Assembly (NCBI GenBank): GCA_963818965.1
Contig: CAWFUG010000009.1
Span: 352,001-416,000, forward strand
Direction of reading: 5' to 3'
Source: an uncultured Verrucomicrobiae bacterium
Lineage (GTDB): Bacteria > Chlamydiota > Chlamydiia > Chlamydiales > Rhabdochlamydiaceae
Length of the DNA: 64,000 nucleotides
Part shown: positions 1 to 64,000 of the stretch, one piece after another
Position numbering within the stretch: the first letter of the stretch is position 1
Layout: each line of letters starts with the position of its first letter
Program-made: the position numbers and the translations under genes
Notes under the pieces: model-generated
What the model was told of the DNA's origin: nothing
The model's input: only the letters and a program-made list of their open reading frames with translations
Database searches by the model: none

Positions 1-9780: not shown

Positions 9781-9861
9781 AAAAATCCAGCAGTCAATTT
9801 TTTTGACCCTAGGTTATAAAATAAACCGGCACTAAAGAGAAAGAAGAAATAGATTTCAGTC

Positions 9862-9894
9862 GGCACTCAGCCACGAGCAGTTTGTGGCTAAGTG
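9862..9894. terminator. Stem-loop downstream of 9914-10249
   Basis: gcactcagccac-9nt-gtggctaagtgc inverted repeat; no clear U-tract. Confidence 0.45.
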
Positions 9895-9913
9895 CAGTTA
9901 CACCCACCATCGC

Positions 9914-10249
9914 TCAATAGCAGTGCAAAAAGCGCTCGAGTTGTGCCGATGCGTCTTTTAGCGCAGTCTGAAAGGCGATCCGTTGCATCGTGGGGGACAT
10001 CTCGGGGACCTCTGTCAGATCGATGATCGCAGATTTGAGGTGGATTTCGTGGGGCTTGATCTCTGCGTGGCGGGCATTGAGCAGGTCGATGATCAATTCC
10101 GCGTGATCTTCTAATTCGTTACGGGTCGGTGTGTACTTAGGCTCTTTGAGCATTTTAGAGAGCAGGGTGTCGACTTTGCCCTTGATCCTCTCTGCCTCTT
10201 TGCAGCAAGCGAGCGGGCGTTTCGAGGGTTGGGCATGCATTGCGGACAT
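9914..10249 (-). CDS. Small hypothetical protein
   Basis: 111-aa ORF with GGAGG RBS and an AT-rich promoter region upstream. Confidence 0.65.
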   Translation of the reverse strand: MSAMHAQPSKRPLACCKEAERIKGKVDTLLSKMLKEPKYTPTRNELEDHAELIIDLLNARHAEIKPHEIHLKSAIIDLTEVPEMSPTMQRIAFQTALKDASAQLERFLHCY

Positions 10250-10315
10250 AGTTTCCTCCAGATTATCTTGTCTTAATCTTGATTATTTTGTTTATTATAT
10301 TATAATTCAAAGTAT

Positions 10316-11032
10316 TTATTGTTTTAATACTGTTTGTATTAAACTAAGTGCAACAAGCGGAGCGGTTTCTGCGCGTAAAATATTGGGGTGGAGGCGAACG
10401 CCTTTGGCCTTGAGGGTTTCTCTGAGGAACGTCTCTTCTCGGGGATCGAATCCCTTTTCTGGCCCGATGAAGAGGACGGCGGGGAGGGTATCGATCGGCT
10501 CGAGCGTCCAGAGATAGGGGGCTTCGGAGGTGAGGTCTCCAAAGAGGAGCGTCCCCTCGAGAGGTTTCCACTGAAGAAGGGGCGGTTTTAAGTGGATTGC
10601 AGGGAGATCGAGCCTGCCTGATTGTTTCATGGCGGCGATCGCGAGGTGGTTGAGGCGGGTGAGCATTGTGGATTTGAGTTCTACGATTTCGCTGCGCATC
10701 CCAGGGAAAAGCCAAAACTCTGCCGCCCCGAGCTCTGTGCCCTTTTCGATGACCCAATCGAGGTTGCTCTTGCGCGGCATTCCCAAAGCGAGGATGACGG
10801 AGGCCTTTGGCACAGCTCCTGTATAGACCTGCTCGACATGGACGTTAGCAGAGCGTTTTCCCAATGCCTCGACTCGGGCCTGTCCCAGCTGCCCCCGCCC
10901 GTTGACGAGCTCTAAAGGGGCACCGACTTTTGCGCGTGAGACGTGAGCGAGGTGGTGCCACTCTCCCTCAGTAATCGCGTAAGTCTTCCCCTTCTCGAGG
11001 GGCAGATCGATGTAGTACCGGTCGTGTGGCAT
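10316..11032 (-). CDS. rsmE: 16S rRNA m3U1498 methyltransferase
   Basis: HHLAHVSR, EKGTELGA, AAMKQSGR, IGPEKGF, ILRAETAP motifs. Confidence 0.95.
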   Translation of the reverse strand: MPHDRYYIDLPLEKGKTYAITEGEWHHLAHVSRAKVGAPLELVNGRGQLGQARVEALGKRSANVHVEQVYTGAVPKASVILALGMPRKSNLDWVIEKGTELGAAEFWLFPGMRSEIVELKSTMLTRLNHLAIAAMKQSGRLDLPAIHLKPPLLQWKPLEGTLLFGDLTSEAPYLWTLEPIDTLPAVLFIGPEKGFDPREETFLRETLKAKGVRLHPNILRAETAPLVALSLIQTVLKQ

Positions 11033-11738
11033 AATTACCTTCTAGGCGTTCGTAGCAGGGGCAAGCGCTACCGTGATTGAATTGTAAAAAGTTCCAGGCT
11101 TCTCGGTTCAAAGGGTATAGAGGGTGCTCTGATTCTGTGTAAAGGGTGAAATGTGCATTATGACAAATTTCGCTGAGTTTTTGGCCGATTTTGAGATTAA
11201 TGTAGGAGTGGGGATGGGAGCAGAGTGGTTCCAGTCGCTCTTTGGCTAGCGGCTGGATCGTCTCATGGGAGAGCCATACACAGCGCTTGAGAATGATAAA
11301 GGCGTCAGAGAGGTAGCGCGGCTTGAGTGTTTCGATGGTGGCGTGGTGCTTTTGCGGGAGGTTTTTTAGAATAGTAAATGAAGCAGAGTTATACCCCGTC
11401 CGGTCAGGAATTGCGAATTTGAGCTGCGTGAAAGCTCCCGCGATTCCACGATCGAAAAGGGGGCCAGTATTGAGGAAATACAGGCCCCCTTTTCGATCGT
11501 GGAATCCCGGGGCTTTGACGCGCTCAAATTCGCAATTCCTGACCGGGCGGGGTATAAGTGCTGTGTCTGTTATTTTGTCAAATGCGATGAATCTCTCCTC
11601 TGGGTCGGAGATTTTTTGCAGTGTTGCTTTTTGGTCTGCCCAATAAGCATCTTCCGTGGAGGCGTGTGTGTGTTGCTGGGACAGGTAGCGTTGAGAAGAG
11701 GAAGGATCAGAGAGAAATGTGGTGGATAGAGGGTACAT
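10968..11738 (-). CDS. Hypothetical protein carrying an in-frame 55-aa palindromic-element insert
   Basis: ORF stays open through the element at 11390-11556. Start uncertain (ATG 11738 or GTG 11792). Confidence 0.55.
   Translation of the reverse strand: MYPLSTTFLSDPSSSQRYLSQQHTHASTEDAYWADQKATLQKISDPEERFIAFDKITDTALIPRPVRNCEFERVKAPGFHDRKGGLYFLNTGPLFDRGIAGAFTQLKFAIPDRTGYNSASFTILKNLPQKHHATIETLKPRYLSDAFIILKRCVWLSHETIQPLAKERLEPLCSHPHSYINLKIGQKLSEICHNAHFTLYTESEHPLYPLNREAWNFLQFNHGSACPCYERLEGNYATRPVLHRSAPREGEDLRDY
11390..11556. mobile_element. TA-flanked palindromic miniature element (163 bp plus TA), intragenic and in frame
   Basis: TA-TACCCCGTCCGGTCAGGAATTGCGAATTTGAGC...GCTCAAATTCGCAATTCCTGACCGGGCGGGGTA-TA; central loop gtattgaggaaatac. 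Confidence 0.85.
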
Positions 11739-11929
11739 AGAGGAGTTCCAGTGGTTAAATACGACATCGTCACCACTTCCTATGGGCGCCACCGCCTCTC
11801 GCTTAAGGTTTCTAAAGGAATTCAGGCTTACGCCTTTACGTTTGGCGCGGAATAGATATTTTAATTTTTCCTAACATTGTGGCAAAATCCCAGGTGCTTC
11901 TTTCTTTTAGATAGAGCTTGGAGGATGTC

Positions 11930-14002
11930 ATGACAATGTCGACAAGCACAACGACTACAACCATAACAACATCGGTCTCGTTGGCTACCACCCAACAGGC
12001 CCTGTTTGGGACAGAGTCCGCACCTGCTTCTCCCGTCCGCGTTAAGCGAGAGGCTCCGCGATCGATCGGTCGCAGCAACACGGGGATTCTTCACCTGCCC
12101 CCTACGCTCATTCCAAAACCCTTACAAGAGGGTAAGGCCAAATCGAGCAGGGAACAATTAGGGGATCGGTCTTATCAGATCTCTGTCCGCAGAGCTTCGG
12201 GCGGAGAGCGGCATCCCCATGTCATTACTGTAGAGATCCCTATTTCTACCTTCCTTGATTTTATTCCGATTCCGGTCATTTCGCCGAAAAAGTGGAGGGA
12301 AGGTCTCTCTTGCACATTGGAACACGAGGCTCTCCAAAGCGATTTCTCATCAGATGAAAAAAAGAATATCATCCAGGGGCTATACAATAGATCTTTAGAA
12401 TATTCGAGTATCTTGCAGCGGATTCAGAAGACTATAGAGGCATTTGGTCGTGTGAAACGGTATGAGTTTTTAAAGCAATTTTCGCAAGAAACCAATCCTC
12501 TGCGTTTTTCTGAGCGCTATGGTAAGCTCTGCGAAAAATCGCGCTATCAAGGCGATGTATTATTCCACATTGCTGGAGCGGAACAGGCTCTTCACATCAT
12601 TCAGAGCGCAAGCGATCTTCAAGGGGAAGTCCTCAAGCGGAAGCTCGATATGGAATTTGATCGGATCGCATTTGTGGAGACGAAAAGAAAAAATCTATTG
12701 AATTCCTCCTTCGTATTTGAAAAAAAATTCGATGTAGAAAATCCCCAGATCATCCCTATCCCTATCTTTTTACTCGATTACAAGGAATTCGCTGAGACCT
12801 TTCGATCTTACTATTCCAAGGGCCCTTTTCCAGCGGATGCGCTCGTTATCAATGGTAAGAATATTCCCATCCCCAATTACGCCACTCTTCAAATAGAGGA
12901 GGAAAAGGGAGAAGAGTTTTTTCAGGAGTGGCTCATTGCGATCCTTCAACAAGAGCTCAACATTAAGGCAGCCCTGAGTGAAAGAGAGCAGATCGCCCTT
13001 TTTGCTTCCGAGGCGTCAGATGTGACTTTTTCTCCCAGGTCCTCCTCTGGCAAGGAAAAACGCAAGAAGAAGCAAGCAAAGCTTAAAAAATCAATCAAAG
13101 CCCATCTCGCGCAGGAATTCAAAACTCCCTGTGGGGATCTGTATTTTAAAATGACAGAATTTTTGACGAAATTAAGCAAAGAAAAGCAAACATTGGAATT
13201 TGCACAGCAGATGCTCCCTCATTCTTATTACCTCAGCAAATACCTTCGCTCCCACCCGGCATTTGCAGAAAAAAAGTGGGACGAAGTAGCAGATGAGCTC
13301 TATCGTATTTATTGCCGCACGCATCAGCTGCAGAAGAAATACCAAGAGATCCCTTTGTTGGCTCTTTTGAAATCGCTGTGTTATTCCGTTTTCGGGACAG
13401 CGGGTTGTCTCTTAGACGGGACTATATGCCCTAGTCTATCTATGCATGACGATGGGCTTGCTCCTCGACTCTGTGCGACCTATAGTAAGCCGAAAAAAGT
13501 TTCAGTGGTGCGCAAAGATGTGGAAGAGAATATTTCCGACTCGCTCGCCCTTCTCAAAGCATTTCCCTCTAGTGACAACGAGAACGATCTCAAATTCCGC
13601 GTTTACCAGCTGCAACACGATCATGCGTTCATCGGCTCTTATCGCGTTGAAATGGTCGGAAAGTTCTTTGAGGTAACGCACATTAAGGCATTTGATATCC
13701 TCCGTGTGGAAACGAGCAAGGAACCAGAAGAAACACCTGTTGCCAGTGGGGCGTCGAGTGAAAAAAAGGAAGAGAACAAAAAGAAGGCGCACTGTTTCGT
13801 GCATTGGGTGATAAAAGGGGAGCTCGGCTCGATCGACCATTCAGCGGAAATGCGCTTTGCCGATTTCGTCTTTCCTGCCGATTGTCTTTACCCAGAGCGC
13901 AAAATCATCATGGACAAATTTCACTTGGAGTGGCGCACGTGTCCTTGGGGGCATTATTTGAAACGGAATGATATAGTAGCTTCTCCTTCAGGCTCTCTTT
14001 GA
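11930..14002 (+). CDS. Hypothetical protein, secreted effector candidate
   Basis: About 690-aa ORF; GGAGG RBS; Thr/Ser-rich N-terminus; basic KEKRKKKQAKLKK patch. Confidence 0.75.
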   Translation: MTMSTSTTTTTITTSVSLATTQQALFGTESAPASPVRVKREAPRSIGRSNTGILHLPPTLIPKPLQEGKAKSSREQLGDRSYQISVRRASGGERHPHVITVEIPISTFLDFIPIPVISPKKWREGLSCTLEHEALQSDFSSDEKKNIIQGLYNRSLEYSSILQRIQKTIEAFGRVKRYEFLKQFSQETNPLRFSERYGKLCEKSRYQGDVLFHIAGAEQALHIIQSASDLQGEVLKRKLDMEFDRIAFVETKRKNLLNSSFVFEKKFDVENPQIIPIPIFLLDYKEFAETFRSYYSKGPFPADALVINGKNIPIPNYATLQIEEEKGEEFFQEWLIAILQQELNIKAALSEREQIALFASEASDVTFSPRSSSGKEKRKKKQAKLKKSIKAHLAQEFKTPCGDLYFKMTEFLTKLSKEKQTLEFAQQMLPHSYYLSKYLRSHPAFAEKKWDEVADELYRIYCRTHQLQKKYQEIPLLALLKSLCYSVFGTAGCLLDGTICPSLSMHDDGLAPRLCATYSKPKKVSVVRKDVEENISDSLALLKAFPSSDNENDLKFRVYQLQHDHAFIGSYRVEMVGKFFEVTHIKAFDILRVETSKEPEETPVASGASSEKKEENKKKAHCFVHWVIKGELGSIDHSAEMRFADFVFPADCLYPERKIIMDKFHLEWRTCPWGHYLKRNDIVASPSGSL

Positions 14003-15197
14003 ACGACTTACCCTCTTGCAATAATTCAGATAGAGTTGCGACGTCGAAGGTCGCAAGCTTCTTAAAGTGGGTTTGTAGTGCAGGTAGCGGCAAAAAATCA
14101 AACAGAAGCTTGAAGCGGTAGTCGCGCTGAAAGAGATCTTTCTCTATCCCATAGGGGATAACTTCAGCTTCTTCTACCTGTACAGCATCTTCTGATCCCT
14201 TGGGGACATAAAAGGTTAAGAATTCCGTCGGATAGATCTCTCGGAATACAGAGAGTTCTGCAAACCAAGGAGCTCTTTGGGGTAAGACGATCAGGATCGA
14301 CTCGTGGCGGAACCGTTTTTTGAGACGCCCAGGCGTCTGCTGTTTCCAGCGGTTATGGGAAAAGAGCCATTGCCCCGGATTTTTTTGGATGCTCTTTTCG
14401 AGCTCTAAAAGAGAGGCGCGCATCATCCGATCGACCTCTTGGTCGAGAGGTTGATCGCTCTTTGGCCAAATCGGATCGGAATAGTGGATGATGTATTTTC
14501 CCTTCTCTCTTCGCGTCGTAGCGACCATGATCGGAGCACCTGTACGATGGGAGAGAATGGCAGCCATAGGCGAGGTCCAGGCACGCTTTCCGAGAAAGGG
14601 GGAGCTGTAGCCGCTATCGGGCATCCCTTGATCCCCGACGATTCCTAAAAAAGCACCCCGCTTGAGCCCTCGAAGACCTTCTCTAATCGCATTCTTAGGT
14701 GCGATGATCTTGCCTCCATACTTCTGCCTAATCGAGAGAATCCAAGAATAGAGCAGAGAATTAGCCACCGGGCGACCGATAGCCACTCCCGGCATCCGCT
14801 TTGTCCCCTCTAAAAAGAGCACTTCCCAATTGGCTTGGTGTCCACAGAAGAAGATGATCGGCTTACCCTGGCGCATCAGCTCATCAGCACATTCGGGATT
14901 TTCACAATGAGCCACCCGGTGGATCTCTTTTTCTGAGGCGAACTTCGCATACTCGAGGCAAGTGATCATGAGATTCTGTAACGACGCCTTCGCTAGTCTA
15001 ATGAGTTCTTTTTCCGATAGGGCAAGCGTAGAGGCGAGACTCAGATTGCTGAGCGTGCGCTTGCGGTACTTGGGAAAAAGAAAATAGAGGAGCAGTCCCA
15101 ACTGATTCCCTAACCGATGGATTGCAGAATAGGGAAGCCAGCGGAGCGGCCACGTAAACAGGAGGATGAGAGTAAAAGAAATTCTATGCACTAACAT
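13908..15197 (-). CDS. htrB: Lipid A late acyltransferase (HtrB/LpxL family) with C-terminal extension
   Basis: GHQANWE, VGDQ, PFLG, PGQWLFSHNRWK motifs. Confidence 0.9.
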   Translation of the reverse strand: MLVHRISFTLILLFTWPLRWLPYSAIHRLGNQLGLLLYFLFPKYRKRTLSNLSLASTLALSEKELIRLAKASLQNLMITCLEYAKFASEKEIHRVAHCENPECADELMRQGKPIIFFCGHQANWEVLFLEGTKRMPGVAIGRPVANSLLYSWILSIRQKYGGKIIAPKNAIREGLRGLKRGAFLGIVGDQGMPDSGYSSPFLGKRAWTSPMAAILSHRTGAPIMVATTRREKGKYIIHYSDPIWPKSDQPLDQEVDRMMRASLLELEKSIQKNPGQWLFSHNRWKQQTPGRLKKRFRHESILIVLPQRAPWFAELSVFREIYPTEFLTFYVPKGSEDAVQVEEAEVIPYGIEKDLFQRDYRFKLLFDFLPLPALQTHFKKLATFDVATLSELLQEGKSFKESLKEKLLYHSVSNNAPKDTCATPSEICP

Positions 15198-15253
15198 ATG
15201 GATACTAGAATACCAGGAGGGGGAATTTTGTGGCCTAGGATTGTTCAGATAGG

Positions 15254-15426
15254 GATGTTATTGCATAAATAGCTGAATTTCACCACAGAGAGGAAAAACC
15301 ACAGAGAGGGGAAACCACAGAGAGGGAATTTTTTAATATGAATTTCCTCTCTGTGGTTTCCCCTCTCTGTGGAGAAAGTGCATTTATTCAAAATGGAATG
15401 ATGGGAAACTAGATTAGGTCTTCATG
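15254..15426. repeat. Composite repeat: gttattgcataaatagctg, CCACAGAGAG hairpin, ...ctagattaggtc
   Basis: Near-identical to 50864-51013 and, inverted, to 59765-60090. Confidence 0.85.
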
Positions 15427-15482
15427 GCAAAAGCTCTTGAGAATAAAGGAACTGGGAAGGTAGACTCTGCGTCTTTAAAAAT

Positions 15483-15648
15483 TATACCACGCGCGCTTGA
15501 GGATGATGCATTTGAGCGCGTCAAAGCCCCGGGGTTCGACGATCGGAAATGGAGGTAGTATTGATGAAATACAACCCCCATTTCCGATCGTCGAACCGAG
15601 GGAGCTTTCACGCACTCAAATGCATCATCCTCAAGCGCGCGGGGTATA
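15483..15648. mobile_element. TA-flanked palindromic miniature element (162 bp plus TA)
   Basis: TA-TACCACGCGCGCTTGAGGATGATGCATTTGAG...CTCAAATGCATCATCCTCAAGCGCGCGGGGTA-TA; loop gtattgatgaaatac. Confidence 0.85.
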
Positions 15649-15665
15649 ACAATGGGATTTATTTT

Positions 15666-16604
15666 ATGTTTAAAGCAGATGGTTGCGCACCCGGTCGTTC
15701 CTCTCCGCCTCATTATCCGCCCCCTTTTCCCCCTAGTGATCTTTCCAGGTCCAATGCGCGCTTAACGCAAGATGCGTTTGCCGAGGAGTTGGAAAGCGCG
15801 CTTTTGCAATTGCAAAATAAACTAGACGCGGTTTTTTCAGAAAAAACACCGGACACTCTTAAGGGTTTTATCTATGTCCCGCCCCAGCCAGAGTATAGAG
15901 AGGCTTTAGAGTCGCGCCGTTCCTGGAGTATTCTGTATCCTCTTTTTTGCGGATTTCCCCTTTCTCAGCTGAAGACACTCGCTTTAGTCAACCAGAACTG
16001 GAATCTCTGTGCGAGGAAAGTAGTGGGGGAGCAGATGCGGGAAGAGGGCGCCTATTTTTTAAAAGAGGTTGCAACCTATTTGAAACGGTTTGAGGGGGAG
16101 TATTTCGACTACAAAAAGGATCAGCTCGAAGACTTTAGAGAGGAATATACAGAAAAGGTAGAGTGGGCCGAGTATTACCCCCTCGCATCACAAGCGAAGT
16201 TGATCGATCTCATCGCCTGTGAGTTCTCTAAAATATTTGAATTTGAGGAAGTGCAGATACTCCAATACAACACCGCTGAAAGTCCCTTTACCGATCGCTT
16301 TTTTCAATTGTACAACCGCTGTGGAGAGATCTTAGACATCGTCATTAGCGGAGACAAAAGGACAAAATTTTTTAAGCTCAACCAGCATGTTCATGTGCTA
16401 TTGCGAGAAAAGTATTTTGATTTGGCGATGATTACAGCGCAACATATCCCCGAGTGTGGTGTGGTCGATTTGAGTAGACCTGATCGGCCTTATTATGATC
16501 CGAAAAAGGAACTCATAGAACGCGTGCGGCACGAAGCGGCAGCAGAAGGGGTAATCATAAAAGCTAAACCAGTCGTTAATTCAAGAGCTGGAATAACCGC
16601 TTAA
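15666..16604 (+). CDS. Hypothetical protein with F-box-like motif and Pro-rich N-terminus
   Basis: WSILYPLFCGFPLSQLKTLALVNQNWNLCARK. The ORF-track start at 15549 lies inside the palindromic element, so ATG 15666 is preferred. Confidence 0.6.
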   Translation: MFKADGCAPGRSSPPHYPPPFPPSDLSRSNARLTQDAFAEELESALLQLQNKLDAVFSEKTPDTLKGFIYVPPQPEYREALESRRSWSILYPLFCGFPLSQLKTLALVNQNWNLCARKVVGEQMREEGAYFLKEVATYLKRFEGEYFDYKKDQLEDFREEYTEKVEWAEYYPLASQAKLIDLIACEFSKIFEFEEVQILQYNTAESPFTDRFFQLYNRCGEILDIVISGDKRTKFFKLNQHVHVLLREKYFDLAMITAQHIPECGVVDLSRPDRPYYDPKKELIERVRHEAAAEGVIIKAKPVVNSRAGITA

Positions 16605-17728
16605 GCGCGCAAGGTCAGATCGACGATCTTTTTCAGTTGAAGGGAAAAGTCGAGATGGCGGGATGCGGCGCGGATCGCGCGGCTGCTCGCGACGGTTTTG
16701 CGCTTCTCGAACGTTTGGCGTAAGAGGGCAGCGAACTGGGAGGTGTCGTCGAGATCGGGGATGACGCAACCTGTCTCAGGGGTCAGGACTTCTTTCCCCC
16801 CGTTGTGCGCGGAAGAGAGGACGAAGAGGCCCATGCTCAATGCTTCGACGGTGACGTTGGCGAAGGGATCGTAGAGCGAGGGAATGATGAGCGTATCTGC
16901 CATCTGGTAAAACAGAAGAGAGGAAGGCTGGGGGCCGAGAAAAGAGACTTTTTGACTCAAGCCCCGCCGCTCTGCGCCCCTCTCAAAGTATCTGAGATTC
17001 TTTTCCTTTCCAACCACACTCAGGTGAAAATCTTCCCCTTGCAGTAATGCTAAAGCGTTCAGCAGTTTTTCTAGTCCTTTTCTTTGGTAGTTATGACCGA
17101 TGAAGAGCAGTTCATGGGTTGTCTTGCGCGGACAGAGTCTCTCTTTTTCCTCCTCCCAACGATCGAACGCCCCTTGTTTTTCCATCCATTCGACTCCATT
17201 GTGCACGACGGCAATTTTTTCAGGATCGATCGCATACTGGTTTAAAATCTCTTCCTTGACCATCTGAGAATTGGTGAAGAGCACTTTGAGCGCCGGATGT
17301 TCGAATGTCTTTTTTTCGAGGCGTAAAATAGCGCTGTGGAGAGGATTAAAGGCAAAGCTCTGCTTTTTCCACCACCCTTCTTCTTGAGCACGCCTTTTAA
17401 GGTAGGCGGCGTGGGAGCCATTGCCGGCGCGGTGGTGGGTTTGGAACCGGCACCGATCGAGGCTGAAGACGATCGACGTCGGGTGTTTTTGGAGATAGGC
17501 GTGACAGGCGCGGTCGAAATGGAGGAGGTTGAATACACTCAAGGCGTGGGCGATGGAAAAGGAATGGATCCTCAGAGCAGGGTGCTCGAAGGGGGGCGTA
17601 GGGGAACCTGTTGTGAGAAGCGTTACCTCTGCATTTTCCTGACAAAAACGCTCTGCGATTTGCCAGGTGTATTTCTCGAGACCCCCAATCCGATTTAAAT
17701 TGCTCTTGATGAGTATGATTTTAAGCAT
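16601..17728 (-). CDS. Glycosyltransferase family 4 (WaaG-like, LPS core)
   Basis: GGLEKY, NSQMVK, VVHNGV, RKGL, PSLYDPFANVTVEALSMGL. Start ATG 17728. Confidence 0.9.
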   Translation of the reverse strand: MLKIILIKSNLNRIGGLEKYTWQIAERFCQENAEVTLLTTGSPTPPFEHPALRIHSFSIAHALSVFNLLHFDRACHAYLQKHPTSIVFSLDRCRFQTHHRAGNGSHAAYLKRRAQEEGWWKKQSFAFNPLHSAILRLEKKTFEHPALKVLFTNSQMVKEEILNQYAIDPEKIAVVHNGVEWMEKQGAFDRWEEEKERLCPRKTTHELLFIGHNYQRKGLEKLLNALALLQGEDFHLSVVGKEKNLRYFERGAERRGLSQKVSFLGPQPSSLLFYQMADTLIIPSLYDPFANVTVEALSMGLFVLSSAHNGGKEVLTPETGCVIPDLDDTSQFAALLRQTFEKRKTVASSRAIRAASRHLDFSLQLKKIVDLTLRA

Positions 17729-17750
17729 GAACCTTGATTCTTTTTGAATA

Positions 17751-17837
17751 TATACCCCGCGCGCTTGAGGATGGTGCATTTGAACCGCGGGGCTTTCACG
17801 CGGCTCAAATGCACCATCCTCAAGCGCGCGGGGTATA
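17751..17837. mobile_element. TA-flanked palindromic element, internally deleted (83 bp)
   Basis: Near-identical arms to 15483-15648 with the centre missing. Confidence 0.85.
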
Positions 17838-17847
17838 ACATTATTCG

Positions 17848-17925
17848 TTTTCACCATAGAGGGGAGAAACCACAGAGAGAGAATGAAAAAATATCTCTCT
17901 GTGGTTTCTCCTCTCTGTGGTGAAA
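17848..17925. repeat. CCACAGAGAG/CTCTCTGTGG hairpin repeat
   Basis: tttcaccatagaggggagaaaccacagagag...ctctctgtggtttctcctctctgtggtgaaa immediately after the ybbR stop. Confidence 0.85.
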
Positions 17926-19191
17926 TTAAGGCTCTGGGGTCGACAGAGTAGCGGGTTTCTCGACTTGAATCTGGTCCCCATTTAACGAGATAGCGAGATC
18001 GAACTTAGTCTCATCCGATTCGAAGAGTTGGAAGCGGTTCATGTAACTGCGGAAGCGGTTGCGGAGGTATTCCTCTCGCAATGTCGGTTGCATGAGGCGG
18101 ATATCATTGTCAGAGACATCAGACATAAGGATGGAGACATACTTGTCTTCGAGTAATCGGGGATCGACGAATTGGACACTCCAGTCGAGGAATTTACGGT
18201 CGGTGCGAGGGGAGACGATGATGAGGATCTCGATCATGTCTCGCACCGTTTCTAAAAAGAGGGAATCGACCCCATTGGCATACAGGCGGGATTGAATCAA
18301 AAAAGCGCCGTTCAAGGGTTTCAATAGGGGGCTTGGCGCCATGCGCACAGTATCTGGGTTCAATTTCTGCAAATTCTGCGGAGGGAAGAACAAAGAGATA
18401 GGGATCATCGCATTCAAGGGAAGCTGATTGTAGCGGATGAAATCGATGCGCAGCCCCTTGGCCTGAGGGTCATCGATCTCGATCGGTTGATCAGAGAGGA
18501 TGGGGATATTGATCTGCTTCCACTGGTCAGGGACGAAAAAGCTCACGACATCGGAATTAGTCCCCGTAGTTTTTCGAGAAATGGCATCCAACTCCGCTTT
18601 AGGGATGTCGCTCAGATTGAACGTCACGCGCTGCTCTTTCGTCTTGAGCCGCTTGATCACCTCTTCTGGTCCGCTCACGCTCATAGTGAGTCGATAAGGC
18701 CAAACATCTAAGAACTGGTAGCCCCGCGGCGGTTCTCCGATCGGTTGTGTGATGACGATGGGGATTTGATCTGTGGTGAGCTTCGTCATGCGCACGATGA
18801 AATTGGGATGGTAAACCCGAGAAATTCCCTGGTTGATGTCGATCTCTGGGTTTAATGAGACTAGATTCTTCTTAGAGACGACGACGATCCATTCGCCCGA
18901 TTTATCGGCTGCATCCACCGTAATCTCGAGATCGGAAGAGGTGATCTCGTCGATGACAGCGCGATTGCCGACGAGAGTGAGCGTCAATTTCTTAGCGAGT
19001 TTGCCGTTGGGCTGCATCCCCTCTACCGTTTTCCCGGCGGGTAAGTTGATGATCCGGATGGGGACATTGCTGACATTTCGAGTGCTCGTGAGCGTGTGAT
19101 TGACGACGAGCCACGTGATGATCGCTAGGATAATCGCAACCAATTTTCTCGGCCAATGTTCGACGAACAGTTTTAGAATGAGACTTTTCAT
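17926..19191 (-). CDS. ybbR: YbbR/CdaR-family regulator of diadenylate cyclase
   Basis: N-terminal TM segment (HWPRKLVAIILAIITW); ATGA overlap with the dacA stop. Confidence 0.8.
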   Translation of the reverse strand: MKSLILKLFVEHWPRKLVAIILAIITWLVVNHTLTSTRNVSNVPIRIINLPAGKTVEGMQPNGKLAKKLTLTLVGNRAVIDEITSSDLEITVDAADKSGEWIVVVSKKNLVSLNPEIDINQGISRVYHPNFIVRMTKLTTDQIPIVITQPIGEPPRGYQFLDVWPYRLTMSVSGPEEVIKRLKTKEQRVTFNLSDIPKAELDAISRKTTGTNSDVVSFFVPDQWKQINIPILSDQPIEIDDPQAKGLRIDFIRYNQLPLNAMIPISLFFPPQNLQKLNPDTVRMAPSPLLKPLNGAFLIQSRLYANGVDSLFLETVRDMIEILIIVSPRTDRKFLDWSVQFVDPRLLEDKYVSILMSDVSDNDIRLMQPTLREEYLRNRFRSYMNRFQLFESDETKFDLAISLNGDQIQVEKPATLSTPEP

Positions 19192-19988
19192 TGGCGGAGC
19201 CACTCCCTCAAATTGAATTTTCTCTTAAAGTCTGCGTTTGATGGGGGGGTGAAAACACTACGGATGATCCCTTTGAAGCGATCGATTTTCACGCCTGGGG
19301 TCATGACCCCATCTCTGGAGATGGAGACCCGTCCTGTCTCTTCTGAAATCACGATGATGAGCGCATCGGTTAGCTGCGAAGCCCCGAGCCCTGCGCGGTG
19401 ACGCGTTCCCATCGAACGGGTGAGCTGGGAGTTGTCTTCAGAAAGAGGGAGGATCACAGCCGCAGCTACGATCGTCGTATCTCGGATGATCACAGCCCCA
19501 TCGTGTAGAGGCGTTGTCGTCGCGAAGATAGACTCGAGCAGCTCTGAGGAGAAGTTCGCGTTTAAAATCACCGCTTTGCGCGCCATCTCGTCGAGATTGT
19601 CTTCATTTTCCAAGACGATCAGAGCGCCGAGTCGCTTTTCCGCCATCCGGTAGGTCGAGTTCGCCAGATGGTCTAAAAATTTATCGAATTCCGTCATCTC
19701 TCTATAACGACGCCCTTTTAAACTCAATTTCGAGAGGGCGACGCGCAGCTCTGGCTGGAAGATGATCAAGATCCCGATTACAGCGACATTTCCGATGAGG
19801 AGCATGATCTTATGCAAAATCGGCAAGTTGAGCCAAGAGGAGACAGCGAAGATGAACAAGAAAGCGAGCATCCCCAAGACGAGGTCCATAGAGCGGGTAT
19901 TCCAGAAAAAAGAAAGGAGATAATTGAGCATCACGGCGATGATGACAATCTCAATCAGAGGAACAAACCCATGGAAGATAGGACTCAT
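19188..19988 (-). CDS. dacA: Diadenylate cyclase CdaA/DacA
   Basis: 3 TM segments; IFQPELR, GALIV, PLHDGAV, GTRHRA, SEETG. Start ATG 19988. Confidence 0.95.
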   Translation of the reverse strand: MSPIFHGFVPLIEIVIIAVMLNYLLSFFWNTRSMDLVLGMLAFLFIFAVSSWLNLPILHKIMLLIGNVAVIGILIIFQPELRVALSKLSLKGRRYREMTEFDKFLDHLANSTYRMAEKRLGALIVLENEDNLDEMARKAVILNANFSSELLESIFATTTPLHDGAVIIRDTTIVAAAVILPLSEDNSQLTRSMGTRHRAGLGASQLTDALIIVISEETGRVSISRDGVMTPGVKIDRFKGIIRSVFTPPSNADFKRKFNLREWLRQ

Positions 19989-19991
19989 TTT

Positions 19992-20106
19992 TATACCCTT
20001 GCAGCGAGCTTGATAATAGCAGACGAATTTTTTTGAGTATATACCCAAGTGGACTCAAAAGTTAGCCGTAGGGCCGCTTGATAAGCTCCCGCAAGGGGAT
20101 GGTATA
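19992..20106. mobile_element. Tandem or degenerate TA-flanked elements (TACCCTTGC...GAGTA-TA-TACCCAAGTGGAC...GGTA-TA)
   Basis: TATACC/GGTATA ends; aagctcccgc core; TACCCAAGTGGAC also occurs inverted at 51011-51023. Confidence 0.65.
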
Positions 20107-20170
20107 ACCACAGAGAGGGGAAACCACAGAGAGAAAAAAATCCTCTCTGTGGTTTCCCCTCTCTGTGGTT
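20106..20170. repeat. CCACAGAGAG hairpin repeat
   Basis: aaccacagagaggggaaaccacagagag-aaaaaaatc-ctctctgtggtttcccctctctgtggtt. Confidence 0.9.
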
Positions 20171-20208
20171 ATTTTCTCTTTGTGCAACAACGGCGGAAGA
20201 CACGGTTA

Positions 20209-20236
20209 TTGACAATTTATTTGAGCGGAGTAGGAT
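20209..20236 (+). promoter_or_regulatory. Putative sigma66/70 promoter of cydAB
   Basis: TTGACA-16-TAGGAT. Confidence 0.5.
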
Positions 20237-20268
20237 TAGAAGGAAATTAAAAACTTAAGGGCGCTGTT

Positions 20269-21636
20269 ATGGATGCTGTCATGCTCTCGAGAATTCAGTT
20301 CGCTTTGACGAGCTCTTTCCATTACATTTACCCTCCTTTGAGCATTGGGCTGGGGCTCATGTTGGTGATCTTCGAGGGAATTTACGTAAAGACTAAGAAC
20401 CCCCTCTACCGGCAAATCACTCGATTTTGGGTCAAGATCTTCGCCTTGACGTTTGCATTGGGGGTCGCAACAGGTCTCGTGCAGTTGTTCGGATTTGGGA
20501 CCAATTGGGCCCGTTATTCCCGCTTTGTCGGCGATGTCTTCGGGAGCGCTCTCGGTGCAGAGGGGGTCTTCGCATTTTTTCTAGAGGCAGGCTTTTTAGG
20601 GGTGATGCTGTTCGGTTGGGAGCGTTGTAGTGCTAAATTCCACTATTTTGCCACGATTTGCGTATCAGCTGGCGCCCATTTTAGCGCGATTTGGATCGTC
20701 GTCGCCAACTCTTGGATGCAGACGCCTGCAGGCTATAAAATCGTAGGAGAGGGGGGGCAAGCTAAAGCTGTCGTCACTGACTTTTGGCAGATGGTCTTCA
20801 ATCCCTCTTCCATCGATCGTTTGATCCACGTCGTCTTGGGCTGTTGGCTCTCAGGGATCTTCTTCATCTTGAGCGTGACTGCTTATTATTATTTCAAAGA
20901 CAAATACCGAGAGTTTGCTCAGAAGACGATGAAGCTCACTCTGTGGGCAGCTGTCGTCGTACTCATCCTCCATCTGATCTCCGCAGACACCACGGCGCGC
21001 GGGGTTGCCTACAATCAACCCTCGAAACTCGCTGCCATGGAAGGCGTTTTTGAGACGAAAAAAGCAACCCCTCTTACCCTCTTCGGATGGGTCGATGTGA
21101 AAAACCGGGAAGTCAAGGGGCTGAAGATTCCGGGACTATTGAGTTTGCTCACTTATTACAATACAGAGGTGCCTGTTAAGGGGTTCGATCAGATCCCCGA
21201 AGATGAGCGGCCGCCGATCCAAGCTGTCTTCCAAACCTACCACATCATGGTGCTGATGTGGGGTCTCATGGCCTTTGTCACTGCGTGCGCCCTCTGGCAA
21301 CTCAAGCGGGGACGACTCCAGCGTACAAAATGGCTGCTGTGGTCGTTGATGTTCTCCGTTGGGTTTCCCCAGATCGCTAACCAATGCGGATGGGCGACAG
21401 CGGAGATCGGCCGTCAGCCCTGGATCGTCTATGGCGTTCTCAAGACAGTACACGGAGTTTCACCCAATATCAGCCCCCATCAAGTCTGGCGATCGATTTG
21501 CATGTTTCTAGTGATCTACACTCTCCTCTTCATCCTCTTTATTTTCCTACTCGACCGAAAGATCAAACACGGACCAGAAGAGGTTGAAGATGAACCTGAG
21601 TTTCGTGACACTCTTACAAAAAAGGGGGCGAGATGA
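20269..21636 (+). CDS. cydA: Cytochrome bd oxidase subunit I
   Basis: LSRIQFA...FHYIYPP, ANSWMQTP, QPSKLAAMEG, EIGRQPW. Confidence 0.97.
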   Translation: MDAVMLSRIQFALTSSFHYIYPPLSIGLGLMLVIFEGIYVKTKNPLYRQITRFWVKIFALTFALGVATGLVQLFGFGTNWARYSRFVGDVFGSALGAEGVFAFFLEAGFLGVMLFGWERCSAKFHYFATICVSAGAHFSAIWIVVANSWMQTPAGYKIVGEGGQAKAVVTDFWQMVFNPSSIDRLIHVVLGCWLSGIFFILSVTAYYYFKDKYREFAQKTMKLTLWAAVVVLILHLISADTTARGVAYNQPSKLAAMEGVFETKKATPLTLFGWVDVKNREVKGLKIPGLLSLLTYYNTEVPVKGFDQIPEDERPPIQAVFQTYHIMVLMWGLMAFVTACALWQLKRGRLQRTKWLLWSLMFSVGFPQIANQCGWATAEIGRQPWIVYGVLKTVHGVSPNISPHQVWRSICMFLVIYTLLFILFIFLLDRKIKHGPEEVEDEPEFRDTLTKKGAR

Positions 21637-22661
21637 GCACAGACGTTCTTGCACATCTTTGGTATTTCGTCGTCGGCATCTGCGTCGTCTTTTACGTCGT
21701 TCTTGATGGGTTTGATTTGGGAGTGGGTTGTTTGCATCTTTTGGCGAAAAAGGATGACGAAAGGCGGATTTTTCTCAATGCCATCGGTCCTGTCTGGGAT
21801 GGAAATGAAGTGTGGCTTGTCATTGTAGGGGGCGCTCTCTTTGCAGGGTTTCCCGACGTCTACGCTACCCTCTTTTCTGGATTTTACGACATCTGCATGA
21901 TCTTGCTCGCAGGACTGATCTTCCGTGCCTGTGCGATCGAGTTCCGCAGCAAAGGGCCTTCTCTCCGTTGGCGCTCCACATGGGACCGGGTATTCTGTGT
22001 CGCGAGTATCGCGATCGCCTTTGGACTGGGATTGACCTTGGGGAACCTAATGGAGGGGATTCCTCTCGATGCGGAAGGAGACTTCGTCGGTACATTTTCC
22101 CTCTTCTTAAGACCCTATCCGATTCTGATCGGCCTTTTTACCGTATCACTGCTTAGCATGCACGGCTCGATCTACTTAGCGATGAAAACAGAAGGGGCTT
22201 TGAATGAAAAGGTCAGGCTTTGGGCAAAGCGTTGCATCGTCCTCTTCGTCGGGATGTTCATCTTGACGACTGTCGCCACTTGGGGTGCTGCCCCTAACAT
22301 GATCGAGCGCTTTCTCGAAGAGCCGTGGTTCTTTCTCGTGCCCCTCGTTTCGATTCTCGCCATCCTCGCCGTCCCACGGGCTTTTTCTCGCAATGAAGAT
22401 GGGTGGGCATTTCTCTACTCGTGCTTTTCGATCCTGTTTCTCTTCGGCGTCTTCGGCATTGCGACCTACCCTGATCTCATCATGTCGTCGATCGACCCTC
22501 AGCATACTAGCCTCACGCTCTATAATGCGGCGGCCTCACCCCTTACGCTCAAAGTACTCCTGATCATCGTCGCCATAGGCATCCCCCTCGTCCTCGCCTA
22601 CGGCACCATAATCTACCGGATCTTCCGCGGCAAGGTCAAGATCGGCTCTACGAGTTATTGA
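21633..22661 (+). CDS. cydB: Cytochrome bd oxidase subunit II
   Basis: LDGFDLGVG, GPVWDGNEVWL; ATGA coupling to cydA. Confidence 0.97.
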   Translation: MSTDVLAHLWYFVVGICVVFYVVLDGFDLGVGCLHLLAKKDDERRIFLNAIGPVWDGNEVWLVIVGGALFAGFPDVYATLFSGFYDICMILLAGLIFRACAIEFRSKGPSLRWRSTWDRVFCVASIAIAFGLGLTLGNLMEGIPLDAEGDFVGTFSLFLRPYPILIGLFTVSLLSMHGSIYLAMKTEGALNEKVRLWAKRCIVLFVGMFILTTVATWGAAPNMIERFLEEPWFFLVPLVSILAILAVPRAFSRNEDGWAFLYSCFSILFLFGVFGIATYPDLIMSSIDPQHTSLTLYNAAASPLTLKVLLIIVAIGIPLVLAYGTIIYRIFRGKVKIGSTSY

Positions 22662-23664
22662 AAGAGGTTTTATCCTTTCGTTTGTCGGATACAAAGGCGA
22701 ATCTCGCTTCTACACTATGTCTGAACGGATCGCGATCGCCTTCTTTTTCTTCATGGGTGACAGCCGCATGGGTGACAGCCGCATGAGGGGTCTCAGGCGT
22801 TTTAAAAACGATCACACCCCTTCTCTTGATGTCATTCTGGATAACCCATGTATGATAGGGTCTTGATTCAAGAGCCAAAGAAGGGACCAAAATGTCTGGG
22901 GGGAAAGGGGTTTTTATTTGAGAAGTATAATGTTTTAATTCCTCTGAAGGATCTTTCAATGTACTGATATCCACCAAAGCTAAAGTGTTGATGGAAGGGC
23001 GTTCATTCAAAGGGATCCACACATTGACGATTTCAGAAAACGCAACGTCATCAAGAGCTATCGAATCATCCTCAAAAGCCTCCTCCAATCCCTCTTGCAA
23101 AAGACGTTCAAAGGTATCCAATACGATTGGAAACTGGTCTTTAGAAAAATCGACGTGCGCCAGGGGGAGGATTTTCTGTGCATTCCAGAAATTTCCCGTA
23201 TGTCTATACTGAAGAGGGCTGATAGGAATGACAGCATCGAATGGAATCCCTTCTTTTTTCCCCCAGTCGGTCAAAAATAAGCGAACATCCTCGTAAATGC
23301 AAAGCATGTTGTGATAGGATCGTTCCTCTACGTAATTTCCGAGATGTTCTACTGTTTTTTCGTCAAATGTGCAAAATTCAAACCCATTTTCTTTGAAATT
23401 AAACTGTTTTGTGATCTCTAGCCCTGAATAGGCATGAATGAGTGGCGTCTTCTTTACCAAAACACCCTCTTCCGTAAGGCGCTCGAAATCATCTGCGCTA
23501 ATGGTTTGATCTTCTAAAGAAGGACGATTGGCGAAGTAGATCGATGAAACTGCCTGTTGCGCTTTTTCAGTGTTGGGTTGAGCGCTGCCTGTCACAACAG
23601 TCTGGTCGGAAGAGTCTTGAGGGTTTTGGAAACCCGTTTGATTGAAACTGTTTACTGTTGACAT
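22648..23664 (-). CDS. CmcJ/NvfI(AsaB)-like Fe(II)-dependent oxygenase with disordered N-terminus
   Basis: AHVD, NVWIPL, LALVD, FKTPETPH, RHSVEAR pattern. Confidence 0.6.
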   Translation of the reverse strand: MSTVNSFNQTGFQNPQDSSDQTVVTGSAQPNTEKAQQAVSSIYFANRPSLEDQTISADDFERLTEEGVLVKKTPLIHAYSGLEITKQFNFKENGFEFCTFDEKTVEHLGNYVEERSYHNMLCIYEDVRLFLTDWGKKEGIPFDAVIPISPLQYRHTGNFWNAQKILPLAHVDFSKDQFPIVLDTFERLLQEGLEEAFEDDSIALDDVAFSEIVNVWIPLNERPSINTLALVDISTLKDPSEELKHYTSQIKTPFPPDILVPSLALESRPYHTWVIQNDIKRRGVIVFKTPETPHAAVTHAAVTHEEKEGDRDPFRHSVEARFAFVSDKRKDKTSFNNS

Positions 23665-23838
23665 TATAACTCCTGTGTTTTTTTATTTATAATAACTTTA
23701 ATTATATCATTAAATAGATTTAATTTAAACTATGTATAAACAATTTTTTTTATACGGAGTGGGTTTAAGGCTTAAGTTATTGATATTCTGAGTGTTAGAG
23801 CTTTATCTTAAAGCAATTTCTTTGTGCGACAGAAAATT

Positions 23839-23934
23839 ACTTGAAGAAAAAAACCGCTGAAATGCGACCATATCTCGTTGGTAATCAAGTAGCTAGGGAT
23901 TATAAAGCAGATCAGCGAGGTTTTTTCTTCAAGT
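23839..23934. repeat. Long imperfect inverted repeat downstream of abiEii
   Basis: acttgaagaaaaaaaccgctga...tcagcgaggttttttcttcaagt. Confidence 0.7.
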
Positions 23935-24815
23935 CATTTTTTGTCGTATACGAAGGTGATTTTGGACAAAAGATCGAGGAAATAGGCAGTGGACCAGGTT
24001 TCTAAGACATTGGGGTTACGAATAAAATGGATGACATCTGCTTTGGCCGCAGCAATATCCAATGCTTTCATGCGTTGAGTATACAATTGTGAGAAAATTT
24101 CAGGCGTTAAATGGAGGTCTTTCTCAATGTAACCCGTTTGTTTTAAGCGCGCCTCAAGATGGGACAGATGAAGGGGGATTTTTCTAGCGACATACCAAAC
24201 CAGATCATACCAATCTCTCCCTTTAACACGCCCTTTCCATTCTCTTGCTAATAAGGCGCTCATTTTTCCTGCGAAGAGATCGGATAAAGCATAACTTTTA
24301 ACATAGTACAACCCAGGGAGATGCATTTCAGTCATTTCCGTTTTAAAACCAGGAGGGGGATCGGTATCGATTTCGATCTTTATTTTAATATTTTCATCGA
24401 CATGAATGCGTTGTCTTTCTTGTGCGTTCAAGCCAATTCGTATGACCTTTTCTAAGGTGTTTCCCTTTAGAAATGCAGACAAAACGGCACTTTGATGTGT
24501 TTTTTCTTTTTTTTGGATCGAAATATCAAATCCATAACTTTGAATATGTAATTCCACTGATTTTAGGTAAGGCTCCAATTTGAAATGAGGATCAGGTTCG
24601 AGAAGGGAAAAATCCAAGTCTTCGCTAAAACGATCGAGTTGATACAAAATTCTCAAACAGGTTCCTCCGTAAAAAGCACCTTTTTCAAAGAATTTTGCCC
24701 TTGCTAAACCTTCCAAGGTAATTTCTTGGATGATTTCTTGGAGGGCATTTCTGAAATCATCTTTCGTCTTACAGGAGTATTTTTTTAGCCACTGAGTGAT
24801 CACTTGATTAATCAT
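23934..24815 (-). CDS. AbiEii-family nucleotidyltransferase toxin (type IV TA)
   Basis: FYGGTCLRI, RFSEDLDF, AGKMSALLAR, KGRDWYDL. Confidence 0.92.
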   Translation of the reverse strand: MINQVITQWLKKYSCKTKDDFRNALQEIIQEITLEGLARAKFFEKGAFYGGTCLRILYQLDRFSEDLDFSLLEPDPHFKLEPYLKSVELHIQSYGFDISIQKKEKTHQSAVLSAFLKGNTLEKVIRIGLNAQERQRIHVDENIKIKIEIDTDPPPGFKTEMTEMHLPGLYYVKSYALSDLFAGKMSALLAREWKGRVKGRDWYDLVWYVARKIPLHLSHLEARLKQTGYIEKDLHLTPEIFSQLYTQRMKALDIAAAKADVIHFIRNPNVLETWSTAYFLDLLSKITFVYDKK

Positions 24816-25428
24816 AAATTGCTGCAATAAGGAGGTTTGTCATTTGGTAGGCTTTGAGGATTTTAATGATGGTGTTTTTGTTTAGTTTTCTTAAATCAGA
24901 TGGTTCCATTCGGAGATTTTCGTAAAGGTGCTCTTTCATCTCACTTACAATTGAAATGTCCTTGACCTGGGAAATAAAATCGACCAACGCTTTTTCAGGA
25001 CTTGCCATCAGGTAGCTCCCTTCCTGAGGAAGTTCTATGCTGATGAGTCCTAGGGAATAAACAGAAGGTGGACGTCGTGAATAAGAAAAAGTGGTTAGGG
25101 GTGTTTGGAATGTTTTTGAGCGATTCAGGCAAATGCTCGTGATCGTCATGACTCTCTCGGGAATCAGCCCATATTTTGATAAAGCGTATTCAAGTGAGAT
25201 ATAGGAAGGGGAATAGACGAGGTTGGCCAGAATTTCAAGGGAGATCGCTTTTTTCTGGTGGTGGGATCCAAAAATGTAGATCCCTTTTCGGATTCTAATA
25301 ATGGACTTATTTTTCAAAAGAAGGGAAATTTTATCGCGCGGCTTCTTATATTCCCTCAGGTGGTGCATCAGCACTTGGTAGTCAAAAATCTCACCCTGGA
25401 CAGCTTCTCTTAAGGTTTCAAAAGACAT
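24808..25428 (-). CDS. AbiEi-family antitoxin / transcriptional regulator
   Basis: IRIRKGIY, PSYISLEYALSKYGLIPERV, ASPEKALVD; overlaps the toxin start. Confidence 0.9.
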   Translation of the reverse strand: MSFETLREAVQGEIFDYQVLMHHLREYKKPRDKISLLLKNKSIIRIRKGIYIFGSHHQKKAISLEILANLVYSPSYISLEYALSKYGLIPERVMTITSICLNRSKTFQTPLTTFSYSRRPPSVYSLGLISIELPQEGSYLMASPEKALVDFISQVKDISIVSEMKEHLYENLRMEPSDLRKLNKNTIIKILKAYQMTNLLIAAIYD

Positions 25429-25468
25429 TCTTACTTTATACCCCTTTTCTTCATTTTATCTGGTCTGT

Positions 25469-25501
25469 GCTCATATGTCCATTATTTCTGGACATACGAG
25501 C
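25469..25501. promoter_or_regulatory. Inverted-repeat operator candidate for abiE autoregulation
   Basis: gctcatatgtcca-7nt-tggacatacgagc, about 40 bp upstream of abiEi. Confidence 0.65.
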
Positions 25502-25701
25502 TTTTGTTATTTATGTAAGTTGCTTATTATTAGTCGCTTGCGTTTTGTGTAAAAAGTGGGCTTGTGGATAAACGGCTCAGTGTATTACTCCCCCCGTCGT
25601 TTGTTTTTTACTCTAAAAGAGGTGTCTGTGTTTGAGTTTGATGCGAAGGAATCGATCCTGCGCCCGAGAGGAGCGCGTTTTGTCGTGTACAAAGAAGCAA
25701 T

Positions 25702-26292
25702 CTAACGGCTGCCGGGGAACCCGACGACAGCTTTATAGCAGAGGAGGAGGTGTTTGACGCCGTTCATGGCGCGGTGAGGCTTTTCTTCCTTAGGCAGGCT
25801 GTGGAAGACGGCGATTTTATCCTTGGAGTAGCCGATCTCCCAGGGAAAGTTCCCTTCGCCCTTGGCGGCGCTCTTGAGCGATTCGACCCAATGCATCGAA
25901 GCGAGGTCGAGCCAGTGGTAGGGCCAGAGCATCTTTTCTTGGGCATCTACGTCGATAAGTTGGGAAAAGAAGACCCGGTCGAAGGAGGGGTTTTGGCACA
26001 TAAAGACAGCGGCGTTGCGTTTGATCCCATTTTTGTCGAAGTGGATGCAGATTTGTTCAGCGACAGCTTTCCGAGAAGGCGCCCTTTCGACTTCTTCCCA
26101 CGTAAATCCGTTGACTTTAAGGCTTTCAGGATCGCTTAAGGCCCACTCCTCAGAAGAGGTGGCGACGATCGACTCGAATGTATCCAAAACGTTGCCAGAA
26201 AACACATCGACGATTTGGAAAGCGATCTCGATCACCTTGTGCTTTTGCGCATTAAGACCATTTGTCTCACTATCTAGAAATATCCCCAGCAC
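25702..26292 (-). CDS. DEDDh 3'-5' exonuclease (DnaQ/oligoribonuclease-like)
   Basis: LDSETNGL, QNPSFD, HRAMNGV. Confidence 0.85.
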   Translation of the reverse strand: MLGIFLDSETNGLNAQKHKVIEIAFQIVDVFSGNVLDTFESIVATSSEEWALSDPESLKVNGFTWEEVERAPSRKAVAEQICIHFDKNGIKRNAAVFMCQNPSFDRVFFSQLIDVDAQEKMLWPYHWLDLASMHWVESLKSAAKGEGNFPWEIGYSKDKIAVFHSLPKEEKPHRAMNGVKHLLLCYKAVVGFPGSR

Positions 26293-26312
26293 GGTAAACC
26301 CTATTTAGTTTG

Positions 26313-26631
26313 TATACTCCAGTCGGCCTCAAACTTGGAATTTGGCCGGCGCGAAAGCTCCCGCCAAATTCCAAGTTTGAGGCCGACTGGGGTATATATA
26401 CCCCTTCCACCTCAATCGTAACCACAAGCAAACCGATTAAAAGCCTCAAAATTCGAATCAAAGGTCGGGGTCAATATTGAATTTAATATTAACCCCGACC
26501 TTTGATTCGAATTTTGAGAACTTTTCATTCGGTTTTCTTGGGTACGATTGAGGGGAAGGGGTATATACCACACTCGGCTTGAAGGACCCGATCCTTCAAG
26601 TTGTTTCGGTATACCCAATCACTTGGGTATA
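26313..26631. mobile_element. Tandem array of four TA-joined palindromic elements (about 80, 165, 46 and 18 bp)
   Basis: Units 26315-26394, 26399-26563, 26566-26611 and 26612-26629, each TAC...GTA; TA runs at the junctions. Confidence 0.85.
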
Positions 26632-26733
26632 ACAAGAAGGGATGGATCTTGCAATAAATATTTGTTTGTTGACAACGGTTAAAATAATTACTACTCTTCA
26701 GTTTCAAAGGCTTGAGAGGCTTTGGGGAGGGTT

Positions 26734-27198
26734 ATGCACATTAATGGGGGGATTTCCGATCAGACGCGGCAGCTAATTAGCGACGGGTTGGCTGTTTTTT
26801 TGGCTAATACGTATGCTCTTTATCTAAAGACACAAAATTTTCATTGGAATGTCACAGGGCTAGAGTTCTATTCCTTACACATTCTTTTTGAAAAACAATA
26901 TCAAGATTTGGCGGAAGCGGTCGATGAGGTTGCTGAGAGAATCCGGGCTTTGGGATTTTATGTCGATGCGACGTTTCAGGGATTTAAAAAAATGGCGACG
27001 ATCACTCAAGAGGATAAGGTGTTAAGCAGCAGAGAGATGTTGCAAAGTCTTATCGACGGGCATGAAAATTTAATTCGCCATGTCCGCAAAGTTGCAGAGA
27101 TTTGCGATCAAGAAAAAGATTTTGCGACAGTCGATATGATCGGCAGGCGTCTAGGGGCTCATGAAAAAATGGCTTGGTTTTTGCGCTCCTCGATCTGA
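26734..27198 (+). CDS. dps: DNA starvation/stationary phase protection protein Dps
   Basis: LYLKTQNFHWNVTG, LHILFEKQY, DEVAERIRALG, HEKMAWFL. Confidence 0.95.
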   Translation: MHINGGISDQTRQLISDGLAVFLANTYALYLKTQNFHWNVTGLEFYSLHILFEKQYQDLAEAVDEVAERIRALGFYVDATFQGFKKMATITQEDKVLSSREMLQSLIDGHENLIRHVRKVAEICDQEKDFATVDMIGRRLGAHEKMAWFLRSSI

Positions 27199-27268
27199 AC
27201 CGTAGGAAAGGTGTAGAGCCAAACCGATAGATCTGGTATAGTCCTGGCCTTTTACTCAAGTAGATCTG

Positions 27269-27688
27269 ATGGCTATTGCGCCCCAAAAGTACCGAGAGAT
27301 TCTTTTTTTATTGCTCTATAGCTCCGATTTTGGGAGCGAGGATGAGGTCGTGGAGATCCTCATGGCGCAGCTCTCTGTCAGTAAGAGTGCGGTGCGCGAA
27401 GCTGTGGCTCTTCGGAAAAAAATTTCTGAAAAGCTAGGCGAGATCGATCTCTATATCCAGCAGCATTCCCAATCCTATGCGCTCGATCGGATTCCGATGG
27501 TAGAGCGGACGGTGTTGCGCCTTTCGATTTATGAGCTGTTGTATACTAAAGAACTCTCACACAAAATAGTGATTTCTGAAGCGATCCGCCTAACGAAGAA
27601 ATTCGCAACGGTGGACGCGGCTCATTTTGTCAATGCGATCTTAGATGCGGTGTATACCCATGTTGTTTCAGCAGGACAAGTCCCTTAA
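27269..27688 (+). CDS. nusB: Transcription antitermination factor NusB
   Basis: ERTVLRLSIYEL, ISEAIRLTKKF, FVNAILD. Confidence 0.95.
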   Translation: MAIAPQKYREILFLLLYSSDFGSEDEVVEILMAQLSVSKSAVREAVALRKKISEKLGEIDLYIQQHSQSYALDRIPMVERTVLRLSIYELLYTKELSHKIVISEAIRLTKKFATVDAAHFVNAILDAVYTHVVSAGQVP

Positions 27689-28520
27689 AGAGTTATCGAC
27701 TTTTGGCATCGGGGGGCTCGCCCAGTACTTTTGCGAAGTCAAGACGATTGAAGAGATGCAGTCGATCCTAGAGCATTGCCATTCTCAAAAATTACCCTTT
27801 CTCGTCATCGGCAAGGGGTCGAATTGCCTTTTCGACGATCGAGGATTTAAGGGGCTCGTCATTTTAAATAAGATCTGCTTTTGTCGGTTCGAGGGAGCGC
27901 TTGTCTCTGTCGGAGCAGGCTACAGCTTCTCCCTTTTGGGCGCGCAGACGGCGCGCAAAGGGTGGGCGGGTCTCGAATTCGCCTCAGGCATCCCCGGATC
28001 TGTCGGGGGCGCTGTTTTCATGAATGCAGGGGCGAATGGAGCGGAGACCCAAGATACGCTAATCGCGGTGAGTTTTGTCGATGAACGGGGTGTTTTAGAA
28101 ACCTTATCCAAAGATCAGCTCGCCTTTTCTTACCGCACCTCTTGTTTCCAAAAGCGCAAAGGAGCGATCGTCAGCGCCACATTTTCTCTTACTCCCGCAG
28201 AAGAAGCGCGCAAAAAACAATTGGGGATCATCGAATACCGCACCAAGACACAGCCTTACCAGGATAAATCGGCAGGTTGTGTGTTTAAAAATCCAGAAGG
28301 GTATGCCGCTGGAGCTTTAATTCAACAGTGTGGGCTAAAGGGAAAGAGAATGGGGGGTGCTGAAGTTTCAGAGCTGCACGGGAATTTCATCGTCAACCGC
28401 GAGGGAGCCACTGCAAAAGAGATCCTAGAACTCGCAGAGCATGTCAAAAGGGTCGTCAAAGAACAGACAGGGATCGATTTAGAACCAGAGATTCGGTATA
28501 TAGATCATGTTTCGTGCTGA
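27660..28520 (+). CDS. murB: UDP-N-acetylenolpyruvoylglucosamine reductase
   Basis: GKGSN, GIPGSVGGAVFMNAGA, SAGCVFKNP, HGNFIVN. Confidence 0.97.
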   Translation: MLFQQDKSLKELSTFGIGGLAQYFCEVKTIEEMQSILEHCHSQKLPFLVIGKGSNCLFDDRGFKGLVILNKICFCRFEGALVSVGAGYSFSLLGAQTARKGWAGLEFASGIPGSVGGAVFMNAGANGAETQDTLIAVSFVDERGVLETLSKDQLAFSYRTSCFQKRKGAIVSATFSLTPAEEARKKQLGIIEYRTKTQPYQDKSAGCVFKNPEGYAAGALIQQCGLKGKRMGGAEVSELHGNFIVNREGATAKEILELAEHVKRVVKEQTGIDLEPEIRYIDHVSC

Positions 28521-29319
28521 CCTACATTGCCACACCACGTTCAGCGATGGGAGCTTCACTCCAGAAGAGCTTCTCCGCCACGCCAAAGAGATCGGTCTCT
28601 CAGGGCTTGCCATTACCGATCACGACACGATCGACGCCTATACGGTAGCGCCTAAGATTGCAAAAGAGCTCGGTCTAAAATTGGGAAGTGGGGCTGAGTT
28701 TTCCTGTCACTTCAAACAAAAAAATGTCCACATCCTCGCCTACGATTTCGATTTAAAGAGCGAGTCGATCCGTTCGCTTTGCCTCAGGCATATCGAAAGG
28801 AGGCGGATGCGTAATTTGGAAATTCTAGAAAAGTTAAGCCGCATGAGCATGCCGATTTTCGAAGAGGAGCTCCAAGCGATTAGTCAAAAGAGTATCGGCC
28901 GGCCCCACATCGCTCATCTCATGGTGCAAAAGGGATATGTCTCCTCGATCACGCAAGCATTTGCCCTCTATTTGGGGGATCAATGCCCTTGCTATTCAGC
29001 TGGGAAACCGATCGCAGCCGAAGAGACGATCGACGTGATCCATGCAGCGGGTGGCAAAGCATTCATCGCTCATCCCCATCTCATCAAGCGGATGTCTGAA
29101 ATCAAAGCACTGCTCGAGCTGCCTTTCGATGGAATCGAGTGCTACTATGGGAACTTCCGCAAAGATCAGGAGAGACGATGGATCCAGATCGCAGAAGAGC
29201 GCCACTTATTGAAGAGCGGCGGATCTGATTTTCACGGCACCGACAAAGATTACTTGCGCTTCGGCTCTTCCTGGGTCGATGAAGAAACCTTTAACCTCAT
29301 TTTCCAAAAATTATGTTAA
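28507..29319 (+). CDS. PHP-domain phosphoesterase (TrpH/YciV-like)
   Basis: DLHCHTTFSDG, AITDHDT, GRPHIA, GGSDFHG. Confidence 0.92.
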   Translation: MFRADLHCHTTFSDGSFTPEELLRHAKEIGLSGLAITDHDTIDAYTVAPKIAKELGLKLGSGAEFSCHFKQKNVHILAYDFDLKSESIRSLCLRHIERRRMRNLEILEKLSRMSMPIFEEELQAISQKSIGRPHIAHLMVQKGYVSSITQAFALYLGDQCPCYSAGKPIAAEETIDVIHAAGGKAFIAHPHLIKRMSEIKALLELPFDGIECYYGNFRKDQERRWIQIAEERHLLKSGGSDFHGTDKDYLRFGSSWVDEETFNLIFQKLC

Positions 29320-30434
29320 TCCAGACAGGTACCCAGTCTCTAGAGAGCGCAGAAGCGTTGGACCATGCACTCGGGTTCCCCTCGCGCGCTTACCCTGTGA
29401 TCCATATCGCAGGAAGCAATGGCAAAGGCTCCGTCGCTCTAAAAATCGCAAAAGCATTGGAGCTCAGCGGCTACCGGGTCGGCCTCTACACCTCTCCCCA
29501 TCTTTTCTCCCTGCAGGAGAGAATCGCCGTCGGACAGGAGCTGATCCCCGAAGAAGTGGCCCTAGAAGGGATTGCGAAGATGCAAGCGCTCGGTGCACGC
29601 TCTTTTTTCGAGAGCATGACATTTGTGGCCTTTGAGTTTTTTAAAGAGAAGGGAGTCGATGTCGCCGTCATCGAAACAGGGCTAGGCGGGCGCTTTGATG
29701 CGACAAATGTCGTCCAGCCCATCCTATCGATCATCACCTCGATCAGCAGAGAACACACATCTCTCTTAGGCGATCAATTGGAAAAGATCGCGCAGGAAAA
29801 GGCGGGGATCTTGAAGGAAAACGTCCCTGTCGTCCTAGGACCTAAAGCCCGCTTTCAGGAGATCTACGAAAAGGGGAAACAGCTCAACTGCCCCCTCTAT
29901 CTCTCCAAAAAAATCAGCCACTTTTTCGATGAGGAAAATAGCGCCATTGCAGAACTTTCCCTCGGTGCGCTCAGCACCCATTTTACCCTCACGCCCTCTG
30001 CAATCCACGAGGGGATTGCGCTACGCCCCCCTTGCCGGTTTGAGAAGATCAACGGCGTGATCTTCGACGTCGCCCACAATCCCGACGCGATCTTTCACCT
30101 GATCCAGGCGTTGCACCAATTCTACCCCGATCGGACCTTCCGCTTTGTGGCAGGGTTTTCAAAAGATAAGGAATTTGATCTCTGTCTCGATCACATGGCA
30201 AAAGTGGCTTCGATGATCCACCTCGTCGAGGCTCCAAGCGAAAGAGCCGCCAGTGTCGCTCTATTGGAAAAAGCACTCGCTTCAGAAAAATGCATGAAGC
30301 ACGCCAGCATTCAAGAGGGCGTATCCAACGCCCTTCTCGCTGCGCGCTTAAGCGGAGATCAACTCGTCATCTGCGGCTCTTTTTACATCATGCAAGAGGC
30401 AAAAGAGGCCATCTTAGTCGGAACTACTCGATGA
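29313..30434 (+). CDS. folC: Folylpolyglutamate/dihydrofolate synthase
   Basis: HIAGSNGKGS, ETGLGGRFDATN, DVAHNP, CGSFY. Confidence 0.93.
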   Translation: MLIQTGTQSLESAEALDHALGFPSRAYPVIHIAGSNGKGSVALKIAKALELSGYRVGLYTSPHLFSLQERIAVGQELIPEEVALEGIAKMQALGARSFFESMTFVAFEFFKEKGVDVAVIETGLGGRFDATNVVQPILSIITSISREHTSLLGDQLEKIAQEKAGILKENVPVVLGPKARFQEIYEKGKQLNCPLYLSKKISHFFDEENSAIAELSLGALSTHFTLTPSAIHEGIALRPPCRFEKINGVIFDVAHNPDAIFHLIQALHQFYPDRTFRFVAGFSKDKEFDLCLDHMAKVASMIHLVEAPSERAASVALLEKALASEKCMKHASIQEGVSNALLAARLSGDQLVICGSFYIMQEAKEAILVGTTR

Positions 30435-32249
30435 GCTATATCCCTTCGATAAGTTAGGAACGCGAATAGAATCGATCAGTAGTCTTCTCATGTGGTCGAA
30501 TTCTGACGAATAACGACGGTTCTCCCCCTGCTGCAACCAAATTACGATATTTATCAGTCTTTGAGTCGTTTCTGTCCATTGTTCTCTTAAAGAAGGGTCT
30601 TTCAGTAGGATTTCTTGATTTATTTCTGCGAAATCTTCAACAAATAGCGGAAGAAATCCTTGATAGAATGTTGGGTAAATCCACTGACTGTTTTGTTCCA
30701 TGAGGGTAATGGCCAGATCACCTCGCTGAAGACGTAGTAGAGCTGTACAGATATTCACAATTCGATCGTCGTCTTTATAGGCGATTGCGCATTCCATTAA
30801 AAGTTCTACAGCTTTCGTTTTTTTATCGACGGCCTTTTCTGTGTATTTATTTGCAATTTCTAATAAAAGATTGTGAAGGACGATTCCTGTGTAGTTCGAG
30901 CGGATAAATGATTCAGTAGCTTCGAGGTCTTCTTGCTTAACGCACTTCTGAATGACGCTACTCAATAGTTGATCCGTGCTCTTTTGGTAAGGCAAAAGAT
31001 TGCTTTCTTGGCGCATAGAAATCAAGCTACAGGCTTCTTTCAAATGTCCAGCATTTACCAGTTTTTGTACTCCTTTTTTGAGTACACCTAAATCGAGATG
31101 GAATTGATATTCTTCGATGAGAGGCTTGGCCTTCTCAAGCTCTCCTCGACTTAGGTAGGCCATTGCCAAACTTTTTGCGAGGCGTTTTTGTGTTTTTGGC
31201 TCGAAAAATTCCTCGCTGACAAAACGACGAAATGCTGTGTCCGCCGTCGCAATGCAACCTTCTTCAATGCACACTTGACAGAATGTTTTATTTAGCAGCT
31301 CGTGTTTGTTTTTTACTAAGTTCAAGGAAGTGCATTTCTGTATTAAAGAAAAAACATTGCTGAAGCGACCTAACCGAATCAATGGTCTCATAGTCTCCTT
31401 TGCCCAAGCTCTGCCAAAATCGCGTGTGGGGTGGAATTTAGGATGTGCAGAGAGGAATTTCATCGCTTCCTTGCCGTGGCCACTAGCAAAGGCCATTCGC
31501 AAAGACCGGTTATGGATAATCTCATTCGTGAACATAGTCTCAGGCTCGGCATTTAAAGAAGCTAGTAGCAATCCAAGACTCCCGACGATTTCAATGATGG
31601 TCTTGTAGGGTTCCTTTCCGTTGCAGGCTTTACAAGCTTTATAAGCTGCATGTATTGCCCGAAGCATGGGATCTACATCGTTGTCAGTACCGGCGGATTT
31701 CCCCATCATTTGTTGGCATATTTCTGCGATTTCTCTTTCTACTTGAATCTTGTAGGTCAAAATCTCAGTGAGACTCTCTGGTTGTTGCAGCTCGTTTCTC
31801 TTCAGCAATCGGTTGCATGTGTTTTCAAGCAGTTGTTTCTGTAGAGGGAAACTTGCGACCAGCGGCTGTTCCACCAAATGCGTTAGGAGCTGGATGTAAG
31901 ATGAAATCAGGGGATCCTTTTTGCTGTCGCTCCATTTCACATCCATCATCCATGTGTTCCATAGGTAACAGACCTTTGAGACGTTTTCCCATGATTCTAA
32001 GTCCAAAAAGGTAAATATGTGACAGATCAATTCATCAGAAAGAGTAGCGACAGGACCTTCTTCTCGGTTGTTCGCGCGCCATTCAGCGACGGTGTCGTGG
32101 CACTTTTTAGTAACAGAGCTCAAATGCGTTTGATCCTCGGGATTGAGGAAGGAGATAATCGTGTAAAGGGAGTCGTTTGTAAGATGAACATTCCCTCTAA
32201 AACACTTCTCTTGGGGTGTTAGTGTTTTATATGTTTCCAATATATTCAT
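30414..32249 (-). CDS. Double F-box, helical-repeat effector candidate with poly-Ser tail
   Basis: LTNDSLYTIISFL...SSVTKK and LSDELICHIFTFL...SKVCYLW; ends SSSSSD. Confidence 0.8.
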   Translation of the reverse strand: MNILETYKTLTPQEKCFRGNVHLTNDSLYTIISFLNPEDQTHLSSVTKKCHDTVAEWRANNREEGPVATLSDELICHIFTFLDLESWENVSKVCYLWNTWMMDVKWSDSKKDPLISSYIQLLTHLVEQPLVASFPLQKQLLENTCNRLLKRNELQQPESLTEILTYKIQVEREIAEICQQMMGKSAGTDNDVDPMLRAIHAAYKACKACNGKEPYKTIIEIVGSLGLLLASLNAEPETMFTNEIIHNRSLRMAFASGHGKEAMKFLSAHPKFHPTRDFGRAWAKETMRPLIRLGRFSNVFSLIQKCTSLNLVKNKHELLNKTFCQVCIEEGCIATADTAFRRFVSEEFFEPKTQKRLAKSLAMAYLSRGELEKAKPLIEEYQFHLDLGVLKKGVQKLVNAGHLKEACSLISMRQESNLLPYQKSTDQLLSSVIQKCVKQEDLEATESFIRSNYTGIVLHNLLLEIANKYTEKAVDKKTKAVELLMECAIAYKDDDRIVNICTALLRLQRGDLAITLMEQNSQWIYPTFYQGFLPLFVEDFAEINQEILLKDPSLREQWTETTQRLINIVIWLQQGENRRYSSEFDHMRRLLIDSIRVPNLSKGYSSSSSSD

Positions 32250-32346
32250 TTTATTCCTAAGATTGGTTTTTTTATGTTTTAATGTATGTTTTTTTATTTT
32301 TGCGTGAAGTTAATTTTTAATAAATCGATTTTATATTATTTGGAAT

Positions 32347-32368
32347 GAGCCGCTAAGCGGCTCTTTTT
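32347..32368 (+). terminator. Hairpin with T-tract
   Basis: gagccgc-taa-gcggctc-ttttt. Confidence 0.6.
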
Positions 32369-32396
32369 ATACCATGCAAGAAGCGAGTAAACTGTT

Positions 32397-34403
32397 TTAG
32401 TCCAGGCTACTCGAACTCGATGATCTCGAGTCTAGACGATTCCCGTCAGAGTCGGAGGAGAGCATAGAACGCCTCAGGGTTGCTGTAAGTTTTGACGGAA
32501 ACGTAATCTGATACTTCGCCTCTAACCAGCCTAGCATATTGATTAGTCTTTGGGTGATTTCTGTGCAAGGGTCTCTCAATGAGGCGTCTCTCTTCATCAT
32601 TTCGCGGGTCATTTTTGCGAACTTTAAAAGAAATTCACCAAGAAATGCTTCACCAAGCGTCATCCATGCAGCGTTTTCTTCTAGAAGGGTCATAGCTAGA
32701 TCTCCCCGGTCAAGATGTAGCAGAGCTTCACAGATCTCCAAAATGCGTGTATCGTCTCCAAAAGCATCTGAGCACTCCATCAGAAGTTCTAAAGCCTTTT
32801 CCTTTTTATCGACTTTCTTTTCAATGCATCTATTTGCAAGTTCCAATAAGAGAAGGGTGCGTGCATCTCCTTTATAGTTCGAACGGATCAATGATTCAAT
32901 AGCTTCAAAATCTTCTTGTTGAGTGCAATTCTGAATATAGGTCTTCACAATGCTTTTATCGCCTTCAAAAGCAGCTGCGCATTCCATCAAAAGTTCTAGC
33001 GCCTTTTCCTTTTTATCGATTTTTTTTTCCAAGCATCTATTTGCAAGCGCTCCTAATAGGCGGGTGCCTGCCTTTCCTTTGCAATTCGAACGGATAAATG
33101 ATTCAACAGCTTCGAGCTCTTCTTGCTCGGTGCATTTTTGAATGACCAGACCCAATAGAAAGTGCGTCAGCTTTTGATAACCGAGAAGCTTACTTTTTTC
33201 GTGTAGGGAAAGCAGGCTAAGGGCTTCTTTGACGTGTGATCCCCTTATCAGGGCGTGCACTTCTCCTTGGATTTTCTTTGGGTCGAGATGGAATTGGTAT
33301 TTTTCGATGAGAGGCATCGCCTTTTGAATCTCTCCTCGACTTAAGTATTGCATTACCAACTCATCTGCCATCTCTTTCAGTACTTTTGGCTCGCAAGATC
33401 TCTCGCTGACAAAACGACGAAACGTTGCATCTGCTGTGGCAGTGCAACCTTGTTCGATACAGGCTTCAAAGAATGTTCTCTTTAGAGAGTCTTTTTTGGT
33501 TTCTAGGTCCAAGGAGGTGGGGTGCTGCAGCAAAGACAAAGCTTTACTGAAAAGGCCTTGCTCAATCAATAGGCGCATAGTCATCTGCTCCAAATTAGAT
33601 ACTAGCGGGAAGAATTTCATCAGTTTCTTGCTGTGGCCACGACAAACGACTGAAAATGCAGCCTTTCCAAGGATGTTGGCATAGCGATTACGTGTTATAT
33701 CCCCAGTGTCGTGATTTACAGTATTTAGTAGGAATACAAGGTTCATGATGATTTTAGCGATAGAGTCGCAGGGTTGTAGTTCCTCGCAGGCTGCTCTATA
33801 GGCTGCATTGAGTGCCTCATTCAGGATCTCTATGTCCTGGTCAGTTTGGGGGGAGCTTCTCACCATTTGTACACATATTTCTGCGATTTCTCTTTCTATT
33901 GAAACGGGGTAAGTCAAAATCTCAGTAAGGCTCTCTGGTTGTAGCTTGTCTCTCTGCAGCAGTCTGTTGCATGTGTTTTCAAGCAGTTGTTTCTGCAGGG
34001 GAAAATCTCCCAGCAGAGGCTGCTCCACCAAATGCGTTAGGAACTGGATGTACTCTGAAATTAAGGGATCTTTTTTCTGTTTACGCCATTTCACATCCAT
34101 CATGCATGTGTTCCATTGGTAACAGACCTTTGAGACGTTTTCCCATGATTCTAAGTCCAGAAAGGTAAATATGTGACAGATCAACTCATTAGAAAGAGTA
34201 GCGGCAGGACCTTCTTCTTGATTGTTTGCGCGCCATTCGGCGACGGTTTCGTGGCACTTTTTAGTGACAGAGCTCAAATGCGTTTGATCTTCGGGATTGA
34301 GGAAGGAGATAATCGTGTAAAGGGAGTCGTCTGTAAGGTGAACATTCCCTCTAAAACACTTCTCTTGGGGTGTTAGCGCTTTATATGTTTCTATTATATT
34401 CAT
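32397..34403 (-). CDS. Double F-box effector candidate, tandem paralog with 69-aa internal duplication
   Basis: N-terminal ~170 aa highly similar to 30414-32249; ends SSSSSSLD. Confidence 0.8.
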   Translation of the reverse strand: MNIIETYKALTPQEKCFRGNVHLTDDSLYTIISFLNPEDQTHLSSVTKKCHETVAEWRANNQEEGPAATLSNELICHIFTFLDLESWENVSKVCYQWNTCMMDVKWRKQKKDPLISEYIQFLTHLVEQPLLGDFPLQKQLLENTCNRLLQRDKLQPESLTEILTYPVSIEREIAEICVQMVRSSPQTDQDIEILNEALNAAYRAACEELQPCDSIAKIIMNLVFLLNTVNHDTGDITRNRYANILGKAAFSVVCRGHSKKLMKFFPLVSNLEQMTMRLLIEQGLFSKALSLLQHPTSLDLETKKDSLKRTFFEACIEQGCTATADATFRRFVSERSCEPKVLKEMADELVMQYLSRGEIQKAMPLIEKYQFHLDPKKIQGEVHALIRGSHVKEALSLLSLHEKSKLLGYQKLTHFLLGLVIQKCTEQEELEAVESFIRSNCKGKAGTRLLGALANRCLEKKIDKKEKALELLMECAAAFEGDKSIVKTYIQNCTQQEDFEAIESLIRSNYKGDARTLLLLELANRCIEKKVDKKEKALELLMECSDAFGDDTRILEICEALLHLDRGDLAMTLLEENAAWMTLGEAFLGEFLLKFAKMTREMMKRDASLRDPCTEITQRLINMLGWLEAKYQITFPSKLTATLRRSMLSSDSDGNRLDSRSSSSSSLD

Positions 34404-34555
34404 TTTTTCCTAAAAGTTGTTTGTATTTTATTGTTATATTTTAATCGCTGTTGTTTTATTTGTATATGGAATTATTATTTTAATTGACGGATTTATGTTG
34501 TTCTAAAGGAACTGCTTAGCGGCTTTGGGAGGGCCTTAATAGCTGATTGGTAAAA

Positions 34556-34589
34556 GGGGTAGGAGGCGCCTTGCGGCCCCTCCTACCCT
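34556..34589 (-). terminator. Intrinsic terminator after 34600-35382
   Basis: gggtaggagg...cctcctaccc hairpin followed by TTTT on the minus strand. Confidence 0.6.
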
Positions 34590-34599
34590 AGATGGGGGG

Positions 34600-35382
34600 C
34601 TATGAGAAAAGGGCGATTTTGGACTCTCCGGTGTCGTTTAGCTCAGAAACGCCCGCAAAGAGGACATCGAGCTGTCTTTCCGTCGGGTAGAGGTCTGTGT
34701 TATTCGCCAGATCATTTGCTGTGGCGATTAAAGCCTGGCAGGTCTCTAGAGGGTTGATAAACGCTTCTGCTCCGAGAAAGCGCATGTGCCCTTCGAAACG
34801 GCTCTTATGCTTTTGGGGGAGGGTCTGAAAGTGGATCTTAGCCTTTTTTAGGTTTCCATTGTGGACTGCTCTTGCAATGTCGAAGAGGTCTTCGATTTCT
34901 CCGGGGATGAGTTCGAGCATGTCCAAAGAGCGGATGTTTTGTTGTTGGGAAATAAACTCGAAATGAGAGGGGATAGGTCCACCCTTTGCCTGGCTAAGGG
35001 CGCACTTGGCATCAAATAAAATTTTGTTTTGCTCTTGAGAGGGAGCGTGATTTTTGAGTAGAGCCTGGATATGCGATTCGAGTTGTTGGATGGCGCGAGG
35101 GGAGGGGGCCCCTTTTTTTAAGTCGAGAGCCTCTTTTTGAATCTGAGAGATCTCCCATTCGACCGATCCATCTTCTAGTTTTTGGTAGAGATCGACGCAG
35201 CGTCCTTGTAGAGATTCTAAAAAAGGATTGTCATTTTTTTGGGCGAGAAGGGCCTTAAATGTCGTGTCTAATCGGTTTGATAAAACCTTGTATTTCTTCG
35301 GAGAAATAGGCGCAGTGTCTATTTCTCTCGCAATGGTTTGCACCTGAAAGGGCAAACCCTTTTGACTTGTGATGAATCCCAT
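34600..35382 (-). CDS. Hypothetical helical protein
   Basis: 260-aa ORF with AAGGAG RBS. Confidence 0.7.
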   Translation of the reverse strand: MGFITSQKGLPFQVQTIAREIDTAPISPKKYKVLSNRLDTTFKALLAQKNDNPFLESLQGRCVDLYQKLEDGSVEWEISQIQKEALDLKKGAPSPRAIQQLESHIQALLKNHAPSQEQNKILFDAKCALSQAKGGPIPSHFEFISQQQNIRSLDMLELIPGEIEDLFDIARAVHNGNLKKAKIHFQTLPQKHKSRFEGHMRFLGAEAFINPLETCQALIATANDLANNTDLYPTERQLDVLFAGVSELNDTGESKIALFS

Positions 35383-35481
35383 AATTGCTCCTTATTATTA
35401 TTTGTAATATATATTACAAGGTCGCAATTAACCTTAATTACATCATATTCCTAATCTATATAAGTGTCAATTAGTTATAAA

Positions 35482-36060
35482 TTATTTTAATCTTTGATTC
35501 TTTTGAATTAAGAAGAGGGAAGGGGAGGCGTTGCGGTTGATCCACCGGTGGTGGCAAACGCTATAATGGGCGGGATCGAGCCCTTTTAAGTACTGAAGCA
35601 GAGCGACTTCCTCTTGCGCTCCTTCAGTGTGGCCGGGGTAAGAGACGATGGAAATCGCCCCACCGGGGAGCAGAAGAGAGAGTCCCTTTTCGATACTGGT
35701 GAGAGTACTTGAGGGAAGCGTTTTGATCTCTTTATCACTGCCGGGGAGATACCCTAAGTTATAGACGATCAAGCGGATCGGTTTTTCTAAGGCAAGTGGA
35801 GGGAAGGTTGCATGGGAAGAACAAAAAAAATGGACATTTTTTTTCTCCTGGCAGGTCACTTTGGCTTTTTCGATCGCTTGCGCCTGAATATCTAGGGCGA
35901 TGACACCCCCCTTTTCGTCGACTAAATCTGCCAAAACGAGGGTGTCTTTTCCATTGCCGCAGGTCGCATCGATGACCCAATCGCCCCCTTGTAAGAGGTT
36001 TTTCCAATAGGCGTGGGCCAAGTCTAGAGGTGTCTGAAAGAGAAAAAATTGCCGATCCAT
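35482..36060 (-). CDS. YtqB/MnmM-like SAM-dependent RNA methyltransferase
   Basis: IDATCGNGKDT, YNLGYLPGSDK, YPGHTEG. Confidence 0.85.
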   Translation of the reverse strand: MDRQFFLFQTPLDLAHAYWKNLLQGGDWVIDATCGNGKDTLVLADLVDEKGGVIALDIQAQAIEKAKVTCQEKKNVHFFCSSHATFPPLALEKPIRLIVYNLGYLPGSDKEIKTLPSSTLTSIEKGLSLLLPGGAISIVSYPGHTEGAQEEVALLQYLKGLDPAHYSVCHHRWINRNASPSLFLIQKNQRLK

Positions 36061-36137
36061 CTCTTGGAGAATAGCATTTTTATGAATTTTTCTTGGCTAT
36101 AATTCCGTTCTTCATTTATCCTTCTCTTTTTTCGTAC

Positions 36138-36211
36138 GGGGTATTAGCTCAGTTGGTTAGAGCGCCACGTTGACATCGTGGAGGTCAGCTGTTCAAGTCA
36201 GCTATATCCCA
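36138..36211 (+). tRNA. tRNA-Val(GAC)
   Basis: Acceptor GGGGTAT/ATATCCC-A; anticodon arm ccacg-ttGACat-cgtgg; GTTCAAG T-loop. Confidence 0.95.
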
Positions 36212-37726
36212 ATGATTTTGTTAAGACAAACCGCCGCCCAATATTTGGGAATGGCTGTGCGGGAGTTGTTTCCTAAGGTGCATCTCGTAGGAGGGCAGGG
36301 GACATCCCAATTCTTCTACTACGACTTTTTATTCCCTTTTCCGTTTCAGAAAGAGATGCTCCCTCTCATCGAAGAGCGGATGCATGCGATTCTCCGCGAG
36401 AAAGGAGAGGTGCGACGCATCGAAATGGTGCCGTCGAATGCAGCAATGCTATTTGAGAGTCGAGAACAACCTCTCATCGCCGAACGCTTGAGAAATGTCT
36501 CTACTGCGACTGTGCCCCTCTGTCAAATCGGCGAGTCGATCGATTATTGCCCCGAGCCTTTTTCTCTAAACAATACTTTTAAGTTTTTCAAGCTCATTGA
36601 AGCATTGGAAATAGGTGGGATCACCCGGATTGTCGGAGTTCTCGAAGAGAATAAAGAACTCTTAAAACAAAAAGTAAAGAGCGCAGATCTCGCTGCACAT
36701 AATCACTTAACGCTCATCGAATCTTTATTCTTCCCGCTCGAAGAGGATTCCCGTTGGGTTTGGCTCCCTAAAGCGAAGAAGATCCGCGATCGTCTGTGTG
36801 CCTTTTGGAAAGAAGCGCACGTCGAGCAAAACTTTAGTTTACTCTCCTCTTCCTCCACGACAGAGGAGGAGATGACGCGCGCCCATGTGGCGTTTTTGCG
36901 CTCTAAAAATTTTTCCAAAACGGCGGAATTGGGGACCCTCTCTTTTTGGGAAGAGGCTGATGTGCGTGAGGGGCTCTTCTCGGCAAATCGCTGCTTTACC
37001 GACCGTGGCTATCTCTTCTGTCCTAAGGAAAAACTTTTAGAAGAGGCGATTTCGTCCTTGCAATTCATTCTCAAAATCCCTAAAATCCTGTGTTTTGAGT
37101 TCGAGATCCTTTTGTCCATTTCGAGCGCTGGGAATCCCAAGGGAGCTGTACAAAGAGAAGCAGTAGATGTCTTTAAGCAGGCGTTGGGAAAGCTCGGGTT
37201 GAGTTTTACCACGTGCAAGGAGTATCATCGCGATCTGAGTGCGAGGATTGATGTTCTCCTTTTTGATTCGCTAGGAAGAAAATGGCGTGGCCCCTTTCTA
37301 GGTATCTCAAGATCAGATCTGAAGATGGGTCAAGGGAAACACCTCTTGATTCGCTCGGCATTTGGTTCGATGGAACGACTCATCGGTCTGCTCCTCGAAA
37401 ATGCCGGTGGAGAGATCCCTTTTTGGCTCGCTCCAGAACAGGTGAGGATTCTCCTAGTTAGCGAGGGTGCTACCAGTTGGGCGGAAGAAGTGCATCGGGA
37501 ATTGCGAACTCGAAATATTCGAGCGACAGTGGAAAGAGAGACAGATGCTCTTAAAGTGAGAGTGTCCCGCGCGACCCGAGAGAAAGTTCCCTTCATCGTA
37601 TTGATTGGGGAGCAGGAAATCAGAGAGCGCTCTTTGACCGTTCGAGAGGGAACAGGGATTGACCAGAAGGGGCTATCCCAGAAGAGCCTATCACTGGATG
37701 GCTTTTGTGAGATGATCCAAAGTTGA
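36212..37726 (+). CDS. Degenerate threonyl-tRNA synthetase paralog (probable pseudo-enzyme)
   Basis: ThrRS layout (FYYDF, GSMERL, PFWLAPEQV, KVPFIVLIGEQE) upstream of infC, but the Zn ligands and motif 2 Arg are replaced. Confidence 0.8.
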   Translation: MILLRQTAAQYLGMAVRELFPKVHLVGGQGTSQFFYYDFLFPFPFQKEMLPLIEERMHAILREKGEVRRIEMVPSNAAMLFESREQPLIAERLRNVSTATVPLCQIGESIDYCPEPFSLNNTFKFFKLIEALEIGGITRIVGVLEENKELLKQKVKSADLAAHNHLTLIESLFFPLEEDSRWVWLPKAKKIRDRLCAFWKEAHVEQNFSLLSSSSTTEEEMTRAHVAFLRSKNFSKTAELGTLSFWEEADVREGLFSANRCFTDRGYLFCPKEKLLEEAISSLQFILKIPKILCFEFEILLSISSAGNPKGAVQREAVDVFKQALGKLGLSFTTCKEYHRDLSARIDVLLFDSLGRKWRGPFLGISRSDLKMGQGKHLLIRSAFGSMERLIGLLLENAGGEIPFWLAPEQVRILLVSEGATSWAEEVHRELRTRNIRATVERETDALKVRVSRATREKVPFIVLIGEQEIRERSLTVREGTGIDQKGLSQKSLSLDGFCEMIQS

Positions 37727-37732
37727 AACGGA

Positions 37733-38254
37733 GTGGAAACGCTGAACTTGAAAATCAACCGAGAAATTCGAGCGCAGAAATTGCGCGTGATTGGTGAAGA
37801 TGGCAGTCAGCTCGGCATATTGACGTTAGCTGAAGCGCTAACGAAAGCAGAGCAATCAGGACTTGATTTAGTCGAGATCGCACCTAGTGCTGACCCACCA
37901 GTTTGTAAGATTATCGATTACGGAAAGTACCGTTATCAGCTCACGAAGAAAGAAAGGGAGCAAAAGAAGACGCAGCACCAGGTTAAAGTCAAAGAGATCA
38001 AGATCAAGCCGAATACGGATGATCACGATCTCACAGTAAAGACTAAACATGCCCGTGAGTTTCTCGTTAAGGGAAACAAAGTGCGGGTCACCTGTATGTT
38101 TCGAGGGCGGGAGATGATGCATCCGGAAATCGGCATGCGGGCAGTCCAGCGGATGTGTGAAGGGATGACGGATATCGCTACCCCTGAAGCGCCTCCAAAA
38201 ATGTTTGGACGCAATCTCTCCGTGATTCTAGCCCCAGGAGCAAAAAAGAAGTAA
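37733..38254 (+). CDS. infC: Translation initiation factor IF-3
   Basis: INREIRA, DLVEIAP, PPVCKIIDYGK, FRGRE; non-ATG start. Confidence 0.97.
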   Translation: METLNLKINREIRAQKLRVIGEDGSQLGILTLAEALTKAEQSGLDLVEIAPSADPPVCKIIDYGKYRYQLTKKEREQKKTQHQVKVKEIKIKPNTDDHDLTVKTKHAREFLVKGNKVRVTCMFRGREMMHPEIGMRAVQRMCEGMTDIATPEAPPKMFGRNLSVILAPGAKKK

Positions 38255-38313
38255 GAATCTATTCCAAAAATCGACCAAAGATTTTACCGAGATAGGTTCA
38301 GAGGAGAGTTATT

Positions 38314-38523
38314 GTGGCAAAGACGAAAGTTAAGAGAAAGACACATAAGGCAGTTTCTGCGCGATTTAAAGTGACAGGAACGGGCAAGTTAAAACGACGT
38401 CATCCAGGACGTCGGCATATTTTGACGAAAAAAGCATCTAAGCGCAAACGCCGTTTGAAGAAAGATGCTCTCGTCGACAAAGGACAGTTGAAGATGTATT
38501 CCCGTCTCATGGGAGTTGCATAA
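38314..38523 (+). CDS. rpmI: 50S ribosomal protein L35
   Basis: KTHKAVSARFKVTGTGK, RHILTKK. Confidence 0.95.
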   Translation: MAKTKVKRKTHKAVSARFKVTGTGKLKRRHPGRRHILTKKASKRKRRLKKDALVDKGQLKMYSRLMGVA

Positions 38524-38554
38524 AAGATTTTGATCGTAGATTGGAGAATTAACA

Positions 38555-38911
38555 ATGGGTAGAGTCACCAACGCTGTGGCCGCCAATCGCTCTCGCAAGC
38601 GTCTTTTCAAACGGGCAAAGGGTTTTGTCGGTGATCGTAAGAATCACCTCCGCCTAACGAAAGATGCTGTGATGTCGGCATTGGCATTCAATTACTGCCA
38701 CCGCAAACAGAAAAAAAGAGATTTTCGCCGCCTCTGGATCGTCCGGATCGGTGTCGGTGCGAAAATCAATGGGATGTCTTATAGTAAGTTCATCTCAGGA
38801 CTGCAAAAGGCAGGTTGCGCCTTAAATCGCAAAGTCTTGTCCGATATGGCGATCCGCGACCCTAGCAGCTTTGCTGCTGTCGCCGGGACTGCAAGACAAG
38901 CACTCGCTTAA
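38555..38911 (+). CDS. rplT: 50S ribosomal protein L20
   Basis: KRAKGF, KKRDFRRLWIVRI, LNRKVLSDMA. Confidence 0.97.
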   Translation: MGRVTNAVAANRSRKRLFKRAKGFVGDRKNHLRLTKDAVMSALAFNYCHRKQKKRDFRRLWIVRIGVGAKINGMSYSKFISGLQKAGCALNRKVLSDMAIRDPSSFAAVAGTARQALA

Positions 38912-38920
38912 AACAGCATC

Positions 38921-38952
38921 GCACCTTTTTCCGTAAGGGGAAGGGTGCTTTT
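38921..38952 (+). terminator. Intrinsic terminator between rplT and pheS
   Basis: gcacctttttcc-gtaa-ggggaagggtgc-ttttt. Confidence 0.7.
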
Positions 38953-38972
38953 TCTTCGATATAGGTATAGTC

Positions 38973-39992
38973 TTGCAATACTCACTTCCCCAAATCAAAT
39001 CGGAATTTCAACGCGACCTCAGCCAAGTCCAACACAGCAGAGACGTCGAGCAACTCAAGGTCAAATACCTCGGGAAAAAAGGATCGATCCAAGCCCTCAT
39101 GCAACAACTGCGCGACGCTACAGCGGAAGAGCGCCCCCTTTTAGGTAAGGAGATCAACCTCCTCAAAGAGGAGCTCGAGCAGCTATGCGAGCAGGCAGCT
39201 AGTAGCTTTGCTCAAGCAGAACTCGCAGAACAGTTAGCCCATGAAAAAATCGACATCTCCCTTCCAGGAAGAGAGCAGAGGATGGGCACGGAGCACCCGA
39301 TCGGCAAAATGATGAACGAAGTGATCACTATTTTGTCTGGCATGGGATTTTCTGTGCAATACGGGCCCGATATCGATACCGATTACTACAACTATGAGGG
39401 GTTGAACTTCCCTCCTGATCATCCCGCAAGAGACATGCAGGACACCTTCTACATCACCCCCGAGTACCTCTTGCGCTCGCACACTTCTAATACGCAATTA
39501 AGGGTCATGGAACACCACAAACCGCCTATCCGGATCATCGCACCCGGCACCGTCTATCGCAACGAGACGATCAGCAGCCGCTCCCACGTCTTTTTTCATC
39601 AGCTAGAAGGGCTCTATATCGATAAAAACGTCTCTTTTGCCGATCTCTTTGCCACCATGCAAGAATTGTGGAACCAAATTTTCCGCACCCAAGTGAAGAC
39701 TCGCTTTCGTCCGAGTTACTTCCCCTTCGTAGAACCTGGCCTTGAAGTCGACATCGCCTGTACCTCCTGTCAGTCCAAAGGATGCCGCCTCTGCAAACAA
39801 ACGGGATGGCTCGAAGTCTGTGGCGCAGGAATGGTCCACCCAGAAGTGCTCAAGAACGGAGGGATCGACCCTGAAGAGTACTCTGGCTATGCCTGGGGGA
39901 TGGGAATCGAACGCCTGGCGATGCTACTCTACGGAGTGAAAGATATCCGCATGTTCACGGAGAATGATTTGCGCTTCGTGTCCCAGAGCTGA
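38973..39992 (+). CDS. pheS: Phenylalanyl-tRNA synthetase alpha subunit
   Basis: HPARDMQDTFY, RSHTS, FPFVEP, GMGIERLAM. Confidence 0.97.
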   Translation: MQYSLPQIKSEFQRDLSQVQHSRDVEQLKVKYLGKKGSIQALMQQLRDATAEERPLLGKEINLLKEELEQLCEQAASSFAQAELAEQLAHEKIDISLPGREQRMGTEHPIGKMMNEVITILSGMGFSVQYGPDIDTDYYNYEGLNFPPDHPARDMQDTFYITPEYLLRSHTSNTQLRVMEHHKPPIRIIAPGTVYRNETISSRSHVFFHQLEGLYIDKNVSFADLFATMQELWNQIFRTQVKTRFRPSYFPFVEPGLEVDIACTSCQSKGCRLCKQTGWLEVCGAGMVHPEVLKNGGIDPEEYSGYAWGMGIERLAMLLYGVKDIRMFTENDLRFVSQS

Positions 39993-40052
39993 GATTTTTG
40001 GCTTGATTTTTTTTTGAGTTGTGGCATAATGCCCAACTTTATCCACTTTTAC

Positions 40053-40137
40053 GGAAGAGTGGCAGAGTGGCCGATTGCGGCAGTCTTGAAAACTGTTGTC
40101 GGGCAACCGACCGTGGGTTCGAATCCTACCTCTTCCG
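40053..40137 (+). tRNA. tRNA-Ser(TGA)
   Basis: GGAAGAG/CTCTTCC-G; anticodon arm gcagt-ctTGAaa-actgt; long variable arm; GGTTCGAATCC. Confidence 0.95.
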
Positions 40138-40157
40138 TCCTTTAATTTGCTGTATAA

Positions 40158-41585
40158 TCAATTACGCATCGCAGAGTACATGGCATCTTTAATTCGCTGC
40201 TTTGTCGCATCATCGGTAATCCATGTAGCAGCTAGGTCATTAATGTCATGGCCTAAGTCTCTCGATTGACTCGTTGCATAACCGATCAATTCTTCTAGGA
40301 TATCTATCCATTCTGGCAGATCTCCTTTAGAACCCAGTTCGCAACAGCGTTTGACAATTTCAAGGACCTCAGCTTCCCTAAAGTAGAAGATTAATTTGTT
40401 ACAGAGGAATAGGATCGCATCTTTTCTCCTTGGGATTTCAGAAACTGTTTCGGCACAGAGTATCGCTGTTTGAGCTACGATACCGTAATCTCGAGAAAGT
40501 TGGGCAGTATCGTAGTCATCATTGAAAATCTGATCAATGATGCAACTCCCCATTCCCTCGAGGGCGTTTGCCTTTTCTCGACATTCTTTAGAGACTGTTT
40601 TAGAGCATAGTTTGATAATTTCAAAACCGGCTTCAATACAGCCGTTGTTGATTAACCTAAGGCTAATGCGCCAGAGAGCCATCGGTTTTTCAGGACAAGT
40701 TTCTGGGATTATTTCAGAGTACAGTGTCGCTAATTGAACGGCTTGCTCAGCATTCATTTCCGACGCTACTACGCAAGCTCTTTCCTGGAGCCTCTTTGCT
40801 ATATAAGGTTCTTCCTCATCTGTTTGAAAATAAGGAATAATATTTGAGTCTAAGATCGCATGGAACGCTTCGAGATCATCTGCAAGTGCGAATGTTGTTC
40901 TTATGGCGGGGATACATTTTATAATGAAATTTAAGAATTTGCCGACATTGGTGTCTGTACGGAATTCTGAAAACTGCAAAAAGAGGTCGAACTCTTCTGG
41001 GCTTAACTCTTTGAGGAATTCCACAATCTTCACTTGTTTGTCGTGCTCGAGTGTCATCATTTCAGGTAAGGTTGTCGCATCCGTTTTGCCAGGAGCAATA
41101 GCATCGAGGGTCTCAGAGATAAATTTTTGGCGCTCAAGAGAGATCTTTGGTTGAGAGAGGAGATGCTTTTTTAGAAGTTCGAGAGTTTCCCAAAGCGATG
41201 AGAAGCGTTCCCTAACTTTAGAATGTTCCTCATCGAGCAATAATCGACCTATAGAGACAGTCCATTCCTGGCAGACCTGTGAAGTTCTTCCTCTGCCCTG
41301 TTGTCCCAGAAAGCCGAGAACCCTTAAAAAGATCTCAGTGGGAAGCTGATCGATGGGGAATACAGTCGTGAAGAGGGCTTTTTGGATAGAGGTAACATTA
41401 CTGATGGCCTTCTTGAATAATTCCACGACCTGCTGGGATCGAAAGGTCTCGAGGTGTTGGTTAGAGCCTTTGTCGGCACATCCCAATGCCCCTTGTGAAG
41501 GTTGATCTAAATGGGAAAGAATGTGGCCAAATATTTTTTGGTATTCTGAATAATTGGGATTTGAACTGAAAAGAGAGAGTGACAT
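40158..41585 (-). CDS. F-box effector candidate
   Basis: IDQLPTEIFLRVLGFL...SQVCQEW, plus a degenerate upstream F-box. Confidence 0.75.
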   Translation of the reverse strand: MSLSLFSSNPNYSEYQKIFGHILSHLDQPSQGALGCADKGSNQHLETFRSQQVVELFKKAISNVTSIQKALFTTVFPIDQLPTEIFLRVLGFLGQQGRGRTSQVCQEWTVSIGRLLLDEEHSKVRERFSSLWETLELLKKHLLSQPKISLERQKFISETLDAIAPGKTDATTLPEMMTLEHDKQVKIVEFLKELSPEEFDLFLQFSEFRTDTNVGKFLNFIIKCIPAIRTTFALADDLEAFHAILDSNIIPYFQTDEEEPYIAKRLQERACVVASEMNAEQAVQLATLYSEIIPETCPEKPMALWRISLRLINNGCIEAGFEIIKLCSKTVSKECREKANALEGMGSCIIDQIFNDDYDTAQLSRDYGIVAQTAILCAETVSEIPRRKDAILFLCNKLIFYFREAEVLEIVKRCCELGSKGDLPEWIDILEELIGYATSQSRDLGHDINDLAATWITDDATKQRIKDAMYSAMRN

Positions 41586-41645
41586 TTTATGCTCCTTAAT
41601 TATTTCGATTAAATTATTTATTAATTTAAATATTTTTTTAGTATT

Positions 41646-43352
41646 TTAATAGGTGTCGCTACTTGACGAAGAGGAGGTAGGGGCGGGGGGGTTAAGGGAG
41701 TCGAGCAGCATTTTCTTTTCTGGTGCAAATAGGGTTCCAGAAAAAGAATAGTGATTTTTGTAATAAGTAGTTTCCATCCACTCTAGGAGGTGGATCAATC
41801 TTTCCGTAAGAGCTGGGTAGCCTTCTTCTATAAACAATGTCCCATCTCTTTTCATAATCTCTTTGTTCATTTTTGCGAATTGTTTGGAAAATGCACTAAG
41901 CGACTTCTCGCATTCTCTAGTAGTTAAAGGGGTGTATAATAAGTTGTTTTGCTCCATCAAGGCAATTGCCAGATGAGCTTGTTCCAAAAATAATAGATTG
42001 CCACAGAATCCCATAAAGATTTCCGTGCCGATTTTTGCCGAGATAGCCCCGGATTCTGTCAAAAGTGGTAATGCTTTTTCTTTTTGATTGTTTTTGATGT
42101 ACCTATCTCCAAGTAGAAATAGAAGTCCTCCAAGGATTCTTTCTCCCATGCCCTGCATTTCGTTACAGATCGAGCGGATAAATGGTTCGACAGTTTCGAG
42201 ATCTCCTTGGATAACGTATTCATGACAGATTGTTGCCAGTGAGCTATCTGTGATCTTTTGATAGGGGAGAAGATCGCTTTTTTCGTGCACAGAAACCAAG
42301 ACACGGGCCTCATCCCAATTTCCCCCTATCGCTAATCTTTCTACAGCTTCTAGCATGAATTGTGGATCGAGGTGGAAATGATATTCTTTGATGAGGGAGA
42401 AGGCTTCTTCAAGATTCCCTTTTTCTAAATAGGCCAGTGATAATCTTTTGGCCAGTTTTTCCAGTTTCTTCGGACTAAAAGAGTCTTGACAACGGGGAAC
42501 AAAATCACGAAACACTCTGTTTGCTGTGCTAACGCAGCCTTCTTCGATGCATGTTTTAAAGGATTTTTTAATTAGAGTGGGAGTTAGGAGGGGCAAAGGT
42601 TGTTCTATTAAGGAAAAAAGTCTATTAAAAAGACCCCGACGAACTAGGGGCTCTACCAGTACCTCTGGCCAAGAGCGTCTTTGCTGTTTGAACGCATCCT
42701 TAATCTTGCGATCTGACCGGGCCAGCGGTAGAACGTGGAAAAATACCTCTTTGCCATGGCCGTCAGCAAAAGCTTGGGAAATGGCGTTGACGAGTGCATT
42801 ATGCTCAGGGCGCAAATGGGGGATTTTGCTTAAGAGTCGTAGCAATACAAGGCTGTGGACGTTTTTGCAGATAGTCCTGCAAGCCTTCTCATTCTTGTCT
42901 ATGCCGAATTGCCGTTCTATCAGTGTTGCGAGTAGATTCTCAGCATCTGTGGAAGTGTTTGTCATTTGCAAAAGCGTTGTAGCAATATCTTTTTCTATTT
43001 GCATATTATAGGTCAAAATCGCCGCAAGACTTTCAGGAGGTTCAATAGTATTTAGATTCAGTAGTTTGTTAGTTATCGTTTGAAGGAGTTGTTTTTGCAG
43101 GGGAAAAGATTCCATCATGGGGCAGTTGGTTAAATCCGTTAGGTAGGTGACGTAAGCGCGAATCATCGGATCCCTTTTTACCTCGCCCCATTTCACGTCT
43201 TTCATCCAGATATCCCATATTGTGCAGACTTGAGAAACACTCTCCCACGATTCTTTGTCTAGAAGGGTAAATGTACTATGGATAGCCTCTGGAGGAAGCT
43301 CGGTCCATAAGCTCTCTATTTGCGAATTTGTTTGTACTCTGTTCATAATCAA
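41646..43352 (-). CDS. F-box effector candidate, distant paralog of the 30.4-34.4 kb pair
   Basis: ELPPEAIHSTFTLLDKESWESVSQVCTIW, FPLQKQLL, PESL, CIEEGC; poly-Ser tail. Confidence 0.8.
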   Translation of the reverse strand: MIMNRVQTNSQIESLWTELPPEAIHSTFTLLDKESWESVSQVCTIWDIWMKDVKWGEVKRDPMIRAYVTYLTDLTNCPMMESFPLQKQLLQTITNKLLNLNTIEPPESLAAILTYNMQIEKDIATTLLQMTNTSTDAENLLATLIERQFGIDKNEKACRTICKNVHSLVLLRLLSKIPHLRPEHNALVNAISQAFADGHGKEVFFHVLPLARSDRKIKDAFKQQRRSWPEVLVEPLVRRGLFNRLFSLIEQPLPLLTPTLIKKSFKTCIEEGCVSTANRVFRDFVPRCQDSFSPKKLEKLAKRLSLAYLEKGNLEEAFSLIKEYHFHLDPQFMLEAVERLAIGGNWDEARVLVSVHEKSDLLPYQKITDSSLATICHEYVIQGDLETVEPFIRSICNEMQGMGERILGGLLFLLGDRYIKNNQKEKALPLLTESGAISAKIGTEIFMGFCGNLLFLEQAHLAIALMEQNNLLYTPLTTRECEKSLSAFSKQFAKMNKEIMKRDGTLFIEEGYPALTERLIHLLEWMETTYYKNHYSFSGTLFAPEKKMLLDSLNPPAPTSSSSSSDTY

Positions 43353-43612
43353 TCCTCGTAAGAGTTTATTAATTTAAACATTATTATAATTGGATTTGTT
43401 TTATTTTTAAATTTAATAAATTTTTTAATTTGTGTAATTTTATGTTATTTGGAATGAGGAGTTTAAGTTGTGAAGAGAGGGGCCTCGCAGCCCCCGCTTA
43501 AGGATTCAAGAGATTACTTTATAAGAATAAGGCGATGAAGCCTATAAGCATAGGCTCTTTGATCGATAGATCCACCATCGAAGTGATCATTGGATGGGTA
43601 TTAGAGCCTTAT

Positions 43613-44830
43613 TTACTCAATTCTCTGGTAGTAGGGGTGGCCCTCTACTTTTTTGTATTCTTGAGTCTCTTCGTCCCAGACTTTGGCGGGCTCTAGGTTT
43701 TCTCCGTATTTGCTCTGGAGGAAGGCGACGGTGTCGTTGGGAGCCCAGACGGTCAGTCCGTCGAAGTGGGCTTTTTTAAGGGGGAAAATCTGGTCGTAGC
43801 GCAAGGGGGTAACGCAGGTCAGCTCTACCTTTTTCCAACTATCGGGGAAGGGGCTGTCTTTGAAGGTGAAGAAGTAGCCGAGTTCCTGTTTTGCCTCATC
43901 GATCGAGTAGTGGTAGATGTCGATGAAGTTTTTTGTCTCTTTGACGTAGAGCTTAAGGAAGGTCTTTGGGTAGGTGTAGCTAGACCAATCTTGGATCTGG
44001 TACTTTTGGGGATCGAGCTGGGAGAGGAGTCTTTTGACGTTTTCGTGATCGGGAACGAGGATGGCGATATCGATGTCCCAATCCCAGGGGATGATCCCGC
44101 CGTAACGGTAAGCTCCTAGGCATGTGCCGCAGTCGACCCACCACGCGATGTCATGGGCATCGAGAAGCTTTCCGATCTCTTTTAAGGTCCCAATTTCGAT
44201 TTGCTGGCGTTTGAGTAATTTAGAGGGGCGTTTGTGCTCTAAACAGGGGATGAAGACGTCGGAATGGGAAGGATCGAGCCCCTGCGCGCGGTAGTCTTCG
44301 AGGTGAGATTGGATGATGGGGGCTTTTAAGCTTCTGCGGATCGCTCGGTTTCTCCTTCTGACATCGGGAGAGAGGTGGGCGATTCCTTTAAGTGTTGATC
44401 CGATCACTTCTCCTACGGGGAGTGCGATGATGGAAGCGAGCGTTTTAAACCAGTGCAATTTTCGGTAGTGAAAGGATTTTTGGATTTGATAGCTGACTTC
44501 TCCGTCTGCGTTGATTTTAACCGTCTTCCCATCGAAGAGATATTGCGATGGTGCGAGGAAGAAATTGCCGAATGATTCGAGGAGCGTTTCTCTCCCTCCT
44601 CTCACTCTGGCATTGAGAAAAAAGTTCTCGCGCATCGCGTGATAGGAGGAGACGATGGGGAGCCCGAGCGGCATGAGGATATCGCGTGCGAAATTGGCCT
44701 GGATCTGCTTTTTTTCATTTTGATCCGCATGAGAAAACGGGTGGGATAGGAAGACAAAACTGAATGTGAAAAAAAATAGCGCAAGACGATTGGTTTTTAA
44801 GCAAGAGACGAGCATAGCAGGATACCTCAT
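43613..44830 (-). CDS. LicD-family phosphotransferase with N-terminal signal/extension
   Basis: WWVDCGTCLGAYRYGGIIPWDWDIDI, IDIY, IFPL, FLQSKYG. Confidence 0.85.
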   Translation of the reverse strand: MRYPAMLVSCLKTNRLALFFFTFSFVFLSHPFSHADQNEKKQIQANFARDILMPLGLPIVSSYHAMRENFFLNARVRGGRETLLESFGNFFLAPSQYLFDGKTVKINADGEVSYQIQKSFHYRKLHWFKTLASIIALPVGEVIGSTLKGIAHLSPDVRRRNRAIRRSLKAPIIQSHLEDYRAQGLDPSHSDVFIPCLEHKRPSKLLKRQQIEIGTLKEIGKLLDAHDIAWWVDCGTCLGAYRYGGIIPWDWDIDIAILVPDHENVKRLLSQLDPQKYQIQDWSSYTYPKTFLKLYVKETKNFIDIYHYSIDEAKQELGYFFTFKDSPFPDSWKKVELTCVTPLRYDQIFPLKKAHFDGLTVWAPNDTVAFLQSKYGENLEPAKVWDEETQEYKKVEGHPYYQRIE

Positions 44831-44943
44831 TTTGAAAATATATATATCGATTTTTTGGGAAAGGTCCACAGAAATCTGAATTTTTGATGAAAAAAATGTG
44901 GGGGAAATGGTACTTTCTTCGCAAAAACAACCAGGAGTGCCCA

Positions 44944-45840
44944 ATGAGAACGCTGCTTTCGACTTGCCTTTTGTGCCTTTCCATTACCTGTCATGCTCAA
45001 GAGATGTATACAGAGACTCTCTACCCTGAATGGCAACAGCAACTGAGAATGGATCGGATCTTGAAGCAGGATAAGACAGACTTACAAGATCTCGTGATCT
45101 TCGAAAACGACCGGATGGGAACTGTCCTCGCTTTGGATGGAGTGATTCAGACGACCTCGTCGGATGAGTTCGTCTACCACGAGATGATGGCTCATGTGCC
45201 TTTAATCGCCCATGGCAATGCGAAGAAAGTGTTGATTATCGGTGGAGGCGATGGGGGGATGCTCCGCGAGGTCAGACGCCACAAGAGTCTCGAAAAGATC
45301 GTCATGGTAGAGATCGATCCTTCTGTCATCGCTTTGGCAAAAGAGCATTTGCCCATGCTTTCTCAGGGCGCGTTTGGAGAGCCTCGACTCGAGCTGGTCA
45401 TCGCAGACGGCTCTCGCTTCGTGAAGGAGACAGAAGAGCGCTTCGATGTCATCATCTGTGATTCGACAGATCCGATTGGTCCTGCTGAAGTGCTCTTTAC
45501 GGAAGAGTTTTATGCCGATTGCAAAAACATCCTCAATCCCAAGGGGATCTTCGTGAACCAAAATGGTGTACCTTCCATGCAAGATTTTGAAGTGAAGGAT
45601 ACTTATGCGCGCCGTCTGCCCCATTTTGCGGACACGAGTTTTTATTTAGCTCCCGTCCCAACTTACATCGGGGGGTTCATGGCATTCGGTTGGGCGACAG
45701 ATGAGTTAAGCTACCGAGACCTCTCTTTAGAAGAGATCGAACAGCGTCTTTCTGCTATCGAAGGGGAGATGAAGTATTATAACGCAGAAATGCACCGGGC
45801 GTGTTTTGCACTCCCTAATTTCATCCAGAAACTTTTGTAA
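44944..45840 (+). CDS. speE: Polyamine aminopropyltransferase (spermidine synthase) with signal peptide
   Basis: LDGVIQTT, YHEMMAH, IIGGGDGG, DSTDPIGPA. AGGAG RBS before MRTLLSTCLLCLSITCHA-Q. Confidence 0.92.
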   Translation: MRTLLSTCLLCLSITCHAQEMYTETLYPEWQQQLRMDRILKQDKTDLQDLVIFENDRMGTVLALDGVIQTTSSDEFVYHEMMAHVPLIAHGNAKKVLIIGGGDGGMLREVRRHKSLEKIVMVEIDPSVIALAKEHLPMLSQGAFGEPRLELVIADGSRFVKETEERFDVIICDSTDPIGPAEVLFTEEFYADCKNILNPKGIFVNQNGVPSMQDFEVKDTYARRLPHFADTSFYLAPVPTYIGGFMAFGWATDELSYRDLSLEEIEQRLSAIEGEMKYYNAEMHRACFALPNFIQKLL

Positions 45841-45848
45841 AGGTAGCG

Positions 45849-46796
45849 ATGTTACCCTCCGGACGTCCCCTTAGTTCCGATTATAACGAATATAACAGTT
45901 ACGATGCCTATAGCAGTGTTTCTGCTGAAGCGAATGTCTCTTCTGAAGAGGAGGATCCCTCTATCCGCGGTGGCATTTTGAGAGGGCATTTTGTAAGCGA
46001 GGGTGGTCCAACTGCAGATCCTCGCATTCATGCCCTAATCCAAAAGAACGTTCTGCGATTAATAGAGCAAACAAAGAAAAGAAGCAGGGGAGATACAGAG
46101 ACAGAGATTGATACCTCCTTTAAAAAGCTCCGTATCAATGGGGAATTTGTGGGGGGAGTTACGAAAATGAACCCGCGAAAAAAGCGGGTTCCACCCGCAC
46201 TGAGTTTCCATTTTTGTCCCCCTTCAGATTCACGCTATGAGCAGTTAACCGATAAGGTATATGGGGCAAATGGCGTTTTTTGCGCTTTTTTTGATTTAGG
46301 AGATGGGACGTGCCTGCAAGCGGCACCCTTTTTTCCCGACAAGATTCAAACGAGCGAGGATCTAGAAGAGTTAATCGTACTTTCTAATCCTATCTGTCAG
46401 ACAGGCAACCGGTCGCTCTGTTACTCGCCCTCTCATGAGTTATATTTTGAAAGCTTACAGAATGGGAAAACCTCTTGCGCTGTTCCTCTTTTTTATGTGA
46501 ATCGATTAGTGCCAGGGAATTGGTATTATATTTTTCAAGAGGGAGAGCCCCTTTCTTCCACTGAGATTTGGAACAGGGTGCTTATTTGTATCGATAGGTA
46601 CAATAAAATAGGTGGAAATAACCCTCTGCGCTATGTGAACGTGCCCGGTGAGGATGGGGAAGAAGGGCTTCTTGCCATCGATATCGGCTTCTGTTTTAAG
46701 GACCAAGGTGTCCACAGTGGGATCTTGTTTATTATAGAAAATAATGTTATTGCAAATAGTGTCGACGTAGTTAACTGCTTGAACGATCTTGGTTAA
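45849..46796 (+). CDS. Hypothetical protein with NLS-like motifs
   Basis: Acidic/Ser-rich N-terminus; KKRSR, KKLR, PRKKRV. Confidence 0.65.
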   Translation: MLPSGRPLSSDYNEYNSYDAYSSVSAEANVSSEEEDPSIRGGILRGHFVSEGGPTADPRIHALIQKNVLRLIEQTKKRSRGDTETEIDTSFKKLRINGEFVGGVTKMNPRKKRVPPALSFHFCPPSDSRYEQLTDKVYGANGVFCAFFDLGDGTCLQAAPFFPDKIQTSEDLEELIVLSNPICQTGNRSLCYSPSHELYFESLQNGKTSCAVPLFYVNRLVPGNWYYIFQEGEPLSSTEIWNRVLICIDRYNKIGGNNPLRYVNVPGEDGEEGLLAIDIGFCFKDQGVHSGILFIIENNVIANSVDVVNCLNDLG

Positions 46797-46948
46797 TGAT
46801 CTATTCCTTGAAACTGTCCTGGTGAAAATCTTAAGCTCAATTAAATTATTAATTGTGTTGTTTTGTCTTTAATTTCCATCTATAATACATAGTAATATTC
46901 GCTTTGTTTTTAAGCGCGAGCTGTTAATTTTATTTTTAGTGGGTTTTT

Positions 46949-49816
46949 ATGTGTTTTGACTTGCCTTTGCGGGCTCGGTTACTTATTACGCAAACTTATG
47001 CAGCGCTCATAGAACAAGACCCTAATTCTTTACCCCCTGGATTCGAACAATCTCACCGATTCCCTAGAGTACAGGATTTTCAGCGCATCGCAGCCCTTTT
47101 TGGCAAAAATTTGCCAGAACCAGACTCTCCAGACCAAATTGAAGAAGTGATTTGCCACTTCGTGAAGCAAAAGACTCCTTTCTTGCTTCCTCTTTTCGCC
47201 CACGTTCCCTCTGCTTATCCGTTGTTTTGGAAGCATAAAGACTACAAATGTGTTGCTGATTTTATTGGGGTATTGGAAAAGATAGATTGGAAAAAATCTC
47301 TTATCTCTCAATTTTCATCCCACATCCCTTTTCAGAATATTATAGATTTGCGTGGATTTCTCTTTCAGGCTCTTTTGGAAATAAAACGAAGCACTGCTTC
47401 CCTTCCTCATGAAAAACAGCAGCAGTGTCTGATGAGTTTTTTATTTTATTGCATTAGCGAGCATCTCGAAACGGCAAGCATTTTTGCCTCTTTTGGGTGG
47501 AAGAAAGGCATCGAGGATTCTGGGTTATGTGAAGAGGATCTCGTCTGTTTTTTGTCTAATTACTTGCAACAAACAGGTCAATCGGAACAGGTTATCAGCT
47601 GGATGCAGGAATGGTCTTTGAGCGATGACGGCCAGGTGGAAATAGCGTTGGAATTAGTCAAGCGATTGGGTAAAGCTCAATTTTGCGCCTCTCTCCCTCA
47701 TCTCTGTTCTAATCCCTCTCAAAGCCTTTTGTTCTTAAAGCGTTATGTAGAAAAATATGGAGAGAGTTTAGATGAATTTAAAGATCTGCCTCTGAATGAA
47801 TCGCAGTGGTTTGAGTTAGCTTTGCACTGCGAGGGGAAATATTTTTCATACTTTCTCTCTAATAAAGAGCAATTTCCTCTTTTTAGTAAGGAAAATTATG
47901 CAGAAATCATTATGCGCTGTGCGCAGGCGGAATGGTGGATAGAGCGTGGTGTGAAGGAGTTTAACATTTCTGATGAGGATCTGTTGTGGAAGATTTTTTT
48001 AACGAGTGTCTTACGAGATCTTCAGCTCGATTGGAAAGAGCGATTTTCCGACGCGAGTCGTAGGGAATTTTATGAAGCTCTCAAAAAGGGAGCTGAGGCT
48101 CTACAAAACCCTATCTTGCAACAGAGTGAAAGCGCTTCTCTCATTTTGCAGTCTTTAAGAGAGAGTGGTTTTGTCGATCAGTGGGGAATAAAAGAAGCTC
48201 TTGAGCTTCATTTTAAGTCTATTACAGCGGCAAAGAGAGGAAAACTCGATGCGCTTTTCTGGCTCTTGCGGTTCATGGGAAGGTGCATGGCACAAGAAGT
48301 GCCTCTCGCTGAAGCCTTGACACACCCCTTTGTAGAGAGTGCTCTAGCACTCCGCGATCCCGAGATGCGCGAGACATTGGCCCCAAAAATCCTCTCTCTT
48401 TTATACCCCGCGCGCTCAAATGCACCATCCTCAAGCGCGCAGGGTATAACAGATCCAAGCCGAAGAAAATATGCAGATATGCAGTTGGCATCTAAAAAAT
48501 CGCGAGAAAGGTTTTTTCCTAAGCACGCGCGCCTGCCTCTGCTGCTGCTTTCGCTGTCATTAGATCCAGAAGGGATCCCTCAAGATCTTTGCAATCCTTT
48601 AGTAGATCTCAGTAGAGATCGCATATTTAAGGACGCGCAAAATTTACAGACCTACCTTGCAGCCCTAACGCTCATTTTAGAAGAGAAAAGTTGGTCGCAG
48701 GAAGATAAAAATCATCTTTTGAGTCTGATCGTATCGACAGCACTGCCTAAAAAGAGCGCGTCAGATGATTCCAGAGAAGTAGAGAGTGTTGAGACAAAGG
48801 TTGAAAAACGAATGGAAGAAATGGTTTGTCTGCTACGAGCGATTTCTGCCACTCATAGCCTAATGGGATCTTTTTCTTTAACAAAAGAAAATCTCACTAT
48901 GTACGGAAATGATATCGTAAAAATTCTCGTCGAGGCTTGTTGTGCCAAGATCCCCATGAAGCAGATAGAGCTTTTCAAGAAACTTCACGTTAAACTCAAT
49001 GAGATGTTTAGAATTCCTCATGCATTGTGGATTTATGCGGGGACGCTTCAGCAATGCCAAGTGCGGAAGGTTTTGACACTAGAAAAGTATAACGAGATGA
49101 AAGTGGCACTGGCTTCTTTGGTCGATGCAGTGCTCCTCGATCTCGAAGATCCAAATGCTGAAAGCTATCGTAAACTGCGCTATTCGCTAGAGCGGAGCAA
49201 ACATTTAAAAGAGATCTTCTCTAACAGACCCGAGCTCTTTGCTAAATGGCAAGAAAATAAAATCTTTTCGCTAAAGAAATTTAAAGCTTCCCACTGTCCT
49301 GATCTAAAAGGAATAAAATTTTCGTGTTACAAAGAGTGGACAATTGAATTCACAGACAATCCTGTGGACCTCATGCTAAGCGGGACAGAAACTCTGAGCT
49401 GTCAAGACATTAGAAATTCTTTGAGTAGAGCCGTGCTCGCCGGTCCCCTGGATGGAAAAAACAAAATCTTAACCATTAAAACGGGAAAGAAAAAACTGGT
49501 CGGTCGTCACATTTTGCGGATTTTGCGTGATCAAAAAAAAGAGCCTGTGCTTTTTCTCGAGAAACTCTACGCTCACGGTGCTTTTAATGGAATCTTCATA
49601 GGAGTCATAGAGCAACTCGCTAGGCTTGTGGCAAATGAGTTAAAGATTCCTTTGTTAACTAGCAAGGATCAAGCGAAGGTGGGCGCTGAACGGTATGAGG
49701 GGGCAATTTGCTCTTTGGGCAGTTCTGTGCCGTATGAGTATGTCGATGGGACCTCTACTGTTGGGGGTTCCCTGACGAATGGTTCTTTTCGATTGGAAGA
49801 TACTTATTTTTACTAG
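46949..49816 (+). CDS. Large hypothetical protein with in-frame 15-aa palindromic-element insert
   Basis: 955-aa ORF; C-terminal GTE..SCQ...DGKNK...LFLEKLY motifs. Confidence 0.75.
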   Translation: MCFDLPLRARLLITQTYAALIEQDPNSLPPGFEQSHRFPRVQDFQRIAALFGKNLPEPDSPDQIEEVICHFVKQKTPFLLPLFAHVPSAYPLFWKHKDYKCVADFIGVLEKIDWKKSLISQFSSHIPFQNIIDLRGFLFQALLEIKRSTASLPHEKQQQCLMSFLFYCISEHLETASIFASFGWKKGIEDSGLCEEDLVCFLSNYLQQTGQSEQVISWMQEWSLSDDGQVEIALELVKRLGKAQFCASLPHLCSNPSQSLLFLKRYVEKYGESLDEFKDLPLNESQWFELALHCEGKYFSYFLSNKEQFPLFSKENYAEIIMRCAQAEWWIERGVKEFNISDEDLLWKIFLTSVLRDLQLDWKERFSDASRREFYEALKKGAEALQNPILQQSESASLILQSLRESGFVDQWGIKEALELHFKSITAAKRGKLDALFWLLRFMGRCMAQEVPLAEALTHPFVESALALRDPEMRETLAPKILSLLYPARSNAPSSSAQGITDPSRRKYADMQLASKKSRERFFPKHARLPLLLLSLSLDPEGIPQDLCNPLVDLSRDRIFKDAQNLQTYLAALTLILEEKSWSQEDKNHLLSLIVSTALPKKSASDDSREVESVETKVEKRMEEMVCLLRAISATHSLMGSFSLTKENLTMYGNDIVKILVEACCAKIPMKQIELFKKLHVKLNEMFRIPHALWIYAGTLQQCQVRKVLTLEKYNEMKVALASLVDAVLLDLEDPNAESYRKLRYSLERSKHLKEIFSNRPELFAKWQENKIFSLKKFKASHCPDLKGIKFSCYKEWTIEFTDNPVDLMLSGTETLSCQDIRNSLSRAVLAGPLDGKNKILTIKTGKKKLVGRHILRILRDQKKEPVLFLEKLYAHGAFNGIFIGVIEQLARLVANELKIPLLTSKDQAKVGAERYEGAICSLGSSVPYEYVDGTSTVGGSLTNGSFRLEDTYFY
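48402..48448. mobile_element. Minimal TA-flanked element (43 bp plus TA), in frame
   Basis: TA-TACCCCGCGCGCTCAAATGCACCATCCTCAAGCGCGCAGGGTA-TA; matches the right arm of 17751-17837. Confidence 0.85.
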
Positions 49817-49880
49817 AATCTTTTTCATGTAGTTTTTTATTAATTTTAATATTGAGTTTTATGTTAAACAAGTCGGTTAA

Positions 49881-49909
49881 TTGACTTTAAAAGCGTTTTG
49901 AGCCATACT
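49881..49909 (+). promoter_or_regulatory. Putative sigma66/70 promoter
   Basis: TTGACT-17-CATACT upstream of the RDD gene. Confidence 0.55.
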
Positions 49910-49935
49910 GTGCCCCTAAAAAAAGGAAGTTTCTG

Positions 49936-50841
49936 ATGGCTCATATTAAAAGGAATTTTTGGTTGCGCAGCTGGGCGCGTCTTTGTGATTACTGTCTTCT
50001 TTTTCTCCTCTTAGGAGTCATTTCTCTTTTTCTCCCTCTCTTTTACGATCCTCTCTTCTATCTGTTCATGGCATTATCGATCCCCTTTTTGTGGATTCCT
50101 CTAGAAGCGCTGTGGATTGCGAAGTGGGGAACGACCTTGGGTAAACGGTTCTTTGGGATCTCTGTCCAGGGAGAATCGGGTACCCATCTGTCTTATCTCA
50201 AAGCTTTAAGGCGTTCTCTCTTCATTTTCCCACGGCCTGGGGTGATCCTACAAAAGAAACTCTCCTTTGTCAGAGCGTTAGGGGCCATTCTCTTGACGGT
50301 AGGCTGTTTTGCCTTTGGTGTCTTTGGCAACCTGATCACAGAGTGGGGAACGGGGATCCATCCCGCTGTGGTCATGGACGGTTGGGTGAAGTTTGAGTCG
50401 GAAAAGGCAGATTTTAAAATTTATTTCCCCGAAGACCCTCAAGAAGAATCGAAACAGATCATCCTTCCCGATACGGGCAAGGTGCTCGATTACGAGCAAA
50501 TCACGCATGAGAATGAAGAGATCGCCTATTCTGTGACGCATATGAAGATCCCGAATAAGTGGAAACTCGCGGGAAATGCCACCTTGCTCAAATTGTCTTT
50601 GGAGGCGATGGTGAAGCACTCAGAGGGTGGGAAGCTCTTAGACAAGCAGTTCATTATGCACCAAGGGCACCGGGCTCTCGATTACACACTCATAGAAGAG
50701 GGAAAACGGATCAAAGGACGACTCATCGTCATCGGAAACATGATGTACAGACTGGCTGCTACCTCTCCTTCGCACTTAAAGGAGCAGGGAGAAGGCCAGC
50801 TCTTCTTAGATTCATTCGTCCCCTTTCAATCTCAAGATTGA
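49936..50841 (+). CDS. RDD-family membrane protein with C-terminal soluble domain
   Basis: R..ARLCD, GTTLGKRFFGISV, ALRR. Confidence 0.8.
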   Translation: MAHIKRNFWLRSWARLCDYCLLFLLLGVISLFLPLFYDPLFYLFMALSIPFLWIPLEALWIAKWGTTLGKRFFGISVQGESGTHLSYLKALRRSLFIFPRPGVILQKKLSFVRALGAILLTVGCFAFGVFGNLITEWGTGIHPAVVMDGWVKFESEKADFKIYFPEDPQEESKQIILPDTGKVLDYEQITHENEEIAYSVTHMKIPNKWKLAGNATLLKLSLEAMVKHSEGGKLLDKQFIMHQGHRALDYTLIEEGKRIKGRLIVIGNMMYRLAATSPSHLKEQGEGQLFLDSFVPFQSQD

Positions 50842-50863
50842 GATAGGAGTCTATCCCAATAAT

Positions 50864-51037
50864 GGCGTTATTGCATAAATAGCTGAATTTCACCACAGAG
50901 ATGAAAACCACAGAGAGGAAATTTTTTAATAGGAATTTCCTCTCTGTGGTTTTCCCTCTCTGTGGTGAAATTGCATATATTCAGAATGGAATGATGGGGA
51001 CCTAGATTAGGTCCACTTGGGTATACACAACAACGTC
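50864..51037. repeat. Composite GGCGTT-ended repeat containing a CCACAGAGAG hairpin
   Basis: GGCGTTATTGCATA...hairpin 50888-50970...ctagattaggtccacttgggtata-cacaacaacgtc, between convergent genes. Confidence 0.85.
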
Positions 51038-51067
51038 CAAAATAATCCCAAAAATCGACGAAAAATT

Positions 51068-51673
51068 TTACTGGGATAGATTCAGATTTTTAATCCAAAA
51101 ACTACACTGTCTCTCTTTTGGTTTAGCTTCTGCTATTTTTCTCCAGGGGATGAGGCACTTGAGCTCAGGGTGGTGGATGTAGCCCCGTTTGCGCCAGAAA
51201 TCGAAGAGGGGAACGAAGTCTTTGGGAAGGGTGGGATCGAGCTCGATATCGTCTGGGAAGTAGAAACAGATCGATTGGTAGGGTTTTAAGGAGTGGACGT
51301 GCGCTTCGCGCGCGTCAAAAAAGTGGTGTCCGATGCCTCTTCCTCGGTAAGTTTTGAGCAAAACAGAATCTCCGAAGAAAAAATAGGAGGGGATTTGTTT
51401 TTCAGGGAATGTCTTTAGGGTCGTTGGCTCTTCTAGTCTGAGGGGATATCCCAAGGATGCGCCGACGAGGGTCGCATTATCGAAAATCAAGACTCCGATC
51501 GACTCCTTACAAGCGAGCACTTTATTTAAGTGCTGGGTTTCTTTTACAAAATCGGGCTCTTCTAGGTAAGGGTACTCGCGAAACACTTCTGTTCTCAATT
51601 TAGCAATCCCATGCGCGTAGGGTTTTAGGCTAGATCCCGTGAACGTTCTGACGTGAATATCGGTCATCAACAT
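51068..51673 (-). CDS. GNAT-family acetyltransferase
   Basis: LRTEVFREYPYL, GDSVLLKTYRGRGIGHHFFDARE, FWRKRGY. Confidence 0.85.
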   Translation of the reverse strand: MLMTDIHVRTFTGSSLKPYAHGIAKLRTEVFREYPYLEEPDFVKETQHLNKVLACKESIGVLIFDNATLVGASLGYPLRLEEPTTLKTFPEKQIPSYFFFGDSVLLKTYRGRGIGHHFFDAREAHVHSLKPYQSICFYFPDDIELDPTLPKDFVPLFDFWRKRGYIHHPELKCLIPWRKIAEAKPKERQCSFWIKNLNLSQ

Positions 51674-51790
51674 CGTGACACTCCATAAAAAAAACAAATG
51701 TTTCCTTTATGACTCAAGGGAAGAAAAAGTTAAAGAAAAAAAAGAAGATAGGTTGTTACAGTGACTCCTTTACCTATTAAGGGAGGAATG

Positions 51791-52402
51791 ATGGCTAAGC
51801 TCTATTTTCGTCATGGAACTGTGGGGAGTGCAAAGACGTTGAACTTGCTCGCGGTAGCGCATAATTACCGTCAGCAGAGCAAACAAGTGGTCTTGCTCAA
51901 ACCAGAGATGGACACGCGCTTTGGAAGGGAGCGGATCAAATCGCGCGCGGGACTCGAGATGGCAGCGGACATCCTCGTCGCTCCGCATACGAAGCTCCTG
52001 AATTTGGAGTGGAAAGATGTCGATTGCATTCTGGTGGATGAGGCGCAGTTTTTATCGAAGACGCACATCGAAGAGCTCAGGACGCTGACTTTAGAGAAGG
52101 ATATTCCGGTGATCTGTTACGGGTTGCGCACCGATTTTAAGACCAATCTCTTTGAAGGCTCTTTGCGTCTCATGGAGTTGGCTGATTCGATCGAAGAGGT
52201 CAAGGCTACCTGTCATTATTGCCACCGTAAATCGATTGTGAACTTGAAACACGTCGATGGGAAACCTATCGCAGAGGGACCGACGGTTCAGTTAGGAGCG
52301 GAGGAGCACTATTTTCCCGCCTGCTACCGGTGTTACACGAATGCGTTGAAGTTCGGTTTAAATTTCGTCGAGAAAGATGCTCTCGCGGTATCTGCGCATT
52401 AA
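51791..52402 (+). CDS. tdk: Thymidine kinase
   Basis: GSAKT, DTRFG, VDEAQF, YGLRTDF, CHYC...CYRC. Confidence 0.95.
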   Translation: MAKLYFRHGTVGSAKTLNLLAVAHNYRQQSKQVVLLKPEMDTRFGRERIKSRAGLEMAADILVAPHTKLLNLEWKDVDCILVDEAQFLSKTHIEELRTLTLEKDIPVICYGLRTDFKTNLFEGSLRLMELADSIEEVKATCHYCHRKSIVNLKHVDGKPIAEGPTVQLGAEEHYFPACYRCYTNALKFGLNFVEKDALAVSAH

Positions 52403-53520
52403 GTCCACCATGAAGAAGAGGTTGTGGACGGTCGCGAGTGTCAAACTGATCGGCTCGTGCGCTTTGAAGAGGTGGTGGAGGTAACTGAGTGAAAATTGCC
52501 GGCACGTCGGACAAGGGCACCCCTCTTCTGGCGGGGAAAATTTTAAAGCGCACTCTCCCTTTGTGACGTTTAAGGGGCCCTCTCGCGTCAATAAGATCCC
52601 ATGCCGTGCGACCTTTGTCGGATAAGAGGAATCGAAGGTATCGATGCCGAGCGGAATCGAGCGGTGGATCGAGGGGAGATCTCCGATACCAAGCAGGTGA
52701 TTGGGACGGTCTTTAGGGAGATACTCCATCGTCTTTCCCAACATGTGGATCATCTCCTCTTTCGTCTTACCGACGCTGCCGCCGATGGCAAACCCATCGA
52801 AGGGTAATTCTGTCAAAAAGGCGCAGCTCTTTTTCTCAGCTCTAAATGGACGCCGCCGTGGATTACGGCATACATCGCTTGATTGTTGGGGTTCAAGAGG
52901 TGCTCCTCCACTGAGCGCTTTTCCCACCGGTGGGTGCGCTCTAGAGAGAGCTCGAGATCGAGATCGGGAATGTGATAGGGAGGGAGTTCATCAAAGGGGA
53001 TGATGATATCTGCCCCTAAATCCTTCTGAGCACGCACAGAAGTCTCTGGAGTGAGCAAGATCTTAGCTCCATCGCGGTAGGAGCGAAAGAGGACCCCCTC
53101 TTCAGAGATTTTTAGGACGTGCCCTTCCTGCTTTTTCGTGCCTTTGCTCTTGATCTCATCTGTAACCGACCCATAGGCCAGGCTAAACACCTGAAATCCC
53201 CCAGAATCTGTAATGATCGGAAGCGAGCGGCGGATGAACTTGTGTAAGCCTCCCGCCTTTTTGATGAGCTCCGTTCCCGGCTGCACCATCAGATGGTATG
53301 TGTTGCAAAACATCAACTGAAGACCGAGCTCTTCTACCAGCGCATTATCGAGCGCTTTGATCGTCCCATTCGTTCCGACTCCGACGAAATTCGGCGTATC
53401 GATGGCCCCATGGGGTGTGAGGATTCGACCGACCCGCGCAGCGGAGCGCTTAGAAGTATGTAGTACCTCGAAATCAAAAGAGGTCGTCAAAGAAGAGGGG
53501 TCATCTTGCAGGATGGGCAT
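52358..53520 (-). pseudogene. tgt: tRNA-guanine transglycosylase split by a 1-nt frameshift at an A5 run (52830-52834)
   Basis: N-half (NTYHL, TDSGGFQVFSL) and C-half (HLLGIGD, DTFDS, CPCPTC, TVHN) are in different frames; adding one A restores ELRKKSCAFL. Confidence 0.85.
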
Positions 53521-54166
53521 GGAAAAACCGTTTAGAATAAGGGATTAAAAGACTCGTGAGAGCGATGATTGAGAGCTTGATGAGAAAGCTGATGACGATG
53601 ATGTCGAATAGGTCAGCGACGAGCCCCCACAGCCCCAAGAGGGAAAAGAGGACGGTATCGATCAACTGACTACAGACGAGCGCTCCTACGTGACGTAAGG
53701 AAAAATTGGAAAACCGCTGTTTGAGGAGGTTAAAGAGGCGAAGATCGATCTGTTGCACGAGGAAAAAGACGAGAAGTGATGCGGCCATGAGCCGAGGGGA
53801 AGGGGAAAGGAGTGTCTCAAAAGCTCCCTGAGTGCTGTCATAACTGTTGGGAGTATAGAGGAGATGGAGCTGGGACATGCCCACAAAGAAGGCCAGCGAG
53901 AAAAAACAGATCCAAAGCGCTCGTTTTGCCGCCTCTTTGCCATAGAACTCGCGCAGCAGATTGAGTCCCAAAATGCTCCCGATCGCAAAGACATCACTAC
54001 ACGTCACATGGAATCCCAAGAAGTCGATCTGCTTGAGCACGAAGAGGTTCGCTAGAACAGATTGGAGCGCCACCCAAGTGGTGAGTGCCGTAGACCCCAG
54101 GCGCAGGGCCCCAAAACCAAATCCCACCATGACAAGAGTGTGCAAACAAAATAATAATTCATTCAT
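53501..54166 (-). CDS. yhhQ: Queuosine precursor transporter (YhhQ/QPTR)
   Basis: ANLFVLK, LREFYG, PRLMAASL, SQLIDTVLF; adjacent to tgt. Confidence 0.88.
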   Translation of the reverse strand: MNELLFCLHTLVMVGFGFGALRLGSTALTTWVALQSVLANLFVLKQIDFLGFHVTCSDVFAIGSILGLNLLREFYGKEAAKRALWICFFSLAFFVGMSQLHLLYTPNSYDSTQGAFETLLSPSPRLMAASLLVFFLVQQIDLRLFNLLKQRFSNFSLRHVGALVCSQLIDTVLFSLLGLWGLVADLFDIIVISFLIKLSIIALTSLLIPYSKRFFHAHPAR

Positions 54167-54212
54167 AGAATGGAGAGAAGAATAGCATATCTGTCCCCAT
54201 AATCTCAAGACC

Positions 54213-54279
54213 CTCCTCCTCCTCTCTCTGTGGTTAAGAAATTTTTACCACAGAGAGGGGAAACCACAGAGAGGAGAGG
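54213..54279. repeat. CCACAGAGAG repeat, outward-facing variant
   Basis: ctctctctgtggtt...accacagagaggggaaaccacagagagg. Confidence 0.75.
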
Positions 54280-54374
54280 AAAAGTCTGAATTTTTCTTTG
54301 CTTAAAAACGAAGTTTGAGCGTATAAGCTCCTGCCAAAAAATGAAAAAAAATCTCAAAAAACTAAAGGTTTGTC

Positions 54375-56972
54375 ATGCAAGCAGTCACCACGTCCAGTAG
54401 ATGGCCCGTTTCCACACCACAAGAGGCTCATGAGCTCGATCGGCTCGAGCGATTATGTCATCGAGCGGAAACCTCTTCGAGAGACGATCTTTCATTATAC
54501 AAGCTCGTGAGAAAAATGCAGGGTTTGGGGATCGTGCGTCGATTACCCGCTCTTTCTCACGATCTACGGGTTCAAAGGCTGATGGATCGACTCTCCCATT
54601 GCCAGACTCTCGCTCGGGAATGGGTAAGAGAAGATGTCGTGGCTTTTGACGCACTGAGGCTCAAGGCAAGAGGGTCTAAAGACTCTCAAGAGTTGCGAGA
54701 AATCTCGATCAAAATGAAGCAACTGAATCTTTTGGGGAAATTGGGACAGTTCAAGGGGACAGAAGAGAGCGTTGCGCGTTGTAATCAGATGACGCAAAGA
54801 GTGGAAAAAAGGGCTGCGCAGCAGCTGAATTTCGAAGTGAAAAAAACAGAGCAGAATGATCTTCACCTTTACGCTCTTGTGAGAAAGCTGTTGAATTTCG
54901 ACTGCGGAGACCCAAAGCTACTCTCTCAGCTGCAAAGAAAAGCCCAAGAAAAAATCCAGCGGGATATCGACACTTTTTATCAGTTAAGCGCTCAGTCGCG
55001 AAGGTGTCTAGACGAAGACCAACTGAGAATCGCTCTCGATAAATTGGAAAGACTCAATCTCGTCGATAAACTGAGCTACTTTGATGGGGTAGAGGGGATT
55101 CAGCAGGAGTACCAGCTCGCATTAAAACAGGTGAGCGCAAAGATCCCCGCCCCCGGACTCCCTGATGATATTTTGTCCCTGATCTGTCGGCGCCTCTCTC
55201 TTCGTGGCTTGATTAGCTTTGCATGCACGAGCAGGGGAATGCGCAATGCGATTTATGGCAATTCCCTGATTTGGAAACATTTTTGGCAGATGCTTTATCC
55301 CACGAACCCTCAAACCCAATTGCCCCATGCAATACCTGTCGTTCCTCAAACCCACTCTCTTTTTAAACAAGAGATGAGACAGCAATTTCAAGAGAACCGC
55401 ACTATGGGCACCTATACTTGCACCTCGTGGCCGCCACTTCCCCTGGATGGAACCTGTTTTCAGTGGCATGAAGGGCGGGTCTATTTAGCTGAATCAGACG
55501 GGAACATTTGCGTTTGGGAACAGCAAAAGAATGCAGGAAATCTCATGGGGAATAAGAGTATAAGATCTCTTATTGGCAATGGAAAGCAGATTCAGTGCCT
55601 AGAAATACATGCCCCTTTTCTCTGCAGTCACGCTAAAGATGGCGTTCTGAAGATCTGGGATCTCGAAACTTCTGGCTCTATTTTTAAGATCGAAAATTGC
55701 GAGAAGTTCAAAATTCACAATGGGGAAATTTATGCGCTTATCTTCAAGGAACAGAGTATCGAGAGTAAGGGGCGCGACACTTTCAACTATACCGTTAAAG
55801 AGAGGCGCATGATTCATGGGTGGGATTTGGCGACAGGTAAAAAATTGCAGAGAAAGAAATTTCCAGAACTTATTGTCGATTTCGATTTTTATGGAGATCA
55901 CATCATCGCAGCTACTGCAGACAAGAAGATTAAAAAGTACTCTTTGGATCGGAAAGGGAATGCGACCGAAGTAGGAGAGATCCCATTATCAAATCTGTCT
56001 AAGGTGTCGTCTATTGACCGCTTGAAAATCGAAGAGGATCGGCTGGTGATTGTTCTCTTGGGTTACGACAATTATGCAACGTTGGGATGGTATGGTTTTG
56101 TGCTGCATCTACCGAGTGCAACACAAGATTTTCGCAGTCGTTTTAGCAGTCAGCCTCAACAACTCCTCATTCATGAAAATGTCTTGTACCCGGTCTTACC
56201 TTATGAGCAAAAAGTAGTCCCTCATATTTTAAGCTCGCACAGGCATCGATCCTCTTCTGGATTTGCTGATTCAGTAGAGAGCTGTTCTAGTTTTAATTTA
56301 AGTCAAACATCTCAGTTTGTTGTAAAAGAGAGGATTCAGCTATTGGAAACCAAGTGCTTTATCTATTCTTCTCTAACCGGCCATTTTCATGTTTTAGATT
56401 GGAAGACACCTCCATGTGCCTCTCTTTACTTACAAAAAGATCTCGAAAAGAGTTTGGAAATTCTCGAGGAAATCCAAAAAGTAGCAGGGCAAAAAAGGGA
56501 AAAGGTAGAAGAGCAAAAAGCGGGATATCGAGCGATCTCTTTCTTTTTAGACCAGCTTCCCATCGAGCATTTCCAGGCGTGCCTGAAGCCCCATTTAGTG
56601 ACTGACGCGCCTTTAAACTCCCTCTTTTCAACCGTCCTCGAACGAGCCAAAGTGTTGATCCACATCGAACAGCTCTTGCACGCCTTCTACCACAAAGACT
56701 CTGATCTAGTCGCTGCTTTGGCAGAGCAAATCGAGGGGATGATAGGCATCGGCTTTTGGACCTGCTTTAATGAGTTTTATCATCGAGGCCCACCTGTTGG
56801 TGGTCATCTTGTGGATCCCAAGGGAAACTTTAGTGACTCGGAAGGGGATGTCAAACGGCAGATCGCATTTTTAAAAGAAGTCCGAGAGAAACTGTCAGCG
56901 GCTTGGGGTGGAGATCTCGCCTATCCTACGGTTTGCGCTTTTCCCACTGAATTATTTGCCGCCGAACAATGA
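54375..56972 (+). CDS. F-box / WD40-like effector candidate
   Basis: LPDDILSLICRRLSLRGLISFACTSR...IW; DGNICVWE, DGVLKIWDL, IHGWDL. Confidence 0.82.
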   Translation: MQAVTTSSRWPVSTPQEAHELDRLERLCHRAETSSRDDLSLYKLVRKMQGLGIVRRLPALSHDLRVQRLMDRLSHCQTLAREWVREDVVAFDALRLKARGSKDSQELREISIKMKQLNLLGKLGQFKGTEESVARCNQMTQRVEKRAAQQLNFEVKKTEQNDLHLYALVRKLLNFDCGDPKLLSQLQRKAQEKIQRDIDTFYQLSAQSRRCLDEDQLRIALDKLERLNLVDKLSYFDGVEGIQQEYQLALKQVSAKIPAPGLPDDILSLICRRLSLRGLISFACTSRGMRNAIYGNSLIWKHFWQMLYPTNPQTQLPHAIPVVPQTHSLFKQEMRQQFQENRTMGTYTCTSWPPLPLDGTCFQWHEGRVYLAESDGNICVWEQQKNAGNLMGNKSIRSLIGNGKQIQCLEIHAPFLCSHAKDGVLKIWDLETSGSIFKIENCEKFKIHNGEIYALIFKEQSIESKGRDTFNYTVKERRMIHGWDLATGKKLQRKKFPELIVDFDFYGDHIIAATADKKIKKYSLDRKGNATEVGEIPLSNLSKVSSIDRLKIEEDRLVIVLLGYDNYATLGWYGFVLHLPSATQDFRSRFSSQPQQLLIHENVLYPVLPYEQKVVPHILSSHRHRSSSGFADSVESCSSFNLSQTSQFVVKERIQLLETKCFIYSSLTGHFHVLDWKTPPCASLYLQKDLEKSLEILEEIQKVAGQKREKVEEQKAGYRAISFFLDQLPIEHFQACLKPHLVTDAPLNSLFSTVLERAKVLIHIEQLLHAFYHKDSDLVAALAEQIEGMIGIGFWTCFNEFYHRGPPVGGHLVDPKGNFSDSEGDVKRQIAFLKEVREKLSAAWGGDLAYPTVCAFPTELFAAEQ

Positions 56973-57000
56973 AAAAGTTCTCAATCACTAAAGGTTTATC

Positions 57001-64000: not shown

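Follow-up and report, generated by a model that had tools for sequence, protein, structure and literature searches.

A probable non-catalytic descendant of threonyl-tRNA synthetase, kept by selection at the ancestral thrS site in Chlamydiae

The gene between tRNA-Val and infC in the window is probably a selected, non-catalytic descendant of threonyl-tRNA synthetase (ThrRS) at the ancestral thrS site, and we hold the same view of the whole picture, in which the protein would be a dimer with a non-enzymatic role, its mRNA leaderless, and its ancestor a ThrRS without a TGS domain. The window is a stretch of 64,000 nucleotides from an uncultured member of the Rhabdochlamydiaceae (contig CAWFUG010000009.1), and its relevant features are collected in Table 1. 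We refer to the protein as pseudo-ThrRS and to its gene as the paralog.

A first-pass annotation of the window placed the first ATG of an unbroken reading frame of about 504 codons directly after the discriminator base of the tRNA, and ARAGORN and the sequence agree. The junction reads tatatccca followed by ATG, such that base 36211 adjoins base 36212 with a spacer of zero, and translation of 36212-37726 gave 504 residues, a single terminal TGA, and neither internal stops nor frameshifts. A TTG start at 36170 in the ORF list (518 aa) was taken as a frame artifact that falls inside the tRNA gene. The locus was also correctly recognized as thrS-infC, as IF3_N and IF3_C were found by Pfam in the downstream gene. 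The infC frame begins 6 nt past the paralog stop, and where its translation really starts is uncertain, as a GGAG lies immediately against the GTG at 37733. The rpmI-like and rplT-like ORFs read like the completion of the classical thrS-infC-rpmI-rplT arrangement; a pheS-like ORF, named from its translation only, follows them, and the hairpin is likely the end of the transcription unit. A promoter scan, of a type that is uninformative for chlamydial promoters, detected no sigma-70-like site immediately 5' of the tRNA-Val gene.

Table 1. Features of the tRNA-Val to rplT region, in window coordinates
Feature	Position	Strand	Basis
tRNA-Val (anticodon GAC)	36138..36211	+	ARAGORN and sequence; no CCA encoded
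pseudo-ThrRS (ThrRS-derived, TGS-less, degenerate paralog)	36212..37726	+	504 aa and TGA; translation, Pfam, NCBIfam, AlphaFold2, Foldseek
N2 (editing-type) domain, residues 1-160	36212..36691	+	alignments
degenerate class II catalytic core, residues 161-402	36692..37417	+	alignments
anticodon-binding domain (ABD), residues 403-504	37418..37723	+	Pfam HGTP_anticodon 410-502
infC (IF3)	37733..38254	+	Pfam IF3_N and IF3_C, sequence
rpmI-like (L35) short basic ORF	38314-38523	+	name read from translation only
rplT-like (L20) short basic ORF	38555-38911	+	name read from translation only
terminator-like hairpin then T-run, 3' of the rplT-like ORF	38921..38948	+	consensus scan, pattern match only

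Pseudo-ThrRS lacks residues that a ThrRS needs in order to work. When the motif columns were set by aligning the window protein to canonical ThrRS with HMMER and MAFFT, the editing motif HxxxH read QTAAQ (residues 6-10) and the editing motif CRGPH (CxxxH) read CPEPF (residues 113-117). C334, H385, and H511 (E. coli ThrRS numbering) are the catalytic zinc ligands. In place of the KPMNCPGC/H loop stands a shorter EEEMTRAH (residues 218-225) with T222 in the zinc cysteine column, QDDAH reads TDRGY (residues 263-267) with Y267 in the H385 column, and HRA reads IRS (residues 380-382) with I380 in the H511 column. Two of the three ligands, C334 and H511, are gone, and the column of the third holds tyrosine. 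All of these substitutions at the editing and zinc sites had been read in the first pass. Motif 2 had been read as WEE, which was right in that the arginine is lost and wrong by one residue in register, as R-x-E aligns to F245-W246-E247 with both programs, F245 stands in the R363 column, and the glutamate is retained. Motif 3 and the ABD do persist as claimed, the former as GSMER with R389 as its arginine and the latter as the sole Pfam match (HGTP_anticodon, residues 410-502, E 8.8e-13); tRNA-synt_2b, tRNA_SAD, and TGS had no Pfam match in the protein.

Conservation and model scores point the same way. Across 79 canonical ThrRS, 99 positions reach at least 95% invariance, and the window protein keeps 39 of them: 7 of 20 in N2, 23 of 69 in the core, and 9 of 10 in the ABD, although the unbiased figure for the ABD is 3 of 4 because 70 of the 79 sequences had been retrieved with a peptide pattern that covers 6 of its 10 columns. 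No NCBIfam model was passed, and the protein scored 154 bits on the thrS equivalog TIGR00418, below the cut-off of 383.65. The overall fold of N2, class II core, and HGTP anticodon-binding domain is retained; the zinc site, the motif-2/3 arginine pair, the N2 editing site, and a passing TIGR00418 score are not. In the alignments, the zinc- and threonine-binding residues, the ATP-binding arginine of motif 2, and the editing histidines are all missing. Judged from sequence, the window protein cannot be a working ThrRS, and the description of it as catalytically dead is upheld by the missing motifs and the sub-cut-off score. We infer that pseudo-ThrRS neither aminoacylates nor edits.

Threonine aminoacylation is instead supplied by a second thrS. 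The first-pass annotation had supposed a working thrS elsewhere, and the search found a complete gene on contig C3 of the same genome (locus L001, 562-2481) that encodes 639 aa with every motif intact, carries TGS, tRNA_SAD, tRNA-synt_2b, and HGTP_anticodon domains, and scores 661.2 bits on TIGR00418. That the paralog might be the only thrS, and active, is rejected because of this intact canonical gene.

The window protein is one of a large family. We defined the family by an alignment (A1) of 51 members, the window protein and 50 others to which it is 95% to 28% identical, and in which 14 columns are invariant and 48 nearly so. A profile search matched at least 150 clusters at 50% identity, and the best 150 matches all had E <= 6.1e-128 and lengths of 425-683 aa. 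The equivalents of C334 and H511 are absent in 150 of 151 representative proteins, the sole exception being P0251 (642 aa), a canonical enzyme. In the 27 copies taken from their loci, R363 is kept in 1 and D383 and H511 in 0. The window protein lacks TGS and the zinc ligands, falls inside the clan apart from canonical ThrRS, and, like the family, is encoded between tRNA-Val(GAC) and infC. Source annotations differ, with "threonyl-tRNA synthetase" in some and "hypothetical protein" in others. We conclude that the family is large and chlamydial, has suffered catalytic losses throughout, evolves fast, and is under purifying selection in each domain.

Loss of ThrRS activity need not mean loss of all activity, and the remodeled pocket could support new chemistry on another ligand or without zinc. 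Of the 151 representatives, 130 retain the motif-3 arginine, as do 25 of the 27 locus-derived copies; D264, D352, and W358 are kept; and a family-specific W-x-G-P stands in for WQCGT, all of which would suit an enzyme. Yet the motif-2 arginine survives in just 1 of the 27 copies, the KPMNC loop is deleted or unrecognizable in 149 of the 151 representatives, and K465, Q479, T482, and Q484 are replaced in the alignments. ATP binding of the class II type looks impossible, and the pocket residues vary among members without settling on a new consensus. We consider a new enzymatic activity highly improbable and favor a non-enzymatic protein.

The paralog is maintained by purifying selection and is not decaying. 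Pairwise dN/dS was dropped in favor of tree-based codon models because all pairs of relatives are 20-46% identical. Under the model GY+F3X4+G4, omega for the paralog (22 taxa, 369 codons) was 0.223, next to 0.091 for infC and 0.146 for canonical thrS, values that are rough because synonymous sites have reached saturation between proteins that are 20-46% identical. The log likelihood was -26503.2 for the whole paralog versus -27288.0 with omega fixed at 1. By domain, omega was 0.207 in N2, 0.222 in the core, and 0.261 in the ABD, the last from the 15 ABD-bearing taxa among the 22, and a value of 1 was rejected in each separately. In the seven ABD-less taxa, omega was 0.348, higher than in the whole set. 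Frames were open across N2 and the core in 22 of 22 relatives' loci, and the "stops inside" flags raised for genomes G003, G029, and G000 were the genes' own terminal stop codons, read through at the match end, rather than internal breaks. The check proposed in the first pass, dN/dS across chlamydial orthologs, thus came out at about 0.22 with neutrality rejected per domain, and the neutral decay that would have spoken against its reading was not seen at any of the loci. Sequencing runs were also searched for polymorphism but gave too few data for a pN/pS estimate: at most 0.10 of sampled words matched, in scattered contigs mostly of 151 nt (X1, X2, X4, and X8), and the four differences inside the ORF all came from error-prone X2 contigs at a depth of about 2, three at third codon positions (36700, 36730, and 36745) and one at a second (36879). 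Constraint on the paralog is relaxed, as seen in the higher omega of the ABD-less taxa and in end branches that are 0.5-4.2 changes per site long (median over all rows, 0.37).

The position of the paralog is also conserved. The order tRNA-Val, paralog, infC was found in 26 of 27 family loci. Among the 22 relatives' loci, tRNA-Val(GAC) lies just upstream in 21 and the remaining locus ends at a contig edge, and infC lies downstream in all, often overlapping the paralog stop; all five named chlamydial loci have both neighbors. A back-translated family pattern retrieved 80 loci, 75 of which were canonical thrS of other phyla because the pattern is common to canonical ThrRS, and these served as an outgroup. 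In 7 of 72 non-chlamydial loci, it is the canonical thrS that sits between tRNA-Val(GAC) and infC. Abutment to tRNA-Val is inherited synteny and not peculiar to the paralog, because the working thrS of other phyla share it. We conclude that the paralog occupies the ancestral thrS site in the unit tRNA-Val(GAC)-thrS-infC-rpmI-rplT. In 17 of 21 loci, 0-26 nt separate the tRNA from the start codon, and no Shine-Dalgarno sequence is evident; the paralog mRNA may be made by 3' processing of tRNA-Val and be leaderless or nearly so.

The ABD has been lost repeatedly, and the gene itself in some lineages. The ABD is kept in 20 of the 27 family copies and lost in 7, the losses mapping to five or more positions on the tree. 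The paralog is absent in genomes G065 and G028, where tRNA-Val lies 139 and 244 nt from infC, respectively. Of the 150 genomes of the order that were scored, 42 had a single profile match, among them every scored member of two families. Some lineages can dispense with the whole gene.

Alternatively, the protein might have no job, and the open frame might be a translated spacer that couples a leaderless 5' end to the start of infC. IF3 disfavors leaderless initiation, and such coupling could be IF3 sensitive. In most of the 22 loci, infC overlaps the paralog stop or directly adjoins it, and the short gaps after the tRNA without a Shine-Dalgarno sequence, the fast evolution, the repeated loss of the ABD, and the outright loss of the gene in some lineages would all be expected of a spacer. 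A spacer, however, would not hold omega at 0.2 in three domains, would not preserve 14 invariant residues across 51 members, and would not preserve a ThrRS fold (predicted with pLDDT 91) at 20-46% identity. Moreover, a length of 1.5 kb would be expected to shrink in reduced genomes, and infC manages without the paralog in G065 and G028. We regard a jobless spacer as improbable and a selected, non-enzymatic protein as the better reading.

The predicted structure is that of a ThrRS without the TGS domain. AlphaFold2 modeled the window protein with pLDDT 91.4 and pTM 0.84, and the best Foldseek matches to the model were full-length ThrRS (6vu9, 1qf6, and 1nyq; E 7e-43 to 2e-36). When two copies of residues 160-504 were predicted together, the dimer score was 0.67 versus 0.42 for the best control, passing a mark attained by 20 of 30 proteins whose solved structures are pairs and by 1 of 23 whose solved structures are single chains. 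Contacts agreed by at least 97% across three runs, with partner pLDDT of at least 80. The predicted interface, residues 174-262, is the class II one, and the pass may therefore be a memory of solved ThrRS dimers. The invariant W184, P186, and G188 of the family fall within it. Pseudo-ThrRS would, on these models, still be dimeric through the class II interface.

An interface that is kept might also serve a different partner. HisZ is a paralog of histidyl-tRNA synthetase without aminoacylation activity that regulates HisG, and its effector is known. Like pseudo-ThrRS, it derives from a class II synthetase, has lost charging, and is kept for another role, a likeness of kind and not of family. 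By analogy, pseudo-ThrRS could be a regulatory or scaffolding subunit that uses the class II interface to form a pseudo-heterodimer with canonical ThrRS or to bind an unrelated protein. The retained interface region is predicted to pair, it contains the three invariant residues, and N2 and the core are the parts retained universally. The pairing model, however, is of a homodimer only and favors no hetero-partner. Moreover, whereas HisZ has HisG and an effector, the gene neighborhood of pseudo-ThrRS yielded no candidate partner, its conserved neighbors being tRNA-Val and infC-rpmI-rplT only, and canonical thrS is unchanged in lineages without the paralog. A subunit of this sort seems quite improbable to us.

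The origin of the paralog was approached through trees. In the full tree set of 106 rows, the 27 paralogs formed one clan (SH-aLRT 100, stem 1.24). AU tests were run on a 57-row subset made up of 14 of the 27 paralogs, 6 of the 9 canonical chlamydial rows, and 37 of the 70 others. Constraining the paralogs with 11 TGS-less ThrRS of Verrucomicrobiota, Kiritimatiellota, and Lentisphaerota gave a tree 13.7 lnL units above the free search (p-AU 0.767), a group that was named after the first tree was viewed and a result in which long branches are in play. Constraint with chlamydial canonical ThrRS was 25.9 lnL units worse and not rejected (p-AU 0.175), and duplication within Chlamydiae is compatible with the test. 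In the tree of highest likelihood obtained, the chlamydial family groups with these TGS-less ThrRS, and both lack the TGS domain. The TGS-less loci (L039, L053, L054, L060, L062, L064, L069, L097, L103, L107, and L113) encode frames of 576-630 aa in 10 of 11 cases and 712 aa at L097; infC follows in all but L097, where none was found, and L062 and L113 follow tRNA-Val(GAC). In contrast to the chlamydial family, these proteins keep the canonical-invariant positions and are presumably the sole thrS of their genomes. The paralog may descend from the TGS-less ThrRS type of these relatives, and early in the history of Chlamydiae it would have ceded its enzymatic role to the other thrS.

As for its function, the guess that we prefer is that pseudo-ThrRS may be a non-enzymatic dimer that binds RNA or acts as a regulator. 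More specifically, and tentatively, the ABD might bind tRNA-Thr or a tRNA-like RNA element, and the protein might act as a regulator or chaperone coexpressed with IF3, L35, and L20. RNA binding is favored by retention of the ABD in most copies, where it is itself under selection. Because 7 of the 27 copies lack the ABD, RNA binding by this domain cannot be a function common to all members. E. coli ThrRS represses translation of its own mRNA through mimics of the anticodon arm, and it would be the model for a dead ThrRS, as a ThrRS body and ABD acting purely as an RNA-binding regulator in a thrS-infC operon. In contrast to that system, no operator-like hairpin was found here: a scan for tRNA-Thr anticodon-arm mimics, with 5-bp stems and a 7-nt loop of YU-NGU-RN, found 0 in nine canonical thrS leaders and 0 in window positions 36100-38400 (expected, 0.00-0.04 each), with a pattern so strict that it may miss an RNA target. 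The one hint of a transcript is a 188-nt contig from an RNA library that is identical to 37279-37466 and could be DNA carry-over.

A fuller account can be drawn, and we think it unlikely as a whole. A TGS-less thrS inherited at the tRNA-Val-thrS-infC locus would have been displaced and become a dimeric RNA-binding pseudoenzyme, threonine charging would have been handed to a second, foreign-looking full-length thrS, and the leaderless, tRNA-processed mRNA and the overlap with infC would tie synthesis of IF3, L35, and L20 to the status of tRNA-Thr or the level of IF3. If true, a dead synthetase would have given rise to a new translational control device that was kept through the diversification of the order.

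Compared with canonical bacterial ThrRS (E. coli 1qf6, S. aureus 1nyq, and S. maltophilia 6vu9), pseudo-ThrRS has the same fold of N2, class II core, and ABD at about 20% identity by Foldseek, and shares the motif-3 GSxER and the ancestral position before infC. It differs in that TGS, C334, H511, the motif-2 arginine, and the editing residues are absent and H385 is replaced by tyrosine. Proteins that derive from synthetases and no longer charge tRNA are a known kind, and to our knowledge few bacterial families are well documented. A ThrRS-derived, non-charging family was not described in the literature searched, including the sections at hand of the review PMC9437257. According to those sections, cyanobacterial T1/T2 and eukaryotic ThrRS-L are duplicated ThrRS and so, like pseudo-ThrRS, represent a second ThrRS-derived gene besides the housekeeping one, but T2 and ThrRS-L still charge tRNA-Thr (PMC9437257), whereas pseudo-ThrRS lacks the residues needed.

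These proteins would make up a new family of pseudoenzymes, comprising at least 150 clusters, old, selected, and housed in one of the best conserved translation operons. We note that the label "threonyl-tRNA synthetase" is an annotation hazard that can mislead metabolic reconstructions. The absence of the paralog from several small-genome lineages is a natural experiment that may help reveal its role. The family may record a native synthetase whose place was taken by a second copy and which was put to new use rather than deleted.

The pseudo-ThrRS encoded between tRNA-Val(GAC) and infC has lost catalytic and editing motifs of a threonyl-tRNA synthetase (ThrRS). When the protein was aligned to canonical ThrRS, the editing HxxxH was found replaced by QTAAQ, CRGPH by CPEPF, KPMNCPGH by a shortened EEEMTRAH, QDDAH by TDRGY, and HRA by IRS, all as the first-pass annotation had read them from sequence alone. 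The arginine of the motif 2 R-x-E is likewise lost, but the residues there are F245-W246-E247 and not the W-E-E first reported. Moreover, only 39 of the 99 canonical-invariant positions (at least 95% identical among 79 canonical enzymes) are kept: 7/20 in the editing-type domain N2 (residues 1 to 160), 23/69 in the class II catalytic core (residues 161 to 402), and 9/10 in the anticodon-binding domain (ABD; residues 403 to 504), where six of the ten positions fall in the pattern that collected most canonical sequences and the unbiased count is 3/4. The protein matches nothing in Pfam but the ABD, and its score on the NCBIfam thrS model is 154 bits vs a cut-off of 383.65. As far as sequence can exclude them, charging and editing by the paralog are ruled out. 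A working thrS had been supposed to lie elsewhere, and indeed, a complete gene was found on contig C3 of the same assembly, which totals 2.24 Mb in 12 contigs and is 88% complete. Its 639-aa product combines TGS and SAD domains with the core and an anticodon-binding domain, carries all catalytic and editing motifs, and scores 661 bits on the thrS model. A scan of the assembly with PF00587 returned four class II synthetase genes, this thrS among them, and none at the ORF in the window.

Features at the paralog locus, in window coordinates
Feature	Position	Strand	Basis or remark
Large ORF with F-box, flanking the operon	32397-34403	-	Pfam F-box, E 1.2e-09
Putative rRNA methylase, divergent, upstream of tRNA-Val	35482-36060	-	192-aa ORF; Pfam PF06962, E 6.7e-39
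Contigs identical to the window, run X4	35679-35829 and 35906-36056		
tRNA-Val(GAC)	36138-36211		ARAGORN
Paralog ORF	36212-37726	+	504 residues by translation, no internal stop; ATG directly after the tRNA, TGA at 37724-37726
infC	frame begins six bases past the paralog stop		Pfam IF3_N and IF3_C
Contigs identical to the window, run X1	37760-38037		
rpmI-like and rplT-like ORFs	3' of infC		two short basic ORFs, named from reading translations only
Terminator-like hairpin	3' of the rplT-like ORF		
pheS-like ORF	3' of the hairpin		named from reading the translation only
Contigs identical to the window, run X2	38686-38962		
Large ORF with F-box-like domain, flanking the operon	40158-41585	-	Pfam F-box-like, E 3.1e-05, just under its cut-off

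In the start region of infC (37724 to 37760), the candidate start codons are a GTG at 37733, which touches GGAG with zero spacing, and, further in, a CTG (37742) and a TTG (37749). E. coli infC starts at AUU, and a nonstandard start here would resemble that. The eukaryote-type F-box domains beside the operon are compatible with an amoeba-associated chlamydia, and F-box expansion in the Parachlamydiaceae is reportedly the subject of a published paper (PMC4209131). When positions 35400 to 39000 were examined, contigs of 151 nt identical to the window were found at a depth of 2 to 3 in three runs labelled peat metagenome, where this organism or a strain nearly identical to it seems to occur at low abundance.

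The position of the gene is conserved. Among 22 loci (the 21 best paralog loci from 40 relatives' genomes and the window's own), infC lies directly downstream of the paralog in all 22, often overlapping its stop codon, and tRNA-Val(GAC) lies directly upstream in 21, the remaining locus beginning at a contig end. The same order occurs in five named chlamydial records. Canonical thrS stands between tRNA-Val(GAC) and infC in 7 of 72 nonchlamydial loci (Eisenbacteria, Auribacterota, Kiritimatiellota, Thermodesulfobacteriota, and Krumholzibacteria). Thus, the paralog stands where thrS stood ancestrally, and the tRNA next to it was inherited.

How the dead copy arose was approached with trees. In a 106-row tree, 27 paralogs formed one clan (SH-aLRT 100, stem 1.24), and nine chlamydial canonical enzymes formed a separate clan (100), not its sister, nested among Bacillota, Spirochaetota, and some Planctomycetota. 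In a 57-row subset, constraining the paralogs with the chlamydial canonical ThrRS was 25.9 lnL units worse and not rejected (p-AU 0.175), and constraining them with 11 TGS-less ThrRS of Verrucomicrobiota, Kiritimatiellota, and Lentisphaerota was 13.7 lnL units better than the free search (p-AU 0.767). Many canonical ThrRS of these three phyla (loci L039 to L113) have open frames of only about 576 to 630 aa and thus lack a TGS domain; one of these records is labelled Akkermansia muciniphila. We favor the dead copy being the native, vertically inherited thrS, with the working copy having taken over charging, because of the constrained-tree fit, the common absence of TGS, and the common gene position. 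We hold this view as a preference only, as the TGS-less group was named after the first tree had been seen and the branches are long.

The paralog had been read as intact, and neutral decay is excluded. Frames are open across N2 and the core in 22/22 loci (391 to 621 codons); apparent in-frame stops at some matches were the genes' own stop codons and not internal breaks. For the whole paralog, lnL was -26503.2 with omega free vs -27288.0 with omega = 1, which was also rejected in each per-domain data set and in the ABD-less set (2dlnL 240 to 809). A rival reading makes the paralog a translated spacer only, coupling infC to a leaderless start; the tRNA-to-start spacer is indeed 0 to 26 nt in 17/21 loci, without a Shine-Dalgarno sequence, and the rejection of omega = 1 domain by domain speaks against this reading. 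End branches of paralogs are 0.5 to 4.2 vs an overall median of 0.37 in the 106-row tree, and the rate of evolution in the family is still several times that of the canonical enzyme.

Omega values under codon model GY+F3X4+G4 with fixed trees, rough because synonymous sites are saturated at 20 to 46% identity
Data set	Taxa	Codons	Omega
Paralog, whole	22	369	0.223
Paralog N2	22	160	0.207
Paralog core	22	205	0.222
Paralog ABD	15	97	0.261
N2 and core, ABD-less taxa	7	372	0.348
infC	21	168	0.091
Canonical thrS	9	643	0.146

The paralog belongs to a large family. A word-indexed search returned 123 relatives, the nearest 95% identical and the remainder including dozens of proteins of 370 to 600 aa from chlamydial metagenome bins. 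When a profile of 51 relatives (alignment A1) was searched against 1.84 billion representatives, the best 150 matches all had E <= 6.1e-128 and lengths of 425 to 683 aa. In a fast MAFFT alignment of 151 family proteins with 15 canonical enzymes, the zinc cysteine and the HRA histidine were absent from 150/151, the exception being an ordinary 642-aa ThrRS, and the motif 3 arginine was retained in 130/151. Remoter members are longer and still match PF00587, and their ligands are likewise gone; thus, the inactivation is old. Family proteins are named "hypothetical protein," [quoted passage not shown] or, automatically, "threonyl-tRNA synthetase," and the ESM Atlas cluster is a "hypothetical protein" of 127 members, mostly Chlamydiota. 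One record (L035, titled "Verrucomicrobia bacterium isolate BOG_genome_mining.30") holds tRNA-Val(GAC), a chlamydial paralog 44% identical to the window protein and adjoining it in the tree, and an infC that shares 77% identity with the one in the window; the phylum label of the record appears to be wrong. Synthetase-derived proteins without charging activity are already known as a kind, and we rate the chlamydial ThrRS-derived variant as new. Among open-licence papers and preprints, no account of an inactive chlamydial ThrRS paralog was found, and passages of a 2022 review of duplicated synthetases give for ThrRS only cyanobacterial T2 and eukaryotic ThrRS-L (PMC9437257).

What the protein does may be approached from what it keeps. 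Throughout the family, N2 is retained together with a core whose dimer region and motif 3 are intact. Three of every four members also have the ABD, under its own constraint and with the GE-x-E and V-R residues present. These residues, E469 and R478 in the window protein, would correspond to those contacting the tRNA-Thr anticodon in 1qf6. An AlphaFold2 model built on A1 (pLDDT 91.4, pTM 0.84) has full-length bacterial ThrRS (6vu9, 1qf6, and 1nyq) as its top PDB matches. Two copies of residues 160 to 504 were predicted to pair via the class II interface (residues 174 to 262), with a score of 0.67 vs 0.42 for the best control, at least 97% contact agreement between runs, and a partner pLDDT of at least 80; the pairing mark is attained by 20/30 solved pairs and 1/23 single chains. 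The predicted dimer may only mirror likeness, as ThrRS dimers have already been solved. On two further rival readings, the paralog might be a subunit, either of another enzyme or of the working ThrRS, or might carry out new chemistry in the old pocket. We favor a dimeric, nonenzymatic protein that would bind tRNA-Thr or a tRNA-like element, because N2, the dimer region, and motif 3 are kept and the ABD is constrained. It would be an RNA-binding protein made together with IF3, L35, and L20, a specific role that we put forward tentatively, as a possibility with the odds against it. A strict pattern search found no anticodon-arm mimics, and the only sign of expression is a single 188-nt contig, identical to 37279 to 37466, in RNA run X8, labelled peat metagenome.

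Erosion and loss are found across the order. The ABD is absent from 7/27 copies, which stand at no fewer than five separate places in the tree and include that of the window's same-genus relative. Another copy (locus L019, genome G006) has an ABD, but a stretch of its core is missing (about residues 300 to 340 of the window protein), an erosion pattern different from that of the seven. In a sample of 151 genomes of the order, 108 had at least two A1-profile matches, 42 had one, and one was unscored, with 150 of 268 matches listed and matches per genome not equating to copy number. All scored members of two families had a single match (f32, 7/7; f35, 5/5); f35 genomes are about 1.0 to 1.2 Mb, with four of them assembled in two contigs, and we suspect that they are Chlamydiaceae. 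In three genomes (G138, G037, and G055), no tRNA was found in loci extending 1.5 kb upstream of infC, and in G138 other ORFs occupy that stretch. Finally, no paralog lies between tRNA-Val and infC in G065 and G028, in which the two genes are 139 and 244 nt apart, respectively. We conclude that the paralog gene is useful but dispensable.
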